Part shown: positions 1-64,000 of the stretch, in pieces | How the letters are laid out: each line of letters begins with the position of its first letter | How positions within the stretch are numbered: position 1 is the stretch's first letter | Virus record (IMG/VR): IMGVR_UViG_3300008108_000011 | Span: 128,733 to 192,732 of that record | Source of the DNA: a virus | Reading direction: 5' to 3' (one strand) | Length of the DNA: 64,000 nucleotides | Program-made: the position numbers and the translations under genes | The notes under the pieces: generated by a model | What the model was told of the DNA's origin: nothing | Seen by the model: the letters and a program-made list of their open reading frames with translations, nothing else | Database searches by the model: none

Positions 1-1
1 T

Positions 2-3000
2 GAAATCGATGGAGATAAGGTAACTCAACCAAACTCACCTTTCCCAGGTCTAGAACTTAATGGTGCAGCATCATATCCAAACCAAGGTAAATCCATGGTT
101 GCTGCTCAGTTCACCATCGTTTCATTTGGTGGAACAGGATATAGGGTAGTCAACGATGGTTACTGTCAGTTGGTTTCTGTGTTCGTTCTATTCTGTGCTG
201 ATGGTGTTTATGCTGATAGTGGTGGTTATGCTTCTGTTACCAACGCTGCTACCAACTTTGGTATCTATGCTCTAAGAGCTCGTGGATATAGAAAAGATCC
301 ATACACATTTGATATTGGAACTATTACTAATATCACCACATCTGTTACTGGTAAAACAGAAATTTCCGTCAGTGGTTTGGGTAGAAGACCATTTGAACAT
401 TATGTTGTAAAGATTGATGGATATAGAAACACAAATACCAACATAGAATATTTCATTGATTCGGTAAGAAACGTAACTGTTGGTCCACCTTTCAGTGCTA
501 CTATTGTCTTAAACGATGGCGCAGACTTCACCAAACTTTCTACTGGTGTTCCTGTTGGAATTTCTAACTCAGAATTTGTAGGTAAGACTATTAAGTTACA
601 TAGACCTTCTATTGTTAACTCATCTGGTCACACTTGGGAATTTGCTGGATCTGGAACAAACTACAATGCTCTACCAGAAAATGGTGGTATCAAAATTGAA
701 GCATACGAACAAGTATCTGAATACTATGGTCGTGTTTATACATCAGGAACCGACGAACTTGGTGACTTCAAGGTAGGTTACTTCGCACGTATTGAAAACA
801 GAACTGGTGCAATTACCTTTACTGGAACAGTTACCATCTCGGAAGTTGAATTCCTCAAACTGAAGGGCGGTGACGTTGTTGTTACTGGATTCGATGCTTC
901 TAATACTTTAGGTGGTGCTTTTACTACTGACTCTAAACTACCGACTCAAAAGGCAGTTAAGGATTATATCTCAAATAATCTTGGCCCATACATCAAAGGA
1001 GCACTTGCTGGTGACATTGCCATTCAAGCAGATACATCAGTATCTTACATTCTTAATAATGATTTAACTAGCTTGTATCTTGGATTCGCAGTAGATACCG
1101 CTTTAGTATTCAACACAGGAAATATCTTTACTGGTTCTGGATCTGGTGGTCAAATTCAAGCAACAGAATACAGAGAAGGTGTAGTTTGGAAGATTAACAT
1201 CACGAATCCTGGATCTGGATACACAGTTCCACCCAATATCGTCATTTCTGGTGGAAATCCTCAAGGTGGTGCGGTATCAGCAACTGCTACTTGCACCATT
1301 GCTAATGGTCAAGTTGTTTCTGTAACCATCACAGAAAATAACGGTTATATTGGTGGTAAAGGATACACCACGCAACCTTCAGTCGTATTCACTGGTCCAG
1401 GTGGTGCTGGTGTTACTGCTACTGCTTCTGCTCTCATTGAAAACAGGTTGTATGGTGATATCGTCAACAACATCAAGATTGTTGATACCGATACAGTAAC
1501 ATCTAATAATTCACCAACAGGCACAGTAGTTGATATTTCTCGTGTTGTTAATACTTCATCAAAGATTAATGGTAACTGGGTATCTCTATCTTCTAACCAG
1601 ATTTCTGCAGATGCCATTACTTCTGGTATTATCGCTACTACTCGTCTGGCACAAAACTCAACGGAAGCAAACTCTTTTACATTCCTAAGAGGAGATCAAT
1701 CTTATGCTCCTGTTCTTCAATCACTCAAAGGAACAGAGACAAGATACTTTGCTAAGTTGACAAATGCTGTTTCATCTGGTTCGAGCACATTTGTGTTTGA
1801 AACAAACGCAAACATTCTCAAGGGGCATGGTATTGTTAATGACGTTAACGGCATTCCACTAGGAACATTAGTTAACTCTGTAATTACTGCTGCTGGATTC
1901 ACTACAGTTCAGTTAAACAACCCAGTAACTCAAAATATTTCCTCTGGAACAGTAATTCAGTTTACTCGCCCAGCATCTCCACTTATTATTGATACTTCTT
2001 ACACCATTGGAAACTTTGTAGATAGTATTGTTGTTGCAAATGGGGGGAGTGGATTTACGAATGGAACGTATTATGATGTTTCTTTAAGTGGTGGAACTGG
2101 AACTGGATTAAAAGCAAATATTACTGTTGCTGGTAATGCTGTAACAACTGTGGCGGTAACAAGTGGTGGAGTTAATTACACTGGTGATTTTAGTGTTACT
2201 TCTGCTCCTTCTGTGATTGGTTCTGGTTCTGGATTAGTTCTTCTGGCTAAAACCGCTACAACCAACAAAAACTATGCTAATGCTGCTATTGATGTTAAGA
2301 GAGTTGATGATTTAACTATTTCTTCTGATCCATATGGTTCAGTTGGTGTAGCTAGATTCCAAAAGTCACAGTTCACTTTAAACGCTGCTGGCAATGGATC
2401 AGTAACTCTCAAGACTGGTGCAGATAGCGGATTGGATGCAGACTTACTTGATGGTGCCCAGGGTGCTTACTATCTAAATGCAAGCAACTTAAATTCAGGA
2501 ACATTATCTGTTGACCGTCTTGCTGGAACATATAATATTTCTATCTCTGGTCAGTCAGGTAATACCTTACGTCTGATTACTTCTACAAACAACCCAACTT
2601 CATCCCCTTCCCCCAACTCATTTGCCGAAGGTATTATTGCTGACACGAGAAATAATATATCAGATAGCTTAGATGATGGTGGAACTAAACATCTAGTTCT
2701 TACACTCAGAAATGGTTCTTCGGGATTTGACGCTACTTATGGTGGAGTAAGACAACTTGCTTTTACCGACAATAATAATATGTGGCTCCGTGGTTCTGGA
2801 ACGGGAGTTACTACATTTGGTTCTTGGGCAAAAGTGTGGACAGATCTTAATGATGGTCCTGGAACGGGATTGGATGCTGATAAACTCGATAACCGTCAAG
2901 GTTCATTCTACCAAAATGCTTATAACTTAAACTCTGGCATTATCAGCGATAACCGTTTACCATCTTACCAGACACAAAAGAGTTTTAATAGTGGAGTAAA

Positions 3001-4546
3001 AGTTCTTACTACAACTAATAATCCATATTATGATATTTACGTCACTGGTTTCGTATTAACTGCATCGCCATTCCTTGCTGGTCAGACTGTTAACCTCTAT
3101 GATGTTAATTCACAGGGAACTGGAACGATTCTGATCACTAACGTCGCCACATATAACGATGCTGACGACGCACTAGATTACAGCATCATCAGTGGTGTTC
3201 TAACAACTGGAACATTCACTGGCGCTCAAACGATCGGAACTGCTTCCAATAGAGTTGCATTCCAAGATTATACTCTCAGAAATCAGGGAACATTCGAAAC
3301 TGCTTCACTTGAGAGTTTAACTGGAACTGCTCTGCTCAAGCTTGGTAGAAAGGATGGCACTGCATCATCCCCTGCTATCTATTTTAGCAGCAGCTCTTCA
3401 GCAGCATCCAACTACAACGTTGCTCTGGTTGCTTCTGGTGGTAGCAACACAGATGGTAGCGGTAACCTCAACATCGTTGCTGGTTCTGTTGATGCAGTTA
3501 CAATCAATAACAATAAGATTTGGAACGCTGGTAACCTAACTCCAGCAACTAACAATGTTGCAAATACCGTTGTTCTCCGTGATGCTTCTGGTAACTTTGC
3601 CGCTGGCACAATCACTGCTAGTGTCACTGGTGCTGCTTCTCTCAACGTATTGAAGGCAGGCGATACAATGACAGGTCAGTTGAAGATTGCCTTCAACAGT
3701 GGTCTTGGGGTTAGTGAAACAGGTGGGTCTGGAGCAAGGTTGACTATTACATCTGCTGGAACTGGTGCTATCATTTATCAAAATGATAACTCCGCAATTA
3801 TTTTTCAAACTGATACTGCAGCTGAACAAGGCAGATTTAGACAAACTGCTGCGGGCGGCGGTTTCCAAACCAAATTACTATCTGTAAATAACAACACATC
3901 TGATGCGAGTGTTACTGGTGGATTGGGCGCTGATATTGATGCTCCATGGATCAGAATAGGCGATGCAACTACAGATAGAACCTATACTAATGGTCAGGGT
4001 ATCAAATTCCATGATAATGCTGTTCAACATTATTCTATTGGTCAACTTGGCGGCAAATTCTTAATTGCTCAAACTGGTTCAAGTGGAAATTCATTATTCC
4101 CAAGCACAACTTCGACAGTTGGTATCTATATGGATTCCAACTCAAGAGTTGGTATTAATATTGCTCAAAGCAATACATTAACTTATCAACTACAAGTTAA
4201 TGGTTCCTTCGCTGCCACTTCCAAGTCATTCCGTATTCCCCACCCAACCAAAGAGAACCATGACCTCGTTTATGGTTCGTTGGAAGGACCAGAGCACGGC
4301 GTATATGTTCGTGGTAAGTCATCTGGTGTTATTGAGTTACCTGATTACTGGGTTGCTCTTGTCGATGAGAACACCATCACCGTTCAACTCACTCCAATCG
4401 GCAATCATATGTCATGGGTTGAGAAGATTGAAGATAACAAGATCCTTATTGGTGGTGGTGAGGCATTCTACTTCGTTCAGGCGATGCGTAAGGATATTGA
4501 GAAGTTAGAGGTTGAAGTTGAGTTGCCTGTTGAGGAGGAAGAGTGA
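2..4546 (+). CDS. Giant tail fibre / baseplate-associated fibre protein, 5'-truncated, with C-terminal chaperone-like domain
   Basis: The frame is open from base 2 (EIDGDKVTQPNSPFPG...), so the ATG at 95 is internal. G/T/S/N-rich beta-strand sequence with repeated GLDADxLD fibre motifs and GSGY turns. C-terminal KSFRIPHP...GSLEGPEHGVYVRG domain is typical of phage fibre ends. Confidence 0.8.
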   Translation, partial: EIDGDKVTQPNSPFPGLELNGAASYPNQGKSMVAAQFTIVSFGGTGYRVVNDGYCQLVSVFVLFCADGVYADSGGYASVTNAATNFGIYALRARGYRKDPYTFDIGTITNITTSVTGKTEISVSGLGRRPFEHYVVKIDGYRNTNTNIEYFIDSVRNVTVGPPFSATIVLNDGADFTKLSTGVPVGISNSEFVGKTIKLHRPSIVNSSGHTWEFAGSGTNYNALPENGGIKIEAYEQVSEYYGRVYTSGTDELGDFKVGYFARIENRTGAITFTGTVTISEVEFLKLKGGDVVVTGFDASNTLGGAFTTDSKLPTQKAVKDYISNNLGPYIKGALAGDIAIQADTSVSYILNNDLTSLYLGFAVDTALVFNTGNIFTGSGSGGQIQATEYREGVVWKINITNPGSGYTVPPNIVISGGNPQGGAVSATATCTIANGQVVSVTITENNGYIGGKGYTTQPSVVFTGPGGAGVTATASALIENRLYGDIVNNIKIVDTDTVTSNNSPTGTVVDISRVVNTSSKINGNWVSLSSNQISADAITSGIIATTRLAQNSTEANSFTFLRGDQSYAPVLQSLKGTETRYFAKLTNAVSSGSSTFVFETNANILKGHGIVNDVNGIPLGTLVNSVITAAGFTTVQLNNPVTQNISSGTVIQFTRPASPLIIDTSYTIGNFVDSIVVANGGSGFTNGTYYDVSLSGGTGTGLKANITVAGNAVTTVAVTSGGVNYTGDFSVTSAPSVIGSGSGLVLLAKTATTNKNYANAAIDVKRVDDLTISSDPYGSVGVARFQKSQFTLNAAGNGSVTLKTGADSGLDADLLDGAQGAYYLNASNLNSGTLSVDRLAGTYNISISGQSGNTLRLITSTNNPTSSPSPNSFAEGIIADTRNNISDSLDDGGTKHLVLTLRNGSSGFDATYGGVRQLAFTDNNNMWLRGSGTGVTTFGSWAKVWTDLNDGPGTGLDADKLDNRQGSFYQNAYNLNSGIISDNRLPSYQTQKSFNSGVKVLTTTNNPYYDIYVTGFVLTASPFLAGQTVNLYDVNSQGTGTILITNVATYNDADDALDYSIISGVLTTGTFTGAQTIGTASNRVAFQDYTLRNQGTFETASLESLTGTALLKLGRKDGTASSPAIYFSSSSSAASNYNVALVASGGSNTDGSGNLNIVAGSVDAVTINNNKIWNAGNLTPATNNVANTVVLRDASGNFAAGTITASVTGAASLNVLKAGDTMTGQLKIAFNSGLGVSETGGSGARLTITSAGTGAIIYQNDNSAIIFQTDTAAEQGRFRQTAAGGGFQTKLLSVNNNTSDASVTGGLGADIDAPWIRIGDATTDRTYTNGQGIKFHDNAVQHYSIGQLGGKFLIAQTGSSGNSLFPSTTSTVGIYMDSNSRVGINIAQSNTLTYQLQVNGSFAATSKSFRIPHPTKENHDLVYGSLEGPEHGVYVRGKSSGVIELPDYWVALVDENTITVQLTPIGNHMSWVEKIEDNKILIGGGEAFYFVQAMRKDIEKLEVEVELPVEEEE

Positions 4547-5217
4547 TGGCGATTGGATATGGGAATGTATTGCCAGGTTTAGATAATATTGTTCTTTGTG
4601 TTGATGCTGGAAACCCCAAAATATATGTTGCTGGTAATACAACATACACTTTAAATAATGGATTGCAACCTCCATCAAACGGATATTTTACTTTTGATGG
4701 ATCTGATGATAGTATTAGTGTTCAAACTGTATATTTAAACACTCCCTACACAGGAAAAACCATAATTGTTGCAGCCTGGATGGATTCTGATGTTGTTTTT
4801 ACAACAAGTTATTATAGAGCTATGATTGGTGGTGTTGGTGATAGGAATGCAAATTTTTACATTAGAACTAGAGGACCAAATCCAAATGATTATGATTTAC
4901 ATTTCAGCACGGGACCATCTGGAGCATATTATGGAACTTTGAGTTCTGGAATCACTTTAAATACCCAACAGTGGTATATTTTTGCAGTTACGCAATCTTC
5001 ACTAGATGGTGCTCATAATTATTATATGAATGGATCTCTGATATCAACCAATCCTTCCACTTGGTATTCTTATGGTCAAAACTCCACAGAATACTTGGGT
5101 AGAGCTGATAATTTCTGGAAGGGAAGAATTGGTTATTGGTATGTTTATAATAAATCTTTTACCGCAGAAGAAATAAAAAGACATTTTGATTTAACCAAAG
5201 GGAGGTTCGGAATCTAA
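4546..5217 (+). CDS. LamG/concanavalin A-like lectin domain protein (fibre-associated), paralogue 1
   Basis: TGATG overlap with the fibre stop. FTFDGSDD, W/Y-rich beta sandwich, C-terminal YNKSFTAEEIKRHF...GRFGI. Confidence 0.7.
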   Translation: MAIGYGNVLPGLDNIVLCVDAGNPKIYVAGNTTYTLNNGLQPPSNGYFTFDGSDDSISVQTVYLNTPYTGKTIIVAAWMDSDVVFTTSYYRAMIGGVGDRNANFYIRTRGPNPNDYDLHFSTGPSGAYYGTLSSGITLNTQQWYIFAVTQSSLDGAHNYYMNGSLISTNPSTWYSYGQNSTEYLGRADNFWKGRIGYWYVYNKSFTAEEIKRHFDLTKGRFGI

Positions 5218-5987
5218 TGGCACTAGGACATTCTCCCTCTATTGTAGTTGATAGCAGTTTGTATAGTTGGTTTGATTTTACTAATACAAATTCATATGTA
5301 GCACAAAATAATCAAGCAACAATTTATAGTTTATTAAATAATGGATATAATTGGAGCACCGCTAATTTTTCTGGCACAGTAAATACCACAACATACGGAA
5401 CAATAGCAAAAGGATTACTATTTGATGGTAATGCTCAAATGCTTACCCAAAATGGTGGTAACAGTTATTATTATGGATGGGATCCAACTGGAACATATGG
5501 CACACCAACATTAACAAATGAAATGTGGGTATATCCCTACGAGGGAAATGGTGTTCTTTTTACGCGACCTTGGAATGGATCTGGTAGATATAATGTTTGG
5601 GTGTTTCCTGGAAGTTTTTATATTGCTTCTGGTGGTAGTAGTTCATCACAACCTTCATCGCAAATTAATTATCCAGTAGATTTATCATCATTTGGCAAAC
5701 CAGTTCATATAGTATGTTGGGCAAATCAAACTCAAATGGGGTATTATATTAACGGAGGTCAATATTCTGGTTCCCAAAACCATGGTATAACTGGTGGTGG
5801 TGATTACTATGGGAATGGTATTGGCGCTGGTTATATGACTTTATATCCATATGGTCAAGGGTGGAGTGGTAATACTGGGTTTAGTATTAACGGTGTTTTA
5901 TATCAAGCAAGAGTTTATAATAGAGTATTAACATCAAGTGAAGTTCAGGGAAATTTTGCAGCACACGCAGCGAGGTATGGATACTAA
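5217..5987 (+). CDS. LamG/concanavalin A-like lectin domain protein, paralogue 2
   Basis: TAATG coupling. LLFDGN motif, C-terminal YNRVLTSSEVQGNF...RYGY. Confidence 0.7.
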   Translation: MALGHSPSIVVDSSLYSWFDFTNTNSYVAQNNQATIYSLLNNGYNWSTANFSGTVNTTTYGTIAKGLLFDGNAQMLTQNGGNSYYYGWDPTGTYGTPTLTNEMWVYPYEGNGVLFTRPWNGSGRYNVWVFPGSFYIASGGSSSSQPSSQINYPVDLSSFGKPVHIVCWANQTQMGYYINGGQYSGSQNHGITGGGDYYGNGIGAGYMTLYPYGQGWSGNTGFSINGVLYQARVYNRVLTSSEVQGNFAAHAARYGY

Positions 5988-6715
5988 TGGCAGTTTACGC
6001 AGGTCCTGATTTAATTGAAGACGGATTAATTTTTTGCATAGATCCAGGAAATTCTAAGAGTTGGAATGGTTCTTCTTTATTGGATATAGCAGGTAATAGA
6101 ACATTATCATTAGTAAATACTTCTGGAACTGCAATATCATATTCGCCAAGCAACGGAGGAATATTAAAATTTAATAATGGGTCAAATTATATTCAGTGCC
6201 CTTCTGACAGCGATTTGAAATTAACATCTTCATTTTCTATGTTTATTTGTTATAGATTAAATCAAGCATTTGGCGATCAAAATTTAGCAAATGGTGATAC
6301 TAAATACAGAACTTTATTCGGTAAACCAAATTATAATGAATATGGAATTATTATGGAATGGTATACTGGAAATCCATTATTATTTGATTTTATTGGAACT
6401 GATAATCAAAGAAATCCACTTGGTTTATCTTATACGTTTGGATATTCAACATGGAGTATTGTTGCTTATACTTACAGTGTTTCTAGAGGATTTCAAAAAA
6501 GCTATATGTATAAATCAGATGGAAGTACTTCATTTGTAACAAGAAATACTACTTCTACAGTAAGAACAACAGATGATCCTGTAAGAATAGGAAGTGCTGG
6601 GTCTGGATATCAGATAGATTTAGATATTGGACCAGCAATGATTTACAACAAAGCATTATCAGATGCAGAAGTTCAACAAAATTTTGAAAGACTTCGCGGA
6701 AGATTTGTAATATAA
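5987..6715 (+). CDS. LamG/concanavalin A-like lectin domain protein, paralogue 3
   Basis: TAATG coupling. N-terminal GPDLIEDGLIFCIDPGN, C-terminal YNKALSDAEVQQNF...GRFVI. Confidence 0.7.
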   Translation: MAVYAGPDLIEDGLIFCIDPGNSKSWNGSSLLDIAGNRTLSLVNTSGTAISYSPSNGGILKFNNGSNYIQCPSDSDLKLTSSFSMFICYRLNQAFGDQNLANGDTKYRTLFGKPNYNEYGIIMEWYTGNPLLFDFIGTDNQRNPLGLSYTFGYSTWSIVAYTYSVSRGFQKSYMYKSDGSTSFVTRNTTSTVRTTDDPVRIGSAGSGYQIDLDIGPAMIYNKALSDAEVQQNFERLRGRFVI

Positions 6716-6718
6716 ATA
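6711..6718 (+). promoter_or_regulatory. T4-type late promoter TATAAATA
   Basis: Exact gp55 consensus about 22 nt upstream of the ATG at 6741. Confidence 0.75.
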
Positions 6719-6740
6719 CTCAATAAAAGGCTTATAGGAA

Positions 6741-8828
6741 ATGGCAAATTCTGATAAGGATATCCTTATAACGCCGAATAAAGGCACTACATCATTACCA
6801 GAAGTTAGTTTTGTCGGTCAAGTAAACTCACCGATAAGACTTCGTGTGCTTGATGATAATACATTATCCTTTGAAGGTTCTGCTGGTCAGTTATTTTCGA
6901 TCAACAATAACTTAACCACTGGAACAATCTTTGCAGTTTCTGATGTTTCTGGTGTTCCTGGATTATCCTATGATGCTGGTGGAGCATTAAAATTAACTCC
7001 TTTCAATGGAGTTACGATGGTTGGTGGAACAACCACAGCAACTTCACCAAAACTAGTAACAGTTCAAAGCAACGCTGGAACAAGATATTCATTCCAAATT
7101 CAAGTCAACTCTGGTATTACAGATGGGCAATATGATGGTATAGGATTTACTCAGGGATCTGGTGGAGCAACTCCTTTAGGTGGTATTCGTTGTGAATATA
7201 GAAGCAGTGGATCTCCAGATTTTGGTTGGTATACCAGAAGCGGTGGTTCCACAGAAAGTATAAAATTAAAACTATGGAACTCTGGAAATCTTTCTATTGG
7301 AACTGCAGATCAAACAGAATATACTCGTTTGAATGTTCTCGGTGGAAATGGTATTACTATTAGAGCTGATAGTTCATCTACCAGTAATAGATACATTTAT
7401 TTCAGACAAGCGCCAAACGACTATGGTTTCCGTATCACGCAAGATGATGCTTCCGTTGGTATGCTTTTCTTCCGAGCAGTTGATGCTGGAAATGACACTA
7501 ACCCATTAATTACTTTAGACAGACCAACACTAAGAGTTGGCATTGGAAATTTTAGCACATCTGCTAGACCAGGATATACTCTTGATGTTAATGGCAATAT
7601 CAACTTCTCTGGTAACTTATACCAAGCAGGTTCAATCTTCAAAACTCTCCCAACCCAAGATGCAACAACTGATGGATCCGTTCTTAGAACTCGTTGGAAT
7701 CCATCTGCATCTACATACGAAGCATATTGGACACATGACCTTGATGCAAACTATCGTCTAGAGAACCCAGATCAGTGGGCATTCCGTTATATCATTAATA
7801 GGGGTTATACAGTTGCTGGATATCAAAATGCTAACCCATGGAGAAACGGTAACAGAACTTCACATCCATCAGACGTAACAATTTCCATTGGGGATGTTAT
7901 TGATTATTCTGCTGCTTATATTGGCGGTTCTCATAATGGAGTAAATCTCTTTGTTTACAACTGTGCTAACTCTTGGTTGCCAGCTTCTGCTTCCACATGT
8001 TCCATGAGCATGATTACAGAGACAAATAGAGGTCTCAACACATCTTGGAATGACACTAGAGCACGTAGTTATTCTGGTGCTTGGCTCGACTTTATGGGTA
8101 ACCAGTGGAGAACAAATGCTGGTAGAAATAGAGCATATATCAGTTCTGGCAATGGCAACACATCCAGACATGATCTGATCACAGAAGCAATGATTGCTGA
8201 AATTGGCGGCACAATTTCATACGTTTCTCACGCGGAAGGTGAATTTTTTGCTTGGCTATCGCAAGGTCAGAACCGATTTGAATTCTCAACAGAAACATTT
8301 ACAGCATGGTCCAGTTATTCACCTGCTCCTGGTTGCGATGGAATTAACAAGCACCAAGCAACACGTATTGGTTTCTTCTATTGTTCGGAAGGTGGTAACA
8401 CAGATAGAAACGTAACTAAGAGAAGAGATACTGATGCCGTTATTTTAAGATCTGGGATTACTAAACCAGAAACTGGTGGTGAGGAGAACCTACATACTGG
8501 TATGAACAAAGGTTATTGTATTTCAAACTATAATTATGCTCAGAACAATAACGCATGGATTTATCAATATTATAATGATGTAATTCGTTTTGCTGATGGC
8601 ACTCTAACGTATCGTAAAGGAATTCCTGGTGCTTCATCAGGAACTGGTCAAGAAGGTGGAGATATGCAAGGTGCTGGTATTCCTCCAAGGTCTTATATGA
8701 CATATGCAGGTGGTCAGCAAGTTGCTCCAGGAACAATGGTTTATGGTGGATCCACTGGTGCTACATTACAAGGTGGTGCCCCATTAACAGATGGTTCTGG
8801 CGCAACAGGTGGAATTGGAACATATTAA
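6741..8828 (+). CDS. Fibre-like virion protein (695 aa) with probable C-terminal beta-propeller-like domain
   Basis: N-terminal MANSDKDILITPN...SFEGSAGQLFSI resembles cyanophage structural proteins. Middle has fibre motifs (YTLDVNGNINFSG). G/S/Y-rich repetitive C-terminal half. Late promoter upstream. Confidence 0.55.
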   Translation: MANSDKDILITPNKGTTSLPEVSFVGQVNSPIRLRVLDDNTLSFEGSAGQLFSINNNLTTGTIFAVSDVSGVPGLSYDAGGALKLTPFNGVTMVGGTTTATSPKLVTVQSNAGTRYSFQIQVNSGITDGQYDGIGFTQGSGGATPLGGIRCEYRSSGSPDFGWYTRSGGSTESIKLKLWNSGNLSIGTADQTEYTRLNVLGGNGITIRADSSSTSNRYIYFRQAPNDYGFRITQDDASVGMLFFRAVDAGNDTNPLITLDRPTLRVGIGNFSTSARPGYTLDVNGNINFSGNLYQAGSIFKTLPTQDATTDGSVLRTRWNPSASTYEAYWTHDLDANYRLENPDQWAFRYIINRGYTVAGYQNANPWRNGNRTSHPSDVTISIGDVIDYSAAYIGGSHNGVNLFVYNCANSWLPASASTCSMSMITETNRGLNTSWNDTRARSYSGAWLDFMGNQWRTNAGRNRAYISSGNGNTSRHDLITEAMIAEIGGTISYVSHAEGEFFAWLSQGQNRFEFSTETFTAWSSYSPAPGCDGINKHQATRIGFFYCSEGGNTDRNVTKRRDTDAVILRSGITKPETGGEENLHTGMNKGYCISNYNYAQNNNAWIYQYYNDVIRFADGTLTYRKGIPGASSGTGQEGGDMQGAGIPPRSYMTYAGGQQVAPGTMVYGGSTGATLQGGAPLTDGSGATGGIGTY

Positions 8829-8841
8829 TAGGAATTAAAAA

Positions 8842-9633
8842 ATGGAAAGAGTTTATTACTTAATAAAAGATACTTCACTATTCTCAATCATATATGATCT
8901 CAGAGTTTTGAGATCTTTGTTGAATTGGTATGCTGTTTCTATGCCAGCATCCGAAGAATTGATGTTCAAAGAAATTGTGAAGGGAAAATATTACCCGTTA
9001 GATCCTATTACTGGATTTAAGGGGTTTAAAACTTTTGCTGATATTAGAGGTCAAATTAAAATAGTTCAGCAAGAAGCAAATGGAGAAGTTGTTGCATTTC
9101 AATCTGAAGGTGTTTTCAATTCCGTAGAAGATGATCCAAAAGCTGGTGTTAATAAAATTGTTCTTGATGTTGATGACGAGAGAAGAAATGCTGTTATAAA
9201 CGCTATGAGGTTGGTAGCAAAAGCAGTTATAGAAGAAGAGTTTGATAAAAAATTTATGGAATTAGATACTTCTTCTAATATGGAATCTTTGTCATTTGAA
9301 CTACAATATGAAGAAGCATTAGCATATCAAAGTAATAAAGATACGGAAGTTCCTTTGTTAACTGCATTAGCTGGTGCTAGAGAAATATCTGTTGAAGAAA
9401 TGGCAGAAAAAATTATTAGTGGGCGTCTAGTATATAAGCAAAAAATTACAGATCTTCTAACAAGAATGACTTGGATAAAAGCACAATTCAAAAATGCCTC
9501 CACAATTAGAGATCTAAATAGATTATACGAAGACTATTTCAGCATTGCAATGCCAGAATCACAAGCTATTGAAGAAGGTAGAGTTGTTGATTTTAAGCGT
9601 GTTGTTCCTGTAGGAATTGGTCTAAGATTTTAA
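8842..9633 (+). CDS. Hypothetical alpha-helical protein (263 aa), possible fibre assembly factor
   Basis: Long co-directional ORF with an AGGA ribosome-binding site; helical, acidic composition. Confidence 0.5.
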   Translation: MERVYYLIKDTSLFSIIYDLRVLRSLLNWYAVSMPASEELMFKEIVKGKYYPLDPITGFKGFKTFADIRGQIKIVQQEANGEVVAFQSEGVFNSVEDDPKAGVNKIVLDVDDERRNAVINAMRLVAKAVIEEEFDKKFMELDTSSNMESLSFELQYEEALAYQSNKDTEVPLLTALAGAREISVEEMAEKIISGRLVYKQKITDLLTRMTWIKAQFKNASTIRDLNRLYEDYFSIAMPESQAIEEGRVVDFKRVVPVGIGLRF

Positions 9634-9651
9634 TCATAAACAGGAATTGTT

Positions 9652-10395
9652 ATGTTAAGTAAAGAGACTATTCTGCAAAATGCAGTGCAGTTTGCTACTG
9701 GTCAAACTGATTATCAAAATGATAATTTTGTGATGAATTCTCACGTTACAAAGTATCGTCAAATTCGCCAAGCACTTTTAGAAATTGAAAATAGATATCA
9801 CGGCATCAGAAAAATTAAACTTGATGTTCGTAGAGACGAAATTAAAATTAAAGCACTTCAACGAGATTTAGAGAAGTGTGAGGATGATCTAGAAGCAGAA
9901 TTAATTCGTATTGATATCGAAGATTTAGAATCTGATAATGATATCCGCAGAAGAAAATTAACTAGACAAGAACAAGAAATAGATGTTTTTGTCAAAAGAG
10001 TTCAAGAAAATGTAGAAAGCGAAGAAGATATTCAAAGATACTTTGATCAAGATCCAGAGGAAGAAAGAAAGTATTGGATTGCTCGCATGGGCAAACAAGC
10101 TGCTATGGATATCCTTTCTTTTGGGAGAATTAGCACAGGCAACTTAGATTCTATTGCCATGCTTCCAGAAGAAGAACAACTTCAAATTCTTTCAATTGGT
10201 TTTCAGTATTCCAATCTTCTTGGTGGTCAGTTAGCAAAAATTGAAGGTAGAACTAGAGAGTATACACAACAACTATTGTCAGATTCAGCAAATCTAAGAT
10301 TACCAACATTTGAAGGTATCGAAGATAATATGGAATTGAAGATGATTAATTCACTTAAGGAGATTGTTGAGCAGAAAAAATTAAAAGGAAATTAA
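9652..10395 (+). CDS. Hypothetical coiled-coil protein (247 aa)
   Basis: Long ORF with heptad-rich middle (LLEIENR...LEKCEDDLEAELIRIDIEDLE) and an AGGA ribosome-binding site. Confidence 0.5.
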   Translation: MLSKETILQNAVQFATGQTDYQNDNFVMNSHVTKYRQIRQALLEIENRYHGIRKIKLDVRRDEIKIKALQRDLEKCEDDLEAELIRIDIEDLESDNDIRRRKLTRQEQEIDVFVKRVQENVESEEDIQRYFDQDPEEERKYWIARMGKQAAMDILSFGRISTGNLDSIAMLPEEEQLQILSIGFQYSNLLGGQLAKIEGRTREYTQQLLSDSANLRLPTFEGIEDNMELKMINSLKEIVEQKKLKGN

Positions 10396-10396
10396 T

Positions 10397-11146
10397 ATGA
10401 ATAATAATTTCTGGGATTATAGTGTAATCGAAAACAAAATTGAATTAAATAGTGTTCATAGTATTTTTTCTATTCCTCTTTTCGAAAGTACTATTATGGT
10501 TTCGAATATTGATGAAATAATGTCTGACTTAACAAACAAATATAACTCATCTGATGGCGAAGAACTTTTGTCTTCAAATGGTTCTGTTCTTTCTCCTCTA
10601 GAAGCAGAAAAGCAGAATAATGTATCAGTCAGAGATTCAATTTCATATTATAGTGAAGATACTTTACACACTCAATCACTTTATAAAGAATTAGTAACTT
10701 CAATTGAATCTATAACAAAAAATATTTTTGATTTGTATGAATATGATTCTATTACCCCACAAGTAGTAACAATGTGGGGGAATGTTCTCGGAAACAAGGG
10801 TTATATACATGCTCACTCACATAGCAATTCTATGTTTTCTGGTGTATGGTATCCAGAAGATCCACCAGAAACAGAAGAAGGTTCCTTATCAAATTATATC
10901 AAATTTATTGATCCAACAAGAATTAAATTCTTTTTCATGCCACAGATAAAGAAAAAAAATCCATTGAATTCTGGAGAAATTTTTATAAAGCCTAGAAAAG
11001 GAATGTGTTTGATTTTTCCATCTTGGTTAGAGCATGATACTATTCCAAATGAAAATCCATATTTAAAAAGATATAGTATTTCATTTAACATTTTCCCCAA
11101 AGGAACTTTGGGATATCCAAATTCATTAAATCGCCTTACGTTATGA
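10397..11146 (+). CDS. 2OG-Fe(II) oxygenase (TIGR02466-like)
   Basis: HSH...SGVWY, FPSWLEH and RYSISFN motifs. Confidence 0.8.
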   Translation: MNNNFWDYSVIENKIELNSVHSIFSIPLFESTIMVSNIDEIMSDLTNKYNSSDGEELLSSNGSVLSPLEAEKQNNVSVRDSISYYSEDTLHTQSLYKELVTSIESITKNIFDLYEYDSITPQVVTMWGNVLGNKGYIHAHSHSNSMFSGVWYPEDPPETEEGSLSNYIKFIDPTRIKFFFMPQIKKKNPLNSGEIFIKPRKGMCLIFPSWLEHDTIPNENPYLKRYSISFNIFPKGTLGYPNSLNRLTL

Positions 11147-11793
11147 GCACTCTTGAAATATTCCCACAAGCTATTGGGAAGTATTCTTTTGATTATGAAA
11201 GTAAAATTAAAATTAAAGATCTTTGTTTTGAGATAATCAAAGAGAACTCTTTTTCAAAAAACAAAGATAGCAATAATTTATATCATTACTGCAATACTAA
11301 CAAAGAAAATTTATTAAATTTAGAGCAGTTTAAATGGTTTGAAGAAAAGATCTCAAGATTTGCTGCCGACTATATTGAAAATATTTTAGGGTATGAGTTA
11401 AAAGATGGTGTGGTAATTACAGACTGCTGGATGAATTTATGTCAAAGTAATGGTGATCAGTTTCTACACAACCACGGTAATTCATTTATTTCGGGAACAT
11501 ACTATGTAAATTTCAACCCAGATGTTCATGGTAAATTAAAATTCCAAAATCAAAATATGATGTCAGGAATGAACTCTGCTCCTTATCTAGAATTAACAAT
11601 TAAAAAGAATACAAAGTATAACTCTGGAGGAGCAATAATGAATTATAATGAAGGTGATGTATTGCTATGGCAATCACATTTAATTCATGGATATAGTGGT
11701 AATAATTCAGACAATCGCATTAGCATCTCATTTAATATTATGCCCAAACATTTTTATAATAACTCATATTCATTTAAGGTAGTTAGAGAATGA
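11143..11793 (+). CDS. 2OG-Fe(II) oxygenase (TIGR02466-like)
   Basis: HNHGNSFISGTYY, WQSHLIH and RISISFN motifs. Confidence 0.8.
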   Translation: MSTLEIFPQAIGKYSFDYESKIKIKDLCFEIIKENSFSKNKDSNNLYHYCNTNKENLLNLEQFKWFEEKISRFAADYIENILGYELKDGVVITDCWMNLCQSNGDQFLHNHGNSFISGTYYVNFNPDVHGKLKFQNQNMMSGMNSAPYLELTIKKNTKYNSGGAIMNYNEGDVLLWQSHLIHGYSGNNSDNRISISFNIMPKHFYNNSYSFKVVRE

Positions 11794-12458
11794 TATTAAT
11801 AGAAAATGATTATCTCGAAAGAGTTTGCCTGATTAATAAAGATGCAAAAATTGAAGAAGTTGTATACGATGGAGTTAAATTTAAGTGTATTAGAAACTTT
11901 CTGAAAAACCCAGAAGAATACATCGAGTTAATTCAGCAATTTCCAGCAACTAGAGATCACACATATTCTCCTGGTTTCAGACAAGACATCCCACCATGGG
12001 CGGCTAAATTTATTACTCTCTATATTCAAGAACATGTAGGTCAATGGAAACCTGCTAGAGTTTCATGTAACATTTACAGTGGTAATATGTTGATGAAAGA
12101 ACATTCAAATTTACCACATTCTGATCCGTTCTATGGTATTTGGAACTTATGGTTAAACAAAAAATGTTTAGGTGGAACTGCTTTTTGGGCACATAAAAAT
12201 AAGTTGCATGTTAGTGAGTTGTCAGAAGATGAATACAATCATCTTTTTGAAAAACCTCTCATGGGATCTGGATATGAAAAGTGGAAAAACTTCAAAGGAG
12301 ATGAAGACTGGAAGATGACATGTATTGCTCCTATGGAGTATAACACGCTTCTATTCTATAATGGAGGATTTTTCCATTCTCCATGGATTCAAGAAAGCTG
12401 GTATTTGGATGAGTATAGATACAGTATGGTTGGCATGGGAGATTTTGAAAATGTTTAG
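11790..12458 (+). CDS. Putative 2OG-Fe(II) oxygenase (DUF6445-like)
   Basis: PHSD (HxD), GGTAFW, YNTLLFYNG..FHS and a terminal R. Confidence 0.65.
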   Translation: MILIENDYLERVCLINKDAKIEEVVYDGVKFKCIRNFLKNPEEYIELIQQFPATRDHTYSPGFRQDIPPWAAKFITLYIQEHVGQWKPARVSCNIYSGNMLMKEHSNLPHSDPFYGIWNLWLNKKCLGGTAFWAHKNKLHVSELSEDEYNHLFEKPLMGSGYEKWKNFKGDEDWKMTCIAPMEYNTLLFYNGGFFHSPWIQESWYLDEYRYSMVGMGDFENV

Positions 12459-14136
12459 TTTACCAATTAATCCAAAGATCGATGAGAACTTTGCTAATAA
12501 TATTCTCATTCCTTTTCTAAAAAAATACAAGGAATACATCTTTGACTTATATTTCACTTGTCGTATGCCTCCCTTTATGCAGGATGCCATGGGTGATGTA
12601 TTTGAAGATGACTTGAGGCAGACAACCTTCAATGCTCTGTATATTTCAAAGCAAACTGGTATTCCTCTGTCTGCTACGTTCAACAATCCGTATGTAAGAC
12701 CAACGCAAGAAAATTTGGATTTGTTTATCAACAACTTCAAATACATCTACGAAGCTGGTGTTAGAACAGTAACTCTTCCCCATACTTCATGGATGCTTAC
12801 AGGTCAAATTCAAAAAGAGATGCCAGAACTTTATGTCAAGAATACTATTCTACATGAAGTATCGAAGGCAAATGATATTGTCTCACTTGCTAAAGCAGGT
12901 TTTCATTACATCAATCTCGATAGAGATTTAATGAGAGATCAAGACCAACTCAGGCGTCTCAAGGAAGCAAAAGATTATTGTGCTTCCATTGGAAAACCAG
13001 TCAAGTTCTCCATGCTTGCTAACGAGGGATGTTGGGGTGGATGCCCTATCATGCCTGAGCATTACCATTATAATAACACAAGAGAAAATCACGAACCACC
13101 ATACTTCGGTAATATTATCAGTCGTGTATCGTGTTCTAAGTGGGAGCAGCAAGATAGCTCAGCAGTTTTGAAGTCAGCAAATTTACCACCTTGGAAAAAG
13201 GATTGGGAAGAGATGTTTGATCTTGGTATTGATGTTTTCAAACTACATGGCAGAGAAAGTGTAATGCGTTTGAAGGAGAGTATGGATATTATTCATCGCT
13301 GGGCGAACGATGAAGAACTTCTATTCCCAGAACTCAATACTTATATCGAAAATAAGAGTTTGAAGGAAAGACCTATCGATATCTGGCGCGAGAAGATCAA
13401 AACTTGTAAGTTTGATTGTTGGGATTGTAACTACTGCGAGGCAGTAATTGACGCCCATCACAAAAAGCAAGATAGAGTTCTACACCCACTCGTTCAACTT
13501 ACCCTCGATGCTATTGACAAATCAGCAACTGGCGATACAAAATTCAATCCACAAGGATTCAATATCGAAGGATTATCTTCTGATAGAGTTCGTCATTTCC
13601 TCAACCACCTCTGCTCAGATTCTAAGAATACCTACTTAGAGATTGGTTGCTATACTGGTAGCACATATTTCGCTGCTATCATGGGAAATGATATCATGTC
13701 GTATGCTGTGGATAATTTTGCTGCCCCCATTGCTCCTGCCAGAGATGATATTGAATGGAAGGGGTGTGAGAATCCAAAAGCAGAATTGGCAAGAAACAAC
13801 ATCTTGTTTGGCAGTTTAAAATCTGTTATAATAGACACAGATGCTAGGCAACTCAATGCTTCGCATTTTTCCAAAAAACCCAACATCATATTCTATGATG
13901 GAGAGCACGATGAACAGCAAATAGATTGTTTGAATACTTTATTACCAAATTTACAAAATACTTTTATATTGGTAGTAGATGATGCAAACTTTGACGGAGT
14001 TGTTCGGGGAACCGAAAAATTTGTAGGTATAAATAATCTACGAATACTATTTGAAAGGCAAATAATTACGCCTCAAATAGAAGACGCCACAAGTTGGTGG
14101 AATGGATTACACATTTTAGTTCTATCAAAACCCTGA
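12451..14136 (+). CDS. U32-family (UbiU/V, RlhA, TrhP-like Fe-S) domain fused to class I SAM-dependent methyltransferase
   Basis: Likely start is the ATG at 12451 (GGAGA ribosome-binding site, overlapping the upstream stop), not 12325. N-terminal domain has INLDRDL, LANEGCWGGCP, VSC, FKLHGRE and CKFDCWDCNYC. C-terminal domain has YLEIGCYTGST, FYDGEH and VVDD. Confidence 0.7.
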   Translation: MFSLPINPKIDENFANNILIPFLKKYKEYIFDLYFTCRMPPFMQDAMGDVFEDDLRQTTFNALYISKQTGIPLSATFNNPYVRPTQENLDLFINNFKYIYEAGVRTVTLPHTSWMLTGQIQKEMPELYVKNTILHEVSKANDIVSLAKAGFHYINLDRDLMRDQDQLRRLKEAKDYCASIGKPVKFSMLANEGCWGGCPIMPEHYHYNNTRENHEPPYFGNIISRVSCSKWEQQDSSAVLKSANLPPWKKDWEEMFDLGIDVFKLHGRESVMRLKESMDIIHRWANDEELLFPELNTYIENKSLKERPIDIWREKIKTCKFDCWDCNYCEAVIDAHHKKQDRVLHPLVQLTLDAIDKSATGDTKFNPQGFNIEGLSSDRVRHFLNHLCSDSKNTYLEIGCYTGSTYFAAIMGNDIMSYAVDNFAAPIAPARDDIEWKGCENPKAELARNNILFGSLKSVIIDTDARQLNASHFSKKPNIIFYDGEHDEQQIDCLNTLLPNLQNTFILVVDDANFDGVVRGTEKFVGINNLRILFERQIITPQIEDATSWWNGLHILVLSKP

Positions 14137-14143
14137 GGATACT

Positions 14144-14338
14144 ATGGATACAACACAACTTAAAGAAAACTTCACCACTCAACTTACTACTGTTGATGGT
14201 CAAATTGCGAAACTAGAAGAAGAACTAGCAAAAGCAAAAGAATATCGCCTCAAGCTACAAGGTGGATTAGAGACTCTAGACCTTCTTAATCCCCCCACAG
14301 AAGAAGAAACAGCAACGGAAGAAGTAGCAGCAGAATGA
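14144..14338 (+). CDS. Small coiled-coil protein (64 aa)
   Basis: GAGGA ribosome-binding site; heptad pattern IAKLEEELAKAKEYRLKLQGGLETL. Confidence 0.6.
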   Translation: MDTTQLKENFTTQLTTVDGQIAKLEEELAKAKEYRLKLQGGLETLDLLNPPTEEETATEEVAAE

Positions 14339-14342
14339 TTTC

Positions 14343-14837
14343 ATGACTTATGAAATCATTGATGATTATTTGCCACCAGTTGTTCATCAAAATTTATACA
14401 ATTTTTTGATGAACAACATGTTTCCGTGGCAATTTGTTAATGCAGTAAATAGCGAAGATGAAGATAAAAATTTTGTAAATAATTTTTATTTTATCCATCT
14501 TTTCTATGGAATGCACAAACCAACCAGCGAACATTTTGAATTGGTAGTTCCTTTACTAAACAAATTAAATCCAAAAGCTTTAATGAGAATAAAGGGTAAT
14601 CTTTATACTAGAACAGAAAATTTGGTTCATCACTCTCAACATTCCGACTATAAATTTAAACATAAAGCAGCAATATATTATGTCAATGATAATGATGGTT
14701 ACACCATTCTTCACGATGGAACCAAAATAGAAAGTGTTGCTAATAGAATGTTATTGTTCGATGCTTCAAGATTACACAATTCAACAAACTGCACCAACAC
14801 AAAAGTTCGCTGCAATATAAACTTCAATTATTTTTAA
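14343..14837 (+). CDS. 2OG-Fe(II) oxygenase (prolyl-hydroxylase-like)
   Basis: HSD (HxD), YYVN..DGYT, ANRMLLFD...LH and RCNINFNY motifs. Confidence 0.8.
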   Translation: MTYEIIDDYLPPVVHQNLYNFLMNNMFPWQFVNAVNSEDEDKNFVNNFYFIHLFYGMHKPTSEHFELVVPLLNKLNPKALMRIKGNLYTRTENLVHHSQHSDYKFKHKAAIYYVNDNDGYTILHDGTKIESVANRMLLFDASRLHNSTNCTNTKVRCNINFNYF

Positions 14838-14880
14838 TATAAATACCCTTCTTATAAATACATAAGAAGGGATTTTTTAT
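14838..14880 (+). promoter_or_regulatory. Two tandem late promoters (TATAAATA at 14838 and 14853), the second embedded in a terminator-like hairpin
   Basis: Stem CCCTTCTTAT (14846-14855) / ATAAGAAGGG (14862-14871), followed by ATTTTTTAT; lies upstream of gp13. Confidence 0.75.
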
Positions 14881-14890
14881 AGGGCTTTAC

Positions 14891-15703
14891 ATGTCAGCAT
14901 CAAAGCCAGCAACCAGAGAGGAGTTAAAGCAATACTGCCTCCGAGAGTTAGGCAAACCAGTTTTAGAAATCAACGTAGCAGATCAACAACTAGAAGATCG
15001 CATTGATGAAGCTCTGCAGTTTTTCCAGGAGCGTCATTTTGACGGTATGGATAAAATGTATCTAAAACATACGTTAACTCAAACCGAAGTAGATAGATTT
15101 AAAGGAAATAATATCACACACAACACATCAGAAGGTGACGTGTGGACTGAACGAGGTAACTACTTAGATTTACCAGATCATATTATTGGCGTAGAAAAAG
15201 TATTTGGTGTAACCTCTAGCAGCATTCGTGGAGATCTCTTTGGTATCGAATATCAAATCTTCCTTAATGACCTATACGCTTTTGGTTCGATTGATATTCT
15301 AAACTACTACATGGTTAAGAGTTATATCGAAACACTCGATATGGTTCTGAATACAGGTGCTCTGATTCGCTTCAGATTTACCAAGAGAGATGGTCGTCTC
15401 TACATTGACTATGATCCTCAGATGCTAACTAAGGATAAGATTCTTATCATCGAGTGCTATAGAGCATTGGATCCCACAGACCTCACAAAGATTTGGAATG
15501 ACTTCTGGTTAAAGAGATATACCACTGCACTATTCAAGCGTCAGTGGGGGCAAAATCTTATCAAGTTTAATAATGTTCAACTACCTGGCGGTGTCTCACT
15601 CAATGGTCGTCAGATTTATGAGGATGCAATCAGAGAGATTGAAGATATCGAATCTAAGATTATTTCTGATTATGAACTACCACCACTAGATATGATTGGA
15701 TAA
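14891..15703 (+). CDS. gp13: Neck protein gp13
   Basis: PATREELKQYCLRELGKPVLEINV and QWGQNLIKF..QLPGGVSLNG motifs; first gene of the T4-like head-tail module. Confidence 0.9.
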   Translation: MSASKPATREELKQYCLRELGKPVLEINVADQQLEDRIDEALQFFQERHFDGMDKMYLKHTLTQTEVDRFKGNNITHNTSEGDVWTERGNYLDLPDHIIGVEKVFGVTSSSIRGDLFGIEYQIFLNDLYAFGSIDILNYYMVKSYIETLDMVLNTGALIRFRFTKRDGRLYIDYDPQMLTKDKILIIECYRALDPTDLTKIWNDFWLKRYTTALFKRQWGQNLIKFNNVQLPGGVSLNGRQIYEDAIREIEDIESKIISDYELPPLDMIG

Positions 15704-16602
15704 TGGCAAAGAGTCAATACTTCCCCCAGTATGGTGGGAACACATCAGAACAAACATTAGTGCAAGATCTTGTAGACGAACAGATCAAACTGTTTGGGCA
15801 AGATGTTTACTATGTTCCAAAAACAATGTTGATCGATAAAACCTTGAATGATGTAATTCTTTCAAAGTTTGAAGACAAAGTAATGATTGAAATGATGCTC
15901 ATTAATGTAGAAGGTTTTGGTGGTTCTGGTGCGGTAGCAATGTCTAAGTTCGGTCTCAGATTATCTGACGAGATCACATATGCTGTATCCAAAAGAAGAT
16001 GGATCAACTATGTAGAAACAGAGATTGATACAAGAGTTCCTAATAGACCGAATGAAGGAGATCTTCTTTATGTTCCTATGACAAACAATCTTTATGAGAT
16101 TAAGTTTGTTGAAAGAGAAGTTCCTTTCTATCAGTTAGGTAAAAACTATATTTTTGCTTTGACTTGCGAACTCATCGAAAACGCAGACAACTATTTCGAT
16201 ACTGGAGATCCTGTCATTGATGATCTCACACAAGAATCTCATGTCTTCCCAGTCTTCATGAAGACTGGTGGAACAGGTGTATTTACTCCAGGGGAGATTG
16301 TAGAGCAAACATACACAGTTGACGGTGCTCCTGTTACAACAACTGCCACAGTTGCTGACTGGAATCCTACTACACGCAAACTAAGATTGACATATATAAA
16401 TGGTGTATTAAAGCCAAACGTTGCTCTAGAAGGGCAAGACAGTGGTGCTACATGGATCGTAGATACATTCTCTACGATTGATTTTGATATTGACAACTAT
16501 GATAATGATCAAAATAAAGTAATGGAAGAGAAAGCAGATGCAATTCTCGACTTCACTGAAGGTAATCCATTTGGTGAATACGGAAATATGGGAGTATTCT
16601 AA
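15703..16602 (+). CDS. gp14: Neck protein gp14
   Basis: EQIKLFGQDVYYVP, KFGLRLSDE, PNEGDL and NPFGE motifs; synteny. Confidence 0.88.
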   Translation: MAKSQYFPQYGGNTSEQTLVQDLVDEQIKLFGQDVYYVPKTMLIDKTLNDVILSKFEDKVMIEMMLINVEGFGGSGAVAMSKFGLRLSDEITYAVSKRRWINYVETEIDTRVPNRPNEGDLLYVPMTNNLYEIKFVEREVPFYQLGKNYIFALTCELIENADNYFDTGDPVIDDLTQESHVFPVFMKTGGTGVFTPGEIVEQTYTVDGAPVTTTATVADWNPTTRKLRLTYINGVLKPNVALEGQDSGATWIVDTFSTIDFDIDNYDNDQNKVMEEKADAILDFTEGNPFGEYGNMGVF

Positions 16603-17399
16603 TGTTAGGAAATCGTTTTTACCACGAAATCATTAAAAAGAATGTAAAGGCATTTGGAACTATTTTCAATAATATTCAAATTGAAAAAAGAGATCCCGAT
16701 ACTAATGCAGTCATTCGCCAGGAAAAGGTGGCACTTGCATATGGCCCTAAGAGTAAGTTTCTTGCTCGCTTAGATCAAGACCCAAGCACTGAGCGTAAGG
16801 TTAGCATTACGATGCCTCGTATCTCTTTTGAGATGACTGGTATCACCTACGACCCATCTAGAAAAACTTCTCCTATACAAAAATATCTGAAAAAACAAGA
16901 TGCAGATTCTGTAAAAGTTCAGTATATGCCAGTGCCATATAATCTTGAGTTTGAACTTGGTATTCTTTCCAAGAATCAAGATGATGCTCTGCAGATTCTA
17001 GAGCAGATTCTACCATTTTTTCAACCATCTTTTAATGTAACAATTAATCTCATTCCAGAAATGAATGAGAAAAAAGATCTTCCAATCATTTTAAATAACA
17101 TCAGTTACGAGGATGATTATGAAGACGATATGATGCGTAGAAGAGCAATCATCTACACACTTTCATTTACATTAAAGACATATATGTATGGTCCTGTTAC
17201 CGATTCCGAAATTATTCGCAAGGCAACAGTATTTGAAACTCTCGGTGATTATCAAGAGCACAGAAGAGCAGTTCGTTACGATGTAACTCCAAGAGCTCTC
17301 ACAGACCAGGATGGAGATAATGATGTAGATGCAGCGGATGATGCACTACTCATGCCAGATGATGACTTTGGATTTAACGAGGGGATTACATTACTATGA
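16602..17399 (+). CDS. gp15: Tail sheath stabilizer/terminator gp15
   Basis: FYHEIIKK..FGTIFNNI, LAYGPK.KFLAR, PRISFE and EQILPFFQP motifs. Confidence 0.92.
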   Translation: MLGNRFYHEIIKKNVKAFGTIFNNIQIEKRDPDTNAVIRQEKVALAYGPKSKFLARLDQDPSTERKVSITMPRISFEMTGITYDPSRKTSPIQKYLKKQDADSVKVQYMPVPYNLEFELGILSKNQDDALQILEQILPFFQPSFNVTINLIPEMNEKKDLPIILNNISYEDDYEDDMMRRRAIIYTLSFTLKTYMYGPVTDSEIIRKATVFETLGDYQEHRRAVRYDVTPRALTDQDGDNDVDAADDALLMPDDDFGFNEGITLL

Positions 17400-17803
17400 G
17401 CACATTTGAAGACAACATGGAAGAGATCTTTGACATAGCACCCATTGAACAAACGACTGAAATGATTACTCAAGCAAATAGTGAGATTAGCGTTGATGCT
17501 AACAAGGATTATGAATATACCAGAGGGCAGTTATACACCCTCATATCACAGGGTCAGGAGGCGGTGCAAGGCGCTTTAGAGGTTGCTCAGGAGTCAGGGC
17601 ACCCTAGAGCATATGAGGTTGCTGTGAACGCTATGAAGCAGGTTGCAGACATGTCTGACAAGTTGATTGATCTTCAGCACAAGATGAAGAATCTAAACAA
17701 GGAAGATAAGAAGTTAACACCAACCACAGTCAATAACACAATGTTTATTGGCACAACGGCAGATCTTCAAAAGATGATTAAAGATGCCGCCAAGAATAAA
17801 TAG
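17396..17803 (+). CDS. gp16: Terminase small subunit gp16
   Basis: DYEYTRGQL...HPRAYEV...GTTADLQKM motifs. Confidence 0.9.
   Translation: MSTFEDNMEEIFDIAPIEQTTEMITQANSEISVDANKDYEYTRGQLYTLISQGQEAVQGALEVAQESGHPRAYEVAVNAMKQVADMSDKLIDLQHKMKNLNKEDKKLTPTTVNNTMFIGTTADLQKMIKDAAKNK
17795..17802 (+). promoter_or_regulatory. Late promoter (AATAAATA)
   Basis: ATAAATA core overlapping the gp16 stop, about 20 nt before the next ATG. Confidence 0.6.
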
Positions 17804-17822
17804 AAAATAAACGGAAAAGACA

Positions 17823-18092
17823 ATGAGAGTTAAAATCTTAGGAAGTGCTGTAACCCTTACAACTACACCCAATGTAGTTGGTTCAACTGCTGTTGATATT
17901 CTACTTGTTCACGATGCTGGCGGTAATACTGGAAGAACAATCACGCTTTATGAAAATGATGGAACTACTGTAGTTGGTTCTTTTTTCTCTAATCCTGGCA
18001 CAGAGATTGTTATTCATAAAAAAGCAGATCAAAAACTCAAAGTTGATACTGGAACAGATGTAAGAGCTACTCCTATTGCTTATTTCTCATGA
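17823..18092 (+). CDS. Hypothetical protein (89 aa)
   Basis: Co-directional ORF after a late promoter; ATGA overlap with the next gene. Confidence 0.65.
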   Translation: MRVKILGSAVTLTTTPNVVGSTAVDILLVHDAGGNTGRTITLYENDGTTVVGSFFSNPGTEIVIHKKADQKLKVDTGTDVRATPIAYFS

Positions 18093-18808
18093 AAAAGAAA
18101 GTTCCTACAGAGAAAGAAATCGCCAAGAAGCATAGTGTCTCTGTTGACACTATTATTAGACAAGCAGAGATTGGTTCTACTGTGGAACGAGAGCATGTCA
18201 CCACACATGAAGAAGCATATGGTATTGCTCTACAACATTTAGATGAGTTCCCAGATTACTACACACACCTACTTAAGATGGAAAAAGAACTAAAAGCACA
18301 ACACAAGAAAAGAACTGTTAAAGAAATGTGGGCAATCTGTGAAAACCATGTAGCAGTTGCCATGGGTAAAGAGATCGATGACGAAGGTGGAATGATTATG
18401 AGTCAACTTGATACTATTGAGAATGCAGTGACTCGTCTTCGCACAGTTGTAAGTGATCCTAAAATGCAACTACCAGGATGGGTGCAGTCTAAAGTAACTC
18501 TTGCTTGCGACTACATTGATACTGCTGCTGACTACATGACAAGTAAGAATGAATCTGTTGAAGTTTCAGAATCTGCTTGGACTCGTAAGGAGGGTCAGAA
18601 CAAAAATGGCGGGCTCAACGAAAAAGGAAGAAAATCTTACGAAAGAGAAAATCCAGGAAGCGACCTTAAGGCACCTTCAAAAAAGGTTGGAAATCCCCGT
18701 AGGGCGTCATTTTGTGCAAGAATGAAAGGTATGCGTAAGAGACAAAAAGATAAGAATAATACTGGCGAAGATCGTCTATCTAAATCTCTTCGTGCGTGGA
18801 ATTGCTGA
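18089..18808 (+). CDS. Modular basic protein, putative capsid internal protein
   Basis: Three apparent modules (EREH...QHLDEFPDYYT; WVQSKVT; GGLNEKGRKSY...SFCARM) separated by VKE and VSE motifs. Confidence 0.6.
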   Translation: MKKKVPTEKEIAKKHSVSVDTIIRQAEIGSTVEREHVTTHEEAYGIALQHLDEFPDYYTHLLKMEKELKAQHKKRTVKEMWAICENHVAVAMGKEIDDEGGMIMSQLDTIENAVTRLRTVVSDPKMQLPGWVQSKVTLACDYIDTAADYMTSKNESVEVSESAWTRKEGQNKNGGLNEKGRKSYERENPGSDLKAPSKKVGNPRRASFCARMKGMRKRQKDKNNTGEDRLSKSLRAWNC

Positions 18809-18830
18809 CATAAAAAGTTACTATTGTAAC

Positions 18831-18858
18831 TTGACAAACATTCATTACCCTATATAAT
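18831..18858 (+). promoter_or_regulatory. Sigma70-type promoter TTGACA-N16-TATAAT
   Basis: Consensus hexamers at 18831-18836 and 18853-18858. The inverted repeat AAGTTAC/GTAACTT (18815-18832) overlaps the -35 box. Confidence 0.8.
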
Positions 18859-18885
18859 ATCATTACCGTATCAAGGTAAGACTCA

Positions 18886-19119
18886 ATGGATACAAAAACC
18901 TGCCCTAAATGTGGGGCGTGCTGGATCGGTGGGCAACACTACTGGGTAGGCACAAATAAGAAGGGTAATGAAACGGAACTCGCTTCATTAGTTTGTGATA
19001 GATCAGGTGATGATACCTGCATCAATCCAGCAAGGGGAACCACCAAAGGAGATGGGTGGGAAAAAAGATTAAATAGTATGCAAGAAATCGAAAAGGATAT
19101 TAGAAGAGCAAATGAGTGA
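18886..19119 (+). CDS. Small Cys-rich (zinc-ribbon-like) protein
   Basis: CPKCGACW...LVC...CIN; overlaps the gp17 start. Confidence 0.65.
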   Translation: MDTKTCPKCGACWIGGQHYWVGTNKKGNETELASLVCDRSGDDTCINPARGTTKGDGWEKRLNSMQEIEKDIRRANE

Positions 19120-20776
19120 TAATGTATATCTTGGTAATCCTAATCTAAAGAAAGCTAATACCGCTATTAGTTTTACAAAGGATCAAGTCGAAGAGTTTAT
19201 TAAATGCAAAGATGACCCAGTTTACTTTGCAAAGAACTATGTGAAGATCATCTCTCTTGATGAAGGTCTTGTTCCTTTTGAGATGTATGATTTCCAAGAG
19301 AAACTCATTACTAACTTCCATACACATCGATTCAACATTGCCAAACTTCCGAGACAGACAGGAAAATCAACGACGGTTATTTCCTATCTGTTGCATTATG
19401 CTGTCTTCAACGACAACATTAAGATTGCTATTCTAGCAAACAAAGCAGAAACTTCAAGAGAACTTCTGTCTCGTTTGCAGTTGGCATATGAGAATCTTCC
19501 GAAGTGGATGCAGCAAGGTATTATAGCATGGAACAAAGGATCTATGGAACTGGATAATGGTTCCAAGATTATAGCAGCATCCACCTCATCATCCGCTGTT
19601 CGAGGAAACTCTTTTAACATCATCTTCCTTGACGAGTTTGCGTTCGTTCCTAACCACATGGCGGAACAGTTCTTCTCGTCTGTATATCCTACTATCTCGT
19701 CTGGTAAGACCACAAAGGTTATTATCATTTCTACCCCACAGGGTATGAATATGTTCTACAAGCTGTGGCACGACGCAGAGCGTGGCAGGAATGGATATGT
19801 GCCACTGGAAGTTCACTGGAGCGCAGTTCCTGGTAGAGATGAGAAGTGGAAAGAAGAGACCATCAGGAACACCTCTGAGAGGCAGTTCACGCAGGAGTTT
19901 GAGTGTGAGTTCCTTGGATCGGTTGATACGCTGATCTCAGCATCTAAGTTACGCTCGATGGTGTTTGAGGATCCCATACAAGATAATAGTAAAGGATTGA
20001 AGGTATACGAGGAAGCAAAGAAAGATCACGACTACATTATGACAGTCGATGTATCCCGTGGAACCAACAATGATTACTCCGCTTTTGTCGTATTCGATAT
20101 TACCACACTGCCTTGGAAGACAGTTGCTAAGTATCGAAACAACGAAATCAAACCAATCCTGTTCCCCAACATTATAGAACAGGTTGCCAAGAACTACAAT
20201 AAAGCATACATCCTCGCAGAAGTCAATGATATTGGTGAGCAGGTAACAAACATTCTTCACTACGATTTGGAGTATCCAAACATTCTGATGTGTGCCATGC
20301 GTGGTAGAGCAGGTCAGATTGTAGGTCAAGGATTCTCTGGCACCAAATCTCAACTTGGTCTGAAGATGTCAAAGGTGACGAAGAAGGTTGGGTGCTCTAA
20401 CCTAAAAACATTGATTGAGGATGACAAACTTCTAATCTCAGACTACGAAATCATCAGTGAGCTTACCACATTCATTCAGAAGAATCAATCGTTTGAAGCT
20501 GATGATGGATACAATGATGACCTCGTAATGTGTCTGGTATTATTTGCGTGGTTGGCAGTTCAACCCTACTTTAGGGAGATGACCGACAACGATGTTCGCA
20601 AGCGTATCTACGAAGAACAGAAGAATCAGATAGAACAAGACATGGCACCGTTTGGATTTATCTCAGATGGTATTAGTGATGTAGAAGAGAAGTTTATTGA
20701 TGAAGATGGAAATGTTTGGTATACAGATGGATACGGCAATCCTTTTGTCGATGTAGAATACATGATAGGTTACTAA
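19112..20776 (+). CDS. gp17: Terminase large subunit gp17
   Basis: Walker A (PRQTGKST), Walker B (IFLDEFAF), nuclease DVSRG and DDLVM motifs; no intein. Confidence 0.98.
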   Translation: MSDNVYLGNPNLKKANTAISFTKDQVEEFIKCKDDPVYFAKNYVKIISLDEGLVPFEMYDFQEKLITNFHTHRFNIAKLPRQTGKSTTVISYLLHYAVFNDNIKIAILANKAETSRELLSRLQLAYENLPKWMQQGIIAWNKGSMELDNGSKIIAASTSSSAVRGNSFNIIFLDEFAFVPNHMAEQFFSSVYPTISSGKTTKVIIISTPQGMNMFYKLWHDAERGRNGYVPLEVHWSAVPGRDEKWKEETIRNTSERQFTQEFECEFLGSVDTLISASKLRSMVFEDPIQDNSKGLKVYEEAKKDHDYIMTVDVSRGTNNDYSAFVVFDITTLPWKTVAKYRNNEIKPILFPNIIEQVAKNYNKAYILAEVNDIGEQVTNILHYDLEYPNILMCAMRGRAGQIVGQGFSGTKSQLGLKMSKVTKKVGCSNLKTLIEDDKLLISDYEIISELTTFIQKNQSFEADDGYNDDLVMCLVLFAWLAVQPYFREMTDNDVRKRIYEEQKNQIEQDMAPFGFISDGISDVEEKFIDEDGNVWYTDGYGNPFVDVEYMIGY

Positions 20777-21003
20777 TGGATATCGAAGATGAGTTTTCTT
20801 TAGATCACTTATTATTCAGAGAAAGAAAGTGTAGGGTCTGTGGAGAGACTAAAGACCTGATGACTGATTATTATGTGATACGAAAAGGAAAGAAATACTT
20901 ACCATCTTCATATTCTTACGAATGCAAACAATGCACTATAAAAAGAATTATAGGTAACAGAGAAGGGAAACAAACTATTATGTGGGAATATCCTGATTGG
21001 TAA
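20776..21003 (+). CDS. Small zinc-ribbon protein (75 aa)
   Basis: The ATG at 20776 overlaps the gp17 stop (TAATG); CRVC and ECKQC motifs. Confidence 0.7.
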   Translation: MDIEDEFSLDHLLFRERKCRVCGETKDLMTDYYVIRKGKKYLPSSYSYECKQCTIKRIIGNREGKQTIMWEYPDW

Positions 21004-21043
21004 ATTGTTCATGCACTGTTTCCCCATTTGAAATACTCTTTTT

Positions 21044-21051
21044 CATAAATA
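21044..21051 (+). promoter_or_regulatory. Late promoter (CATAAATA) for gp18
   Basis: ATAAATA core in the intergenic gap upstream of the GAGGAG ribosome-binding site. Confidence 0.7.
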
Positions 21052-21093
21052 TTTGTAGTTAAAAAATGAACTAATTTCATCGAGGAGACAAAC

Positions 21094-22707
21094 ATGGCAG
21101 GTCAAGTATCACCTGGAATTGTTCTAAGAGAGCGTGATTTAACAGCACAAACTGTAGTTAATACTTTAGCAAACACTGCTGCCTTTGTTGGTAGTTTTGC
21201 AAAGGGTCCTGTTGGTGTAGTTACTAATATCGCTACAGAGAAAGAACTCTTAGAGACATTCGGTGCCCCTAACGCAAATAATTACGAAGATTGGTTTGTA
21301 GCTCAAACCTTCTTATCATACGGTGGTCAACTATTAGTAGTAAGAGTTGAAGATACCTCTCTCAAAAATGCTGTTGATGACACAACCGCAACAGCAATTC
21401 TTGTTAATGACAAAGCAGATTTTGATGCAAATTTTGCTTCATATGACTGGAAATTTGCTGCTAGAACAGCAGGAACTTGGGCAAACGGTTTAAAAATTGC
21501 TATAGTTGATGGTGGAGTAACCAATTACGCAACTGCTACTCTTTACGGAACTGTTCTCTGGAGTACGGTTGCAAATGATCCAGGTAGTGCCGATGATCTT
21601 CACATCGCAGTGTTGGATGCAAACAATAATGTTCTAGAAACATTTTTATATGTTTCACGTTTGTCTACTGCCAGAGATTCTCAAGGTGCTTCTAATTACT
21701 ACAAAGATGTAATTAATAACCGTTCTCAATACATTTATGCAGGACCCGAAAATGCTGCTGCAGGTGAATCAGATGTAACTCTCGCTGGTGGTGTTGATTC
21801 ATACACAACTGTAGTTGCTGATATTACAGCGGCATATGACCTATTCGCAGACGCAGAAGAAATTACATTCGATTTTATTCTTGCTGGAGGTAGTCTAGCA
21901 GTTGAAGCTGATCAAGTAACAAAGGCACAAAAAACTATTGATCTAGCATCTACAAGAAAAGACTGCATTGCTTTCGTTTCTCCTCACAAAGGATTTTTAA
22001 CATTGGCATCTGCATCAGCAAAGAGAGATGATATCATCACTTTCTTTGATAGTGTAGGAAGCAGCACTTCATATGCAGTATTTGATAGCGGATATAAGTA
22101 TATCTACGATCGTTATAACGATACTTACAGATACATTCCTTGCAATGGAGATGTTGCTGGGCTATGTGTTCAGACTTCATTGAATGCTGAAGATTGGTTC
22201 TCCCCCGCTGGAAATGCCAGAGGAAATATTAAAAATGCGGTAAAACTAGCATACACTCCTTCAAAAACAGATAGAGACAAACTCTATCTCAAGAGAATCA
22301 ATCCAATTGCTTCTTTCCCTGGTCAAGGTGTAGTTTTATTTGGTGATAAAACAGCTCTTGCTACTCCAAGTGCTTTTGATAGAATCAATGTTCGCCGTCT
22401 ATTCCTCGCGGTAGAAAAGCGTATCAATCAACTTGCTAAGAATGTTCTATTTGAATTAAATGACGAAGCACTAAGAGCATCGTTCACTAATGCTGCTGTT
22501 GGGTATCTAACAGAAGTTCAAGCAAAGCGTGGAGTTATTGATTTCTTAGTTGTATGTGACGACACAAACAACACGGCAGATGTTATTGATAGAAATGAGT
22601 TTGTTGCTGAGATCTACCTCAAGCCAACTCGTTCAATTAACTTCATCACTCTTACCTTTGTTGCTACTCGCACTGGAGTAAGTTTTGCTGAAGTCGTCGG
22701 TAGATGA
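21094..22707 (+). CDS. gp18: Tail sheath protein gp18
   Basis: SPGIVLRERDLT, KGPVG, WFSPAG..RG, INPI and FDRINVRRLF motifs. Confidence 0.96.
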   Translation: MAGQVSPGIVLRERDLTAQTVVNTLANTAAFVGSFAKGPVGVVTNIATEKELLETFGAPNANNYEDWFVAQTFLSYGGQLLVVRVEDTSLKNAVDDTTATAILVNDKADFDANFASYDWKFAARTAGTWANGLKIAIVDGGVTNYATATLYGTVLWSTVANDPGSADDLHIAVLDANNNVLETFLYVSRLSTARDSQGASNYYKDVINNRSQYIYAGPENAAAGESDVTLAGGVDSYTTVVADITAAYDLFADAEEITFDFILAGGSLAVEADQVTKAQKTIDLASTRKDCIAFVSPHKGFLTLASASAKRDDIITFFDSVGSSTSYAVFDSGYKYIYDRYNDTYRYIPCNGDVAGLCVQTSLNAEDWFSPAGNARGNIKNAVKLAYTPSKTDRDKLYLKRINPIASFPGQGVVLFGDKTALATPSAFDRINVRRLFLAVEKRINQLAKNVLFELNDEALRASFTNAAVGYLTEVQAKRGVIDFLVVCDDTNNTADVIDRNEFVAEIYLKPTRSINFITLTFVATRTGVSFAEVVGR

Positions 22708-22738
22708 TTTGTATAGGTAAAACAACGAGGTAAAAACA

Positions 22739-23329
22739 ATGGCAAACTCAAACATTCAAAATTTCTTAAACACTATTCAGAATGGTGTTAGACCCAATCT
22801 ATTTGAGGTTCAATTTGCTTTCCCATCAGGATTGACTCTTCCTGCTGGAGTAGATGCAACTTCAACTCTACTTTGCAAATCTGCTGCTCTTCCAGCATCT
22901 AATTTAGGTGTGATTGAAGTTCCTTTCAGAGGAAGAACAGTAAAGATTGCTGGAGATAGAACATTCGATACATGGACTGCAACCTTTATCAATGATACTG
23001 GTTTTGCAATCCGTGAAGCAATGGAGAAGTGGATGCAAGCAATTAATTATCATGAAAGAAATACTGCTACTCACGTCAGCCCTGCTGATACTGGCAGCAA
23101 TAGATATACAACTGATTTAATTGTTAAACAACTCAAGAGAGATTCAAACGCAGGTGGAACTGCAGTAACCTCATACAAACTATGGGGATGCTTCCCAACT
23201 AACATTTCTCAAATTGATCTTGCTTATGATAGCAACGATCAAGTTGAAGATTTTACGGTTGAATTCCAACTTCAGTATTGGACTCGTGGAACTGGAACTG
23301 ACACAACTAACGTTGTTGCTGGTGCATAA
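22739..23329 (+). CDS. gp19: Tail tube protein gp19
   Basis: RPNLFEV, VPFRGRTVKIAGDRTFDTW and FPTNISQIDL motifs. Confidence 0.96.
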   Translation: MANSNIQNFLNTIQNGVRPNLFEVQFAFPSGLTLPAGVDATSTLLCKSAALPASNLGVIEVPFRGRTVKIAGDRTFDTWTATFINDTGFAIREAMEKWMQAINYHERNTATHVSPADTGSNRYTTDLIVKQLKRDSNAGGTAVTSYKLWGCFPTNISQIDLAYDSNDQVEDFTVEFQLQYWTRGTGTDTTNVVAGA

Positions 23330-23332
23330 ATA
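23325..23332 (+). promoter_or_regulatory. Late promoter (CATAAATA) for gp20
   Basis: Overlaps the gp19 stop. Confidence 0.65.
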
Positions 23333-23360
23333 CAGTATCGGTAAGTGAGACAATTTAAAT

Positions 23361-24989
23361 ATGAGTCAACTTTTTGGATTCTCAATTAAAAGCAAAGCGG
23401 AGGAATTGAAAGGTCAATCTCCAATTCCTCCCAATGCTGATGATGCAGTAACCACCGTAGCTGGTGGTTATTTTGGTTCGTACGTAGATATTGATGGAGT
23501 AGCGAGAAATGAGTTTGATCTTATCAAACGCTACCGCGATATGTCTATGCACCCAGAGGTTGACTCTGCGATTGATGAAATTGTAAACGAAGCAATCAAC
23601 TCTAGTTTAGATGACTCACCAGTTCAAATTGAACTTTCAAATCTTGAAGTAGGCGAACCAATCAAAAGAAAAATTCGTGAAGAGTTTGATTATCTAAAGC
23701 GTCTACTATCCTTTGATACCAGAGCGCATGAAATTTTTAGAACTTGGTATATTGATGGTCGTTTATATTACCATAAAGTTATCGATCTGTCTAATCCTAA
23801 ATCGGGTATTACTGAACTCAGATTCATCGACCCACTGAAGATCAAAAAGGTCAGAGTTCAAAACAAAGATCCTAAGTTCAACACAGTTCTTTCGGCAAAT
23901 AGAGGTGGTGTTGATACAGCAATGTCATATGACTTTGGTGAATATGTAGAATACTACATGTATAATCCAAAGGGATTTATCAGTTCAACCTTCGATGTCA
24001 ACAACGCAACGAGTGGCGTCAAGATTGCAAACGATGCTATCACATATGTAACATCAGGTTTACAAGATCTCAACAAAAAGATGGTGTTGAGTTTCTTACA
24101 CAAGTCAATCAAATCACTTAACCAGTTACGCATGATTGAAGATGCGCTGGTTATCTACAGACTTTCCCGCGCACCAGAACGCCGTATTTTCTACATCGAT
24201 GTAGGCAATCTTCCTAAGGTAAAAGCAGAGCAATACCTTCGTGAAGTTATGGCTCGCTATCGTAACAAACTTGTGTATGATGCACAAACTGGTGAAATCC
24301 GCGATGACAAAAAGCATATGAGTATGCTTGAGGATTTCTGGCTCCCTCGTCGTGAAGGTGGTAGAGGAACTGAAATCACCACGCTTCCTGGTGGTCAAAA
24401 CCTCGGTGAACTCAAGGATGTTGAGTATTTTAAAAAGAAACTTTACAACTCACTCAACCTTCCACCATCGCGTTTAGATGATGCCAACCAAGGATTTTCA
24501 CTTGGTCGTTCATCTGAGATTCTACGCGATGAACTTAAGTTTGCAAAGTGGATTGCAAGACTTCGTAAGAAGTTTAGCGCACTGTTCCACGACATGCTTA
24601 AGACTCAACTCATTCTAAAAGGAGTTATCGCTCCTGAAGATTGGGATGAAATGCAAGAGCATATTCAATATGATTTCCAGTTTGATAATCATTTTGAAGA
24701 ACTCAAGCAAGCAGAACTCATGGGCAATCGCCTTCAGGTTGCAACTGCTCTCGATCCTTTCCTCGGAAAGTATTACTCAATCGAGTATGTAAGAAAGCAA
24801 GTTCTTATGCAAACTGATGCTGAGTATGATGAAATCTCCAAGCAAATGGAAGATGAGATTGCGGAAGGTAAGATTCCCGATCCCATTCATACTAATTTAA
24901 TGAATGCAGCAACTTTGGAAGTGGGAGCATTGCCTCCGCCACCTCCAGCTCCTGTTGCTCCATCTAAACCCAAAACATCAGAAAAATAA
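23361..24989 (+). CDS. gp20: Portal protein gp20
   Basis: YRDMSMHPEVDSAI, IYRLSRAPERRIFYIDVGNLPK and EDFWLPRREGGRGTEI motifs. Confidence 0.98.
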   Translation: MSQLFGFSIKSKAEELKGQSPIPPNADDAVTTVAGGYFGSYVDIDGVARNEFDLIKRYRDMSMHPEVDSAIDEIVNEAINSSLDDSPVQIELSNLEVGEPIKRKIREEFDYLKRLLSFDTRAHEIFRTWYIDGRLYYHKVIDLSNPKSGITELRFIDPLKIKKVRVQNKDPKFNTVLSANRGGVDTAMSYDFGEYVEYYMYNPKGFISSTFDVNNATSGVKIANDAITYVTSGLQDLNKKMVLSFLHKSIKSLNQLRMIEDALVIYRLSRAPERRIFYIDVGNLPKVKAEQYLREVMARYRNKLVYDAQTGEIRDDKKHMSMLEDFWLPRREGGRGTEITTLPGGQNLGELKDVEYFKKKLYNSLNLPPSRLDDANQGFSLGRSSEILRDELKFAKWIARLRKKFSALFHDMLKTQLILKGVIAPEDWDEMQEHIQYDFQFDNHFEELKQAELMGNRLQVATALDPFLGKYYSIEYVRKQVLMQTDAEYDEISKQMEDEIAEGKIPDPIHTNLMNAATLEVGALPPPPPAPVAPSKPKTSEK

Positions 24990-24992
24990 ATA
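24985..24992 (+). promoter_or_regulatory. Late promoter (AATAAATA)
   Basis: Overlaps the gp20 stop; upstream of the small core gene and gp21. Confidence 0.6.
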
Positions 24993-25012
24993 ATTTATTA
25001 TAGGTAAATTAA

Positions 25013-25213
25013 ATGGATACTATTGAAGTTGTAAATGCCATTCGTGATGGTAATCGTGTTCAAGCACTTGACAAAATTGCTGACATCCTCTACGGAAAAG
25101 CAGCAGAAGCAATGAAAGATTATAAGCAAACAGTTGCTCAAACATTTTTCGATCAACCTGAAGCTCCTGAAGAGGAGGTAGAAGAAACACCAGCAGAGGA
25201 ACCACAACAATGA
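25013..25213 (+). CDS. Small acidic prohead core protein (T4 gp67/gp68 position)
   Basis: Lies between gp20 and gp21; acidic C-terminus. Confidence 0.65.
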   Translation: MDTIEVVNAIRDGNRVQALDKIADILYGKAAEAMKDYKQTVAQTFFDQPEAPEEEVEETPAEEPQQ

Positions 25214-25854
25214 AACTAATCACCGAAGCAATTGAGGATATTCAAATCCTCGAAGAAGAAACCAACGGTAAAAAAAATCTTTACATTGAAGGTGTATTCC
25301 TTCAAGGAGATATTAAAAACCGCAACGGTCGTGTATATCCCTTTGGCGTTCTAGAACGCGAAGTTGGTAGATACACTGAACAGTATGTAAATGTTGGTCG
25401 TGCTCTCGGTGAACTAGGTCATCCTGATGGTCCTACTGTTAACTTGGATCGCGTGTCACATAAAATTGTTTCTCTAAAAGCAGAAGGTTCTAATTTTATT
25501 GGTAAAGCACAGATCCTAAATACTCCCATGGGAAACATTGCTAAGTCACTTTTGGAATCAGGAGTAAAGCTTGGCGTTTCTTCAAGGGGCATGGGTTCTA
25601 TCGAAGAGAAGAACGGTGCCAATTATGTTCGTGATGATTTCATGCTTGCAACTGCTGCCGACATCGTAGCAGATCCCTCCGCACCTGACGCATTTGTGAA
25701 CGGAATTATGGAAGGTAAAGAGTGGGTATGGGAAAATGGCATTATTAAGGAAGTTAATATTGCTAAATATCATAAGTATATTTCTGAATCTACCAGAAAA
25801 AATCTTGAGGAGAGGTCACTGAAAGCGTTCAGTCACTTCTTACAAAGTTTGTAA
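25210..25854 (+). CDS. gp21: Prohead protease gp21
   Basis: LYIEGVFLQ, NRNGRVYP, GELGHP and GVSSRGMGS motifs. Confidence 0.97.
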   Translation: MKLITEAIEDIQILEEETNGKKNLYIEGVFLQGDIKNRNGRVYPFGVLEREVGRYTEQYVNVGRALGELGHPDGPTVNLDRVSHKIVSLKAEGSNFIGKAQILNTPMGNIAKSLLESGVKLGVSSRGMGSIEEKNGANYVRDDFMLATAADIVADPSAPDAFVNGIMEGKEWVWENGIIKEVNIAKYHKYISESTRKNLEERSLKAFSHFLQSL

Positions 25855-25857
25855 TTT

Positions 25858-25865
25858 CATAAATA
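25858..25865 (+). promoter_or_regulatory. Late promoter (CATAAATA) for gp22/gp23
   Basis: ATAAATA core in the intergenic gap. Confidence 0.7.
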
Positions 25866-25906
25866 ATCATAGAATAAACACATATTAGAATTACGAGGAA
25901 TCTCAA

Positions 25907-27034
25907 ATGTCAGATAACTTAAACGAAAAGTTTGAGGAGCTTGTAACTGAATCAGAAGTTGGCACTAGTGCGCTCTCCCCCGCTATCGTTCCTGGTCAAT
26001 CATCTGGTATCGGTCAATACATGCATCCCGTTACTGGTCAAGTAAGCGACGCACAAACACGCGGCGGTCACAAAGACTCAGGTTTTGAACTATCCACTTC
26101 CCTTGCTCCTGGTCAATCAGAGGAAGATAATGGTGGTTCAACTTTCGAAGAACCAGAAGGAAAGGATAATCCTGGAGCAAAAGCTGCTAAGCATAACAGC
26201 AAAGTTAGCGATGAGCAAACCCGTGGTAAGCACCAAGATTCAGGTTTCTCGGTTAAGTCATCTGGTTATGGTGTCGAAAACGGCCCCAACAATACAAAAG
26301 TATTTGGTATGGAAGCAATCAAATATTCCGCTGCGGAAGATGTTGCTGCCCTAACCGAAGGCGAAGAGTTCTCAGAAGAGTTCAAAGCAAAGGCAACTAC
26401 AATCTTTGAAGCTGCTGTTAAGTCGCGCATCGAAGAGCAAGTAACTGCTATTGCTTCAACCCTAGAAGAGCAGTTCTCCGCCAAACTACAAGAGGAAATT
26501 GCTACCCTCTCAGAGAAAGTTGATGAAACTCTCCAGTATGCAATCACCACTTGGGTAGAAGAGAACCAAGTTGCACTCGATGCAGGTCTCAAGCTTGAGA
26601 TTGCAGAAGAGTTCATGGGTGGTCTCAAAAAAGTTTTTGAAGATAACTACCTCAGCATTCCCGACGAGAAGATTCAAGTCGTGGAAGAAATGACCGAGGA
26701 GCTTTGTGAAATGGAAACACGCCTTAACGAACAGGTTGAGCGTAATATTGAACTTAATAATAAACTCGCTGGATATCAAAAAACTGTAATCCTCAATCAA
26801 ATGAGCGAGGGTCTAGTTGATACCCAAAGAGAAAAACTTGCTTCTCTCGCTGAAGGCGTAGAGTTTGTCTCTGAAGAAGACTTCAAAGGCAAAGTTTCAA
26901 CCCTCATCTCTAGTTACTTCCCTAAGCATGTTGTAACTGAGCAAGTAACACCTGAAGTCTCTGGCGATGCATCTGCAGAACATTCCCCAGTAATGGCGGC
27001 ATATCTACAGGCGCTATCACGCTGGAGCAACTGA
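25907..27034 (+). CDS. gp22: Prohead core scaffold gp22
   Basis: EEFSEEFKAKATTIFEAAV motif, long acidic coiled coil, position before gp23. Confidence 0.93.
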   Translation: MSDNLNEKFEELVTESEVGTSALSPAIVPGQSSGIGQYMHPVTGQVSDAQTRGGHKDSGFELSTSLAPGQSEEDNGGSTFEEPEGKDNPGAKAAKHNSKVSDEQTRGKHQDSGFSVKSSGYGVENGPNNTKVFGMEAIKYSAAEDVAALTEGEEFSEEFKAKATTIFEAAVKSRIEEQVTAIASTLEEQFSAKLQEEIATLSEKVDETLQYAITTWVEENQVALDAGLKLEIAEEFMGGLKKVFEDNYLSIPDEKIQVVEEMTEELCEMETRLNEQVERNIELNNKLAGYQKTVILNQMSEGLVDTQREKLASLAEGVEFVSEEDFKGKVSTLISSYFPKHVVTEQVTPEVSGDASAEHSPVMAAYLQALSRWSN

Positions 27035-27079
27035 TCATAACGTAAAAACAATCCACTAAACTCAAAGGAGTAAAGCAAA

Positions 27080-28495
27080 ATGTCAGATTCAAGACTTTTG
27101 CAGGAAAAGTGGGCACCTGTTCTTAATCACGGTGGCCTCCCTGAAATCAAGGATGCATATCGTAAACAGGTTGTCGCCACCCTGCTAGAAAACCAAGAGC
27201 GTGCAGTTCGTGAAGAGTATGGAATGCTCAACGAAGTTGCTGTCAACTCGCTTGGCGCTACTTCCATTTCACCTGCTGGTTCAGCTCTATCATCTACCAA
27301 CACTGCTGGTCTCGCTGGTTTCGATCCTATCCTAATCAGCCTAATTCGCCGTTCAATGCCCAACCTTGTCGCTTATGACATCGCTGGCGTTCAACCAATG
27401 AGCGGTCCTACTGGTCTTATCTTCGCAATGCGTGCTCGTTACGAAGCACAAGACGGTGCAGAAGCTCTATACTACGAGCCAGACGAAGCATTCTCAACCA
27501 ACTACGATGCTACTCAGGGCGCTTACAGCGTTCGTAACGCATCTGGTTCAGGTGGAGACGCTGAGGGCAACAACCCTGCTGTTCTTAACGACGGCACTCC
27601 TGGCACCTACGAAGTTGCTCGTGGCATGAGCCGTGAGACTTCTGAAACTCTAGGCGAAGCAAACAAGCTTTTCCGCGAAATGAGCTTCAGCATCGAGAAG
27701 ACTTCGGTAACTGCGAAGACTCGTGCTCTCAAGGCAGAATACACCCTAGAACTCGCTCAAGACCTCAAGGCTATTCATGGTCTTGATGCCGAGCAAGAGC
27801 TCGCCAACCTACTCTCAAGCGAGATCCTCGCTGAGATCAACCGTGAGATCATCCGTACCGTCTACACTGTTGCACTTCCTGGTGCTCAGAACGACGTTGC
27901 TACTCAGGGTACTTTCGACCTTGATATCGATTCAAACGGTCGTTGGATGGCAGAGAAGTTCAAGGGTCTCCTATTCCAGATTCAGCGTGATGCAAACGCT
28001 ATCGGTCAGTTAACACGTAGAGGTAAGGGCAACTTCATGATCTGCTCAGCAGACGTTGCTTCCGCTATGAGCATGGCTGGTATGCTTGACTACGCTCCTG
28101 CTCTCAACACTTCACTCAACGTTGATGACACTGGTAACGTATTTGCTGGTGTTCTCCAGGGTGGTATCCGTGTTTACATCGATCCATTCGGTGCTCCTAT
28201 CTATAGTCAGTCACAAGCTGCTAAGCACTACTATGTTATGGGTTACAAGGGCACATCACCTTATGATGCTGGTCTCTTCTATTGCCCATACGTTCCTCTC
28301 CAAATGGTTCGTTCGATCAATCCTGACACCTTCCAGCCTAAGATTGGCTTCAAGACTCGTTACGGCATGGTCAGCAACCCATTCGTCTCGACCACTAACA
28401 CCAACGGTATCGCTGGTGCTACTCCTGACGGTTCAACTCTCACTGCTAATACCAACCAGTATTACAGAAGAGTTAAGGTTATCAACCTCACCTGA
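27080..28495 (+). CDS. gp23: Major capsid protein gp23
   Basis: LLQEKWAPVL, GVQPMSGPTGLIFAMR, AKTRALKAEY and FQPKIGFKTRYG motifs. Confidence 0.99.
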   Translation: MSDSRLLQEKWAPVLNHGGLPEIKDAYRKQVVATLLENQERAVREEYGMLNEVAVNSLGATSISPAGSALSSTNTAGLAGFDPILISLIRRSMPNLVAYDIAGVQPMSGPTGLIFAMRARYEAQDGAEALYYEPDEAFSTNYDATQGAYSVRNASGSGGDAEGNNPAVLNDGTPGTYEVARGMSRETSETLGEANKLFREMSFSIEKTSVTAKTRALKAEYTLELAQDLKAIHGLDAEQELANLLSSEILAEINREIIRTVYTVALPGAQNDVATQGTFDLDIDSNGRWMAEKFKGLLFQIQRDANAIGQLTRRGKGNFMICSADVASAMSMAGMLDYAPALNTSLNVDDTGNVFAGVLQGGIRVYIDPFGAPIYSQSQAAKHYYVMGYKGTSPYDAGLFYCPYVPLQMVRSINPDTFQPKIGFKTRYGMVSNPFVSTTNTNGIAGATPDGSTLTANTNQYYRRVKVINLT

Positions 28496-28513
28496 TTCTC
28501 AGGTAAATACTTT

Positions 28514-28538
28514 GACCCCCGCAAGGGGGTCTTTTTTT
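28514..28538 (+). terminator. Intrinsic terminator after gp23
   Basis: GACCCCC-GCAA-GGGGGTC followed by a T-run; AATAAATA late promoter follows at 28544-28551. Confidence 0.9.
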
Positions 28539-28570
28539 ATGCAAATAAATAGAGAAAAAAGGATAAGGTC

Positions 28571-29062
28571 ATGCCTGCAAAATGGTTTGAAGAGCAACCA
28601 AGTAATAGAAATTTTCTTGCTCCTTCAGGATTTAAAATATCATTAGAATTATTTCCTGGTGTAGATTTTTTCTGCCAACAAGCAAGCATTCCAGATATTA
28701 GTGTGGGTTTCACCGAAGTATCAACTCCATTTAGAGGAGTTCCTATAGTATCATCTGGTGGTATTACATATGGAGATTTACGATTAAAATTTATTATAGA
28801 TGAAGATCTACATAATTATCAAACTATATTTAAATGGATAGAAAAAAATAATCTTGCTAGGGAGTATTCTGAAGACACTATAGAATATTCAAAGGGAGAA
28901 TTATTAATTTTAAATAGTAACATGAAAAGAAATAGAGTAGTTTATTTTACAGATTTATTTCCAGTAAGTTTAACTGGAGTAGACTTTGATGTTGCTGACA
29001 CTGATGTGGATTATTTGACAGCAGATGTTACTTTAAAGTTCAGAGAATTTAGATTTAATTAA
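28571..29062 (+). CDS. gp3: Tail completion / tube terminator protein gp3-like
   Basis: NFLAPSGFK, FFCQQASIP, YGDLRLKFIIDEDL.NY and FPVSL motifs; position after gp23. Confidence 0.8.
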   Translation: MPAKWFEEQPSNRNFLAPSGFKISLELFPGVDFFCQQASIPDISVGFTEVSTPFRGVPIVSSGGITYGDLRLKFIIDEDLHNYQTIFKWIEKNNLAREYSEDTIEYSKGELLILNSNMKRNRVVYFTDLFPVSLTGVDFDVADTDVDYLTADVTLKFREFRFN

Positions 29063-29073
29063 TGGAGTAATTT

Positions 29074-29550
29074 ATGAAGTTTGATGATTTGAGAAACCTT
29101 TTTAATCATGTTAAATCAGAATGGCAAGAAGATTCACATATCGACTTCCAGTTTAAAAACAAACAATACTCAGCAGACCTAGCACAAATCTCGCTAGACA
29201 TCCCTTATCAACACAATAAATATTTAAACTTCTACAACGATTTTTCTACCGAGAAGACAGCACTGGAATTCCAGTATCGTATGAAGTTAAAAGAAAAAAG
29301 AGAATATTATCAAGGCGAAGCCGATCCTGAAGTTTACAAAGAAAAACCTTTTGGGCAATCCATCAAAACATCCGAGAAGATGAAAGTATACCTCGAAGCG
29401 GATGAGGATTTAATTAATATTGAGATGAAAATAGAGTTTATTAATAAGGCACTTTTCTTTTTGGATAATGTTCTTAAAATGATTTCCAATAGAAGTTTCC
29501 AAATTAAAAACGCTATCGAGTGGGAGAAATTTATTAACGGTAGCACCTAA
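29074..29550 (+). CDS. uvsY: Recombination mediator UvsY
   Basis: EW.EDS.ID, HNKYL and RSFQIKNAIEW.KF motifs. Confidence 0.9.
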   Translation: MKFDDLRNLFNHVKSEWQEDSHIDFQFKNKQYSADLAQISLDIPYQHNKYLNFYNDFSTEKTALEFQYRMKLKEKREYYQGEADPEVYKEKPFGQSIKTSEKMKVYLEADEDLINIEMKIEFINKALFFLDNVLKMISNRSFQIKNAIEWEKFINGST

Positions 29551-31028
29551 TGACGAATCTTGTCGTAGCAAAGAAGAATAACATCTTCTTAACAATTAAA
29601 GCGGAACCACACGTTCACTATGAACTTGCAGACTATTTCACATTCGATATCCCCAACGCCAAGTTTATGCCCCAATATAGAAGTGGCGTCTGGGATGGTA
29701 AGATACGACTTTATTCACCAGGAACAGGCGAGCTCTATTGTGGTCTCATCACACACCTCAAAGAGTGGAGCGGTATCAAAGGTTATTCAATTGAATACCA
29801 AGGTAACAAGTTCTATGGAGACGTAGAAGAAAAAAATGATCAGATTACGTTAGAAGGTGTCAGGGGATTTATGGCGGCTGTGTGTCCGAATCATAACCCA
29901 AGAGATTATCAAGTGCAAGCAGTATATGAGGCACTTCTAAATAACCGCAGGTTACTTTTGTCTCCTACTGCATCAGGTAAATCCCTGATGATTTACTCTT
30001 TGGTTAGGTATTACTATGCCTCAGAATACAAAAAGACGGGCAAGAAGACGCTCATTATTGTTCCTACCACTTCGTTGGTTGAGCAAATGTATAATGATTT
30101 TGCCGACTATGGCTGGGATGTTGATAGCTATTGTCATAGAATATATGGTGGAAAAGATAAGAACGTAGAGAAAGCAGTTATCATTTCTACTTGGCAATCT
30201 ATCTACAAGTTTCCTAAGCGTTGGTTTGATGACTTCTCCTGTGTCATCGGTGACGAGGCACACCTATTCAAATCTAAATCTCTTACTGGCATCATGACTA
30301 AGTTGCATGAAGCTAAGTATCGTTTTGGTTTCACTGGCACACTTGATGGATCTGCTACTCATAAGTGGGTGCTGGAAGGATTGTTTGGTGAATGTAAGCA
30401 TGTTACCAAGACAGAAAAACTTATCAAAGAAGGTCACCTATCTGATTTCAGAATCAAAGTTCTTTTGCTGAAGCATGAGAGAATGGAGTTCTTTGATTAT
30501 CAAGGAGAGATTGATGCGATTGTAGATAATCCAAAACGCAATAGGTTGATTAAAAATCTTGTGCGTGACTTAGAAGGAAACTCTCTGGTTCTCTTCAACT
30601 ATGTTGAGCGTCACGGGATGCCACTTTACGAGGCGATAAATAGTGTTGTTGAAGAAGGTCGTAAAGTTTTTCTTGTCTATGGTGGTGTAGACACTGAAGA
30701 ACGCGAAGAGATTAGACGCATCACTGAAACTGAAAACAACGCAGTGATTGTTGCTTCATACGGAACATTCAGCACTGGCATCAACATTCGTAATCTACAC
30801 AATGTTGTATTTGCTTCACCTTCAAAATCAAGAGTAAGAAACTTACAGTCTATCGGTCGTGTGTTGCGTAAGGGCAACAACAAAACTTATGCAACTCTTT
30901 ATGATATTGCAGATGAGTATTGCAGAACACCACAGAAAAATTACACGCTGAAACATTTAGATGAGCGTTTGAAAATTTATGAAGAAGAAAAGTTTAATGT
31001 AGAAATCATCAAACTCGATTTAAAATGA
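29550..31028 (+). CDS. uvsW: SF2 helicase UvsW
   Basis: SPTASGKS, DEAH, GFTGT, ASYGTFSTGINI and QSIGRVLR motifs. Confidence 0.97.
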   Translation: MTNLVVAKKNNIFLTIKAEPHVHYELADYFTFDIPNAKFMPQYRSGVWDGKIRLYSPGTGELYCGLITHLKEWSGIKGYSIEYQGNKFYGDVEEKNDQITLEGVRGFMAAVCPNHNPRDYQVQAVYEALLNNRRLLLSPTASGKSLMIYSLVRYYYASEYKKTGKKTLIIVPTTSLVEQMYNDFADYGWDVDSYCHRIYGGKDKNVEKAVIISTWQSIYKFPKRWFDDFSCVIGDEAHLFKSKSLTGIMTKLHEAKYRFGFTGTLDGSATHKWVLEGLFGECKHVTKTEKLIKEGHLSDFRIKVLLLKHERMEFFDYQGEIDAIVDNPKRNRLIKNLVRDLEGNSLVLFNYVERHGMPLYEAINSVVEEGRKVFLVYGGVDTEEREEIRRITETENNAVIVASYGTFSTGINIRNLHNVVFASPSKSRVRNLQSIGRVLRKGNNKTYATLYDIADEYCRTPQKNYTLKHLDERLKIYEEEKFNVEIIKLDLK

Positions 31029-31029
31029 T

Positions 31030-31449
31030 ATGGAAGAAGAATTTTATGCAACTATTAAATTAACTTCAGGTGAAGAGATTGTAGCTAAAGTTAGTTACGA
31101 TCCAGATGATGATGTAGTAGTGGTTTTAGAACCAAGATTAATTGAAAAAGTAGAACAAAAAAAAGGCAATGCAATTATAGAAGGTATTGTTTTTGATGAT
31201 TGGATTAATGCAACTTATGAAAATATGTTTGTTATTCCCCGTAATCAAATTATTACAATGATTGAACTTGACGAACGCATAGTTTCTTTCTATGAAGATC
31301 ATCTAGAAGATAAAACAAAATATAAAAAAAGAAGATTCGAAGAAAAAAAATCTGATACAAAAAGACAAAACCCTAGAAACCATGAAGGTTATCTAGGATC
31401 TATTAAAGAAGCTAAGAAGTTATTAGAAGAGATATATAATAAATCTTGA
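31030..31449 (+). CDS. Conserved hypothetical protein, Sm-like fold suspected
   Basis: YATIKLTSGEEIVAKV N-terminus; occupies the usual slot between uvsW and gp55. Confidence 0.65.
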   Translation: MEEEFYATIKLTSGEEIVAKVSYDPDDDVVVVLEPRLIEKVEQKKGNAIIEGIVFDDWINATYENMFVIPRNQIITMIELDERIVSFYEDHLEDKTKYKKRRFEEKKSDTKRQNPRNHEGYLGSIKEAKKLLEEIYNKS

Positions 31450-31464
31450 AAGCGCCACATTGCT

Positions 31465-31493
31465 ATTATATACTCTTTTGAAGGTTGTGTCAA
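31465..31493 (-). promoter_or_regulatory. Antisense sigma70-type promoter TTGACA-N17-TATAAT
   Basis: The + strand reads ATTATA (31465-31470) ... TGTCAA (31488-31493), which is a perfect consensus on the - strand. Confidence 0.7.
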
Positions 31494-31498
31494 GCCCC

Positions 31499-31527
31499 TT
31501 TACAAAATCTGTTGAGTGTGTTACAAT
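31499..31527 (+). promoter_or_regulatory. Sigma70-type promoter TTTACA-N17-TACAAT for gp55
   Basis: Near-consensus hexamers with 17-nt spacing upstream of gp55. Confidence 0.7.
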
Positions 31528-31571
31528 ACACACACCAATGATTATAAACCATGTTAACTGTCGAAAAACCG

Positions 31572-32066
31572 ATGGGTAGAAGAACCACAAAAGAAAACTA
31601 CGTGAACAACCGCGAGTTTCTCGATGCCCTGATGGTGTATCGACAGCAGGTTGCTGCTGCAAAAGAATCAGGTTCACCCAAACCTAAAGTTCCCAATTAT
31701 ATTGGGGAGTGCTTTCTTAAGATTGCTACACACTTATCATACAAACCTAACTTCGTCAACTATATGTTTAGGGATGATATGATTTGTGATGGTATTGAAA
31801 ATTGTCTGCAGTATATCGACAACTTCAATCCAGAAAAGTCTACTAATCCATTTGCTTATTTTACTCAGATTATCTACTACGCTTTTCTTCGTAGGATTCA
31901 ACGAGAAAAGAAGCAACTCGAAATCAAATCCAAGATTCTTGAAAGGTCAGGATATGATGAAGTTTTGCATACAGACAGTTACAGTGGTGATATGATTGGG
32001 TATAATAGCAGCAGTGCTGATATGAATAGCATCAAAGAAAACCTTGAGATCCGATCCAAACGATGA
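31572..32066 (+). CDS. gp55: Late-transcription sigma factor gp55
   Basis: NYVNNREF, YIGECFLKIA, FVNY, DGIENC and NPFAYFTQI motifs; start probably at the second Met. Confidence 0.95.
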   Translation: MGRRTTKENYVNNREFLDALMVYRQQVAAAKESGSPKPKVPNYIGECFLKIATHLSYKPNFVNYMFRDDMICDGIENCLQYIDNFNPEKSTNPFAYFTQIIYYAFLRRIQREKKQLEIKSKILERSGYDEVLHTDSYSGDMIGYNSSSADMNSIKENLEIRSKR

Positions 32067-33112
32067 CCGTAGCTCTTATTACTGACCAACATCTAGACGG
32101 GAGAAAAGGTAGTGTTGCGTTTTGGGAATACTTCAAAAAATTCTACGACGACATCTTCTTCCCAACACTGGAGAGACATGGAATCAAGACTGTTATTGAC
32201 CTCGGTGATACATTTGATAATCGTAAGGGGATTGATTTCAATGTTTGGAATCGTGTGCGTAGTTATTATTTTCAACGTCTTGAAGATATGGGTATCTTCG
32301 TTCATATGATTCTTGGCAATCACTGCACCTATTACAAGAATACGAACGAGATTAACTCACCAGAACTTCTACTGAAAGATTTTAGCAACATCGAAATCTA
32401 TTCTCGCCCAGAGACAGTAATGATTGATGGTGCTAAGATTCTGATGTTGCCATGGATTAACTCTTCTAACTACGAAGAGACAATGCGTTGGATTAATGAT
32501 ACCAGTGCTGAGATTGCTATGGGTCACCTTGAACTATCTGGTTTTGAAGTGACTCCTGGCAATAAACAAGAGCACGGTATGGATCCCTCTATCTTCAAAA
32601 AGTTCAAGCAAGTATTTTCAGGTCATTACCACCACAAATCATCCAGAGGAAACATCACCTATCTGGGCAATCCTTACCAGATGTTCTGGAATGATTATAA
32701 AGACGAGCGAGGATTCCACCTTTATGAACCGACAACAAATAAACTCAAGCGGGTCAAGAACCCTTATGAGATTTTCCAGAAAATCTATTACAATGATTCT
32801 ACTGGTTCTCATCTCAGCTTCAATACCTCTGAGTGTGCAAATTCTTTTGTCAAGATTATCGTAGAAGATAAGAAAGACTATACCGAGTTTGAAAAATTTG
32901 TAGACTCTGTGTTTGCAACTCAACCACATGATGTAAAGATTATTGAAACTCTTGTCAACGATGCGTTTGTTGAAGATGATGAGAATGTAGAAATTAAAGA
33001 TACTCTTACACTTCTTAACGAATATATTGACGAGGTAGAGATTGCCGTAGACAAAGCAAAGTTAAAGAGTATAATGAAATCACTATATATTGAGAGTTGT
33101 GAGGTAGTATAA
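32063..33112 (+). CDS. gp47: Recombination endonuclease subunit gp47 (Mre11/SbcD-like)
   Basis: ITDQH, DLGDTFD, GNH and SGHYH metallophosphoesterase motifs. Confidence 0.96.
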   Translation: MTVALITDQHLDGRKGSVAFWEYFKKFYDDIFFPTLERHGIKTVIDLGDTFDNRKGIDFNVWNRVRSYYFQRLEDMGIFVHMILGNHCTYYKNTNEINSPELLLKDFSNIEIYSRPETVMIDGAKILMLPWINSSNYEETMRWINDTSAEIAMGHLELSGFEVTPGNKQEHGMDPSIFKKFKQVFSGHYHHKSSRGNITYLGNPYQMFWNDYKDERGFHLYEPTTNKLKRVKNPYEIFQKIYYNDSTGSHLSFNTSECANSFVKIIVEDKKDYTEFEKFVDSVFATQPHDVKIIETLVNDAFVEDDENVEIKDTLTLLNEYIDEVEIAVDKAKLKSIMKSLYIESCEVV

Positions 33113-33399
33113 TGTATCTTATCACCCTTGCCGAACATACTGATGGTGTTTATTCGGTTGTTGACGAGGAGGGTGATCATGTGATATACTTTTTCCGAGA
33201 TGAAGATGATGCTGAAAGATATCTTGGTTTACTTGAAGCAAACGATGATGATGATGCACTTCCCCCCTTAACAACTCACGAAATTGATATCAAAGCAGGT
33301 ATTGGTATGTGTGAATTGCGAGGTATGAAATACCTCATCGTTGAACCTGACGACATTATTGTTCCCCCTAGAACTTATGATAATTTTCAAGACGATTAA
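33112..33399 (+). CDS. Small acidic hypothetical protein
   Basis: Coupled ORF between gp47 and gp46. Confidence 0.7.
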   Translation: MYLITLAEHTDGVYSVVDEEGDHVIYFFRDEDDAERYLGLLEANDDDDALPPLTTHEIDIKAGIGMCELRGMKYLIVEPDDIIVPPRTYDNFQDD

Positions 33400-35101
33400 A
33401 TGGAAAAACTTTCTTTCTACTGGTGCTCAGTTTACCGAGATTTCACTGACTGATAGAAAGAGTAGTTTGATTGTGGGAACTAATGGTGCTGGAAAATCAA
33501 CCATTCTGGATGCTCTCACCTTCTCTTTATTTGGTAAACCATTTCGTAAGATTAATAAGCCACAACTTCTTAATTCTATCAATCAGTCTGATTGTGTTGT
33601 AGAAGTTAATTTTGATATTGGTAATAATAAATACAAAGTGATTCGTGGCATTAAACCAAACAAGTTTGAAATCTATCAGAATGGTGCGCTACTTAACCAA
33701 GATTCATCCGCTGTAGATCAGCAGAAACATTTTGAGCAAACGATTCTGAAGATGAATTATAAATCGTTTACTCAAATTGTTGTGCTTGGGTCATCGACCT
33801 TTGTGCCATTTATGCGTCTTCCATTGGCAGCTCGTAGAGAAATCATCGAAGACATTCTTGACATTCAGATCTTCTCAACTATGAATGTCAATTTGAAAGA
33901 AAAAATTAAGGTAATTAATGAAGAACTGAAAGACCACGAATATAAACTGTCTCTCGTTAAAGAGAAGATTGACATGCAGAAGCAGTTTATGCTTGATATT
34001 GAAAAAAAGAATAAAGAAGATATCCAAGAAAAAGAGAATAAGAAAGAATCTTTGTTAACAGAATCTCTAAATTATGAGACAGAAATCCTCCATAACGACA
34101 AGGAAATCGACACTAAGACCGCTGCCGTTTCAGACACGCAGACTCTTAAAGCAACGATCACTAAGGTTAATACGCTCAGCAACAAAATATCATCCAAACA
34201 AAAAACATATAATAAAGAAAAAATATTCTTTGAGCAGAATGATACATGCCCGACCTGTGGGCAGAACATTGAGGAGCATTTTAAACAAGAGAAGATCCAA
34301 GTTCTCTCGGATAAACTTGTTGAGGTGGAGAAAGCTATGTCTGATTTGGGACAACAACTTTCCGATCTCCAAAGTAAAGAGAATACCTTTATTCTTTTGA
34401 TTGATGAAATTAACGAACTCAATCTAAAGAATCGACAACTCAATAATGAAATTAAGTCACTTCATAGAAGAATTGAAGAGCTGGACGACGACATCAGAAA
34501 ACTGCGGAATTCAGATGTCAATCAACGGGAACAGTTTTCAATACTTAAATCCCTCAGCGAAGACGGGAAGCGAATCCAAACAACGATTTCTGAAACAAAA
34601 GAAGAAAAAGACTGCTTACTCACAGCGGCGCAACTTCTTAAAGACTCGGGCATCAAAACGAGGATCATCAAAAAATACCTCCCGACGATGAACAAACTTA
34701 TCAATGACTATCTTGATAAGATGGAATTTCCAGCATCGTTTATGCTCAACGAAAGTTTTGAAGAAGTAATTAAATCACGTTATAGGGATGAATTTAGTTA
34801 TGAATCTTTTTCTGAAGGCGAAAAGGCTAGAATCGATATTGCTTTGCTGCTTACTTGGCGTAGCATTGCTAAACTTAAGAATAGCGTGGATACTAATCTT
34901 TTGATTCTTGATGAGATCTTTGACGGGTCACTTGATCAATCTGGTAACAGCGACCTCGGATGGATTCTAAAAACCTTTGATGACAAAACGAATGTGTTTG
35001 TTATCTCCCACCGTGATAATATGGCAGACAAGTTTGACCGCTGCCTACGATTTGAGAAACATAAGAACTTCTCATACGTCACAGACGAAACATCAGAATA
35101 A
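33377..35101 (+). CDS. gp46: Recombination endonuclease subunit gp46 (Rad50/SbcC-like ATPase)
   Basis: GTNGAGKST, zinc hook CPTC, signature FSEGE and LILDEIFD; start probably the ATG at 33377. Confidence 0.96.
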   Translation: MIIFKTIKWKNFLSTGAQFTEISLTDRKSSLIVGTNGAGKSTILDALTFSLFGKPFRKINKPQLLNSINQSDCVVEVNFDIGNNKYKVIRGIKPNKFEIYQNGALLNQDSSAVDQQKHFEQTILKMNYKSFTQIVVLGSSTFVPFMRLPLAARREIIEDILDIQIFSTMNVNLKEKIKVINEELKDHEYKLSLVKEKIDMQKQFMLDIEKKNKEDIQEKENKKESLLTESLNYETEILHNDKEIDTKTAAVSDTQTLKATITKVNTLSNKISSKQKTYNKEKIFFEQNDTCPTCGQNIEEHFKQEKIQVLSDKLVEVEKAMSDLGQQLSDLQSKENTFILLIDEINELNLKNRQLNNEIKSLHRRIEELDDDIRKLRNSDVNQREQFSILKSLSEDGKRIQTTISETKEEKDCLLTAAQLLKDSGIKTRIIKKYLPTMNKLINDYLDKMEFPASFMLNESFEEVIKSRYRDEFSYESFSEGEKARIDIALLLTWRSIAKLKNSVDTNLLILDEIFDGSLDQSGNSDLGWILKTFDDKTNVFVISHRDNMADKFDRCLRFEKHKNFSYVTDETSE

Positions 35102-35108
35102 CTTAACA

Positions 35109-35141
35109 GGGGTTGCTGCGGCACCCCTTTCGTCGTATAGT
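35109..35141 (+). promoter_or_regulatory. Hairpin plus sigma70-type promoter (TTGCTG-N17-TATAGT)
   Basis: GGGGTTGC-TGCG-GCACCCC hairpin containing the -35 box; -10 box at 35136-35141. Confidence 0.55.
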
Positions 35142-35164
35142 AGGTTCATCAACGAAAGAGACCG

Positions 35165-37243
35165 ATGTTCAACGCCGAAGTCAAGGGCAATCTCGCTCGC
35201 CTGCTCGCTACTGAGAATCTGATTGTTGAGCATCGCCCTGTAGAGACGGCGATGTTCAACGTGAAAGACCGTATTCTTACCTTGCCGATGTGGGAGAAAG
35301 CATCCGCTAACGTATACGATATGCTCGTGGGGCATGAAGTCGGTCACGCTCTATATACCCCTGACAAGTGGGGTGATGACTATGGCATTCCTCAGTCGTA
35401 TCTGAATGTCTGCGGATATCGTGAGTTGCATGATGAAGATTTCTTCTGCATCGGTGATCGTAGCCTTGATTCGTATGCTTTGATTGACCGTGTGAATCTT
35501 TTCTTCAAAGTTGGTATTCATGCTGGAGAAATCTTTGAGTGGAATATCGAAGAGAAAACAATCATCGATGAACTTGCTGATGCTGAAACCTTTGAGCAAG
35601 TTGTAGATGTTGCCCGCAAGATTCTTGCATACACTGAGCAACAGGAGCAACAGCAGGTTGTTGAAGCGCAAGGCGACCTTCAGCAATCTACTCAAGGTGG
35701 GGGTGATTCCACTCAAGGTGGGGGTGAACCTACCGATGGTGATGGTAATCAACCTCAGCAAACTTCTGGTGACGGCAACCAAACTAAGGGTGCTGATTCC
35801 AATCAACCCAATGAGCAAGGTGAAGGTGCTACCAATGGTGGTGGTCAAACGAATACGCTTGAGTCTGAAACTGACAAGGCATTCACTGAGAATCAGAAAC
35901 AACTGATTAGCGATTATCCTCGTGCTAATCATCTGAACTATATTGAGTTGCCTGACATTAAAGTAGAAAACTTTGTTATTACGAACAAAGAAGTGATGGA
36001 AGATTGTAACACCTGTTTCGGTGAGCAGTCTCAAAAACTTTTTGCTGAAGTTGACAAACAGTATCTGACTTTCCGTGCGGAAGCTCAACGTGAGGTTAAC
36101 TACCTTGTGAAAGAGTTTGAGATGCGTAAGTCAGCCGATCAGTATGCTCGTGCTAGCACTGCTAAAACTGGCGTTCTTGACACAGCACTTCTTCACACCT
36201 ACAAGTGGAATGAAGATGTATTCAAGAAAATCAATGTGGTGCCTGACGGTAAGAATCACGGTCTGATTTTCATTCTCGATTGGTCTGGATCTATGGGTGG
36301 TATCTTACAAGATACTGCTAAGCAACTGCTGAACCTCGCATGGTTCTGTAAAAAAGTGCAGATTCCTTTTGACATCTATGCTTTCACCAACGACTATTGG
36401 TATCACAAATCCTACGATTATTCTTCTGGCACTCGCACTAAACCACAGAAGATTCAAACTCCCAAAGCAGGTCAAGTGCAAATGTGTGAGCACTTCCGTC
36501 TGCTAAATCTTGTCAGCAGCAATGGTCGTAACGGCAAAGATCTTGAAGCACAACTGAAAAACTTCTGGCGTCTTGTTACTGGTGAGAGTGGTTACTCTGG
36601 ATACTCTATGCCCGCTGGGTATGGTCTGTCTGGCACTCCTCTTCATGAAGCTGCTATTTCTCTGACTGCACTTATTCCCGACTTCCAGAAGCGCAACAAA
36701 GTTCAAAAGACTAATGTTATTATTCTGACTGACGGTGAATCTGCCAGCATCAACTATTACACTGATCAAAAGTATGGTAGTCGTATGGGAACACAATATG
36801 TAACCAATGATTGTGTTCTGCGTGATCGCAAGACTGGTCGTGTGTATCCTCGTTTTGACAATGGTGGATACTATGGCAACTCAGATCTTATCACTAAAGT
36901 GTTTCTTCAAAATGTTCGTGATCGCTTCCCTGATGTAAACCTGATTGGTATTCGTCTGGTGAATGGTCGTGGTCTTAACACCACTTACAATGCTGAAGAT
37001 TGTAAAACGGATTGGAATGAAGTTCAGAAGCAGTGGAAAAAATCTAAGTCTGCTGAACTGGTTGAGCATCTTGGTTATCAGGCATTGTATCTGATGGGAA
37101 CTGATTCCCTCGCTGTCAATAGTGAGTTTGATGTTGAAGAAGATGCTACTGAGAAAGAAATCGGCAAAGCATTTACTAAAGCACTCGCCAAGAAAGGTGT
37201 CAACAAAAAAATGCTTACATCTTTTGCCACGTTGATTTCATGA
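35165..37243 (+). CDS. Metallopeptidase-like (HExxH) plus VWA-domain protein (CobT-like partner of a MoxR AAA+)
   Basis: GHEVGH zincin motif, low-complexity Q/G/D linker, MIDAS DWSGS, GTPL and LTDG motifs. Confidence 0.8.
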   Translation: MFNAEVKGNLARLLATENLIVEHRPVETAMFNVKDRILTLPMWEKASANVYDMLVGHEVGHALYTPDKWGDDYGIPQSYLNVCGYRELHDEDFFCIGDRSLDSYALIDRVNLFFKVGIHAGEIFEWNIEEKTIIDELADAETFEQVVDVARKILAYTEQQEQQQVVEAQGDLQQSTQGGGDSTQGGGEPTDGDGNQPQQTSGDGNQTKGADSNQPNEQGEGATNGGGQTNTLESETDKAFTENQKQLISDYPRANHLNYIELPDIKVENFVITNKEVMEDCNTCFGEQSQKLFAEVDKQYLTFRAEAQREVNYLVKEFEMRKSADQYARASTAKTGVLDTALLHTYKWNEDVFKKINVVPDGKNHGLIFILDWSGSMGGILQDTAKQLLNLAWFCKKVQIPFDIYAFTNDYWYHKSYDYSSGTRTKPQKIQTPKAGQVQMCEHFRLLNLVSSNGRNGKDLEAQLKNFWRLVTGESGYSGYSMPAGYGLSGTPLHEAAISLTALIPDFQKRNKVQKTNVIILTDGESASINYYTDQKYGSRMGTQYVTNDCVLRDRKTGRVYPRFDNGGYYGNSDLITKVFLQNVRDRFPDVNLIGIRLVNGRGLNTTYNAEDCKTDWNEVQKQWKKSKSAELVEHLGYQALYLMGTDSLAVNSEFDVEEDATEKEIGKAFTKALAKKGVNKKMLTSFATLIS
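35690..35727 (+). repeat. Short direct repeat ACTCAAGGTGGGGGTGA x2 (21-nt period) in the linker
   Basis: Copies at 35690-35706 and 35711-35727 encode TQGGG twice. Confidence 0.8.
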
Positions 37244-37893
37244 ATAGTAATTTTGAAAAAAACGGCTTTCTTGTAGTTCGTAATTATCTAGATCAAATTG
37301 GTTTAGATATTAACGTTCTACAAGAATATTTTTATTTGAAAGGATTAACAACGAAAGTCAAAGATGATCCTCAAACACCAGGATCTGTAAACTATTATTC
37401 TGATTTATTAACAGAAACTATTCTGAAAATATCTAAATCAAAATTTGAAAAATTCACGGGATATAATTTATTGCCAACTTATAGTTTTTCTAGACTTTAT
37501 TTGAAGGGAAATAAATTAACAAAACATACAGATAGAATGTCGGCTGAAATATCTGGAACTCTATGCATTGATTATTCTGGCGAACATCATTCTGAAATTT
37601 ATATGTCTCCAACAGATAAAGAAAGTGATGCAACTAAAGTAATATTAAATCCAGGAGATCTTTGTGTTTATAATGGAATTAAAATGTGGCATTGGAGAGA
37701 CCGAGTAAAAAATGATTGGTTGCTGCATACTTTCCTTCATTATGTCAATGCAGATGGAGATAAAAAACATTTAGTTTACGATCAAAGATCATACTTAGGA
37801 ATGCCATCTATTAATGATAAACAATTTAATCAGGGGCACGTATCAAATTATTTTAAGTCATACATAAGCAACGCTTATCGACAACTCCCTTGA
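37240..37893 (+). CDS. 2OG-Fe(II) oxygenase
   Basis: PTYSFSRLY, KHTDR (HxD), GDLCVYNG..MWHWR and FLHYV motifs; visibly more AT-rich than its neighbours. Confidence 0.8.
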   Translation: MNSNFEKNGFLVVRNYLDQIGLDINVLQEYFYLKGLTTKVKDDPQTPGSVNYYSDLLTETILKISKSKFEKFTGYNLLPTYSFSRLYLKGNKLTKHTDRMSAEISGTLCIDYSGEHHSEIYMSPTDKESDATKVILNPGDLCVYNGIKMWHWRDRVKNDWLLHTFLHYVNADGDKKHLVYDQRSYLGMPSINDKQFNQGHVSNYFKSYISNAYRQLP

Positions 37894-37918
37894 CCTCTCA
37901 CCTCTCTTGCCCTATAAT
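37890..37918 (+). promoter_or_regulatory. Sigma70-type promoter TTGACC-N17-TATAAT
   Basis: Near-perfect consensus immediately upstream of the AAA+ gene. Confidence 0.8.
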
Positions 37919-37944
37919 ATCTACATACCAAACAACCCCACACC

Positions 37945-39039
37945 ATGAAAAACTTTGAAGTCGCCCCCATGATTGACCGCTTCGGCGCTGTGGTGACCGC
38001 TGCTGATGTTCGTGCCTATGCCGATGAGGTTGGTATTTCTTATCAGACTCTCACTAAGAAACTGGAGCAGTTTAAGGTGCAGCGTGGCATGTGGCATCTG
38101 ACTGCTGCTGAGCAACTGGAGCAAACTTATAATCAACCCGCTGTGGAACCTGTGGCAGAAAACCCTGAAAACTTTATTCCTGCGAAAGATGCTTCCTTCG
38201 TCAGCTTTGGTAACTTTAGTGATATTAAGAAGATTGTTTCTTCTCGCCAGTATTATCCTATCTTCATCACTGGTCTCTCTGGCAACGGTAAAACTTTCAG
38301 TGTTGAGCAAGCTTGTGCTCAACTGAAGCGTGAACTGATTCGTGTCAACATCACCATTGAAACCGACGAGGATGACCTGATTGGTGGTTTCCGTCTCGTC
38401 AACGGTGAGACGGTGTGGCATGACGGTCCTGTAGTGCAGGCACTGAATCGCGGTGCTATTCTGCTGCTTGACGAGATTGACCTTGCCTCTAACAAAATCC
38501 TCTGCCTGCAATCGGTGCTTGAGGGTAAGGGCGTCTTCCTTAAGAAGATCGGCAAGTATGTCAAACCCGCTGCTGGTTTCAACGTTGTTGCTACTGCCAA
38601 CACTAAAGGTAAGGGTAGCGATGACGGTCGCTTCATCGGCACCAACGTGCTCAACGAAGCATTCCTTGAGCGTTTCCCTGTGACCTTTGAGCAGGCATAT
38701 CCTACTCCTAAGGTTGAAACTGCTATTCTCAAGAAAGCTTCTGAGTCTCTCAACTGCTACGATGAAGAGTTTGTGGGTCGTCTGGTTGCATGGGCAGAAA
38801 TCATTCGTAAGACTTTCTACGATGGTGGTGTTGATGAAATCATTTCTACTCGTCGCCTAGTGCATGTTATTCGTGCCTTCAGCATCTTCGGCAAGCGTAA
38901 GAAAGCAATCGAAGTGTGTATTGCTCGTTTCGATGATGAGACTAAGCAATCCTTCATGGAACTCTATACTAAGATTGATGCTTCCATTGATGCTCAAACT
39001 GAAACTACTCAGCCTGAACTGACTGTTGAAACTCTCTGA
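37945..39039 (+). CDS. MoxR/CobS-like AAA+ ATPase
   Basis: GLSGNGKT, LLLDEID, ATAN and NEAFLERF motifs; usually annotated cobS in cyanophages. Confidence 0.9.
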   Translation: MKNFEVAPMIDRFGAVVTAADVRAYADEVGISYQTLTKKLEQFKVQRGMWHLTAAEQLEQTYNQPAVEPVAENPENFIPAKDASFVSFGNFSDIKKIVSSRQYYPIFITGLSGNGKTFSVEQACAQLKRELIRVNITIETDEDDLIGGFRLVNGETVWHDGPVVQALNRGAILLLDEIDLASNKILCLQSVLEGKGVFLKKIGKYVKPAAGFNVVATANTKGKGSDDGRFIGTNVLNEAFLERFPVTFEQAYPTPKVETAILKKASESLNCYDEEFVGRLVAWAEIIRKTFYDGGVDEIISTRRLVHVIRAFSIFGKRKKAIEVCIARFDDETKQSFMELYTKIDASIDAQTETTQPELTVETL

Positions 39040-39245
39040 TGTTTGATAATCTCTCTCGCCACACCCTCATCCAACTTAAAGATGGGGGTGTTTTTTCAAT
39101 TAAATGTAAAGTCATGGAATATCACAGTGGTAAAGATATTCCATGTTACTTGGGAATAAAATATCCGACTGGCATCGTGGGTGTTGACTCTTTTACTTCA
39201 AGATGCTATACTAACCAAATAGATTCTATTATCAAGGAAATCTAA
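39039..39245 (+). CDS. Hypothetical protein (68 aa)
   Basis: TGATG-coupled ORF. Confidence 0.55.
   Translation: MFDNLSRHTLIQLKDGGVFSIKCKVMEYHSGKDIPCYLGIKYPTGIVGVDSFTSRCYTNQIDSIIKEI
39184..39212 (+). promoter_or_regulatory. Sigma70-type promoter TTGACT-N17-TATACT
   Basis: Internal to the 68-aa ORF; upstream of 39248 and gp45. Confidence 0.7.
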
Positions 39246-39247
39246 CT

Positions 39248-39556
39248 ATGCAATGGAAATACAATGAAGACAAAATCCTTAAAGACGTTGAGGATTATGT
39301 AGTGAGCACATACCACGGTCATTACTGTGGGGATGAAGAAGGATACGATGATATCCAAACAATTGATCTGATGGCGGCGAAGAAACTTGCTGCTCCTTTC
39401 TGTCAAGCAAATATTCTTAAGTATGGCAGTCGCTATGGTGATAAGGATGGTCGTAATAAGCGTGACCTTTTGAAAGTGATTCACTACGCAATGCTTCTGC
39501 TTAACTTTGATGGTCACTACACTCGCACACAGAACGGTCTACAGGAGTTTAAATGA
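39248..39556 (+). CDS. Conserved cyanophage protein (DUF3310-like)
   Basis: KYNEDKIL...TYHGHY, NILKYGSRYG.KDG...DLLKVIHYA motifs. Confidence 0.7.
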   Translation: MQWKYNEDKILKDVEDYVVSTYHGHYCGDEEGYDDIQTIDLMAAKKLAAPFCQANILKYGSRYGDKDGRNKRDLLKVIHYAMLLLNFDGHYTRTQNGLQEFK

Positions 39557-40215
39557 GCACAGTCGCACTTTCCCAAACTACTCTGAATATTCTTAAGAAC
39601 TTTGCCACTATCAACAATGGCATCATTATTAAAAAAGGAAACACGCTACGAACTATCTCAAATGCTGAGAACATTCTCGCAGCGGCGAACGTTGAAGAAT
39701 CCTTTCCTCAAACTTTTGCGATTTATGATCTTAACCAGTTTCTGGCTGGTTTATCATTGTTCGATAATCCTTCTTTGGTGTTTGATAATGCCGATTATGT
39801 TACTATCAAAGATGGGCGTAGTCGTGTCAAATATTACTTTAGTGACCCTGAGATTACACTTAAAACTGCTCCAGATAAATCCGTAAAATATCCTGGATCT
39901 GACATTCAGTTTACATTGTCTGCTGCTAATATTGCTGCTATTCAAAAGGCAACTGGTATTTACAAACTGCCTGATTTGAATATCAGCTCAGATGAAGAGA
40001 TCGTTCTCTCAGTGCGCGACAATGAAGTGTCAACTTCCAACACGTATGATATCATTGTTCCTGGCACCTTTGAAGGAACTCATTCTCTTGACCTCAAGGT
40101 TGAGAATATTCGTCTTCTTCAAGGTGACTATCAAGTTGGAGTTTCCAAGCATTACATTTCTGAGTGGAAGCATCTTAACTTTGATCTTACTTATTATATT
40201 GCACTTGAACCTTGA
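39553..40215 (+). CDS. gp45: Sliding clamp gp45
   Basis: LKNFATINNGI, FAIYDLNQFL and YYIALE motifs. Confidence 0.95.
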   Translation: MSTVALSQTTLNILKNFATINNGIIIKKGNTLRTISNAENILAAANVEESFPQTFAIYDLNQFLAGLSLFDNPSLVFDNADYVTIKDGRSRVKYYFSDPEITLKTAPDKSVKYPGSDIQFTLSAANIAAIQKATGIYKLPDLNISSDEEIVLSVRDNEVSTSNTYDIIVPGTFEGTHSLDLKVENIRLLQGDYQVGVSKHYISEWKHLNFDLTYYIALEP

Positions 40216-41156
40216 TGAAAAACTTTTTGTGGGTGGAGGAGTATCGTCCTCGTAAAATCGAAGATTGTATCCTCCCTGATTCGTTAAAGAAAGTATTTAC
40301 TGGATTTGTAGAGCAGGGGGAGATTGCTAATCTCCTTCTGTCTGGTCCTCCTGGAGTTGGAAAGACTACAGTTGCCAAAGCCCTGTGTGAAGAGATTGGT
40401 GCTTCATATATTGTTATCAACGGTTCGGATGAAGGTCGCTTCCTTGATACTATCCGAACCCGTGTCAAACAGTTCGCCAGTTCTGTCAGTTTAACTGGCG
40501 CTGGCAAACACAAAGTCGTCATCATTGACGAGGCAGATAATACCACTCATGACGTTCAGCTATCTCTTCGCGCCTTCGTTGAAGAGTTCCATAGCAACTG
40601 TCGTTTCATTTTTACCTGCAACTTCATTAATAAAATCGTTGACCCCCTGCACTCCCGCTGCACGGTCGTTGATTTCCGCATCAAACCCGAGGAGCAGAAG
40701 AAGTTACAGGCGGCGTTCTTTGGGCGCTTACAGACGATCCTAGACGCCTCTGGCGTGGCGTATGAAGACAAGGTGCTGGTCAAACTGATCCAACGCTACT
40801 ACCCCGACTGGCGACGCCTGCTGAACGAAGCGCAGCGCCACTCTGCTGGTGGATCGTTGGATGCTGCAGTGCTCTGTGATATTGCTGATGTAAACCTAGA
40901 CCAACTCATGCGAGCAATGAAAGCAAAGGAATACAAGGTCGTTCGTCAATGGGTTGTAGATAATATGGATAGTGACCCTAATACTATCATTCGTAAAATT
41001 TATAATTCTCTGAGTGAATGTCTTGAAGGTTCTTCTATTCCTCCTGCTGTGTTGGTGTTGGCTAAGTATCAGTATCAAATTGCGTTCGTAGCTGATCAAG
41101 AGATTAATATGCTTGCTTGTTTGACTGAAATTATGGTGGAGTGTAAGTTTAAATGA
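40215..41156 (+). CDS. gp44: Clamp loader large subunit gp44
   Basis: LWVEEYRP, GPPGVGKTT, IIDEAD and PLHSRC motifs. Confidence 0.97.
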   Translation: MKNFLWVEEYRPRKIEDCILPDSLKKVFTGFVEQGEIANLLLSGPPGVGKTTVAKALCEEIGASYIVINGSDEGRFLDTIRTRVKQFASSVSLTGAGKHKVVIIDEADNTTHDVQLSLRAFVEEFHSNCRFIFTCNFINKIVDPLHSRCTVVDFRIKPEEQKKLQAAFFGRLQTILDASGVAYEDKVLVKLIQRYYPDWRRLLNEAQRHSAGGSLDAAVLCDIADVNLDQLMRAMKAKEYKVVRQWVVDNMDSDPNTIIRKIYNSLSECLEGSSIPPAVLVLAKYQYQIAFVADQEINMLACLTEIMVECKFK

Positions 41157-42043
41157 AATCATTAAAGACCCCTCTTCGTTATCCTGGCGGCAAATCTCGT
41201 GCCGTCAAGTATCTTATTCCTAAGATGCCTAAAGACATTACCGAATACCGTGAACCTTTTCTGGGTGGTGGTAGTGTAGCAATTGCGTTTACAAAAGAAT
41301 ACCCAGATATTCCTGTATGGGTGAATGATTTGTATGAACCATTGGTGAATTTCTGGCAGATGCTACAGAAGTCACCTGATGGTTTGTTCTGTTTACTGGA
41401 AGCATACAAGAATACATATGACACGCCAGGCAAAGCACGGGCATTGTTTGACGAAATGAAGATTCAACTGAATAGTGCTGACACACCTAACCTCCAGAAA
41501 GCTGCTGCTTTTTATGTGGTCAACAAGTGTAGTTTCTCTGGTCTAACTGAATCATCTTCCTTCTCACCTCAAGCAAGTGATCATAACTTCACTATGCGTG
41601 GTATTACAAATCTTTCTAAGTATTCAGAACTGATTGAGAATTGGAAGATTACTTGTGGTTCATATTGGGATATGATGATGACATCTGCTCCTGTAGGAAC
41701 GTTCTGGTTCTTTGACCCTCCTTATGATATCAAAGATAATCTTTATGGTAAGAAAGGAGAACTACATAAAGGATTCAATCACGAAGAGTTTCATGCTTGG
41801 ATCACTCAGGGTAATGTAAAAGATCGCTGGATGATTACTTACAATACCAATCCAACTCTTATGGAGTGGTATGATGGTTATTATCAAACCAAATGGGATT
41901 TGACTTATACTATGCGTTCAGTAGGCGACTACATGAATGAGCAAAAAGACCGTGCTGAACTTTTGATTACTAATTATGACGAAACCATCTCTAACGGAAT
42001 ATTTGAACTCAATAAATCAAACCAAGAAGTCGGTAGTTATTGA
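41153..42043 (+). CDS. dam: DNA adenine methyltransferase (Dam/D12 class)
   Basis: PLRYPGGKS, EPFLGGGS, DPPY and ELLITNY motifs. Confidence 0.92.
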   Translation: MKSLKTPLRYPGGKSRAVKYLIPKMPKDITEYREPFLGGGSVAIAFTKEYPDIPVWVNDLYEPLVNFWQMLQKSPDGLFCLLEAYKNTYDTPGKARALFDEMKIQLNSADTPNLQKAAAFYVVNKCSFSGLTESSSFSPQASDHNFTMRGITNLSKYSELIENWKITCGSYWDMMMTSAPVGTFWFFDPPYDIKDNLYGKKGELHKGFNHEEFHAWITQGNVKDRWMITYNTNPTLMEWYDGYYQTKWDLTYTMRSVGDYMNEQKDRAELLITNYDETISNGIFELNKSNQEVGSY

Positions 42044-42362
42044 CGAGGAATCTGAAAAAGCATATCCACCTTTTATTGTCAACAAGTGTCTTGCTGCTTT
42101 TCATGATACTATTTTATTTTCAAACGAAATGAATATGTATCCTCATCTCGATAAGAAGATGCAATATGACTTTTTTATAAATAGTATCAGCCCGCGTAAG
42201 AGATTTTCTCCTTGGGCAAAAAAATCTCAAGTAGAATACCTTGATGCGATTAAGGAGTATTATGGTTATAACGACGATAAAGCTCTACAAGCATTGAGAA
42301 TCTTATCTAAAAATCAACTTGAACACATTAAAAAACTTGTAGACAAAGGTGGAAAAAGATGA
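41976..42362 (+). CDS. gp62: Clamp loader small subunit gp62
   Basis: YLNSINQTK, YPPFIVNKCL, NEMN and EYYGYN..KA motifs. Confidence 0.93.
   Translation: MTKPSLTEYLNSINQTKKSVVIDEESEKAYPPFIVNKCLAAFHDTILFSNEMNMYPHLDKKMQYDFFINSISPRKRFSPWAKKSQVEYLDAIKEYYGYNDDKALQALRILSKNQLEHIKKLVDKGGKR
42176..42183 (+). promoter_or_regulatory. Possible internal late promoter TATAAATA upstream of regA
   Basis: Exact consensus inside gp62. Confidence 0.4.
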
Positions 42363-42787
42363 CTCCTGATATCGAAGTAGAATGGAAGCAAGCTGATATG
42401 GTTGAGGTGACTCTCAATGAACCTGATGATTTCCTCAAAGTTCGTGAGACCCTAACTCGTATCGGTGTCGCATCCCGTAAAGAAAAAAAGATTTACCAAT
42501 CTTGTCATATCTTACACAAGCAAGGTAAGTATTATATTGTTCACTTCAAGGAGCTGTTTGCCCTTGATGGAAAGAATACCAATCTTTCTGTGAATGATGT
42601 TCAACGTAGAAACAGAATTATTCAACTGTTATCCGATTGGGGATTGATTTCTGTTGTTAAAGCAGAAGCGATTGCTGATGTTGCTCCGTTGAATCAAATC
42701 AAAGTTCTTGCTTTCAAAGAGAAAGACGAATGGACGCTTGAAAGTAAATACAACATTGGTCGTAAGAAGACCGAGATAACCGAATAA
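42359..42787 (+). CDS. regA: Translational repressor RegA
   Basis: DDFLKVRETLTRIG, QSCHILHKQGKYYIVHFKELF and KYNIG motifs. Confidence 0.97.
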   Translation: MTPDIEVEWKQADMVEVTLNEPDDFLKVRETLTRIGVASRKEKKIYQSCHILHKQGKYYIVHFKELFALDGKNTNLSVNDVQRRNRIIQLLSDWGLISVVKAEAIADVAPLNQIKVLAFKEKDEWTLESKYNIGRKKTEITE

Positions 42788-42795
42788 TATTTGTA

Positions 42796-42818
42796 GGGAG
42801 TTCCACACTCCCTTTTTT
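42796..42818 (+). terminator. Intrinsic terminator after regA
   Basis: GGGAGT-TCCAC-ACTCCC followed by TTTTTT. Confidence 0.8.
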
Positions 42819-42894
42819 AATGCTTTCTGATATATAATAATGAAGACGCCTTCGGGGTCTTAATCAAACTCTCGCTTATTCAAGGAGAATTAAA

Positions 42895-43338
42895 ATGACA
42901 AATACTTATACTTGGGATGTTTATACTCCCTTCAACGTAGGATTGGAAAGCATTTTTAATAGACTAGATGCGATGTCTGGTCACAATACAAACTATCCTC
43001 CCTACAACATCATCAAACACGATGGCGCTAACTACGAAATTGAAATCGCTCTGGCTGGATTTAAGTCAGACGAGATTGAAGTCTCTACAGAACAGAACAT
43101 TCTCAGAGTTACCTCGAAAGTTGAGAAACGAGATACTGAAAGAGTGTATGTTCATAAAGGTCTATCAAGACGTTCCTTCACAAATTCGTGGCAACTCGCA
43201 GATGATGTCAGAGTATCCTCTGTAGATTTTTCTGATGGTCTATTAACCATTTCTTTGGAGAAGATCATTCCAGAACACCAGAAAAAAACAACTTATACTA
43301 TTGGTGCTGGTAAACAGGAACTTCTAACTGAAGGATAA
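42895..43338 (+). CDS. hsp20: Small heat-shock protein Hsp20
   Basis: NYPPYNI, IALAGF, HKGLSRRSF and DGLL motifs. Confidence 0.96.
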   Translation: MTNTYTWDVYTPFNVGLESIFNRLDAMSGHNTNYPPYNIIKHDGANYEIEIALAGFKSDEIEVSTEQNILRVTSKVEKRDTERVYVHKGLSRRSFTNSWQLADDVRVSSVDFSDGLLTISLEKIIPEHQKKTTYTIGAGKQELLTEG

Positions 43339-43372
43339 ATATTCATGGGGTAACCCAAATATCGTCGGCGCA

Positions 43373-43427
43373 GGGGCGGTGCTGGTCAGAATCAGCACTT
43401 GCCCCATTTTATTTTTTGTGGTATACT
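43373..43427 (+). promoter_or_regulatory. Long hairpin/terminator overlapping a sigma70 promoter (TTGCCC-N17-TATACT)
   Basis: GGGGCGGTGCTGGT-CAGA-ATCAGCACTTGCCCC followed by a T-rich run; -35 at 43399-43404, -10 at 43422-43427. Confidence 0.7.
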
Positions 43428-43450
43428 ATAAAAACTCTAAGGAGCAAATT

Positions 43451-43831
43451 ATGATTCCGAAAATTTTGTTAATGAACAGCGGAGAAAGAATTATCGCTGG
43501 TCTAGCAGAACTTACCGATCCAGAAGGTAAAGCAATCTGTTTAGTTGCAAGATGCCCTTATCTTCTTGCTATGATGCCAACAGGTGATGTATCTCCAGAT
43601 GGCAATCCCGCACAATTTAATGTTAACTTTACCAAATGGATTCCTTATTCGTCAGATGATCAGTTTAAAATTCCATATAGTTCAGTTACTGCCATTGGCG
43701 AAGTAGATCCTGGAATTTTAGAAGTATATCTTGAAAAGTTTGGAGATAAATTAAATGACACAGACACCGTACAACCCAGTGATTCAAGTGATATTACTGA
43801 AGAATCAGGAGTATCTGATAGCGCAGATTGA
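43451..43831 (+). CDS. Hypothetical protein, Sm-like fold suspected
   Basis: Start at the ATG at 43451 (GGAG ribosome-binding site); KILLMNSGERIIA...CPY and WIPYS motifs. Confidence 0.7.
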   Translation: MIPKILLMNSGERIIAGLAELTDPEGKAICLVARCPYLLAMMPTGDVSPDGNPAQFNVNFTKWIPYSSDDQFKIPYSSVTAIGEVDPGILEVYLEKFGDKLNDTDTVQPSDSSDITEESGVSDSAD

Positions 43832-44144
43832 GGAGAGAGAGGAGAGCCCTGAATGCCTCTTAACTAATCCTTATAGAATAACTGATTTAACTTACTGGGA
43901 TCATTCTAACGTTGATTACAAAAACGTTCGCAATCCTGATGCTCTTTTCATTGAGGAAAGCGAAGAAAAAGAAATCGACAAAGATGGTAATGAAGTGACA
44001 GTTATTCAATCAGATTATATTCTGTTGCAAAAGTTTCCCAAGTATACTAACCAAACTCAAATCTACATGCGAGCAGATGACATCCTGACCATTTGCGATC
44101 CGTCGTATTCTGTGCTAGAATACTACCAGAAGACCCTGGGTTGA
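43755..44144 (+). CDS. Hypothetical protein, paralogue-like of the upstream gene
   Basis: VILLKNQEYLIA...LTNPY and ADDILTI.DP motifs. Confidence 0.7.
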   Translation: MTQTPYNPVIQVILLKNQEYLIAQIEEREESPECLLTNPYRITDLTYWDHSNVDYKNVRNPDALFIEESEEKEIDKDGNEVTVIQSDYILLQKFPKYTNQTQIYMRADDILTICDPSYSVLEYYQKTLG

Positions 44145-44147
44145 CGC

Positions 44148-46640
44148 ATGAAGTTTTATACGAACATTGAACAGGCGGGGAATCGCATCCTCGTTCGTGG
44201 TTATGAGAAAGGTGAGCGAGTTCAGTATCGTGTAGATTATCAACCTAAACTGTACATCCCTTGCAATAAGCAAACGGATCATAAGAGCCTTGATGGGCGG
44301 TATCTTAAAGAGATCCGCCCTGGTTCTATTAATGATTGTCGCCAATATATCAATCAGTATGATGGTGTGGAGGGATTTGAAATTCATGGAAATACTAGAT
44401 ACTTGTATCAGTATATCAACGAAGCATATCCCGATGACGAAATTCGCTTCGACTCTTCTCTCATTCGCACATTTACTCTGGATATTGAAACTGGAGCAGA
44501 GAATGGTTTCCCTGATATTGAATCAGCAGACCAAGAGATTCTGCTTATTTCTCTCCGTGATTCTTTTACAAACAGGATCACTGTCTGGGGATCAAAGAGT
44601 TTCAAGAATGAAGACCGACAGGTTGATTACATCCATTGTAACGATGAGACGAAACTCCTTTCGTGCTTCCTCAAATGGTGGCAGGAGAATACCCCCGACG
44701 TAATTACTGGTTGGAACGTTCAGCTATTCGATATGCCATACATCTGCCGACGTATGGATCGAGTGCTTGGGGAAGATCATACTAAACTTTTGTCGCCTTG
44801 GAAACTAATCTCATCGCGTGAGATTTTCATTAAAGGTCGCAAACAGATTGCATATGATATTCCTGGCATTGCCACGTTGGATTACCTTGAACTCTACAAG
44901 AAGTTTACATACACCAATCAAGAATCTTATCGTCTTGATCATATTGCTTTTGTAGAACTGGAAGAAAAGAAGCTCGACCACTCTGAGTTTGATACCTTCA
45001 AGGAGTTCTATACTAAAGACTGGAACAAGTTTGTGTTGTATAACATCCACGACGTTCGACTTGTTGATCGACTAGATGACAAGATGAAGTTGCTGGAACT
45101 TGCGTTCACTATGGCATATGACGCCAAAGTAAACTACGAAGATGTTTACTCTCAGGTTCGCATGTGGGATAACATCATCTTCATCTATCTGGCAAAGATG
45201 GGTGTTGTCATTCCTCCTAAGAAAGATAGCGTGAAGGATGCTAAGTATGCTGGTGCATATGTTAAAGAACCTGTGCCTGGCATGTATGATTGGATTGTGA
45301 ACTTTGACCTTAACTCACTGTATCCACACCTCATCATGCAGTATAACCTGTCACCTGAGACCCTCCTGCCACGCCGTAGCAGCGTCAACGTAGACATGCT
45401 TCTGGAGAAGCAGTTCGATACCAGCGACCTCGTAGGGGAGACCCTGTGCGCCAATGGCACCCATTACACAACCAAGTTTCAGGGGTTCCTCCCCAAGCTG
45501 ATGGAGAAGATTTATGAAGACCGCACCATTTACAAAAAGAAGATGATTGCTGCCAAGCAGCAATATGAAAAGACTCCAACGATTGAGTTGAAGAAAGAGA
45601 TTGCCCGCTGTAATAACATTCAGATGGCGCGTAAGATTCAACTCAACTCTGCCTATGGTGCTATCGGTAACGAGCACTTCCGTTATTATAAACTTGAAAT
45701 CGCTGAGGCAATTACTCTTTCTGGTCAGCTATCTATTCGCTGGATTGAGAAGAAGATGAATGCCTATCTTAATAAAGTTCTAAAGACACAGGATGTTGAT
45801 TATGTTATTGCTTCAGATACTGATTCTATGTATCTTAATCTGGGTCCTCTGGTTGAGACTGTATACAAGGGAAGAGAGAAAACTGCTGAGAGCATTGTTA
45901 CGTTCCTTGATAAGGTCGCTTCGCTGGAACTTGAGAAGTTTATTGAAAGTTCTTATCAAGAACTGGCCGACTACCTCAAAGCATACGACCAGAAAATGAA
46001 GATGAAGCGTGAGAACATTGCTGAGCGTGGTTTTTGGACTGCAAAGAAACGCTATGTTCTTAACGTTTGGGATAGCGAAGGTGTGCGTTATGCTAAACCG
46101 AAGATGAAAATCTGTGGTATGGAAACTGCACGTTCTTCCACTCCTGCTTACTACCGCGATAAACTAGAGCAGGCATATCGTATCATCGTAACCAAAACGA
46201 ATGAAGATGTTCTTGACTTCATTAATGAAATCAAGGAAGACACTAAGAAGCAAAATTATCTCAACATTGCATTCCCTCGCGGGTGTAATGGTCTGAAGAA
46301 GTATCGTAGTGCTGCTGACATTTATCAGAAGGGCACACCAATTCAAGTGCGTGGTGCGTTGCTCTATAACTATTACATTCGTAAAAACAATTTGGAGCAC
46401 AAGTATCCAATCATTCAGGAAGGTGAGAAGATTAAGTTCATCTATCTGAAGACACCAAATCCTATCCGCGAGAATGTTATTTCGTTCTTTCAACAACTGC
46501 CGAAGGAATTGAACCTTGACAAATACATTGACTACACGCTACAATTTGAGAAGAGTTTCTTTGAACCGCTCAAGAACGTGCTAGAATGCATTGGATGGCA
46601 AGCGGAACGTAAAGGCAGTTTAACCAGTTTTTTTAGTTGA
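44148..46640 (+). CDS. gp43: Family B DNA polymerase gp43
   Basis: DIET exonuclease motif, FDLNSLYP, KIQLNSAYG and SDTDS; unsplit, no intein. Confidence 0.99.
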   Translation: MKFYTNIEQAGNRILVRGYEKGERVQYRVDYQPKLYIPCNKQTDHKSLDGRYLKEIRPGSINDCRQYINQYDGVEGFEIHGNTRYLYQYINEAYPDDEIRFDSSLIRTFTLDIETGAENGFPDIESADQEILLISLRDSFTNRITVWGSKSFKNEDRQVDYIHCNDETKLLSCFLKWWQENTPDVITGWNVQLFDMPYICRRMDRVLGEDHTKLLSPWKLISSREIFIKGRKQIAYDIPGIATLDYLELYKKFTYTNQESYRLDHIAFVELEEKKLDHSEFDTFKEFYTKDWNKFVLYNIHDVRLVDRLDDKMKLLELAFTMAYDAKVNYEDVYSQVRMWDNIIFIYLAKMGVVIPPKKDSVKDAKYAGAYVKEPVPGMYDWIVNFDLNSLYPHLIMQYNLSPETLLPRRSSVNVDMLLEKQFDTSDLVGETLCANGTHYTTKFQGFLPKLMEKIYEDRTIYKKKMIAAKQQYEKTPTIELKKEIARCNNIQMARKIQLNSAYGAIGNEHFRYYKLEIAEAITLSGQLSIRWIEKKMNAYLNKVLKTQDVDYVIASDTDSMYLNLGPLVETVYKGREKTAESIVTFLDKVASLELEKFIESSYQELADYLKAYDQKMKMKRENIAERGFWTAKKRYVLNVWDSEGVRYAKPKMKICGMETARSSTPAYYRDKLEQAYRIIVTKTNEDVLDFINEIKEDTKKQNYLNIAFPRGCNGLKKYRSAADIYQKGTPIQVRGALLYNYYIRKNNLEHKYPIIQEGEKIKFIYLKTPNPIRENVISFFQQLPKELNLDKYIDYTLQFEKSFFEPLKNVLECIGWQAERKGSLTSFFS

Positions 46641-46646
46641 GGTATT

Positions 46647-47675
46647 ATGAGTTTCCTACAATCTGTTATTAAGGAGTTAGATAATGAGTTTGCAAGTGTG
46701 GCGGATGACGGAATCGCAACGGGCGATTGCGACGGTTTTGTTGATACAGGGAGCTATATTCTCAATGCTCTCATTAGCGGGAGCATCTATGGGGGGTTAC
46801 CCTCCAACAAAATCACCGCGCTTGCTGGAGAATCCTCTACTGGTAAAACATTCTTTGCCCTCTCTATCGTCAAACATTTCTTAAATAGTAATCCTGAAGC
46901 ACAGGTAATTTATTTTGAAACGGAATCTGCTGTCTCTAAAGACATGATGGTTTCGCGTGGGATCGATGTTAAACGTGTAGGTTTGGTTCCTGTTACTACT
47001 GTTCAAGAGTTTCGCACTCAGTCTATCAAAGTTGTAGATGAGTATATGAAACTTAAGAAAGAGGATAGACCTCCGCTGCTTTTTGTGCTAGACTCTTTGG
47101 GGATGCTCTCCACCACGAAGGAGATTGACGATGCCACTGCTGGCAAGGAGACACGCGATATGACTCGCGCCCAGGTTATTAAATCGATCTTTAGGATTTT
47201 GTCACTGAAACTTGGGCAAGCTAGTATTCCTCTAATCGTTACCAACCATACATATGAAGTGGTTGGTGCCTATGTGCCAACTAAAGAGATGGGTGGTGGC
47301 ACTGGTCTGAAGTATGCAGCGTCAACTATTCTCTTCCTGTCTAAGAAGAAAGAGAAAGATGGCACTGAAGTTGTAGGTAACATTATTAAAGTGAAGGCAC
47401 AGAAGTCTCGCTTTACCAAAGAAAACTCAGATATCGAGACGAGGTTATTCTATGACGCACGGGGATTGGATAAGTATTATGGATTACTGGAGTTGGGTGA
47501 GAAATACGGAGTATTCCAACGTAAGGGGAATCGCGTGGTTGTTGGGGAATCTTCCGTTTATCCTTCTGTTATCCTTGCCGATCCTGAGAAGTATTTCACG
47601 CCAGAGATAATGCAAGCTTTAGATGAATGTGCCTGTAAAGAGTTTCTATATGGAGTAGTGGATGGAGAGAATTGA
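46647..47675 (+). CDS. uvsX: RecA-like recombinase UvsX
   Basis: [20 protein letters not shown] and MGGG.GL.Y motifs. Confidence 0.97.
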
Positions 47676-49044
47676 AACGACTATTTTACGCAACCTCCTG
47701 TGCAACGAACAGTTCTACAGGAAGGTTGTTCCTTTTGTAAAACCAGATTACTTCAATGAGATTCATGAACGTGTAATCTATGAAGAGGTCTGGAACTTCG
47801 CAAGCACCTATGAGCTGGTGCCTACGAAAGAAGTATTAACTATCAACCTTGAAGCAAGAAAAGATTTAAATGAGGAAGTATATCAAAACGCAGTTAAAAC
47901 AATTGCTGAGTTGTCTACCGATCCAATTGAATATAACTGGTTGCTCGACACCACAGAGAAGTGGTGTAAAGACAGAGCAATCTACCTCGCCTTGCTTGAG
48001 TCAATCAAGGTCGCGGATGGAGGTAATCCAAAAATATCAAAGGATGCGATTCCAGCAATCCTTCAAGAGGCCCTGGCAGTATCGTTCGATGAACACGTAG
48101 GTCACGATTATCTAGAGAATAGTGTAGAACGATATGAGTTCTATCATCGTGAAGAAGATAAGATTCCATTTCACCTTGAATACTTCAATAAGATTACCAA
48201 AGGTGGTCTGCCAAACAAGACTCTTAACGTAGCTCTTGCTGGCACTGGTGTAGGTAAGTCACTCTTCATGTGTGACCTTGCCGCTCATTGTTTATCTATG
48301 GGTCGCAATGTTCTCTACATAACTATGGAGATGGCAGAAGAAAAGATTGCTGAACGTATTGATGCTAACCTGTTTAACGTCAATATCAAAGACCTTGTGG
48401 ATTTGCCTGAGACAATCTTCCAAAGTCGCATCAATGAACTGAAGCGTAAAACTCAGGGTCGTCTTATCATCAAAGAATATCCTACAGCATCAGCACATGT
48501 CGGTCACTTCAAATCTCTTCTTAACGAACTTCAACTCAAGAAGACGTTTAAACCAGATATCGTCTTTATCGACTATCTTAACATCTGTGCTAGTGCGAGG
48601 TATAAAGGCGCTATCGTCAATTCCTATACTTATGTTAAAGCGATTGCTGAAGAACTACGCGGTCTTGCTGTGGAACACAATGTTCCTGTTGTCTCAGCGA
48701 CGCAAACAACCCGTAGTGGTTTTGGCAATAGTGACGTGGATCTTACTGATACTTCGGAATCCTTTGGTCTACCTGCTACTGCTGACTTCATGTTTGCTCT
48801 TATATCGACGGAAGATTTGGAGAAGGATGGTAAAATTATGGTCAAGCAATTGAAGAACAGATACAATGACCCTACTGCATATAAGAGATTTTTGGTTGGG
48901 GTTGACAGAGCAAGAATGAAGCTCTATAATGTTGATAACGCTGTTGACCTATCCTCTGATAAAGAAGAGGAGTATGATTTCGAAGAGATGGCAGCACAAC
49001 AAAGCAAAGATACTAAAAGCAAATTTACCAGTTTTATTTTATGA
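47662..49044 (+). CDS. gp41: Replicative helicase gp41
   Basis: [26 protein letters not shown] and KQLKNRY motifs. Confidence 0.98.
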
Positions 49045-49445
49045 CAATTGATTTTAATAAGTATGTTGAATTCGTTGGTTCTGTCACCAGCCCAGCGTCA
49101 CGAGATACTGGAGAATTTATTCTTCGTATTAGTGATCTCAAATCTCAAGGTGTAGATATTCAACGTCTGATGACTGCTGCTTGTGGTATCACTGCCGAAG
49201 GCGGTGAGTTTACTGAGATTGTGAAAAAGATTGCTTTCCAAGGTAAACCTTATAACGAAGATAATGTCTTCCATATGAAGCGTGAACTTGGAGATATTCT
49301 TTGGTATATTGCTCAAGCATGTATCGCACTTGATATTTCGTTTGAAGAAATTGCTCAGATGAACTTTGAGAAACTGACTGCTCGATATCCAGAAGGAACT
49401 TTCAGTATTGAGCGAAGCGAAAAACGAGTTGCCAACGACGTATAA
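49041..49445 (+). CDS. mazG: MazG-like nucleotide pyrophosphohydrolase
   Basis: AEGGEFTEIVKK...ELGDILWY...N..KL.ARYP motifs. Confidence 0.92.
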   Translation: MTIDFNKYVEFVGSVTSPASRDTGEFILRISDLKSQGVDIQRLMTAACGITAEGGEFTEIVKKIAFQGKPYNEDNVFHMKRELGDILWYIAQACIALDISFEEIAQMNFEKLTARYPEGTFSIERSEKRVANDV

Positions 49446-49453
49446 ACTAATCG

Positions 49454-49483
49454 CCTCTTCTAAATAATAGAAGGGGTATTTTT
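49454..49483 (+). promoter_or_regulatory. Terminator-like hairpin with a late promoter core (TAAATA) across its loop
   Basis: CCTCTTCTA-AATAA-TAGAAGGGG followed by a T-run. Confidence 0.65.
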
Positions 49484-49489
49484 TTAACT

Positions 49490-50746
49490 ATGGCTGGATT
49501 AACTTGGGGTCAGTTTAATAGAAGAGATAGATACAAAAGCAACTGGCGTGTAGTGTATGAACGCATGAAAAATAATTTACCATTCACTCTAGTTCAAAAA
49601 AGCACGACAGATTCTGAAGATGGTATACATGTATATTTTTCTAAAGTTGCTATAAGTATCCCTGCTAAAGTTAATGGTAGATATAAGAAAGATAATATTT
49701 TTCTGGATTTAGAACCAAAAAGATTTTCTACCTTTGAAAATTTTTACCGAGAAGTTAAAAAAATTATTCCTGATAGTATGGTATCTGAAGGTGCGGGAGT
49801 TCCAATAACTTTAATATTTTTGCCATCAAGAAATTCCCCAATAAGAAATGGAACAAACACAAATCAGATATTGAAAGATTTGGATTTTGGTGGTAGACCT
49901 TTGAACGGTCAAGTTAGAAATATATTTTGGGGCAATCTAAAATATTATGTTGATAATGTAGATTCCACTTATAAGTTAAACTATCCAACCGCTACTGAAG
50001 CGGGGGAAGCAGATTTTATTAATACTTTCAATCAGGAACTGGATGCCATACTTAAAAAAACAGGATTGTCGTCTATAGATTTAATGGTTGGTAATACAAC
50101 TTTTGAAAATATTGTTGGTGTTAATAAAGTAGAAGGAACAGTTAAAGCAGACCTAGCATTGGTTGCTTTAGAAAAAGGAAAGTTGAATGACGTTGGGTGG
50201 TTCTCACACAAGCAAGGTAATGTAGCATCTGATTTTCAACAATGGGGTGGTGTTACTCACTATGCTTCTGACAAACTTGGCGCTGATGAAACATTAGATA
50301 AGTTTCCTGAGATTAGAGCATTTGCAAAATATATGGCTTTTTGGTGTGGAAATGGAATGCAGTATGATTTAAAAAGTTCTAATGGAGTTGGGTTTACTGC
50401 AGTGGCAGAGATAGAAGATAACGATTTAAAAATGGAATCTGTTTACGGCAAAAATTTTGGATCTTCTAAGTATGGAGTATCAAATTGTAATGGAGTATTA
50501 CAGGGTTCTCCATCTATTAAAAAAGTGGGGAACAAATATAAATTAGAAATGTCGTCACATATTGTAATGAATCCAACCGCCATGACTGGCGGGTATGAAC
50601 CTGTGTTGATGCTCATAAACAAGGGAGACAGGTCGCAGTATGGGATCCCAGGTGCTAGAATAGCGGTGCAGCCACGGGCGAGCAGGAAAGCAAAGTTCAT
50701 CGTGTCTAAAGATCGCAACGGAAACTATCAGATGAATCCAGCATGA
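49490..50746 (+). CDS. Hypothetical protein with putative PD-(D/E)xK nuclease-like C-terminal domain
   Basis: KAD(LAL)...FSHK...DFQQWGG pattern resembles restriction-endonuclease-fold proteins. Confidence 0.45.
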   Translation: MAGLTWGQFNRRDRYKSNWRVVYERMKNNLPFTLVQKSTTDSEDGIHVYFSKVAISIPAKVNGRYKKDNIFLDLEPKRFSTFENFYREVKKIIPDSMVSEGAGVPITLIFLPSRNSPIRNGTNTNQILKDLDFGGRPLNGQVRNIFWGNLKYYVDNVDSTYKLNYPTATEAGEADFINTFNQELDAILKKTGLSSIDLMVGNTTFENIVGVNKVEGTVKADLALVALEKGKLNDVGWFSHKQGNVASDFQQWGGVTHYASDKLGADETLDKFPEIRAFAKYMAFWCGNGMQYDLKSSNGVGFTAVAEIEDNDLKMESVYGKNFGSSKYGVSNCNGVLQGSPSIKKVGNKYKLEMSSHIVMNPTAMTGGYEPVLMLINKGDRSQYGIPGARIAVQPRASRKAKFIVSKDRNGNYQMNPA

Positions 50747-51954
50747 GCAAGAACACTCACCTCGAACACTTAGAAGACAGCATCTTGTTTGATGGCAAAG
50801 AAGGCGCTAATGATGCGTTTGCTTTTCTTGATGCTCTTACTAAAACTTTTAGCGGAACTCAAACCAGCAACTTTAAAATCACTACTAAGTGGGATGGTGC
50901 TCCTGCTGTAATTTGTGGTGAAGATCCAGAGAACGGTCAGTTTTTTGTTGGAACTAAATCTGTTTTTAATAAGACTGAACCCAAGATTAACTACACTGAT
51001 TATCATATTGAAGCAAACCATGGCAACTCTTCTGGTCTGGTAGAGAAACTTAAAGTAGCACTGGAACATTTTCCTAAGCTGGGAATCAAAGGAATCATTC
51101 AGGGAGACTTGTTGTTTACCGATGATGCTAAAGAAGAGAAGATTGATGGTGTAGATTATCTCACGTTTACTCCTAACACTATCACCTATGCTATTCCGAA
51201 AGGAACTGACGCATACAAAAAAGCAAAGCGAGCCAAGATTGGTGTAGTGTTTCACACTCGCTACGTTGGTTCTAGCATTGCAACTTCTAACGCTACGTTC
51301 GGTGTTGACATCAGTAAGTTTAATAATACTAATGATGTCTTTGTAATCAGTGCTGAGGTAGATACTCTTGGTAGTAATATGATTCTTAATGCAACCGAGA
51401 AGAGAAATCTTAATAACATGAAGAGAACTGCTCCCGCTGCTCTTCGTAATGCTGGTGCGTTCTTGGATGAGATTTCGCAACAGATTAACTCCAAAGATAA
51501 TTTTAGTGTTGGAACTCGTCTTAAAACTTACTTCAACACTTATGTAAGAGAAGGTAAGCGTATCAGTAATGTTAATCGTTTTATCGATGACTTCAAGAAT
51601 GCTTATCATGAAACCATGATGAAGGAAGTTAACAAAGTGAAGCAGGAGAAGACCAAGGCTGCTAAACTGAAGAAACTCTATGATGGTATCGAGTTTGTGG
51701 ATTCCAACATCGCTGGATTCAAAGCAACGATTACTCTCTATGTTATTCTTCAGAATGCTAAAAATATGTTTGTGAAGAAACTGGAATCTGCTGATAGCAC
51801 TCGCACGTTTCTTCGCACTGATGATGGATTCCGTGTTACTGCCCCTGAAGGATTTGTTGCTATTAAAGATGGAAATGCTACCAAGCTTGTTGATCGTCTT
51901 GAGTTTAGTTTGGCAAACTTTACTCTCGCAAAGAACTGGGTAAAGGGAAACTAA
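50743..51954 (+). CDS. Conserved cyanophage protein (DUF6267-like) with covalent nucleotidyltransferase (ligase-like) motifs
   Basis: KNTHLEHLED N-terminus; motif I KWDG, motif III-like IQGDLLF, motif IV PEGFV, motif V-like TKLVDR. Confidence 0.65.
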   Translation: MSKNTHLEHLEDSILFDGKEGANDAFAFLDALTKTFSGTQTSNFKITTKWDGAPAVICGEDPENGQFFVGTKSVFNKTEPKINYTDYHIEANHGNSSGLVEKLKVALEHFPKLGIKGIIQGDLLFTDDAKEEKIDGVDYLTFTPNTITYAIPKGTDAYKKAKRAKIGVVFHTRYVGSSIATSNATFGVDISKFNNTNDVFVISAEVDTLGSNMILNATEKRNLNNMKRTAPAALRNAGAFLDEISQQINSKDNFSVGTRLKTYFNTYVREGKRISNVNRFIDDFKNAYHETMMKEVNKVKQEKTKAAKLKKLYDGIEFVDSNIAGFKATITLYVILQNAKNMFVKKLESADSTRTFLRTDDGFRVTAPEGFVAIKDGNATKLVDRLEFSLANFTLAKNWVKGN

Positions 51955-51966
51955 ATACTAATAAAA

Positions 51967-52521
51967 ATGTTTAAGAGAGTAGTCATTACTTTCGGTCGCT
52001 TCAATCCTCCTACCATTGGTCATGAAAAACTCATTGATGCTGTAGCAAGAATTGCTGGAACCGATGACTATAAAATCTATACCAGTCATACCAAAGACAA
52101 GAAGAAGAATCCTCTATCTTCCGAACAGAAAGTAGGATACATGAAAAAGATGTTTCCGAAACATAAAAATAATATTATGCTTGATACTGATCTGAAGACA
52201 ATCATTAAAGTTCTTCAGAGTTTGCAGGGTGAATATTCGGATCTTACTCTTGTAGTTGGCAGTGATCGTGTGCAGGAAATGGATACTTTGATCCAACGTT
52301 ATAATGGAACAGAGTATACATTTAGAACTCTTGAAACAAAATCTGCTGGCGAAAGAGATCCTGATGCTGACGGAGCAACTGGAATGTCTGCTAGTAAAAT
52401 GAGAGAAGCAGCAACTAATGCAAACGTTGCTGAGTTTCGTAAAGGTATACCATCTACTTTAGACGATAAAGAAATGATGAAATTAATGACAGACGTTAGA
52501 GAAGGGTTGGGTATTAAATGA
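51967..52521 (+). CDS. HxGH-motif nucleotidyltransferase (cytidylyltransferase-like)
   Basis: TFGRFNPPTIGHEKL, VVGSDR and GMSASKMR motifs; CTAAATA late-promoter core at 51951-51957. Confidence 0.88.
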   Translation: MFKRVVITFGRFNPPTIGHEKLIDAVARIAGTDDYKIYTSHTKDKKKNPLSSEQKVGYMKKMFPKHKNNIMLDTDLKTIIKVLQSLQGEYSDLTLVVGSDRVQEMDTLIQRYNGTEYTFRTLETKSAGERDPDADGATGMSASKMREAATNANVAEFRKGIPSTLDDKEMMKLMTDVREGLGIK

Positions 52522-52805
52522 AATCACTTAAAGAACTGTTAGCACAATCAAAACAAAAATCTTATATGCTTGGCAATGTATTTGCTGAGGGTGATTGGAT
52601 TCAAAATTCTAATGGTGAAGCGGGAAGAATTCATCGCCGTGGAGTCAATTATGTTATTGCTGTAACAGAAGAAGGTAAAATGTTTCGTGCTTGGGTGAAA
52701 GATATTAAAGAACATTGTGGGTGTGAAGATAAAAATATGACAGATAAGGAGAAAGTCAAGTCATTTATAAATAAAAATAAACGACAAAAGAACAATGACA
52801 ATTGA
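52518..52805 (+). CDS. Small SH3/KOW-like hypothetical protein
   Basis: GRIHRRGVNYVI.V...G..FR.W..DI pattern; in some relatives I recall this being fused to the nucleotidyltransferase. Confidence 0.6.
   Translation: MKSLKELLAQSKQKSYMLGNVFAEGDWIQNSNGEAGRIHRRGVNYVIAVTEEGKMFRAWVKDIKEHCGCEDKNMTDKEKVKSFINKNKRQKNNDN
52766..52773 (+). promoter_or_regulatory. Late promoter TATAAATA
   Basis: Exact consensus about 21 nt upstream of the ATG at 52795. Confidence 0.7.
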
Positions 52806-53520
52806 CGAGTTTTCAAAAAGTCTAATTCAAGCGGCAGTTGCTGAGTTAGATGAAGCATGGGAAAAGCCTGAGAAAGAAGAGAAGGGAGAGAAAAAGCATA
52901 CTGAAGGCAAGGATGAAGAGAAAAAAGAATTAAAAAAAGAAGCAAGAGACATGCCTGGCAATCAAGAGAAGATTGATGCCAATAAGAATGGTAAAGTAGA
53001 TGCTCATGATTTTGCACTTCTTCGTGCTAGAAAGGGCAAGAAGTCAGTTAAGGAAATGTGGGAGAAGGCAGCAGAGGTTCAGGAAGGTTGGGCTAAAAAA
53101 AAAGCCGTAGATGAGGGCAAGAAAGTAGAAATCGAAATCATGCCTCAGGTTGATACTCCTAACGATCCAGAACCACCTACAGGAAAGAAAGCAAAGAAAG
53201 AAGTTAAGAAAGAAGAGTTTGCTGCTGAAGGTAAGAACAAGGAAGGTAAGGAGCAAGGTGCTGACGGCAAAGCTTGCTGGAAAGGATATAAGTATGCTGG
53301 CACAGAGAATGGTAAAGACAAGTGTGTGAAGGCAGGATATGAAATGGAAGGTGGCGAAGAACTTCAAGAGAAGCGTCTTTCTGCTAAAGAAAAAGCAAAG
53401 AAAGAAAAGTTTGTTAAGGGCATGAAGAAGAAGTTCAGTTCTTTCAAGTCTAAGTATGGTGCTAAAGCAAAAGATGTGATGTATGGAACTGCCACCTCGA
53501 TGGCAAAGAAAGCAGCCTAA
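52795..53520 (+). CDS. Lys/Glu-rich modular protein, putative capsid internal polyprotein
   Basis: Short modules separated by LDE, VKE, VQE, VDE and LQE; includes DANKNGKVD (EF-hand-like), CWKGY...C and KYG..AK.VMYGTAT. Confidence 0.6.
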   Translation: MTIDEFSKSLIQAAVAELDEAWEKPEKEEKGEKKHTEGKDEEKKELKKEARDMPGNQEKIDANKNGKVDAHDFALLRARKGKKSVKEMWEKAAEVQEGWAKKKAVDEGKKVEIEIMPQVDTPNDPEPPTGKKAKKEVKKEEFAAEGKNKEGKEQGADGKACWKGYKYAGTENGKDKCVKAGYEMEGGEELQEKRLSAKEKAKKEKFVKGMKKKFSSFKSKYGAKAKDVMYGTATSMAKKAA

Positions 53521-53550
53521 ATAAGCCGTCATCCATTCTCGGAGGTCATC

Positions 53551-53724
53551 ATGGGCGCAGTAGTAGCAGTAGTCAAACCACTACTTATTTCGATTGCGAC
53601 TCACCCAGCGGTCAAGAATCTTGTTATTGAACTTCTAACAAAGTATGTGAAGTCAACAGATAATAGCATTGATGATGTCGTTCTTGAGTTGGTTAAAGAT
53701 AAACTCTTTACACCACAAGCATGA
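53551..53724 (+). CDS. Small amphipathic protein (57 aa, below the ORF-track cutoff)
   Basis: GGAGG ribosome-binding site; MGAVVAVVKPLLISIATHPAVKNLVIELLTKYVKSTDNSIDDVVLELVKDKLFTPQA; CTAAATA at 53517-53523. Confidence 0.65.
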   Translation: MGAVVAVVKPLLISIATHPAVKNLVIELLTKYVKSTDNSIDDVVLELVKDKLFTPQA

Positions 53725-53885
53725 TTACTTGTTTTCTGACGAACTGGGGTGTCACAATAGTTCTTGGTTTTCTTTTATCATTATCTGAATGGTTATCAAA
53801 AACAAAAAGAACTGAAGCAAATGGTATCTTAGATTTCATTCAATTGTTTCTAAGAACCGTATTACGCAAGGGAGACCAGAAGTAA
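53721..53885 (+). CDS. Small membrane protein (54 aa, below cutoff), holin-like
   Basis: ATGA overlap; MITCFLTNWGVTIVLGFLLSLSEWLSKTKRTEANGILDFIQLFLRTVLRKGDQK. Confidence 0.55.
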   Translation: MITCFLTNWGVTIVLGFLLSLSEWLSKTKRTEANGILDFIQLFLRTVLRKGDQK

Positions 53886-53906
53886 GGTCTCCTTTTTTTA
53901 TAAATA
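53871..53906 (+). terminator. Terminator whose T-run merges into a late promoter TATAAATA
   Basis: GGAGACC-N8-GGTCTCC-TTTTTTT, then TATAAATA at 53899-53906. Confidence 0.8.
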
Positions 53907-53941
53907 CTTTTTAGAATACGAATATTTTATAGAGGAAACCG

Positions 53942-54811
53942 ATGGCAATTTTCGGAACAATCGACGCTAAAGCGTTGGCAACAAATGTAAGTGTTACCAA
54001 CGGTAGCACAACTGTTACTACAACTGGTGACTTCACCAACAGAGCAACTGCTGACTTTGTTCAGAACGGTGATGTTCTTTCATTAGGTGGTGTTCAGTAT
54101 ACTGTTGAGTCGGTAGTTTCAGCAACATCACTCAAACTCAGAACAGCATATGCAGGTTCAACAGGAACTGTTCTTGCTGCTAATGCTATTCGCAGAACTG
54201 CACCAAAAGAAGTTGCAACTCTTCTCCTTGATGAGAATGGTCAACTAGCACACTTCCCAACGGGAACAAGTCTCATCTTCATCGATGACACTGAAGCTGC
54301 TCTAGATGAGAACAAGGTTCGTGGTCTCAAGTGGCCAGGTTGGTGGGCATATAGAACCTATACTGATGGTGATGGCAATACTCGCCATAAGGCAGAGTGC
54401 CTAGCATTCGCTAATCAGACTGCCGCTAACGCTGGTGACTATGGCACCGCTCAGGGTGGAACAGAAGATAATCCTGCTGCTGATGTAGTATCTGCAGTTA
54501 CTATCACTGGTCAACCTGCTGCTGTAACTGGTGCTGCTACTCCTTACACTGGAACATTCACAGTTACAACTTCGACAACTGGCACACCTGGAACTCTTCT
54601 ATATCAGTGGCAGTATCAAACTGCTACGCAGACAACCAAGTGGACTAATGTTACCAACACTGGTGTATACACTGGTGCTACAACTGATACTCTCACACTT
54701 ACTGCTGCTGCTAAGGCAACCTATGATGGTTATAAGTATCGCGTGAAGATTACATCTGCTGGTGGAACTGAGGAAGTCATTTCCAACTCTGCTTCTATTA
54801 CCTATGCATGA
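53942..54811 (+). CDS. Virion structural protein with C-terminal Ig-like domain
   Basis: Thr/Ala-rich; ITGQP...YQWQ...YRVKI Ig/PKD-like pattern; late promoter and GAGG ribosome-binding site. Confidence 0.7.
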   Translation: MAIFGTIDAKALATNVSVTNGSTTVTTTGDFTNRATADFVQNGDVLSLGGVQYTVESVVSATSLKLRTAYAGSTGTVLAANAIRRTAPKEVATLLLDENGQLAHFPTGTSLIFIDDTEAALDENKVRGLKWPGWWAYRTYTDGDGNTRHKAECLAFANQTAANAGDYGTAQGGTEDNPAADVVSAVTITGQPAAVTGAATPYTGTFTVTTSTTGTPGTLLYQWQYQTATQTTKWTNVTNTGVYTGATTDTLTLTAAAKATYDGYKYRVKITSAGGTEEVISNSASITYA

Positions 54812-54817
54812 TGATGT

Positions 54818-55177
54818 ATGATTTTTAATGAGTTGACACCAGACAACTGGTTGTTGTTTGCAATCAAAAACTACAACAACCCGTTGTCTGTTACATATGA
54901 TGACTTTGAAGAAGACCTTCAAAAGTTCAAATATATTAAAAGATTATTGAGACGCTATGATACTACTGGTGAGTTGAAACATCATTTGATTCTCAATCAT
55001 ATCATAACACTATATAATGTATTCAATGACGCAGCAACGCTGCTTCTATTCTATAAAATAGAATCGCAATACTGGTCAATCTTAAAAGCATACATGTTGT
55101 TTTTAGATAGATTGCCAGAGAATGTAGATACAACAGATGTAGACGAACAATGTCTGAAACTTCTAAAACTACTGTGA
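54818..55177 (+). CDS. Conserved T4-like hypothetical protein
   Basis: FAIKNYNNP...FEEDL.KFKYIKRL...LILNHII.LYNVF motifs. Confidence 0.8.
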   Translation: MIFNELTPDNWLLFAIKNYNNPLSVTYDDFEEDLQKFKYIKRLLRRYDTTGELKHHLILNHIITLYNVFNDAATLLLFYKIESQYWSILKAYMLFLDRLPENVDTTDVDEQCLKLLKLL

Positions 55178-55896
55178 ATGAAATGATGGCAGGTGATGGA
55201 TCGTCACTAGCACTTCCTCCTGCCTTTGTCTTTGTTAACACAGCAAAGAAAAAGAAAAACTTGAAAAAGACCAAAGATGAAAAGATTGATGGTCGCAAGA
55301 AGAGTGCTAAAAAACTAATCCAACGTGTAATGTCTAGGAGGAAAACTAAAATGTCTGAAGAGAATATGGAAAATATTTCGGAGGCAACATCCGAAACTGA
55401 AAAGGCGCAGAAGCAAATTAAAGCTTCTAAGCAGATGAGAGCGAAGAGAGAACTTCAATCAAAGCGCACTGCTGCTAAGCAACAAGCACAAGATAAGTCG
55501 GATGAAATGAATACTTTGCTTCGTGCTCGCATGGCAGATTTTAAAAAGAAGTCAGCACAGAAGCAACAGAAAGCTTCAAAACAAATTATGAAAAAAGAGG
55601 AAGTGGAAATGATTTCTCAACCAAGAACTGGTTCAGCAGGTGGTGTAGATGTATTTACCACTGCTCTTAAAGTTGCTGAAGAAGGAACTGGATGGGGTAG
55701 AGATCCTGAAACATCATTTGCAAATCTTGTATTCAATGATGGCACTTCTGGTAGAATCGGTGTCTTTGATGCAAAGAGAATCCTTGCTGCATACGAAAGT
55801 CTATCACCAGAGAACAGAGATAAGTTCCGTGTCATGCTAAACATGAGTGCTTCATCTTATCAGAAAGCACTTGACTTTGCTGTAAGAAACGTCTGA
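55150..55896 (+). CDS. Basic modular protein, putative internal head polyprotein
   Basis: Segments follow VNE, ISE and EVE motifs; Lys/Arg-rich helical middle. Confidence 0.55.
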   Translation: MSETSKTTVNEMMAGDGSSLALPPAFVFVNTAKKKKNLKKTKDEKIDGRKKSAKKLIQRVMSRRKTKMSEENMENISEATSETEKAQKQIKASKQMRAKRELQSKRTAAKQQAQDKSDEMNTLLRARMADFKKKSAQKQQKASKQIMKKEEVEMISQPRTGSAGGVDVFTTALKVAEEGTGWGRDPETSFANLVFNDGTSGRIGVFDAKRILAAYESLSPENRDKFRVMLNMSASSYQKALDFAVRNV

Positions 55897-55907
55897 TAAG
55901 GAGTGTC

Positions 55908-56300
55908 ATGCCGTTTGGGAAAGACCTTTCAGTATTAGAAGCGAAGTTTCAAATATATGAAGATCTCTCCAAAGAGATGCTTGACAAGCTTGAAAGAGCG
56001 GTTGATAAGATAAGTGAGAGCAATCAAAATGTTGCTCTCATTTTAGAACGACATGAAAATAGATTAGATCAAGTAGATAGATCAGAAGCAGCAATCTTGG
56101 AACTTATTAAAGGTATCAATGCTAAGCTAGAAAAACTTGAAAGAAAAGTAGAAGACCTTTCTAAGTTTCGTTGGATTACTATGGGAGTTGCTACTGCTGC
56201 TACTGTGGTAATTGGATCAGCGGCATTCTTCGGTAACCTCTTGACACTAGGAAAAACGGATGCTACTATGGGAGGAGCGACCACACAACTTACAAAATGA
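55908..56300 (+). CDS. Coiled-coil protein with C-terminal transmembrane helix
   Basis: GGAG ribosome-binding site; coiled coil followed by RWITMGVATAATVVIGSAAFF. Confidence 0.7.
   Translation: MPFGKDLSVLEAKFQIYEDLSKEMLDKLERAVDKISESNQNVALILERHENRLDQVDRSEAAILELIKGINAKLEKLERKVEDLSKFRWITMGVATAATVVIGSAAFFGNLLTLGKTDATMGGATTQLTK
56241..56269 (+). promoter_or_regulatory. Sigma70-type promoter TTGACA-N17-TACTAT for primase/nrdAB
   Basis: Perfect -35, TG extension and near-consensus -10 inside the 3' end of ORF 55908. Confidence 0.7.
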
Positions 56301-57283
56301 ATTATATTGACACCAAGTATATTGGTTTGGTCTCTTCACAACTCCTTAAGTTTACTGAGAAAAAGAAAGGCACCTACAACTTTCGTTGCCCATATTGTGG
56401 CGACTCAGAGAAGAAGCAGAATAAAGCACGGGGGTATCTCTTTTCTATGAGAGATAGTTTTGTTTTCAAGTGTCATAACTGCGGCGTTACTCGTAACTTT
56501 TCTCAGTTTCTCAAAGATCAAAGTGTAAATCTTCATGATGAGTATGTCATGGAGCGTTATAAAGAAGGTATGACGGGTAAGAACTATCAGGTGAAGACAC
56601 CTGACTTCAAACCATTTGTCACTAAACCAGTGTTCAAGAAGAATATTTTTAGTGAACTGTTAAATATCGATTCCCTAAATACTACACACCCAGCAAAGCA
56701 ATATCTGCTCGACCGAAAGATACCAGAGAAATACTTCTCAAACTTCTATTACGCAGAAGACTTCAACGCTTGGGAAAAGAACGATAATAAAATTAAAGAA
56801 CCTAGAATTATACTCCCACTAATCTCGGAAGATGGAAATGTATTCGGATATCAAGCAAGGTCTCTTAACAAGAATGCAAGCCTTCGCTATATCACTACCA
56901 TCTTGGATAAGCAATATCCTAAACTATTTGGACTTGATCGTATAGACAAAAATGAAAATATCTACATTACGGAAGGACCGTTTGACTCCCTCTTCATATC
57001 TAACTCGCTTGCTATGTGTGGAGCTGATGTTAATCTTGGTGACTGGGGGATTAACGATCCTACTTGGATATACGATAACGAACCAAGAAACAAACAAATC
57101 GTCGAGCGTATTAACAAAACCATACAGCACGGAAATAAGATAGTTATCTGGCCAGATAGTGTCAAAGAAAAAGATATCAATGATATGTTTCTGGCTGGTC
57201 ATAACGTGCAATCTATGGTAGAATGTAATACCTATTCTGGTTTAGAAGCACAAGTAAAATTTAACCTCTGGAAGAAAATATGA
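56297..57283 (+). CDS. gp61: DNA primase gp61
   Basis: Zinc finger CPYCGD...CHNC, TOPRIM EGPFDS, DNEPRN and KDINDM motifs. Confidence 0.97.
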   Translation: MNYIDTKYIGLVSSQLLKFTEKKKGTYNFRCPYCGDSEKKQNKARGYLFSMRDSFVFKCHNCGVTRNFSQFLKDQSVNLHDEYVMERYKEGMTGKNYQVKTPDFKPFVTKPVFKKNIFSELLNIDSLNTTHPAKQYLLDRKIPEKYFSNFYYAEDFNAWEKNDNKIKEPRIILPLISEDGNVFGYQARSLNKNASLRYITTILDKQYPKLFGLDRIDKNENIYITEGPFDSLFISNSLAMCGADVNLGDWGINDPTWIYDNEPRNKQIVERINKTIQHGNKIVIWPDSVKEKDINDMFLAGHNVQSMVECNTYSGLEAQVKFNLWKKI

Positions 57284-59592
57284 GCAACGGTATCAAAGTT
57301 AAAAAGCGTGACGGATCTACAGAATCTCTTAACCTTGATAAGATTCACACGATGGTAGAATGTGCCTGTGGTAGTCTTGCAGGAGTATCGCCATCTCAAG
57401 TAGAAATTCAATCTGGTATTCAATTCTATGATGGCATTACCACAAACGAAATTCAAGAAATTCTTATCAGGTCGGCTAGTGACCTCATCGATCTTGACGC
57501 TCCAAATTATCAGTATGTTGCTGCTCGTCTCCTTTTGTTCGGTTTATATAAGCAAGTCTTTGGAGCTGATTGGAAGCACGGGTTCCCATCTGTAGGAGAG
57601 CATTTGACCAAAGGCATTCTTAAAGGTATTTACGATAAGGAGCTTGCTGGTAAATATACTGACGAAGAGTGGGATAAGATTAATAGTTTTATTGACCACG
57701 ATCGTGACTATCTTTTCACCTATGCTGGTCTTCGCCAGGTGGTAGATAAATATCTGGTGCAGGATAGAAGCAGTGGAAGTGTTTTTGAGACTCCCCAGTA
57801 TGCTTATATGTTGGTTGCTGCCACTATCTTTGCAGAGTATCCCCAAGTAAATCGTCTATCTTATGTCAAGCGATACTACGACGCAATCAGCAAGCACAAA
57901 ATCAACGTTCCCACACCTATCTTGGCAGGGGTTAGAACTCCACTTCGACAATTTGCGAGCTGTGTTCTTGTTGATAGTGATGACACCCTCGATAGCATCT
58001 TTAGCAGTGACATGGCTATTGGTCGTTATGTTGCTCAACGCGCAGGAATCGGCATCAACGCAGGTCGCATCCGTGCTCTCAACAGTAAGATCAGAGGGGG
58101 AGAAGTATCGCATACTGGGGTTATACCGTTTCTCAAAAAGTTTGAAGCGACTGTCAGATGTTGTACGCAGAATGGCATACGAGGTGGATCCGCGACAGTA
58201 CACTTCCCAATCTGGCACAAAGAAATAGAAGATATCATTGTATTGAAAAATAATAAAGGAACCGAAGATAACCGTGTTCGTAAGTTAGACTACAGCATTC
58301 AAATCAGCAAACTGTTCTATGAGCGATTCATCCGTAACGAAGACATCTCTCTCTTCTCACCACATGACGTGCCTGGTCTTTCAGATGCTTTTGGGCTTCC
58401 TGGTTTTGACGAGTTGTATGGCGTTTACGAACGAGATGCTTCTATTCCAAGAAAAACTATTGGCGCTCAAGAACTATTTCTTTCACTCCTAAAAGAGAGA
58501 GCAGAGACTGGTCGTATCTATATTATGAATATCGACCACTGCAATGAGCACTCTTCTTTCAAAGATAAGGTTTGGATGAGTAACCTCTGCCAAGAGATTA
58601 CCCTACCAACCAATCCTCTACAGCACATTGATGATATCAATGGTGAGATTGCTCTGTGTATTCTCTCTGCTGTCAACGTAGGTAAGATTAAGCATCTCGA
58701 TGACTTAGAAGAACTCTGTGACCTATCTGTAAGGGCGCTGGATGAGTTGATTGATTACCAAGAGTATCCCGTGGTTGCTGCTGAAGCATCCACCCGTAAT
58801 CGCCGTTCACTGGGTATTGGTTACATCGGTCTTGCTCACTGGTTAGCTCGTCATCAAGTTAAGTATTCTGATGATTCTGCTGCTCATCTGGTGCATAATC
58901 TTACTGAAGCATTTCAGTACTATTTACTGAAGGCTTCTAATCAACTTGCTATTGAGAAAGGTAAATGTGGTTACTTTAGTCGCACTAAGTATGCAGATGG
59001 AATTCTTCCAATCGATACATATAAAAAAGATGTAGACGAAATCGTTCCACATAATCTCCACTATGATTGGGAAAATCTTAGACAATCCATCTTGGCACAC
59101 GGTCTCAGGAACTCAACACTGTCCGCACAAATGCCTTCAGAGAGCAGTTCCGTTGTGTCAAACGAGACAAATGGAATCGAACCTCCCCGTGCCTTCCTGT
59201 CCGTTAAGAAGTCGAAGAAAGGTGTTCTTAAGCAGATTGTTCCCCAGTATCAATCTCTTAAAAACTACTATACACTTCTTTGGGATATGCCTGGGAATAC
59301 TGGTTATATTAATATTGTTGCAGTTATGCAGAAGTTCTTCGATCAAGCGATTTCTGGAAACTGGTCGTATAATCCAGAGCATTACGAAGATGCTGAAGTT
59401 CCTGTTAGTGTGATGGCACAAGATCTTCTCAACACATATAAGTATGGTTGGAAGACATCTTACTATCAGAATACATATGATATCAAGAAGGAGGAAGACG
59501 ACGAAGAGAAAAAGAAATCAGTGGAAAGTTTACTTAATTCAATTCTAGAAGGAGCACAAGAGGAGGAAGACTGTGACAGTTGCAAAATTTAA
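57280..59592 (+). CDS. nrdA: Ribonucleotide reductase class Ia alpha subunit
   Basis: ATP cone (KKRDG), PTPILAG, ASCVL, SNLCQEI, MPSESSS and C-terminal CxxC; no intron or intein. Confidence 0.98.
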   Translation: MSNGIKVKKRDGSTESLNLDKIHTMVECACGSLAGVSPSQVEIQSGIQFYDGITTNEIQEILIRSASDLIDLDAPNYQYVAARLLLFGLYKQVFGADWKHGFPSVGEHLTKGILKGIYDKELAGKYTDEEWDKINSFIDHDRDYLFTYAGLRQVVDKYLVQDRSSGSVFETPQYAYMLVAATIFAEYPQVNRLSYVKRYYDAISKHKINVPTPILAGVRTPLRQFASCVLVDSDDTLDSIFSSDMAIGRYVAQRAGIGINAGRIRALNSKIRGGEVSHTGVIPFLKKFEATVRCCTQNGIRGGSATVHFPIWHKEIEDIIVLKNNKGTEDNRVRKLDYSIQISKLFYERFIRNEDISLFSPHDVPGLSDAFGLPGFDELYGVYERDASIPRKTIGAQELFLSLLKERAETGRIYIMNIDHCNEHSSFKDKVWMSNLCQEITLPTNPLQHIDDINGEIALCILSAVNVGKIKHLDDLEELCDLSVRALDELIDYQEYPVVAAEASTRNRRSLGIGYIGLAHWLARHQVKYSDDSAAHLVHNLTEAFQYYLLKASNQLAIEKGKCGYFSRTKYADGILPIDTYKKDVDEIVPHNLHYDWENLRQSILAHGLRNSTLSAQMPSESSSVVSNETNGIEPPRAFLSVKKSKKGVLKQIVPQYQSLKNYYTLLWDMPGNTGYINIVAVMQKFFDQAISGNWSYNPEHYEDAEVPVSVMAQDLLNTYKYGWKTSYYQNTYDIKKEEDDEEKKKSVESLLNSILEGAQEEEDCDSCKI

Positions 59593-60634
59593 ACTAACCG
59601 AGACCACCCCATCAGTTGAAGGGATGACTGTTTTTAATACAAAACATGTAGATGTAAAGAAGCAACCGATGTTTTTCGGTGCTCCTCTTGGAATTCAAAG
59701 GTATGATACCTACAAGTATCCTATCTTTGATAAGCTAACTCAACAGCAACTTGGATACTTTTGGAGACCTGAAGAGGTTTCTCTTCAGAAGGATCGTGCT
59801 GACTATGCTACTCTTCGCCCAGAACAAAAGCATATCTATACTTCCAATCTAAAGTATCAGATTATGCTTGACTCTGTTCAGGGTCGCGGACCTGGCATGG
59901 CATTTATTCCCTACTGCTCTCTCCCAGAACTAGAGTCAGCAATGACTATCTGGGAAACAATGGAGATGATTCATTCTCGTTCGTATACATATATTATAAA
60001 GAATATCTATTCTGATCCATCTGAAGTATTTGATACTATTCTTGATGATCAGAATATCCTTGAAAGGGCGAAGAGTGTAACTGAAGGCGCTGTAGTTAAC
60101 GTAAACATTTTAGAGGGAATTAGGTTCTATGTTTCGTTTGCATGTTCGTTCGCTTTTGGCGAACTTAAACTTATGGAGGGATCCGCTAAAATTATCTCTC
60201 TCATCGCAAGAGACGAAAGCCAGCATCTTGTTCTTACACAGAACATTATCAAGAACTGGCTTAATGGGGATGACCCAGACATGCTTCAGATTGCTAAAGA
60301 AGAAGAAGCATGGACAGTAGAACAGTTTAAAAAGACTGTTGATGAAGAGAAAGCATGGGCGCAGTATCTATTCAAGGATGGCAGCATCATTGGATTGAAT
60401 GATAAGTTGCTCAACTCTTACGTTGAGTATATTGCCAACCGTCGTATGCGAGCAATTGGTTTGAAGCCTGTGTTTGATACTCCTATGTCAAACAATCCAC
60501 TGCCATGGACTCAGCACTGGTTATCATCTAAGGGTCTACAAGTTGCCCCACAAGAAACAGAGGTTGAGAGTTATGTCATTGGCGGTATTAAACAGGATGT
60601 TAAGAAAGATACTTTCGCTGGTTTTAAACTGTGA
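59573..60634 (+). CDS. nrdB: Ribonucleotide reductase class Ia beta subunit, with apparent internal in-frame deletion
   Basis: FWRPEEV, LDSVQ, EMIHSRSY, LEGIRFY and RDESQH are present; the segment between SVTE and AVVNVN is missing relative to class Ia R2. Confidence 0.93.
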   Translation: MTVAKFKLTETTPSVEGMTVFNTKHVDVKKQPMFFGAPLGIQRYDTYKYPIFDKLTQQQLGYFWRPEEVSLQKDRADYATLRPEQKHIYTSNLKYQIMLDSVQGRGPGMAFIPYCSLPELESAMTIWETMEMIHSRSYTYIIKNIYSDPSEVFDTILDDQNILERAKSVTEGAVVNVNILEGIRFYVSFACSFAFGELKLMEGSAKIISLIARDESQHLVLTQNIIKNWLNGDDPDMLQIAKEEEAWTVEQFKKTVDEEKAWAQYLFKDGSIIGLNDKLLNSYVEYIANRRMRAIGLKPVFDTPMSNNPLPWTQHWLSSKGLQVAPQETEVESYVIGGIKQDVKKDTFAGFKL

Positions 60635-60753
60635 GAAAAAGAGAGATAGAAAAACTAGAGAAACTTCTAAAGGAAGGTCCGAAGAGTCTATCACAAGCGT
60701 GGATACTCGCAGCACTCAAAAGAAAATTCCAGACCCCTGGTTTAACTGAATAG
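60631..60753 (+). CDS. Small basic protein (40 aa, below cutoff)
   Basis: The GTG overlaps the nrdB stop (GTGA); reads VRKKREIEKLEKLLKEGPKSLSQAWILAALKRKFQTPGLTE. Confidence 0.45.
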   Translation: MRKREIEKLEKLLKEGPKSLSQAWILAALKRKFQTPGLTE

Positions 60754-60782
60754 ATAAATACCTCCATCATGGAGGTTTTTTA
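60754..60782 (+). promoter_or_regulatory. Late promoter core (ATAAATA) abutting a terminator hairpin
   Basis: ATAAATA at 60754-60760; ACCTCCA-TCA-TGGAGGT followed by a T-run. Confidence 0.65.
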
Positions 60783-60784
60783 TT

Positions 60785-61138
60785 ATGAATCCAAGTTCAG
60801 CAAAAGCGAAAGGTCGCCGTCTGCAACAATGGGTAAGAGATAAACTTATTGAGATGCTTGAGGTTCACCCAGAAGATATAGAATCTCGTAGCATGGGTGC
60901 TGGCGGCGAAGACCTTATCATGGCTCGTGCTGCTAGGTTAAAGTTTCCTCATAGCATCGAGTGCAAAAACGTGGAGAAGCTAAATATATGGGATGCCTAT
61001 GAGCAGGCATCTGTCAACTCTGGTGACTATGAACCTCTCGTTGTAATTAAAAAGAATGGAAAGAAACCACTAGCAGTGGTAGACGCAGAGTATTTCATTA
61101 GTTTATTCGGAGAGAAAAATGACTCTAGATCTTCATAA
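60785..61138 (+). CDS. PD-(D/E)xK nuclease, Holliday-junction-resolvase-like
   Basis: SAKAKGRRLQ, GAGGED and SIECKN motifs. Confidence 0.8.
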   Translation: MNPSSAKAKGRRLQQWVRDKLIEMLEVHPEDIESRSMGAGGEDLIMARAARLKFPHSIECKNVEKLNIWDAYEQASVNSGDYEPLVVIKKNGKKPLAVVDAEYFISLFGEKNDSRSS

Positions 61139-61790
61139 CTTTTTTAAATTTTATGATGATGGTAATGCGAATCACGTTGCAGCAGTTCAATGGTTAGAAG
61201 ATAACCTACCTGCTCAATTTTTAGACGATTCGGAGACTGACTGGATTGGTATCTTTAGAACTAAACCACCAACTCCAGCAGTGCTCGATGTTCCATACTT
61301 TAATCAAGTAGATAACTACAGAGATGCACATAGAACCTGTAACAGTTCATCGTGCGCTATGTGCCTTGCTTTCCTCAAGCCAGGAAGCATCAAAGGCGAT
61401 GATGAATACGTTAAGAAAGTATTTGCGATTGGTGACACGACTGACCATGCGGTTCAGACAAAGGTTCTCGCAGGTTATGGTGTTAAGTCACACTTTAGCT
61501 ATAATCTTTCTTTTGCTGACATTGATAAAAGCCTTGATAGAGGTAAACCAGTTGTTATTGGTATTCTCCACAGGGGTTCTTTATCTGCTCCTACTGGCGG
61601 GCACATGTGTGTAGTTATTGGTAAGACACCAGACGGCAAAGGATATTATGTTAATGATCCATATGGTTCACTCAACGATAACTATACTGGTCCTGTAACG
61701 AATGGTAAGAAGACCATTTACACCAAAGCAGTTCTTAAGCATCGTTGGTGCCCAGGTGGCAACGATGGTTGGGGTCGTATTTTTGACTGA
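61119..61790 (+). CDS. C39-like cysteine peptidase (putative endolysin) with shared N-terminal domain
   Basis: Q...TCNSSSCAM, GGH..V..G and VNDPYG form a papain-like triad. Confidence 0.8.
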   Translation: MTLDLHNFFKFYDDGNANHVAAVQWLEDNLPAQFLDDSETDWIGIFRTKPPTPAVLDVPYFNQVDNYRDAHRTCNSSSCAMCLAFLKPGSIKGDDEYVKKVFAIGDTTDHAVQTKVLAGYGVKSHFSYNLSFADIDKSLDRGKPVVIGILHRGSLSAPTGGHMCVVIGKTPDGKGYYVNDPYGSLNDNYTGPVTNGKKTIYTKAVLKHRWCPGGNDGWGRIFD

Positions 61791-61807
61791 TAATAAGGAG
61801 AACAATA

Positions 61808-62479
61808 ATGGCTAGAATCGATTTACACAACTTCTTCAAGTTTTACGACGAGAAGAACCCTAACCATGTAAAAGCAGTTCAATGGTTAGAAGACAATTTA
61901 CCAGTTAAATATCTAGAAGATAACATTGATTGGGCGGAGATTTACAGAGGAAAAAAGGGTAATGCTGCACCAGCTACCGCTGCTGCAGCTTCTGCTCCTG
62001 TAGTAGGTGGTGATGATGTTCCACAAATGGGCATCAAATTAGTAAAAGAGTTTGAAGGATGTAGATTAAATGCTTACCCTGATCCTCTTTCTGGTGGTCT
62101 ACCAATCACTATTGGTTGGGGTTCCACTAGAGATAAGAATGGCAAACCATTTCAGATGGGCGATAGTATCACTCAAGCAGAAGCAGATGAGCTACTGATT
62201 GAAGAAGCAAAACATCACTTCCTTCCTGCACTTCGTAAGATTCCACACTGGAATGAAATGTCAGATGGCAAAAGAGGTGCTCTACTTTCTTTCGCCTATA
62301 ATCTTGGCGCTGGTTTTTATGGTGGTGATAATTTTAATACTATTACTCGTGTTCTAAAAAATAAAGAATGGGATAAGGTGCCCGATGCGCTTTACCTCTA
62401 CAGAAATCCTGGTTCAAATGTAGAAGCAGGATTAGCACGTAGAAGAAAAGCAGAAGGTGAGGCTTGGAAAAAAGGTTAA
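61808..62479 (+). CDS. GH24 lysozyme (endolysin) with shared N-terminal domain
   Basis: EFEGCRLNAYPD...TIGWGST, ALLSFAYNLG and GLARRRKAE motifs. Confidence 0.92.
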   Translation: MARIDLHNFFKFYDEKNPNHVKAVQWLEDNLPVKYLEDNIDWAEIYRGKKGNAAPATAAAASAPVVGGDDVPQMGIKLVKEFEGCRLNAYPDPLSGGLPITIGWGSTRDKNGKPFQMGDSITQAEADELLIEEAKHHFLPALRKIPHWNEMSDGKRGALLSFAYNLGAGFYGGDNFNTITRVLKNKEWDKVPDALYLYRNPGSNVEAGLARRRKAEGEAWKKG

Positions 62480-62497
62480 TCACATTCAACAGGAACA

Positions 62498-62863
62498 ATG
62501 GCAGAACCACAGAAAAAGGAAAAATGTATGAGCACTATTGTTAGAATTACTGTATTGAGTTGGAGTGCTGCTCTACTTACGGCATCATATGCTGGTCTAC
62601 TCGCTAAGATGGATCCAACATTTATTGCTACAGTATTTACAGCTGCTGCTGCAACCTTTGGGGTAGACACTCTAAAGAAAGGAGATGACAAAGATGGAGA
62701 TCAACCTCGTAGAGCCCCTGAGATCACCTCAGTTGAACCAACTCCAGAACCAGAACCTCCAGCAGAACTCGTTGCCGACTCTTCAGCGACCGCAGGTTGC
62801 CCAAACTGTGATTCAGGGGATACCCCAGACTACAGTAGAGCAGCTGCCCGCCCCGAAGTTTGA
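62498..62863 (+). CDS. Two-TM membrane protein, holin candidate
   Basis: Hydrophobic segments IVRITVLSWSAALLTASYAG and PTFIATVFTAAAATFGV; directly after the endolysin. Confidence 0.55.
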   Translation: MAEPQKKEKCMSTIVRITVLSWSAALLTASYAGLLAKMDPTFIATVFTAAAATFGVDTLKKGDDKDGDQPRRAPEITSVEPTPEPEPPAELVADSSATAGCPNCDSGDTPDYSRAAARPEV

Positions 62864-63584
62864 GGCTCCTCCTATAACACAAGGTCTGGCACTTCCTGTT
62901 TTCAGGATGCCAGACCCTTCAATAAAATATCCTGTGATCAATGTTCCGACGCAGGAAGAGTTTGATGCGGCTGTAAAAGCAGAAAGAGAAAAAAATCAAC
63001 CACAAGAACAAGAAAAGAGTAGAGGATTACCTGACGCTAAACCAGTTGAGATGCCACCAGCGATTCAACAGGTAACACCTATAGAAACAAAAGCAGAGAT
63101 ACCAGCAGACAAACCTAGCGTTACTATTGCTGGATTGAATATAGACTTACCAGACCCCTCTCTCGTCGCCACGGCTGGTGCTGTGGCAGTTGTGACGACT
63201 GCTGCTACCATGGCATCTACGGCAGTTCTCAACGTGCTTAAGAATGCTGCTGAACCTATGATACGAGAGGCAACAAAGAATAAGTTTAAAATTAAAATTA
63301 AACAAGTCAAACCAGTTCTACATTATGTCATGTCAGAAGGAGGGCATGTTGATATATTTGAATACTCATCAGAAGGAACTCGTTTGGTAGCACAGACAGA
63401 TAACGTAGAGCAGTATATTCGTGATCAAATAGATACGAATACCCTTTACGAAATAGAGAACAAAGTTATTATTGATGATGTGATGAGTGATAAGTTCACA
63501 AAAGAAGGCAGGGAAAGATTCAAAGGTCTCTTTGCCCCACCTAAAAAGATTGCTAAAAAATTATCTGCTCGCCTTTCTTTTTGA
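62694..63584 (+). CDS. Pro/Gln-rich protein with central hydrophobic helix
   Basis: GGAG ribosome-binding site is well spaced for the ATG at 62694; hydrophobic LVATAGAVAVVTTAATMASTAVL. Confidence 0.6.
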   Translation: MEINLVEPLRSPQLNQLQNQNLQQNSLPTLQRPQVAQTVIQGIPQTTVEQLPAPKFEAPPITQGLALPVFRMPDPSIKYPVINVPTQEEFDAAVKAEREKNQPQEQEKSRGLPDAKPVEMPPAIQQVTPIETKAEIPADKPSVTIAGLNIDLPDPSLVATAGAVAVVTTAATMASTAVLNVLKNAAEPMIREATKNKFKIKIKQVKPVLHYVMSEGGHVDIFEYSSEGTRLVAQTDNVEQYIRDQIDTNTLYEIENKVIIDDVMSDKFTKEGRERFKGLFAPPKKIAKKLSARLSF

Positions 63585-63980
63585 TTCTAGTAAAGCAAAA
63601 TCTTTTTGTTTTGTGCCACCATCATATTCCCAAGCATATCCTTCAGCAATCATTTGATTATTGATAGATGTTGCTTCTCCATTGATATACAGATGACCGA
63701 TGATACGACCATACTTTTCGGTGCTATCAGGTAGTTCTGTTTTGATAATGATATCTTTGGCAAACTCTAATCTATCTTTGAGCCATGCTTTAACTTCAAG
63801 ACCAAGTTTCTTTTCATACGCATCAGTTGTTCTGCTCTCTGGGGTATCGATACCAGCAAGACGAATTCGCTTAGTAAGGGAGATATCAAAACCGAGATCA
63901 ATATCAGCGTCAATAGTGTCGCCATCTACTACCTTGTGAACTGAACGTATTCTATAAATGTAAGGATCTTTGTCTGCCAT
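63561..63980 (-). CDS. Thermonuclease (SNase-like) family nuclease
   Basis: VVDGDTI, IRLAGIDTPE and EKYGRIIG motifs. Confidence 0.9.
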   Translation of the reverse strand: MADKDPYIYRIRSVHKVVDGDTIDADIDLGFDISLTKRIRLAGIDTPESRTTDAYEKKLGLEVKAWLKDRLEFAKDIIIKTELPDSTEKYGRIIGHLYINGEATSINNQMIAEGYAWEYDGGTKQKDFALLESKRKASR

Positions 63981-64000
63981 TAGAAAGGAAACTTAATACT

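What the first reader, a model, noticed from the sequence alone, without database searches (positions are those of the whole stretch)
12451..14136. Phage-encoded U32 Fe-S hydroxylase-like domain fused to a SAM methyltransferase
Seen in sequence: the N-terminal ~330 aa carry NEGCWGGCP, a further VSC and FKLHGRE (compare the U32 LKIEGR), plus an extra Cys cluster CKFDCWDCNYC. The C-terminal ~200 aa carry the class I methyltransferase motifs LEIGCYTGST, FYDGEH and VVDD. Established: TrhP hydroxylates tRNA U34 to ho5U, which is then methylated to mo5U by a separate methyltransferase (TrmR) in Bacillus. Inference: this fusion could be a one-polypeptide hydroxylate-then-methylate enzyme, which I do not recognise as characterised in phages.
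Basis: partly seen in the sequence, partly recalled or inferred. Interest (0 to 1): 0.72.

Follow-up and report, generated by a model that had tools for sequence, protein, structure and literature searches.

The report
Phage U32-like iron-sulfur enzyme fused to O-methyltransferase
A late gene of a marine T4-like cyanophage joins a very distant, cysteine-rich relative of the oxygen-independent 'U32' iron-sulfur hydroxylases to a catechol/TrmR-type O-methyltransferase; it always travels with a small partner protein of unknown function, and its substrate is unknown.

Summary

- **N domain (residues 1-~340).** It folds confidently as an eight-stranded TIM barrel. Its best solved match is the U32 protein Mk0906 (Z 16.7; next fold 12.7). 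No Pfam U32 match is found, and profile-profile similarity is only weak. Seven cysteines are invariant in 55 homologues, but their spacing is not the canonical U32 motif.
- **C domain.** It is a class I, COMT/TrmR-like O-methyltransferase with conserved SAM-binding and metal-binding residues.
- **Domain coupling.** Split versions (U32-like gene followed by a separate methyltransferase gene) exist, so the two halves work together.
- **New here.** The 247-aa protein at 9652-10395 occurs in 126 of 50,697 phage records, with the same organism and host tallies as the enzyme. It sits next to the enzyme even in Ralstonia jumbo phages.
- **Neighbours of relatives.** These include fibre proteins, 2OG oxygenases, a tryptophan-type halogenase, a DUF401 membrane protein, radical SAM/SPASM enzymes (once fused) and, once, a shikimate/prephenate operon.

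Hydroxylate-then-O-methylate is the best reading (about 0.4). A tRNA substrate is possible but is not favoured by the gene context.

This scan found the same fusion earlier on other phage genomes.

The parts
12451..14136 (+). Whole gene: 561-aa fusion of a U32-like Fe-S barrel and an O-methyltransferase (PHROG 1458, function unknown)
12451..13395 (+). Residues 1-315: eight-stranded (beta/alpha) TIM barrel, distant U32-superfamily domain
   Evidence: AF2 model with pLDDT 91. 5d88 (U32 Mk0906) is the top hit: Foldseek E 1.2e-6; VIA-align Z 16.7 against 12.7 for the next fold. A U32 cluster in the ESM Atlas gives TM 0.70 over 308 residues. hhalign E 4.5e-4 local and 1.3e-5 global; reversed control 0.25 and 0.99.
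13030..13134 (+). Cys set 1: C194-x3-C198 directly after strand 7, plus C228 in the following helix. E192, E203 and H204 nearby are at least 90% conserved. Probable metal or Fe-S site at the catalytic face of the barrel.
13240..13254 (+). K264-x-x-G267-R268 at the end of strand 8; counterpart of the U32 K-I-E-G-R stretch
13405..13437 (+). Cys set 2: C319-x3-C323-x2-C326-x2-C329, invariant; probable second cluster. The spacing contains a CX3CX2C, but it lies at the C-terminal end of the domain.
13567..14133 (+). Residues 373-561: class I SAM-dependent, cation-dependent-type O-methyltransferase domain
   Evidence: AF2 model with pLDDT 96. VIA-align top hits tie: 8c9v Z 17.0, MeT1 16.8, TrmR 5zw3 16.4. 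Foldseek top hit is TrmR 8k1f. The only PDB sequence hit is TrmR/YrrM, E 0.065. Motif conservation. Weak Methyltransf_24 hit.
9652..10395 (+). 247-aa helical partner protein (PHROG 1409). It co-occurs with the enzyme in all phage records that carry either gene, and is adjacent to it in most loci.
   Evidence: 126 records with the same organism and host tallies as the enzyme. Present in 64 of 79 metagenome loci. RP12 ORF140 matches at E 7.9e-36 and lies directly upstream of that phage's U32-like gene.
8842..9633 (+). 263-aa cassette protein (PHROG 10301/1604), usually 1-2 genes upstream of the enzyme
   Evidence: 58 of 79 loci. Only 22 phage records by tblastn, so it is either more divergent or dispensable.
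6741..8828 (+). 695-aa fibre-like first gene of the cassette (PHROG 1417)
   Evidence: 60 of 79 loci. Weak Atlas leads to T4 gp9/10-like and fibre proteins. Fold not determined.
6712..6718 (+). ATAAATA late-promoter-like motif just upstream of the cassette. The next one lies at 14029-14035, inside the 3' end of the enzyme gene.
   Evidence: all 19 matches in the window are on the + strand
10397..12458 (+). Three overlapping 2OG-Fe(II) oxygenase-type genes (10397-11146, 11143-11793, and DUF6445 at 11790-12458), inserted between the partner gene and the enzyme in this phage
   Evidence: In most other loci the partner gene abuts the enzyme gene.
14144..14837 (+). 64-aa coiled-coil ORF (PHROG 580) and a further 2OG-oxygenase-like ORF (14343-14837), followed by neck genes gp13 and gp14

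Best explanation
The gene encodes a two-step ring-tailoring enzyme.

**Shown**
- The N-terminal TIM barrel is a very divergent member of the U32 superfamily.
- It carries seven invariant cysteines in two sets of three and four.
- It is fused to, or in other phages followed by, a catechol/TrmR-type SAM O-methyltransferase with an intact SAM site and metal triad.
- It is made from a late operon and always co-occurs with a 247-aa helical partner protein.

**Inferred**
- The cysteines hold two Fe-S clusters, one of them with an open iron at the mouth of the barrel.
- The barrel installs a hydroxyl group without O2, as TrhP, RlhA and UbiU/UbiV do with prephenate as oxygen donor.
- The fused domain then methylates that hydroxyl, giving a methoxy group.
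- The substrate is most likely an aromatic or heteroaromatic ring on something handled by the co-transcribed fibre cassette or partner protein. That would be a side chain or an attached group of a virion fibre protein. A free nucleic acid is less likely.

The general chemistry is better supported than the identity of the substrate.
For: **Fold and family**
- 5d88 (U32) is the top hit in two structure searches and stands 4 Z units above other TIM barrels.
- An ESM Atlas cluster in which 99% of members carry PF01136 aligns over 308 residues.
- Atlas feature hits go to clusters labelled U32.
- hhalign against 43 proteobacterial U32 proteins gives E 1.3e-5 to 4.5e-4, against 0.25 to 0.99 for the reversed control. 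It pairs D32/Y34 with U32 D25/Y28, P125 with P109, the D-R-x-L stretch with R-E-L-S, and K264/G267/R268 with K-I-E-G-R.

**Metal sites**
- Seven invariant cysteines.
- U32 hydroxylases are 4Fe-4S enzymes (PMC6747719).

**Methyltransferase**
-.

**Coupling of the two domains**
- Five loci have a separate downstream methyltransferase gene homologous to the C domain, E 1e-28 to 1e-55.
- A distant homologue is followed by a different class I methyltransferase.

**Prephenate link**
- One stand-alone homologue lies directly after a complete shikimate pathway plus chorismate mutase/prephenate dehydratase.
- Prephenate is the oxygen donor of U32 hydroxylases (PMC10990095 and PMC6599085).

**Cassette and fibre link**
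- One late-promoter-like motif at 6712 and none until 14029.
- Homologues of window ORFs 6741, 8842 and 9652 lie upstream in 58-62 of 79 loci.
- The partner has the same phyletic tally as the enzyme.
- Distant phage homologues follow fibre-type genes: Gly_rich_2, DUF4376, Peptidase_S74, Mtd_N, Laminin_G_3.
- Other ring-tailoring enzymes occupy neighbouring slots: 2OG oxygenases and a tryptophan-type halogenase.
- A cellular relative is fused to a radical SAM/SPASM enzyme, a class that mostly modifies peptides.
Against: - No Pfam PF01136 match in this protein, in 55 homologues or anywhere in the phage genome.
- The cysteine spacing differs from every U32 pattern described.
- The profile-profile probability is only 33-59%.
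- No U32 enzyme is known to act on a protein.
- Fe-S binding, hydroxylation and prephenate use are untested.
- The shikimate context is a single contig.
- Conserved synteny among related cyanomyophages may partly be inheritance rather than function.
- In Ralstonia phage RP12 the module is partner + U32-like + DUF401 membrane protein, with no methyltransferase and no adjacent fibre gene.
- The O-methyltransferase fold does not identify a substrate: the top hits are a tie of catechol, sugar and tRNA enzymes.
Confidence: 0.4

Rival explanations
1. RNA reading. The enzyme makes 5-hydroxy-pyrimidine and then 5-methoxy-pyrimidine in RNA. An example is ho5U34 to mo5U34 in phage or host tRNAs, which would widen wobble decoding for the AT-rich phage genes.
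For: - The domain pair mirrors TrhP (U32) plus TrmR (COMT-like), the only known hydroxylate-then-O-methylate pair that involves a U32 enzyme (PMC6599085).
- TrmR/YrrM is the only PDB sequence hit of the family profile (E 0.065). It is within the top structural tie (Z 16.4) and is the Foldseek top hit.
- JGI labels some members 'O-methyltransferase YrrM'.
- The phage encodes 26 tRNAs, including Val-UAC, Ser-UGA, Pro-UGG, Ala-UGC, Leu-UAG and Thr-UGU, the classical xo5U34 species.
Against: - The gene sits in a late, fibre-linked operon with an obligate non-RNA-type partner.
- Relatives lie in radical SAM, sugar and halogenase contexts; none lies next to tRNA or translation genes.
- The N domain is far from TrhP and RlhA.
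- The methyltransferase hits are ties with catechol and sugar O-methyltransferases.
- Phage tRNA sets are generally rich in UNN tRNAs, so that point does not discriminate.
Confidence: 0.17
2. Small-molecule reading. The enzyme hydroxylates and O-methylates a free aromatic metabolite, for example a quinone, indole or phenol. The DUF401 membrane protein found beside it in some phages moves the substrate or product across the membrane.
For: - A DUF401 (PF04165) multi-pass membrane protein lies 1-3 genes downstream in 22 of 79 loci. It lies directly downstream in Ralstonia phage RP12, a very distant phage.
- Among 50,697 phage records, DUF401 homologues occur in only 12. At least 8 of these (S-CAM4, ACG-2014j and the Ralstonia phages) also carry the U32-like gene. 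S-H25 and metaG-MbCM1 were not checked.
- UbiU/UbiV plus UbiG are a precedent for U32 hydroxylation followed by O-methylation of a lipid-soluble ring (PMC6747719).
- The neighbouring halogenase family includes VirX1, which halogenates free aromatics in vitro (PMC8407142).
- One homologue lies in an aromatic amino-acid operon.
Against: - DUF401 is present in only about a tenth of the phages that carry the enzyme. In this genome it lies about 56 kb away, inside the tRNA array.
- The phage has no scaffold-building genes nearby.
- The universal partner is a soluble helical protein, not a transporter.
Confidence: 0.2
3. The barrel is not a hydroxylase. It would be a different Fe-S enzyme: a non-canonical radical SAM-like, reductase or dehydratase type that uses a three-Cys cluster with an open iron. 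It would work alongside radical SAM partners in cellular relatives. The methyltransferase would act on a group that is already present.
For: - Seven, not four, invariant cysteines, which fits a 3+4 arrangement.
- The second set contains a CX3CX2C spacing.
- Radical SAM genes lie within three genes of five of ten stand-alone homologues examined, and one radical SAM/SPASM protein is fused to the domain.
- An Atlas radical SAM cluster aligns at TM 0.70.
- The domain fails the Pfam U32 test.
Against: - No radical SAM structure is among the top 50 PDB matches, whereas U32 is first.
- There is no PF04055 hit.
- The CX3CX2C lies at the C-terminal end, not after strand 1.
- The repeated pairing with an O-methyltransferase is most simply explained by a newly made hydroxyl.
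Confidence: 0.18
4. The N domain is a true peptidase of the old 'U32 collagenase' kind that processes the fibre protein, and the cysteines bind structural zinc.
For: - The family was originally named for reported collagenase activity.
- The gene is linked to fibre genes.
Against: - Characterised U32 proteins are Fe-S hydroxylases (PMC6747719, PMC6599085, PMC10990095).
- The fusion to an O-methyltransferase is unexplained by proteolysis.
- Relatives occur in non-fibre cellular contexts.
Confidence: 0.03

Closest known systems
TrhP (E. coli YegQ; B. subtilis YrrN/YrrO) with TrmR (YrrM): tRNA ho5U34 to mo5U34
   Same: A U32-type barrel plus a COMT-like, Mg-dependent O-methyltransferase that acts on the new hydroxyl. 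TrmR is the nearest solved relative of the C domain by sequence (weak) and is within the top structural tie.
   Different: Here the two activities sit on one chain. The barrel fails the Pfam U32 model, has seven invariant cysteines in another spacing and lacks the extra C-terminal part of TrhP. The gene context is a late fibre cassette with an obligate partner, not translation genes.
UbiU/UbiV (with UbiT and UbiG): O2-independent ubiquinone hydroxylation followed by O-methylation
   Same: Fe-S U32 hydroxylases that need a second protein (heterodimer plus accessory factor). Their products are O-methylated by a class I methyltransferase. Prephenate is the oxygen donor (PMC6747719, PMC10990095).
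   Different: The partner here has no conserved cysteines and shows no U32 or SCP2 similarity. hhalign against UbiU alone is insignificant. There are no quinone genes nearby.
Mk0906 of Methanopyrus kandleri (PDB 5d88), the solved U32 structure
   Same: Best structural match: Z 16.7, rmsd 3.1 A, 223 of 247 residues aligned.
   Different: 10% sequence identity. Mk0906 lacks the C-terminal Cys4 segment and the methyltransferase, and its function is unknown.
RlhA (E. coli YdcP): 23S rRNA ho5C2501 synthase
   Same: U32 family enzyme that hydroxylates C5 of a pyrimidine and depends on prephenate and iron (PMC5727448).
   Different: RlhA has tandem U32 domains, is recognised by Pfam, has no fused methyltransferase and is not phage-borne.
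VirX1-type flavin halogenases of cyanophages
   Same: Another aromatic-ring tailoring enzyme whose natural substrate is unknown. It is found directly beside the fusion in 5 of 79 loci and near a stand-alone homologue.
   Different: Unrelated fold and chemistry. It is a neighbour, not a relative.

Membership tests
Peptidase_U32 / U32 Fe-S hydroxylases (TrhP, RlhA, UbiU, UbiV) | Match to Pfam PF01136 above the gathering score | tested here: not met
   No hit for this protein, for any of 55 homologues at E <= 0.01 or anywhere in the phage genome. The same model finds four genes in E. coli.
Peptidase_U32 / U32 Fe-S hydroxylases (TrhP, RlhA, UbiU, UbiV) | TIM-barrel fold closest to solved or predicted U32 structures | tested here: met
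   5d88 is the top hit by Foldseek and by VIA-align: Z 16.7 against 12.7 for the next fold. An Atlas U32 cluster gives TM 0.70 over 308 residues.
Peptidase_U32 / U32 Fe-S hydroxylases (TrhP, RlhA, UbiU, UbiV) | Profile-level sequence homology to U32 proteins | tested here: inconclusive
   hhalign gives E 4.5e-4 (local) and 1.3e-5 (global), probability 33-59%. The reversed control gives 0.25 and 0.99. Many members give weak HMM hits at the same K-x-x-G-R stretch.
Peptidase_U32 / U32 Fe-S hydroxylases (TrhP, RlhA, UbiU, UbiV) | Conserved four-cysteine motif (CX6CX15CX3/4C or the UbiU/UbiV variants) that binds one 4Fe-4S cluster | tested here: not met
   The spacing here is C-x3-C-x29-C plus C-x3-C-x2-C-x2-C, with seven invariant cysteines. 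The U32 motif is taken from PMC6747719. A cluster-binding role remains plausible.
Peptidase_U32 / U32 Fe-S hydroxylases (TrhP, RlhA, UbiU, UbiV) | K-I-E-G-R stretch on the last barrel strand | tested here: met
   K264, G267 and R268 are at least 90% conserved and align with the U32 stretch.
Peptidase_U32 / U32 Fe-S hydroxylases (TrhP, RlhA, UbiU, UbiV) | Fe-S content and prephenate-dependent, O2-independent hydroxylation | not testable with these tools
   There is only a context hint: one homologue lies behind a shikimate plus chorismate mutase/prephenate dehydratase operon.
Cation-dependent class I O-methyltransferases (COMT, CCoAOMT, TrmR; Methyltransf_3/24) | Rossmann-type class I methyltransferase fold closest to this group | tested here: met
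   Model pLDDT 96. The top VIA-align hits are 8c9v, MeT1, TrmR and SpnH, Z 15.9-17.0. TrmR is the Foldseek top hit.
Cation-dependent class I O-methyltransferases (COMT, CCoAOMT, TrmR; Methyltransf_3/24) | SAM-binding motif I (E-x-G-x3-G) and an acidic residue after strand 2 | tested here: met
   E396, G398, G402 and D420 are 98-99% conserved in 176 sequences.
Cation-dependent class I O-methyltransferases (COMT, CCoAOMT, TrmR; Methyltransf_3/24) | Metal-binding Asp ... Asp-Asn triad after strands 4 and 5 | tested here: met
   D482, D509, D510 and N512 are 98-99% conserved. They align with the I-D and D-N positions of TrmR in the HMMER alignment. Metal binding itself is untested.
Cation-dependent class I O-methyltransferases (COMT, CCoAOMT, TrmR; Methyltransf_3/24) | Pfam Methyltransf_24 above the gathering score | tested here: inconclusive
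   17.2 bits against a cut-off of 26.3 for this protein. About half of the listed homologues carry a precomputed PF13578 hit.
TrmR orthologue (tRNA ho5U34 methyltransferase) | Specific sequence kinship to TrmR and tRNA-binding features | tested here: inconclusive
   It is the only PDB sequence hit, but at E 0.065. Structurally it is tied with catechol and sugar O-methyltransferases. tRNA-binding residues were not examined.
Radical SAM superfamily | PF04055 match with CX3CX2C after the first barrel strand | tested here: not met
   No PF04055 hit. A CX3CX2C spacing exists, but at residues 319-326, after the barrel. No radical SAM structure is in the top 50 matches.

The most novel reading that the evidence does not exclude
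The U32-like enzyme, its obligate 247-aa partner and the fused O-methyltransferase would form a previously unknown, oxygen-independent post-translational tailoring system. It would write methoxy groups onto aromatic residues of phage receptor-binding fibres. It would be interchangeable with halogenases and 2OG oxygenases in the same cassette, so ocean phages would chemically diversify their fibre tips.
Probability: 0.15. Interest if true: 0.9.

Novelty: new variant of a known kind. Interest (0 to 1): 0.62.

Why it matters
The family is abundant. More than 1,700 protein clusters at 90% identity were found. It occurs in 126 isolate phage genomes and in most of 80 sampled aquatic metagenome loci. 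No function is assigned in Pfam, PHROGs or NCBIfam.

If the reading is right, it extends prephenate-type, O2-independent hydroxylation in three directions:
- to viruses of oxygen-evolving hosts;
- to a new cysteine architecture;
- possibly to a new class of substrate.

It also gives a concrete handle on a conserved fibre-linked cassette that includes the still substrate-less VirX1-type halogenases and the many unexplained cyanophage 2OG oxygenases. The partner's matching phyletic tally makes a two-protein experiment straightforward.

Tried and rejected
- **Direct sequence searches of the N domain.** Pfam, NCBIfam and PDB phmmer/hmmsearch gave nothing useful, only weak lysine aminomutase TIM-barrel and designed-TIM hits.
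- **hhalign against a single UbiU sequence.** Insignificant. A 43-sequence U32 profile was needed.
- **Building the U32 profile.** The search for related loci with the four E. coli paralogues failed because no conserved stretch was found. With TrhP alone it returned only near-identical enterobacterial genes. Diversity came from the genome search.
- **Stand-alone methyltransferase relatives.** Only fragments were found.
- **Family in Pseudomonadota.** One weak hit in 401 genomes; that protein has no Pfam family. DUF401 was found in none of 401.
- **Partner as a diverged chorismate mutase.** No support from hhalign against a CM_2/PDT protein (E 0.55) or from PDB searches.
- **Cassette proteins 6741 and 8842.** No PDB relatives.
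- **petF-like ferredoxin beside the enzyme** (a lead from earlier notes). None was found by a Cys-motif scan of 79 loci.
- **Isoelectric points.** They do not discriminate nucleic-acid enzymes.
- **DNA reading.** 5-hydroxycytosine in phage DNA is real, but it is made by a ThyA homologue, not by a U32 protein (PMC13326640). I therefore gave a DNA substrate little weight.
- **Model coordinates.** They are not exposed, so Cys-Cys distances could not be measured.
- **Careful tree.** It did not finish, so only a quick tree was used to pick context samples.


Full report
**1. Observation**

Window 12451-14136 (+) is a single 561-aa ORF whose ATG overlaps the stop of the upstream gene.

The window is part of a 192.7-kb T4-like cyanomyophage genome with terminal repeats. 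The gene lies between fibre-like genes and the neck genes gp13 and gp14. The protein belongs to PHROG 1458, of unknown function. Its N part alone matches PHROG 36869.

Homologues are very common:
- more than 1,700 clusters at 90% identity, almost all 555-580 aa and unnamed;
- 126 isolate phage records: 77 named Synechococcus phage, 38 Cyanophage, 8 Prochlorococcus phage, and 3 Ralstonia jumbo-phage records that carry only the N domain.

**2. N-terminal domain**

Direct sequence searches do not recognise it.

A search of 1.84 billion representative proteins with residues 1-372 found 280 relatives, many of them stand-alone proteins of 330-450 aa. In an alignment of 55 of them, with 25% mean column identity, the only invariant columns are seven cysteines: C194, C198, C228, C319, C323, C326 and C329. 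D32, P125, K130, R158, E192, E203, H204, K264, G267 and R268 are at least 90% conserved. None of the 55 matches Pfam PF01136.

AlphaFold2 on this alignment gives a confident eight-stranded TIM barrel (pLDDT 91.2).

| Structure search | Best U32 match | Comparison |
|---|---|---|
| Foldseek vs PDB | 5d88 (Mk0906), first, E 1.2e-6 | only narrowly ahead of other barrels |
| VIA-align vs 48,161 chains | 5d88, Z 16.7, rmsd 3.1 A, 223 residues | next fold Z 12.7 |
| ESM Atlas by shape | cluster with 99% PF01136 members, TM 0.70 over 308 residues | family's own clusters rank first |

I built a 43-sequence U32 profile from E. coli and 29 other proteobacterial genomes. hhalign gave E 4.5e-4 (local) and 1.3e-5 (global), against 0.25 and 0.99 for a reversed control. 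It paired the family's conserved D32/Y34, P125, D-R-x-L and K-x-x-G-R with U32's D25/Y28, P109, R-E-L-S and K-I-E-G-R.

I conclude that the domain is a genuine but very distant branch of the U32 superfamily. It is not a member of the Pfam family.

The cysteine spacing is C-x3-C-x29-C plus C-x3-C-x2-C-x2-C. This differs from the CX6CX15CX3/4C pattern that binds the single 4Fe-4S cluster of U32 enzymes (PMC6747719). Seven invariant cysteines suggest two metal sites, one of them three-coordinate.

**3. C-terminal domain**

The model (pLDDT 96.2) is a class I methyltransferase.

- The top structural matches are a tie among cation-dependent O-methyltransferases: 8c9v Z 17.0, MeT1 16.8, B. subtilis TrmR 16.4 and SpnH 15.9.
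- Foldseek puts Fusobacterium TrmR first.
- The only PDB sequence hit of the family profile is TrmR/YrrM, at E 0.065.
- In 176 distinct sequences the SAM motif (E396, G398, G402, D420) and a COMT-like metal triad (D482, D509/D510, N512) are 98-99% conserved.

The domain is therefore very probably an active O-methyltransferase. The fold does not identify its substrate.

**4. The two halves work together**

In five metagenome loci a 290-352-aa U32-like gene is followed by a separate 190-217-aa gene homologous to the C domain (E 1e-28 to 1e-55). In three of them the two genes overlap by only 1-4 nt. A distant stand-alone homologue is followed, with overlapping stop and start, by an unrelated class I methyltransferase.

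**5. Context in phages**

The motif ATAAATA occurs 19 times in the window, always on the + strand and often just upstream of genes. One copy lies at 6712, and there is no other until 14029. ORFs 6741 to 14136 abut or overlap. This fits one late operon.

In 80 related metagenome loci, 66 carry the fusion. Homologues of window ORFs 6741-8828, 8842-9633 and 9652-10395 lie just upstream in 60, 58 and 62 loci, including the split forms. The downstream side is variable. The three 2OG-oxygenase-type genes at 10397-12458 are an insertion specific to this lineage.

The key new result concerns the 247-aa protein at 9652-10395. It is found in 126 phage records, with the same organism and host tallies as the enzyme. 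In Ralstonia phage RP12 its homologue (ORF140, E 7.9e-36) lies directly upstream of the U32-like ORF139. It has no conserved cysteine, no Pfam family and no solved relative, and it shows no likeness to chorismate mutase.

Neighbouring slots hold:
- 2OG-Fe(II) oxygenases;
- a tryptophan-type flavin halogenase at position +1 in 5 loci, related to PyrH (E 2e-80) and to cyanophage VirX1 (E 1e-55);
- Mtd_N, Gly_rich_2, Peptidase_S74 and Laminin_G_3 fibre-type proteins;
- a DUF401 multi-pass membrane protein in 22 loci.

DUF401 also directly follows the U32-like gene in RP12. Among 50,697 phage records it occurs in only 12. At least 8 of these also carry the U32-like gene; S-H25 and metaG-MbCM1 were not checked. 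In this genome DUF401 lies elsewhere, inside the tRNA array.

**6. Context of stand-alone relatives outside this phage group**

- One homologue lies directly behind a complete shikimate pathway plus chorismate mutase/prephenate dehydratase, and ahead of a HemN-like radical SAM gene.
- Radical SAM genes lie within three genes of five of the ten homologues examined.
- One 739-aa protein fuses a radical SAM/SPASM module to the domain.
- Others sit among glycosyltransferase, epimerase and carbamoyltransferase genes.

The family is rare in Pseudomonadota: one weak hit in 401 genomes.

**7. Interpretation**

U32 enzymes (TrhP, RlhA, UbiU/UbiV) are O2-independent Fe-S hydroxylases that take oxygen from prephenate (PMC6599085, PMC5727448, PMC6747719, PMC10990095). 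Their products are O-methylated by separate enzymes, TrmR and UbiG.

The best reading is a one-chain hydroxylate-then-O-methylate enzyme (about 0.4). It rests on four observations:
- the distant U32 barrel;
- the invariant cysteines;
- the repeated coupling to an O-methyltransferase;
- the single prephenate-operon context.

The substrate is open. My estimates are:

| Substrate or reading | Basis | Estimate |
|---|---|---|
| Fibre- or partner-linked macromolecule | Late fibre cassette, obligate partner, co-resident ring-tailoring enzymes, SPASM fusion | favoured within the 0.4 above |
| Free aromatic small molecule | DUF401 neighbour | 0.2 |
| tRNA or rRNA | TrmR likeness; 26 phage tRNAs including all six classical xo5U species | 0.17 |
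| Not a hydroxylase | Cysteine count, radical SAM associations | 0.18 |

5-Hydroxycytosine exists in phage DNA but is made by a ThyA homologue (PMC13326640), so a DNA role has little support.

**8. Novelty and earlier findings**

I found no paper on this fusion or on its partner.

This scan had already reported the same fusion on other phage genomes, with the same general conclusion. It had also proposed a fibre-tip tailoring cassette.

- the partner's phyletic tally, which matches that of the enzyme;
- the RP12 three-gene module (partner, U32-like gene, DUF401);
- the split methyltransferase forms;
- the radical SAM/SPASM fusion;
- the shikimate/prephenate context;
- the quantified U32 profile comparison with its control.

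I rate it a new variant of a known kind, with interest 0.62.

Noticed in passing
window 6712-60760 (19 sites, e.g. 6712, 14839, 14854, 17796, 21045, 23326, 25859): ATAAATA occurs 19 times on the + strand and never on the - strand, often within 50 nt upstream of a start codon. The total count is at chance level (18.5 expected), but the strand bias and placement fit T4-type late promoters.
   Followed up: partly
G000:C1:3454-10549 and 46487-47515 (outside the window): The phage encodes 26 tRNAs, 23 of them in one array. A 346-aa DUF401 membrane-protein gene (about 4581-5621) sits inside that array, between tRNA-Ser(GCU) and tRNA-Ser(UGA).
   Followed up: partly
window 14343-14837: This ORF matches PHROG 274, labelled 'DNA endonuclease V' (some GenBank records call it denV). 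Pfam gives only a weak 2OG-FeII_Oxy_3 hit, so the denV label looks doubtful.
   Followed up: no
window 11790-12458: This DUF6445 protein matches PHROG 1644, labelled 'minor coat protein'. It lies in a run of 2OG-oxygenase-type genes, so the structural label may be wrong.
   Followed up: no
L136:754-6008: One metagenome contig carries, in a row, a radical SAM/SPASM gene, a 291-aa gene with no Pfam match, a 295-aa stand-alone U32-like gene and a 739-aa radical SAM/SPASM protein fused to the U32-like domain.
   Followed up: partly
L118:1-8699: DHQ synthase, DHQ dehydratase, shikimate dehydrogenase/kinase, EPSP synthase, chorismate synthase and chorismate mutase/prephenate dehydratase lie on one strand with overlaps. 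They are followed by a U32-like homologue and then a HemN-like radical SAM gene.
   Followed up: partly
L190:6563-8074 and four other loci; L127:3556-5133: A tryptophan-type flavin halogenase lies directly next to the fusion gene or near a stand-alone homologue. It is related to PyrH and to cyanophage VirX1, whose natural substrate is unknown.
   Followed up: partly
L129:5335-8056 (Ralstonia phage RP12 ORF140-ORF138): This jumbo phage of a soil and plant bacterium carries the partner gene, a methyltransferase-less U32-like gene and a DUF401 membrane-protein gene in a row. This is the same trio seen in some cyanophages.
   Followed up: partly
L130:1474-2418 (-): This was the only hit in 401 Pseudomonadota genomes: a 314-aa protein with no Pfam family, weakly matching the barrel profile (E 5.5e-6), next to a di-haem cytochrome c peroxidase gene.
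   Followed up: no
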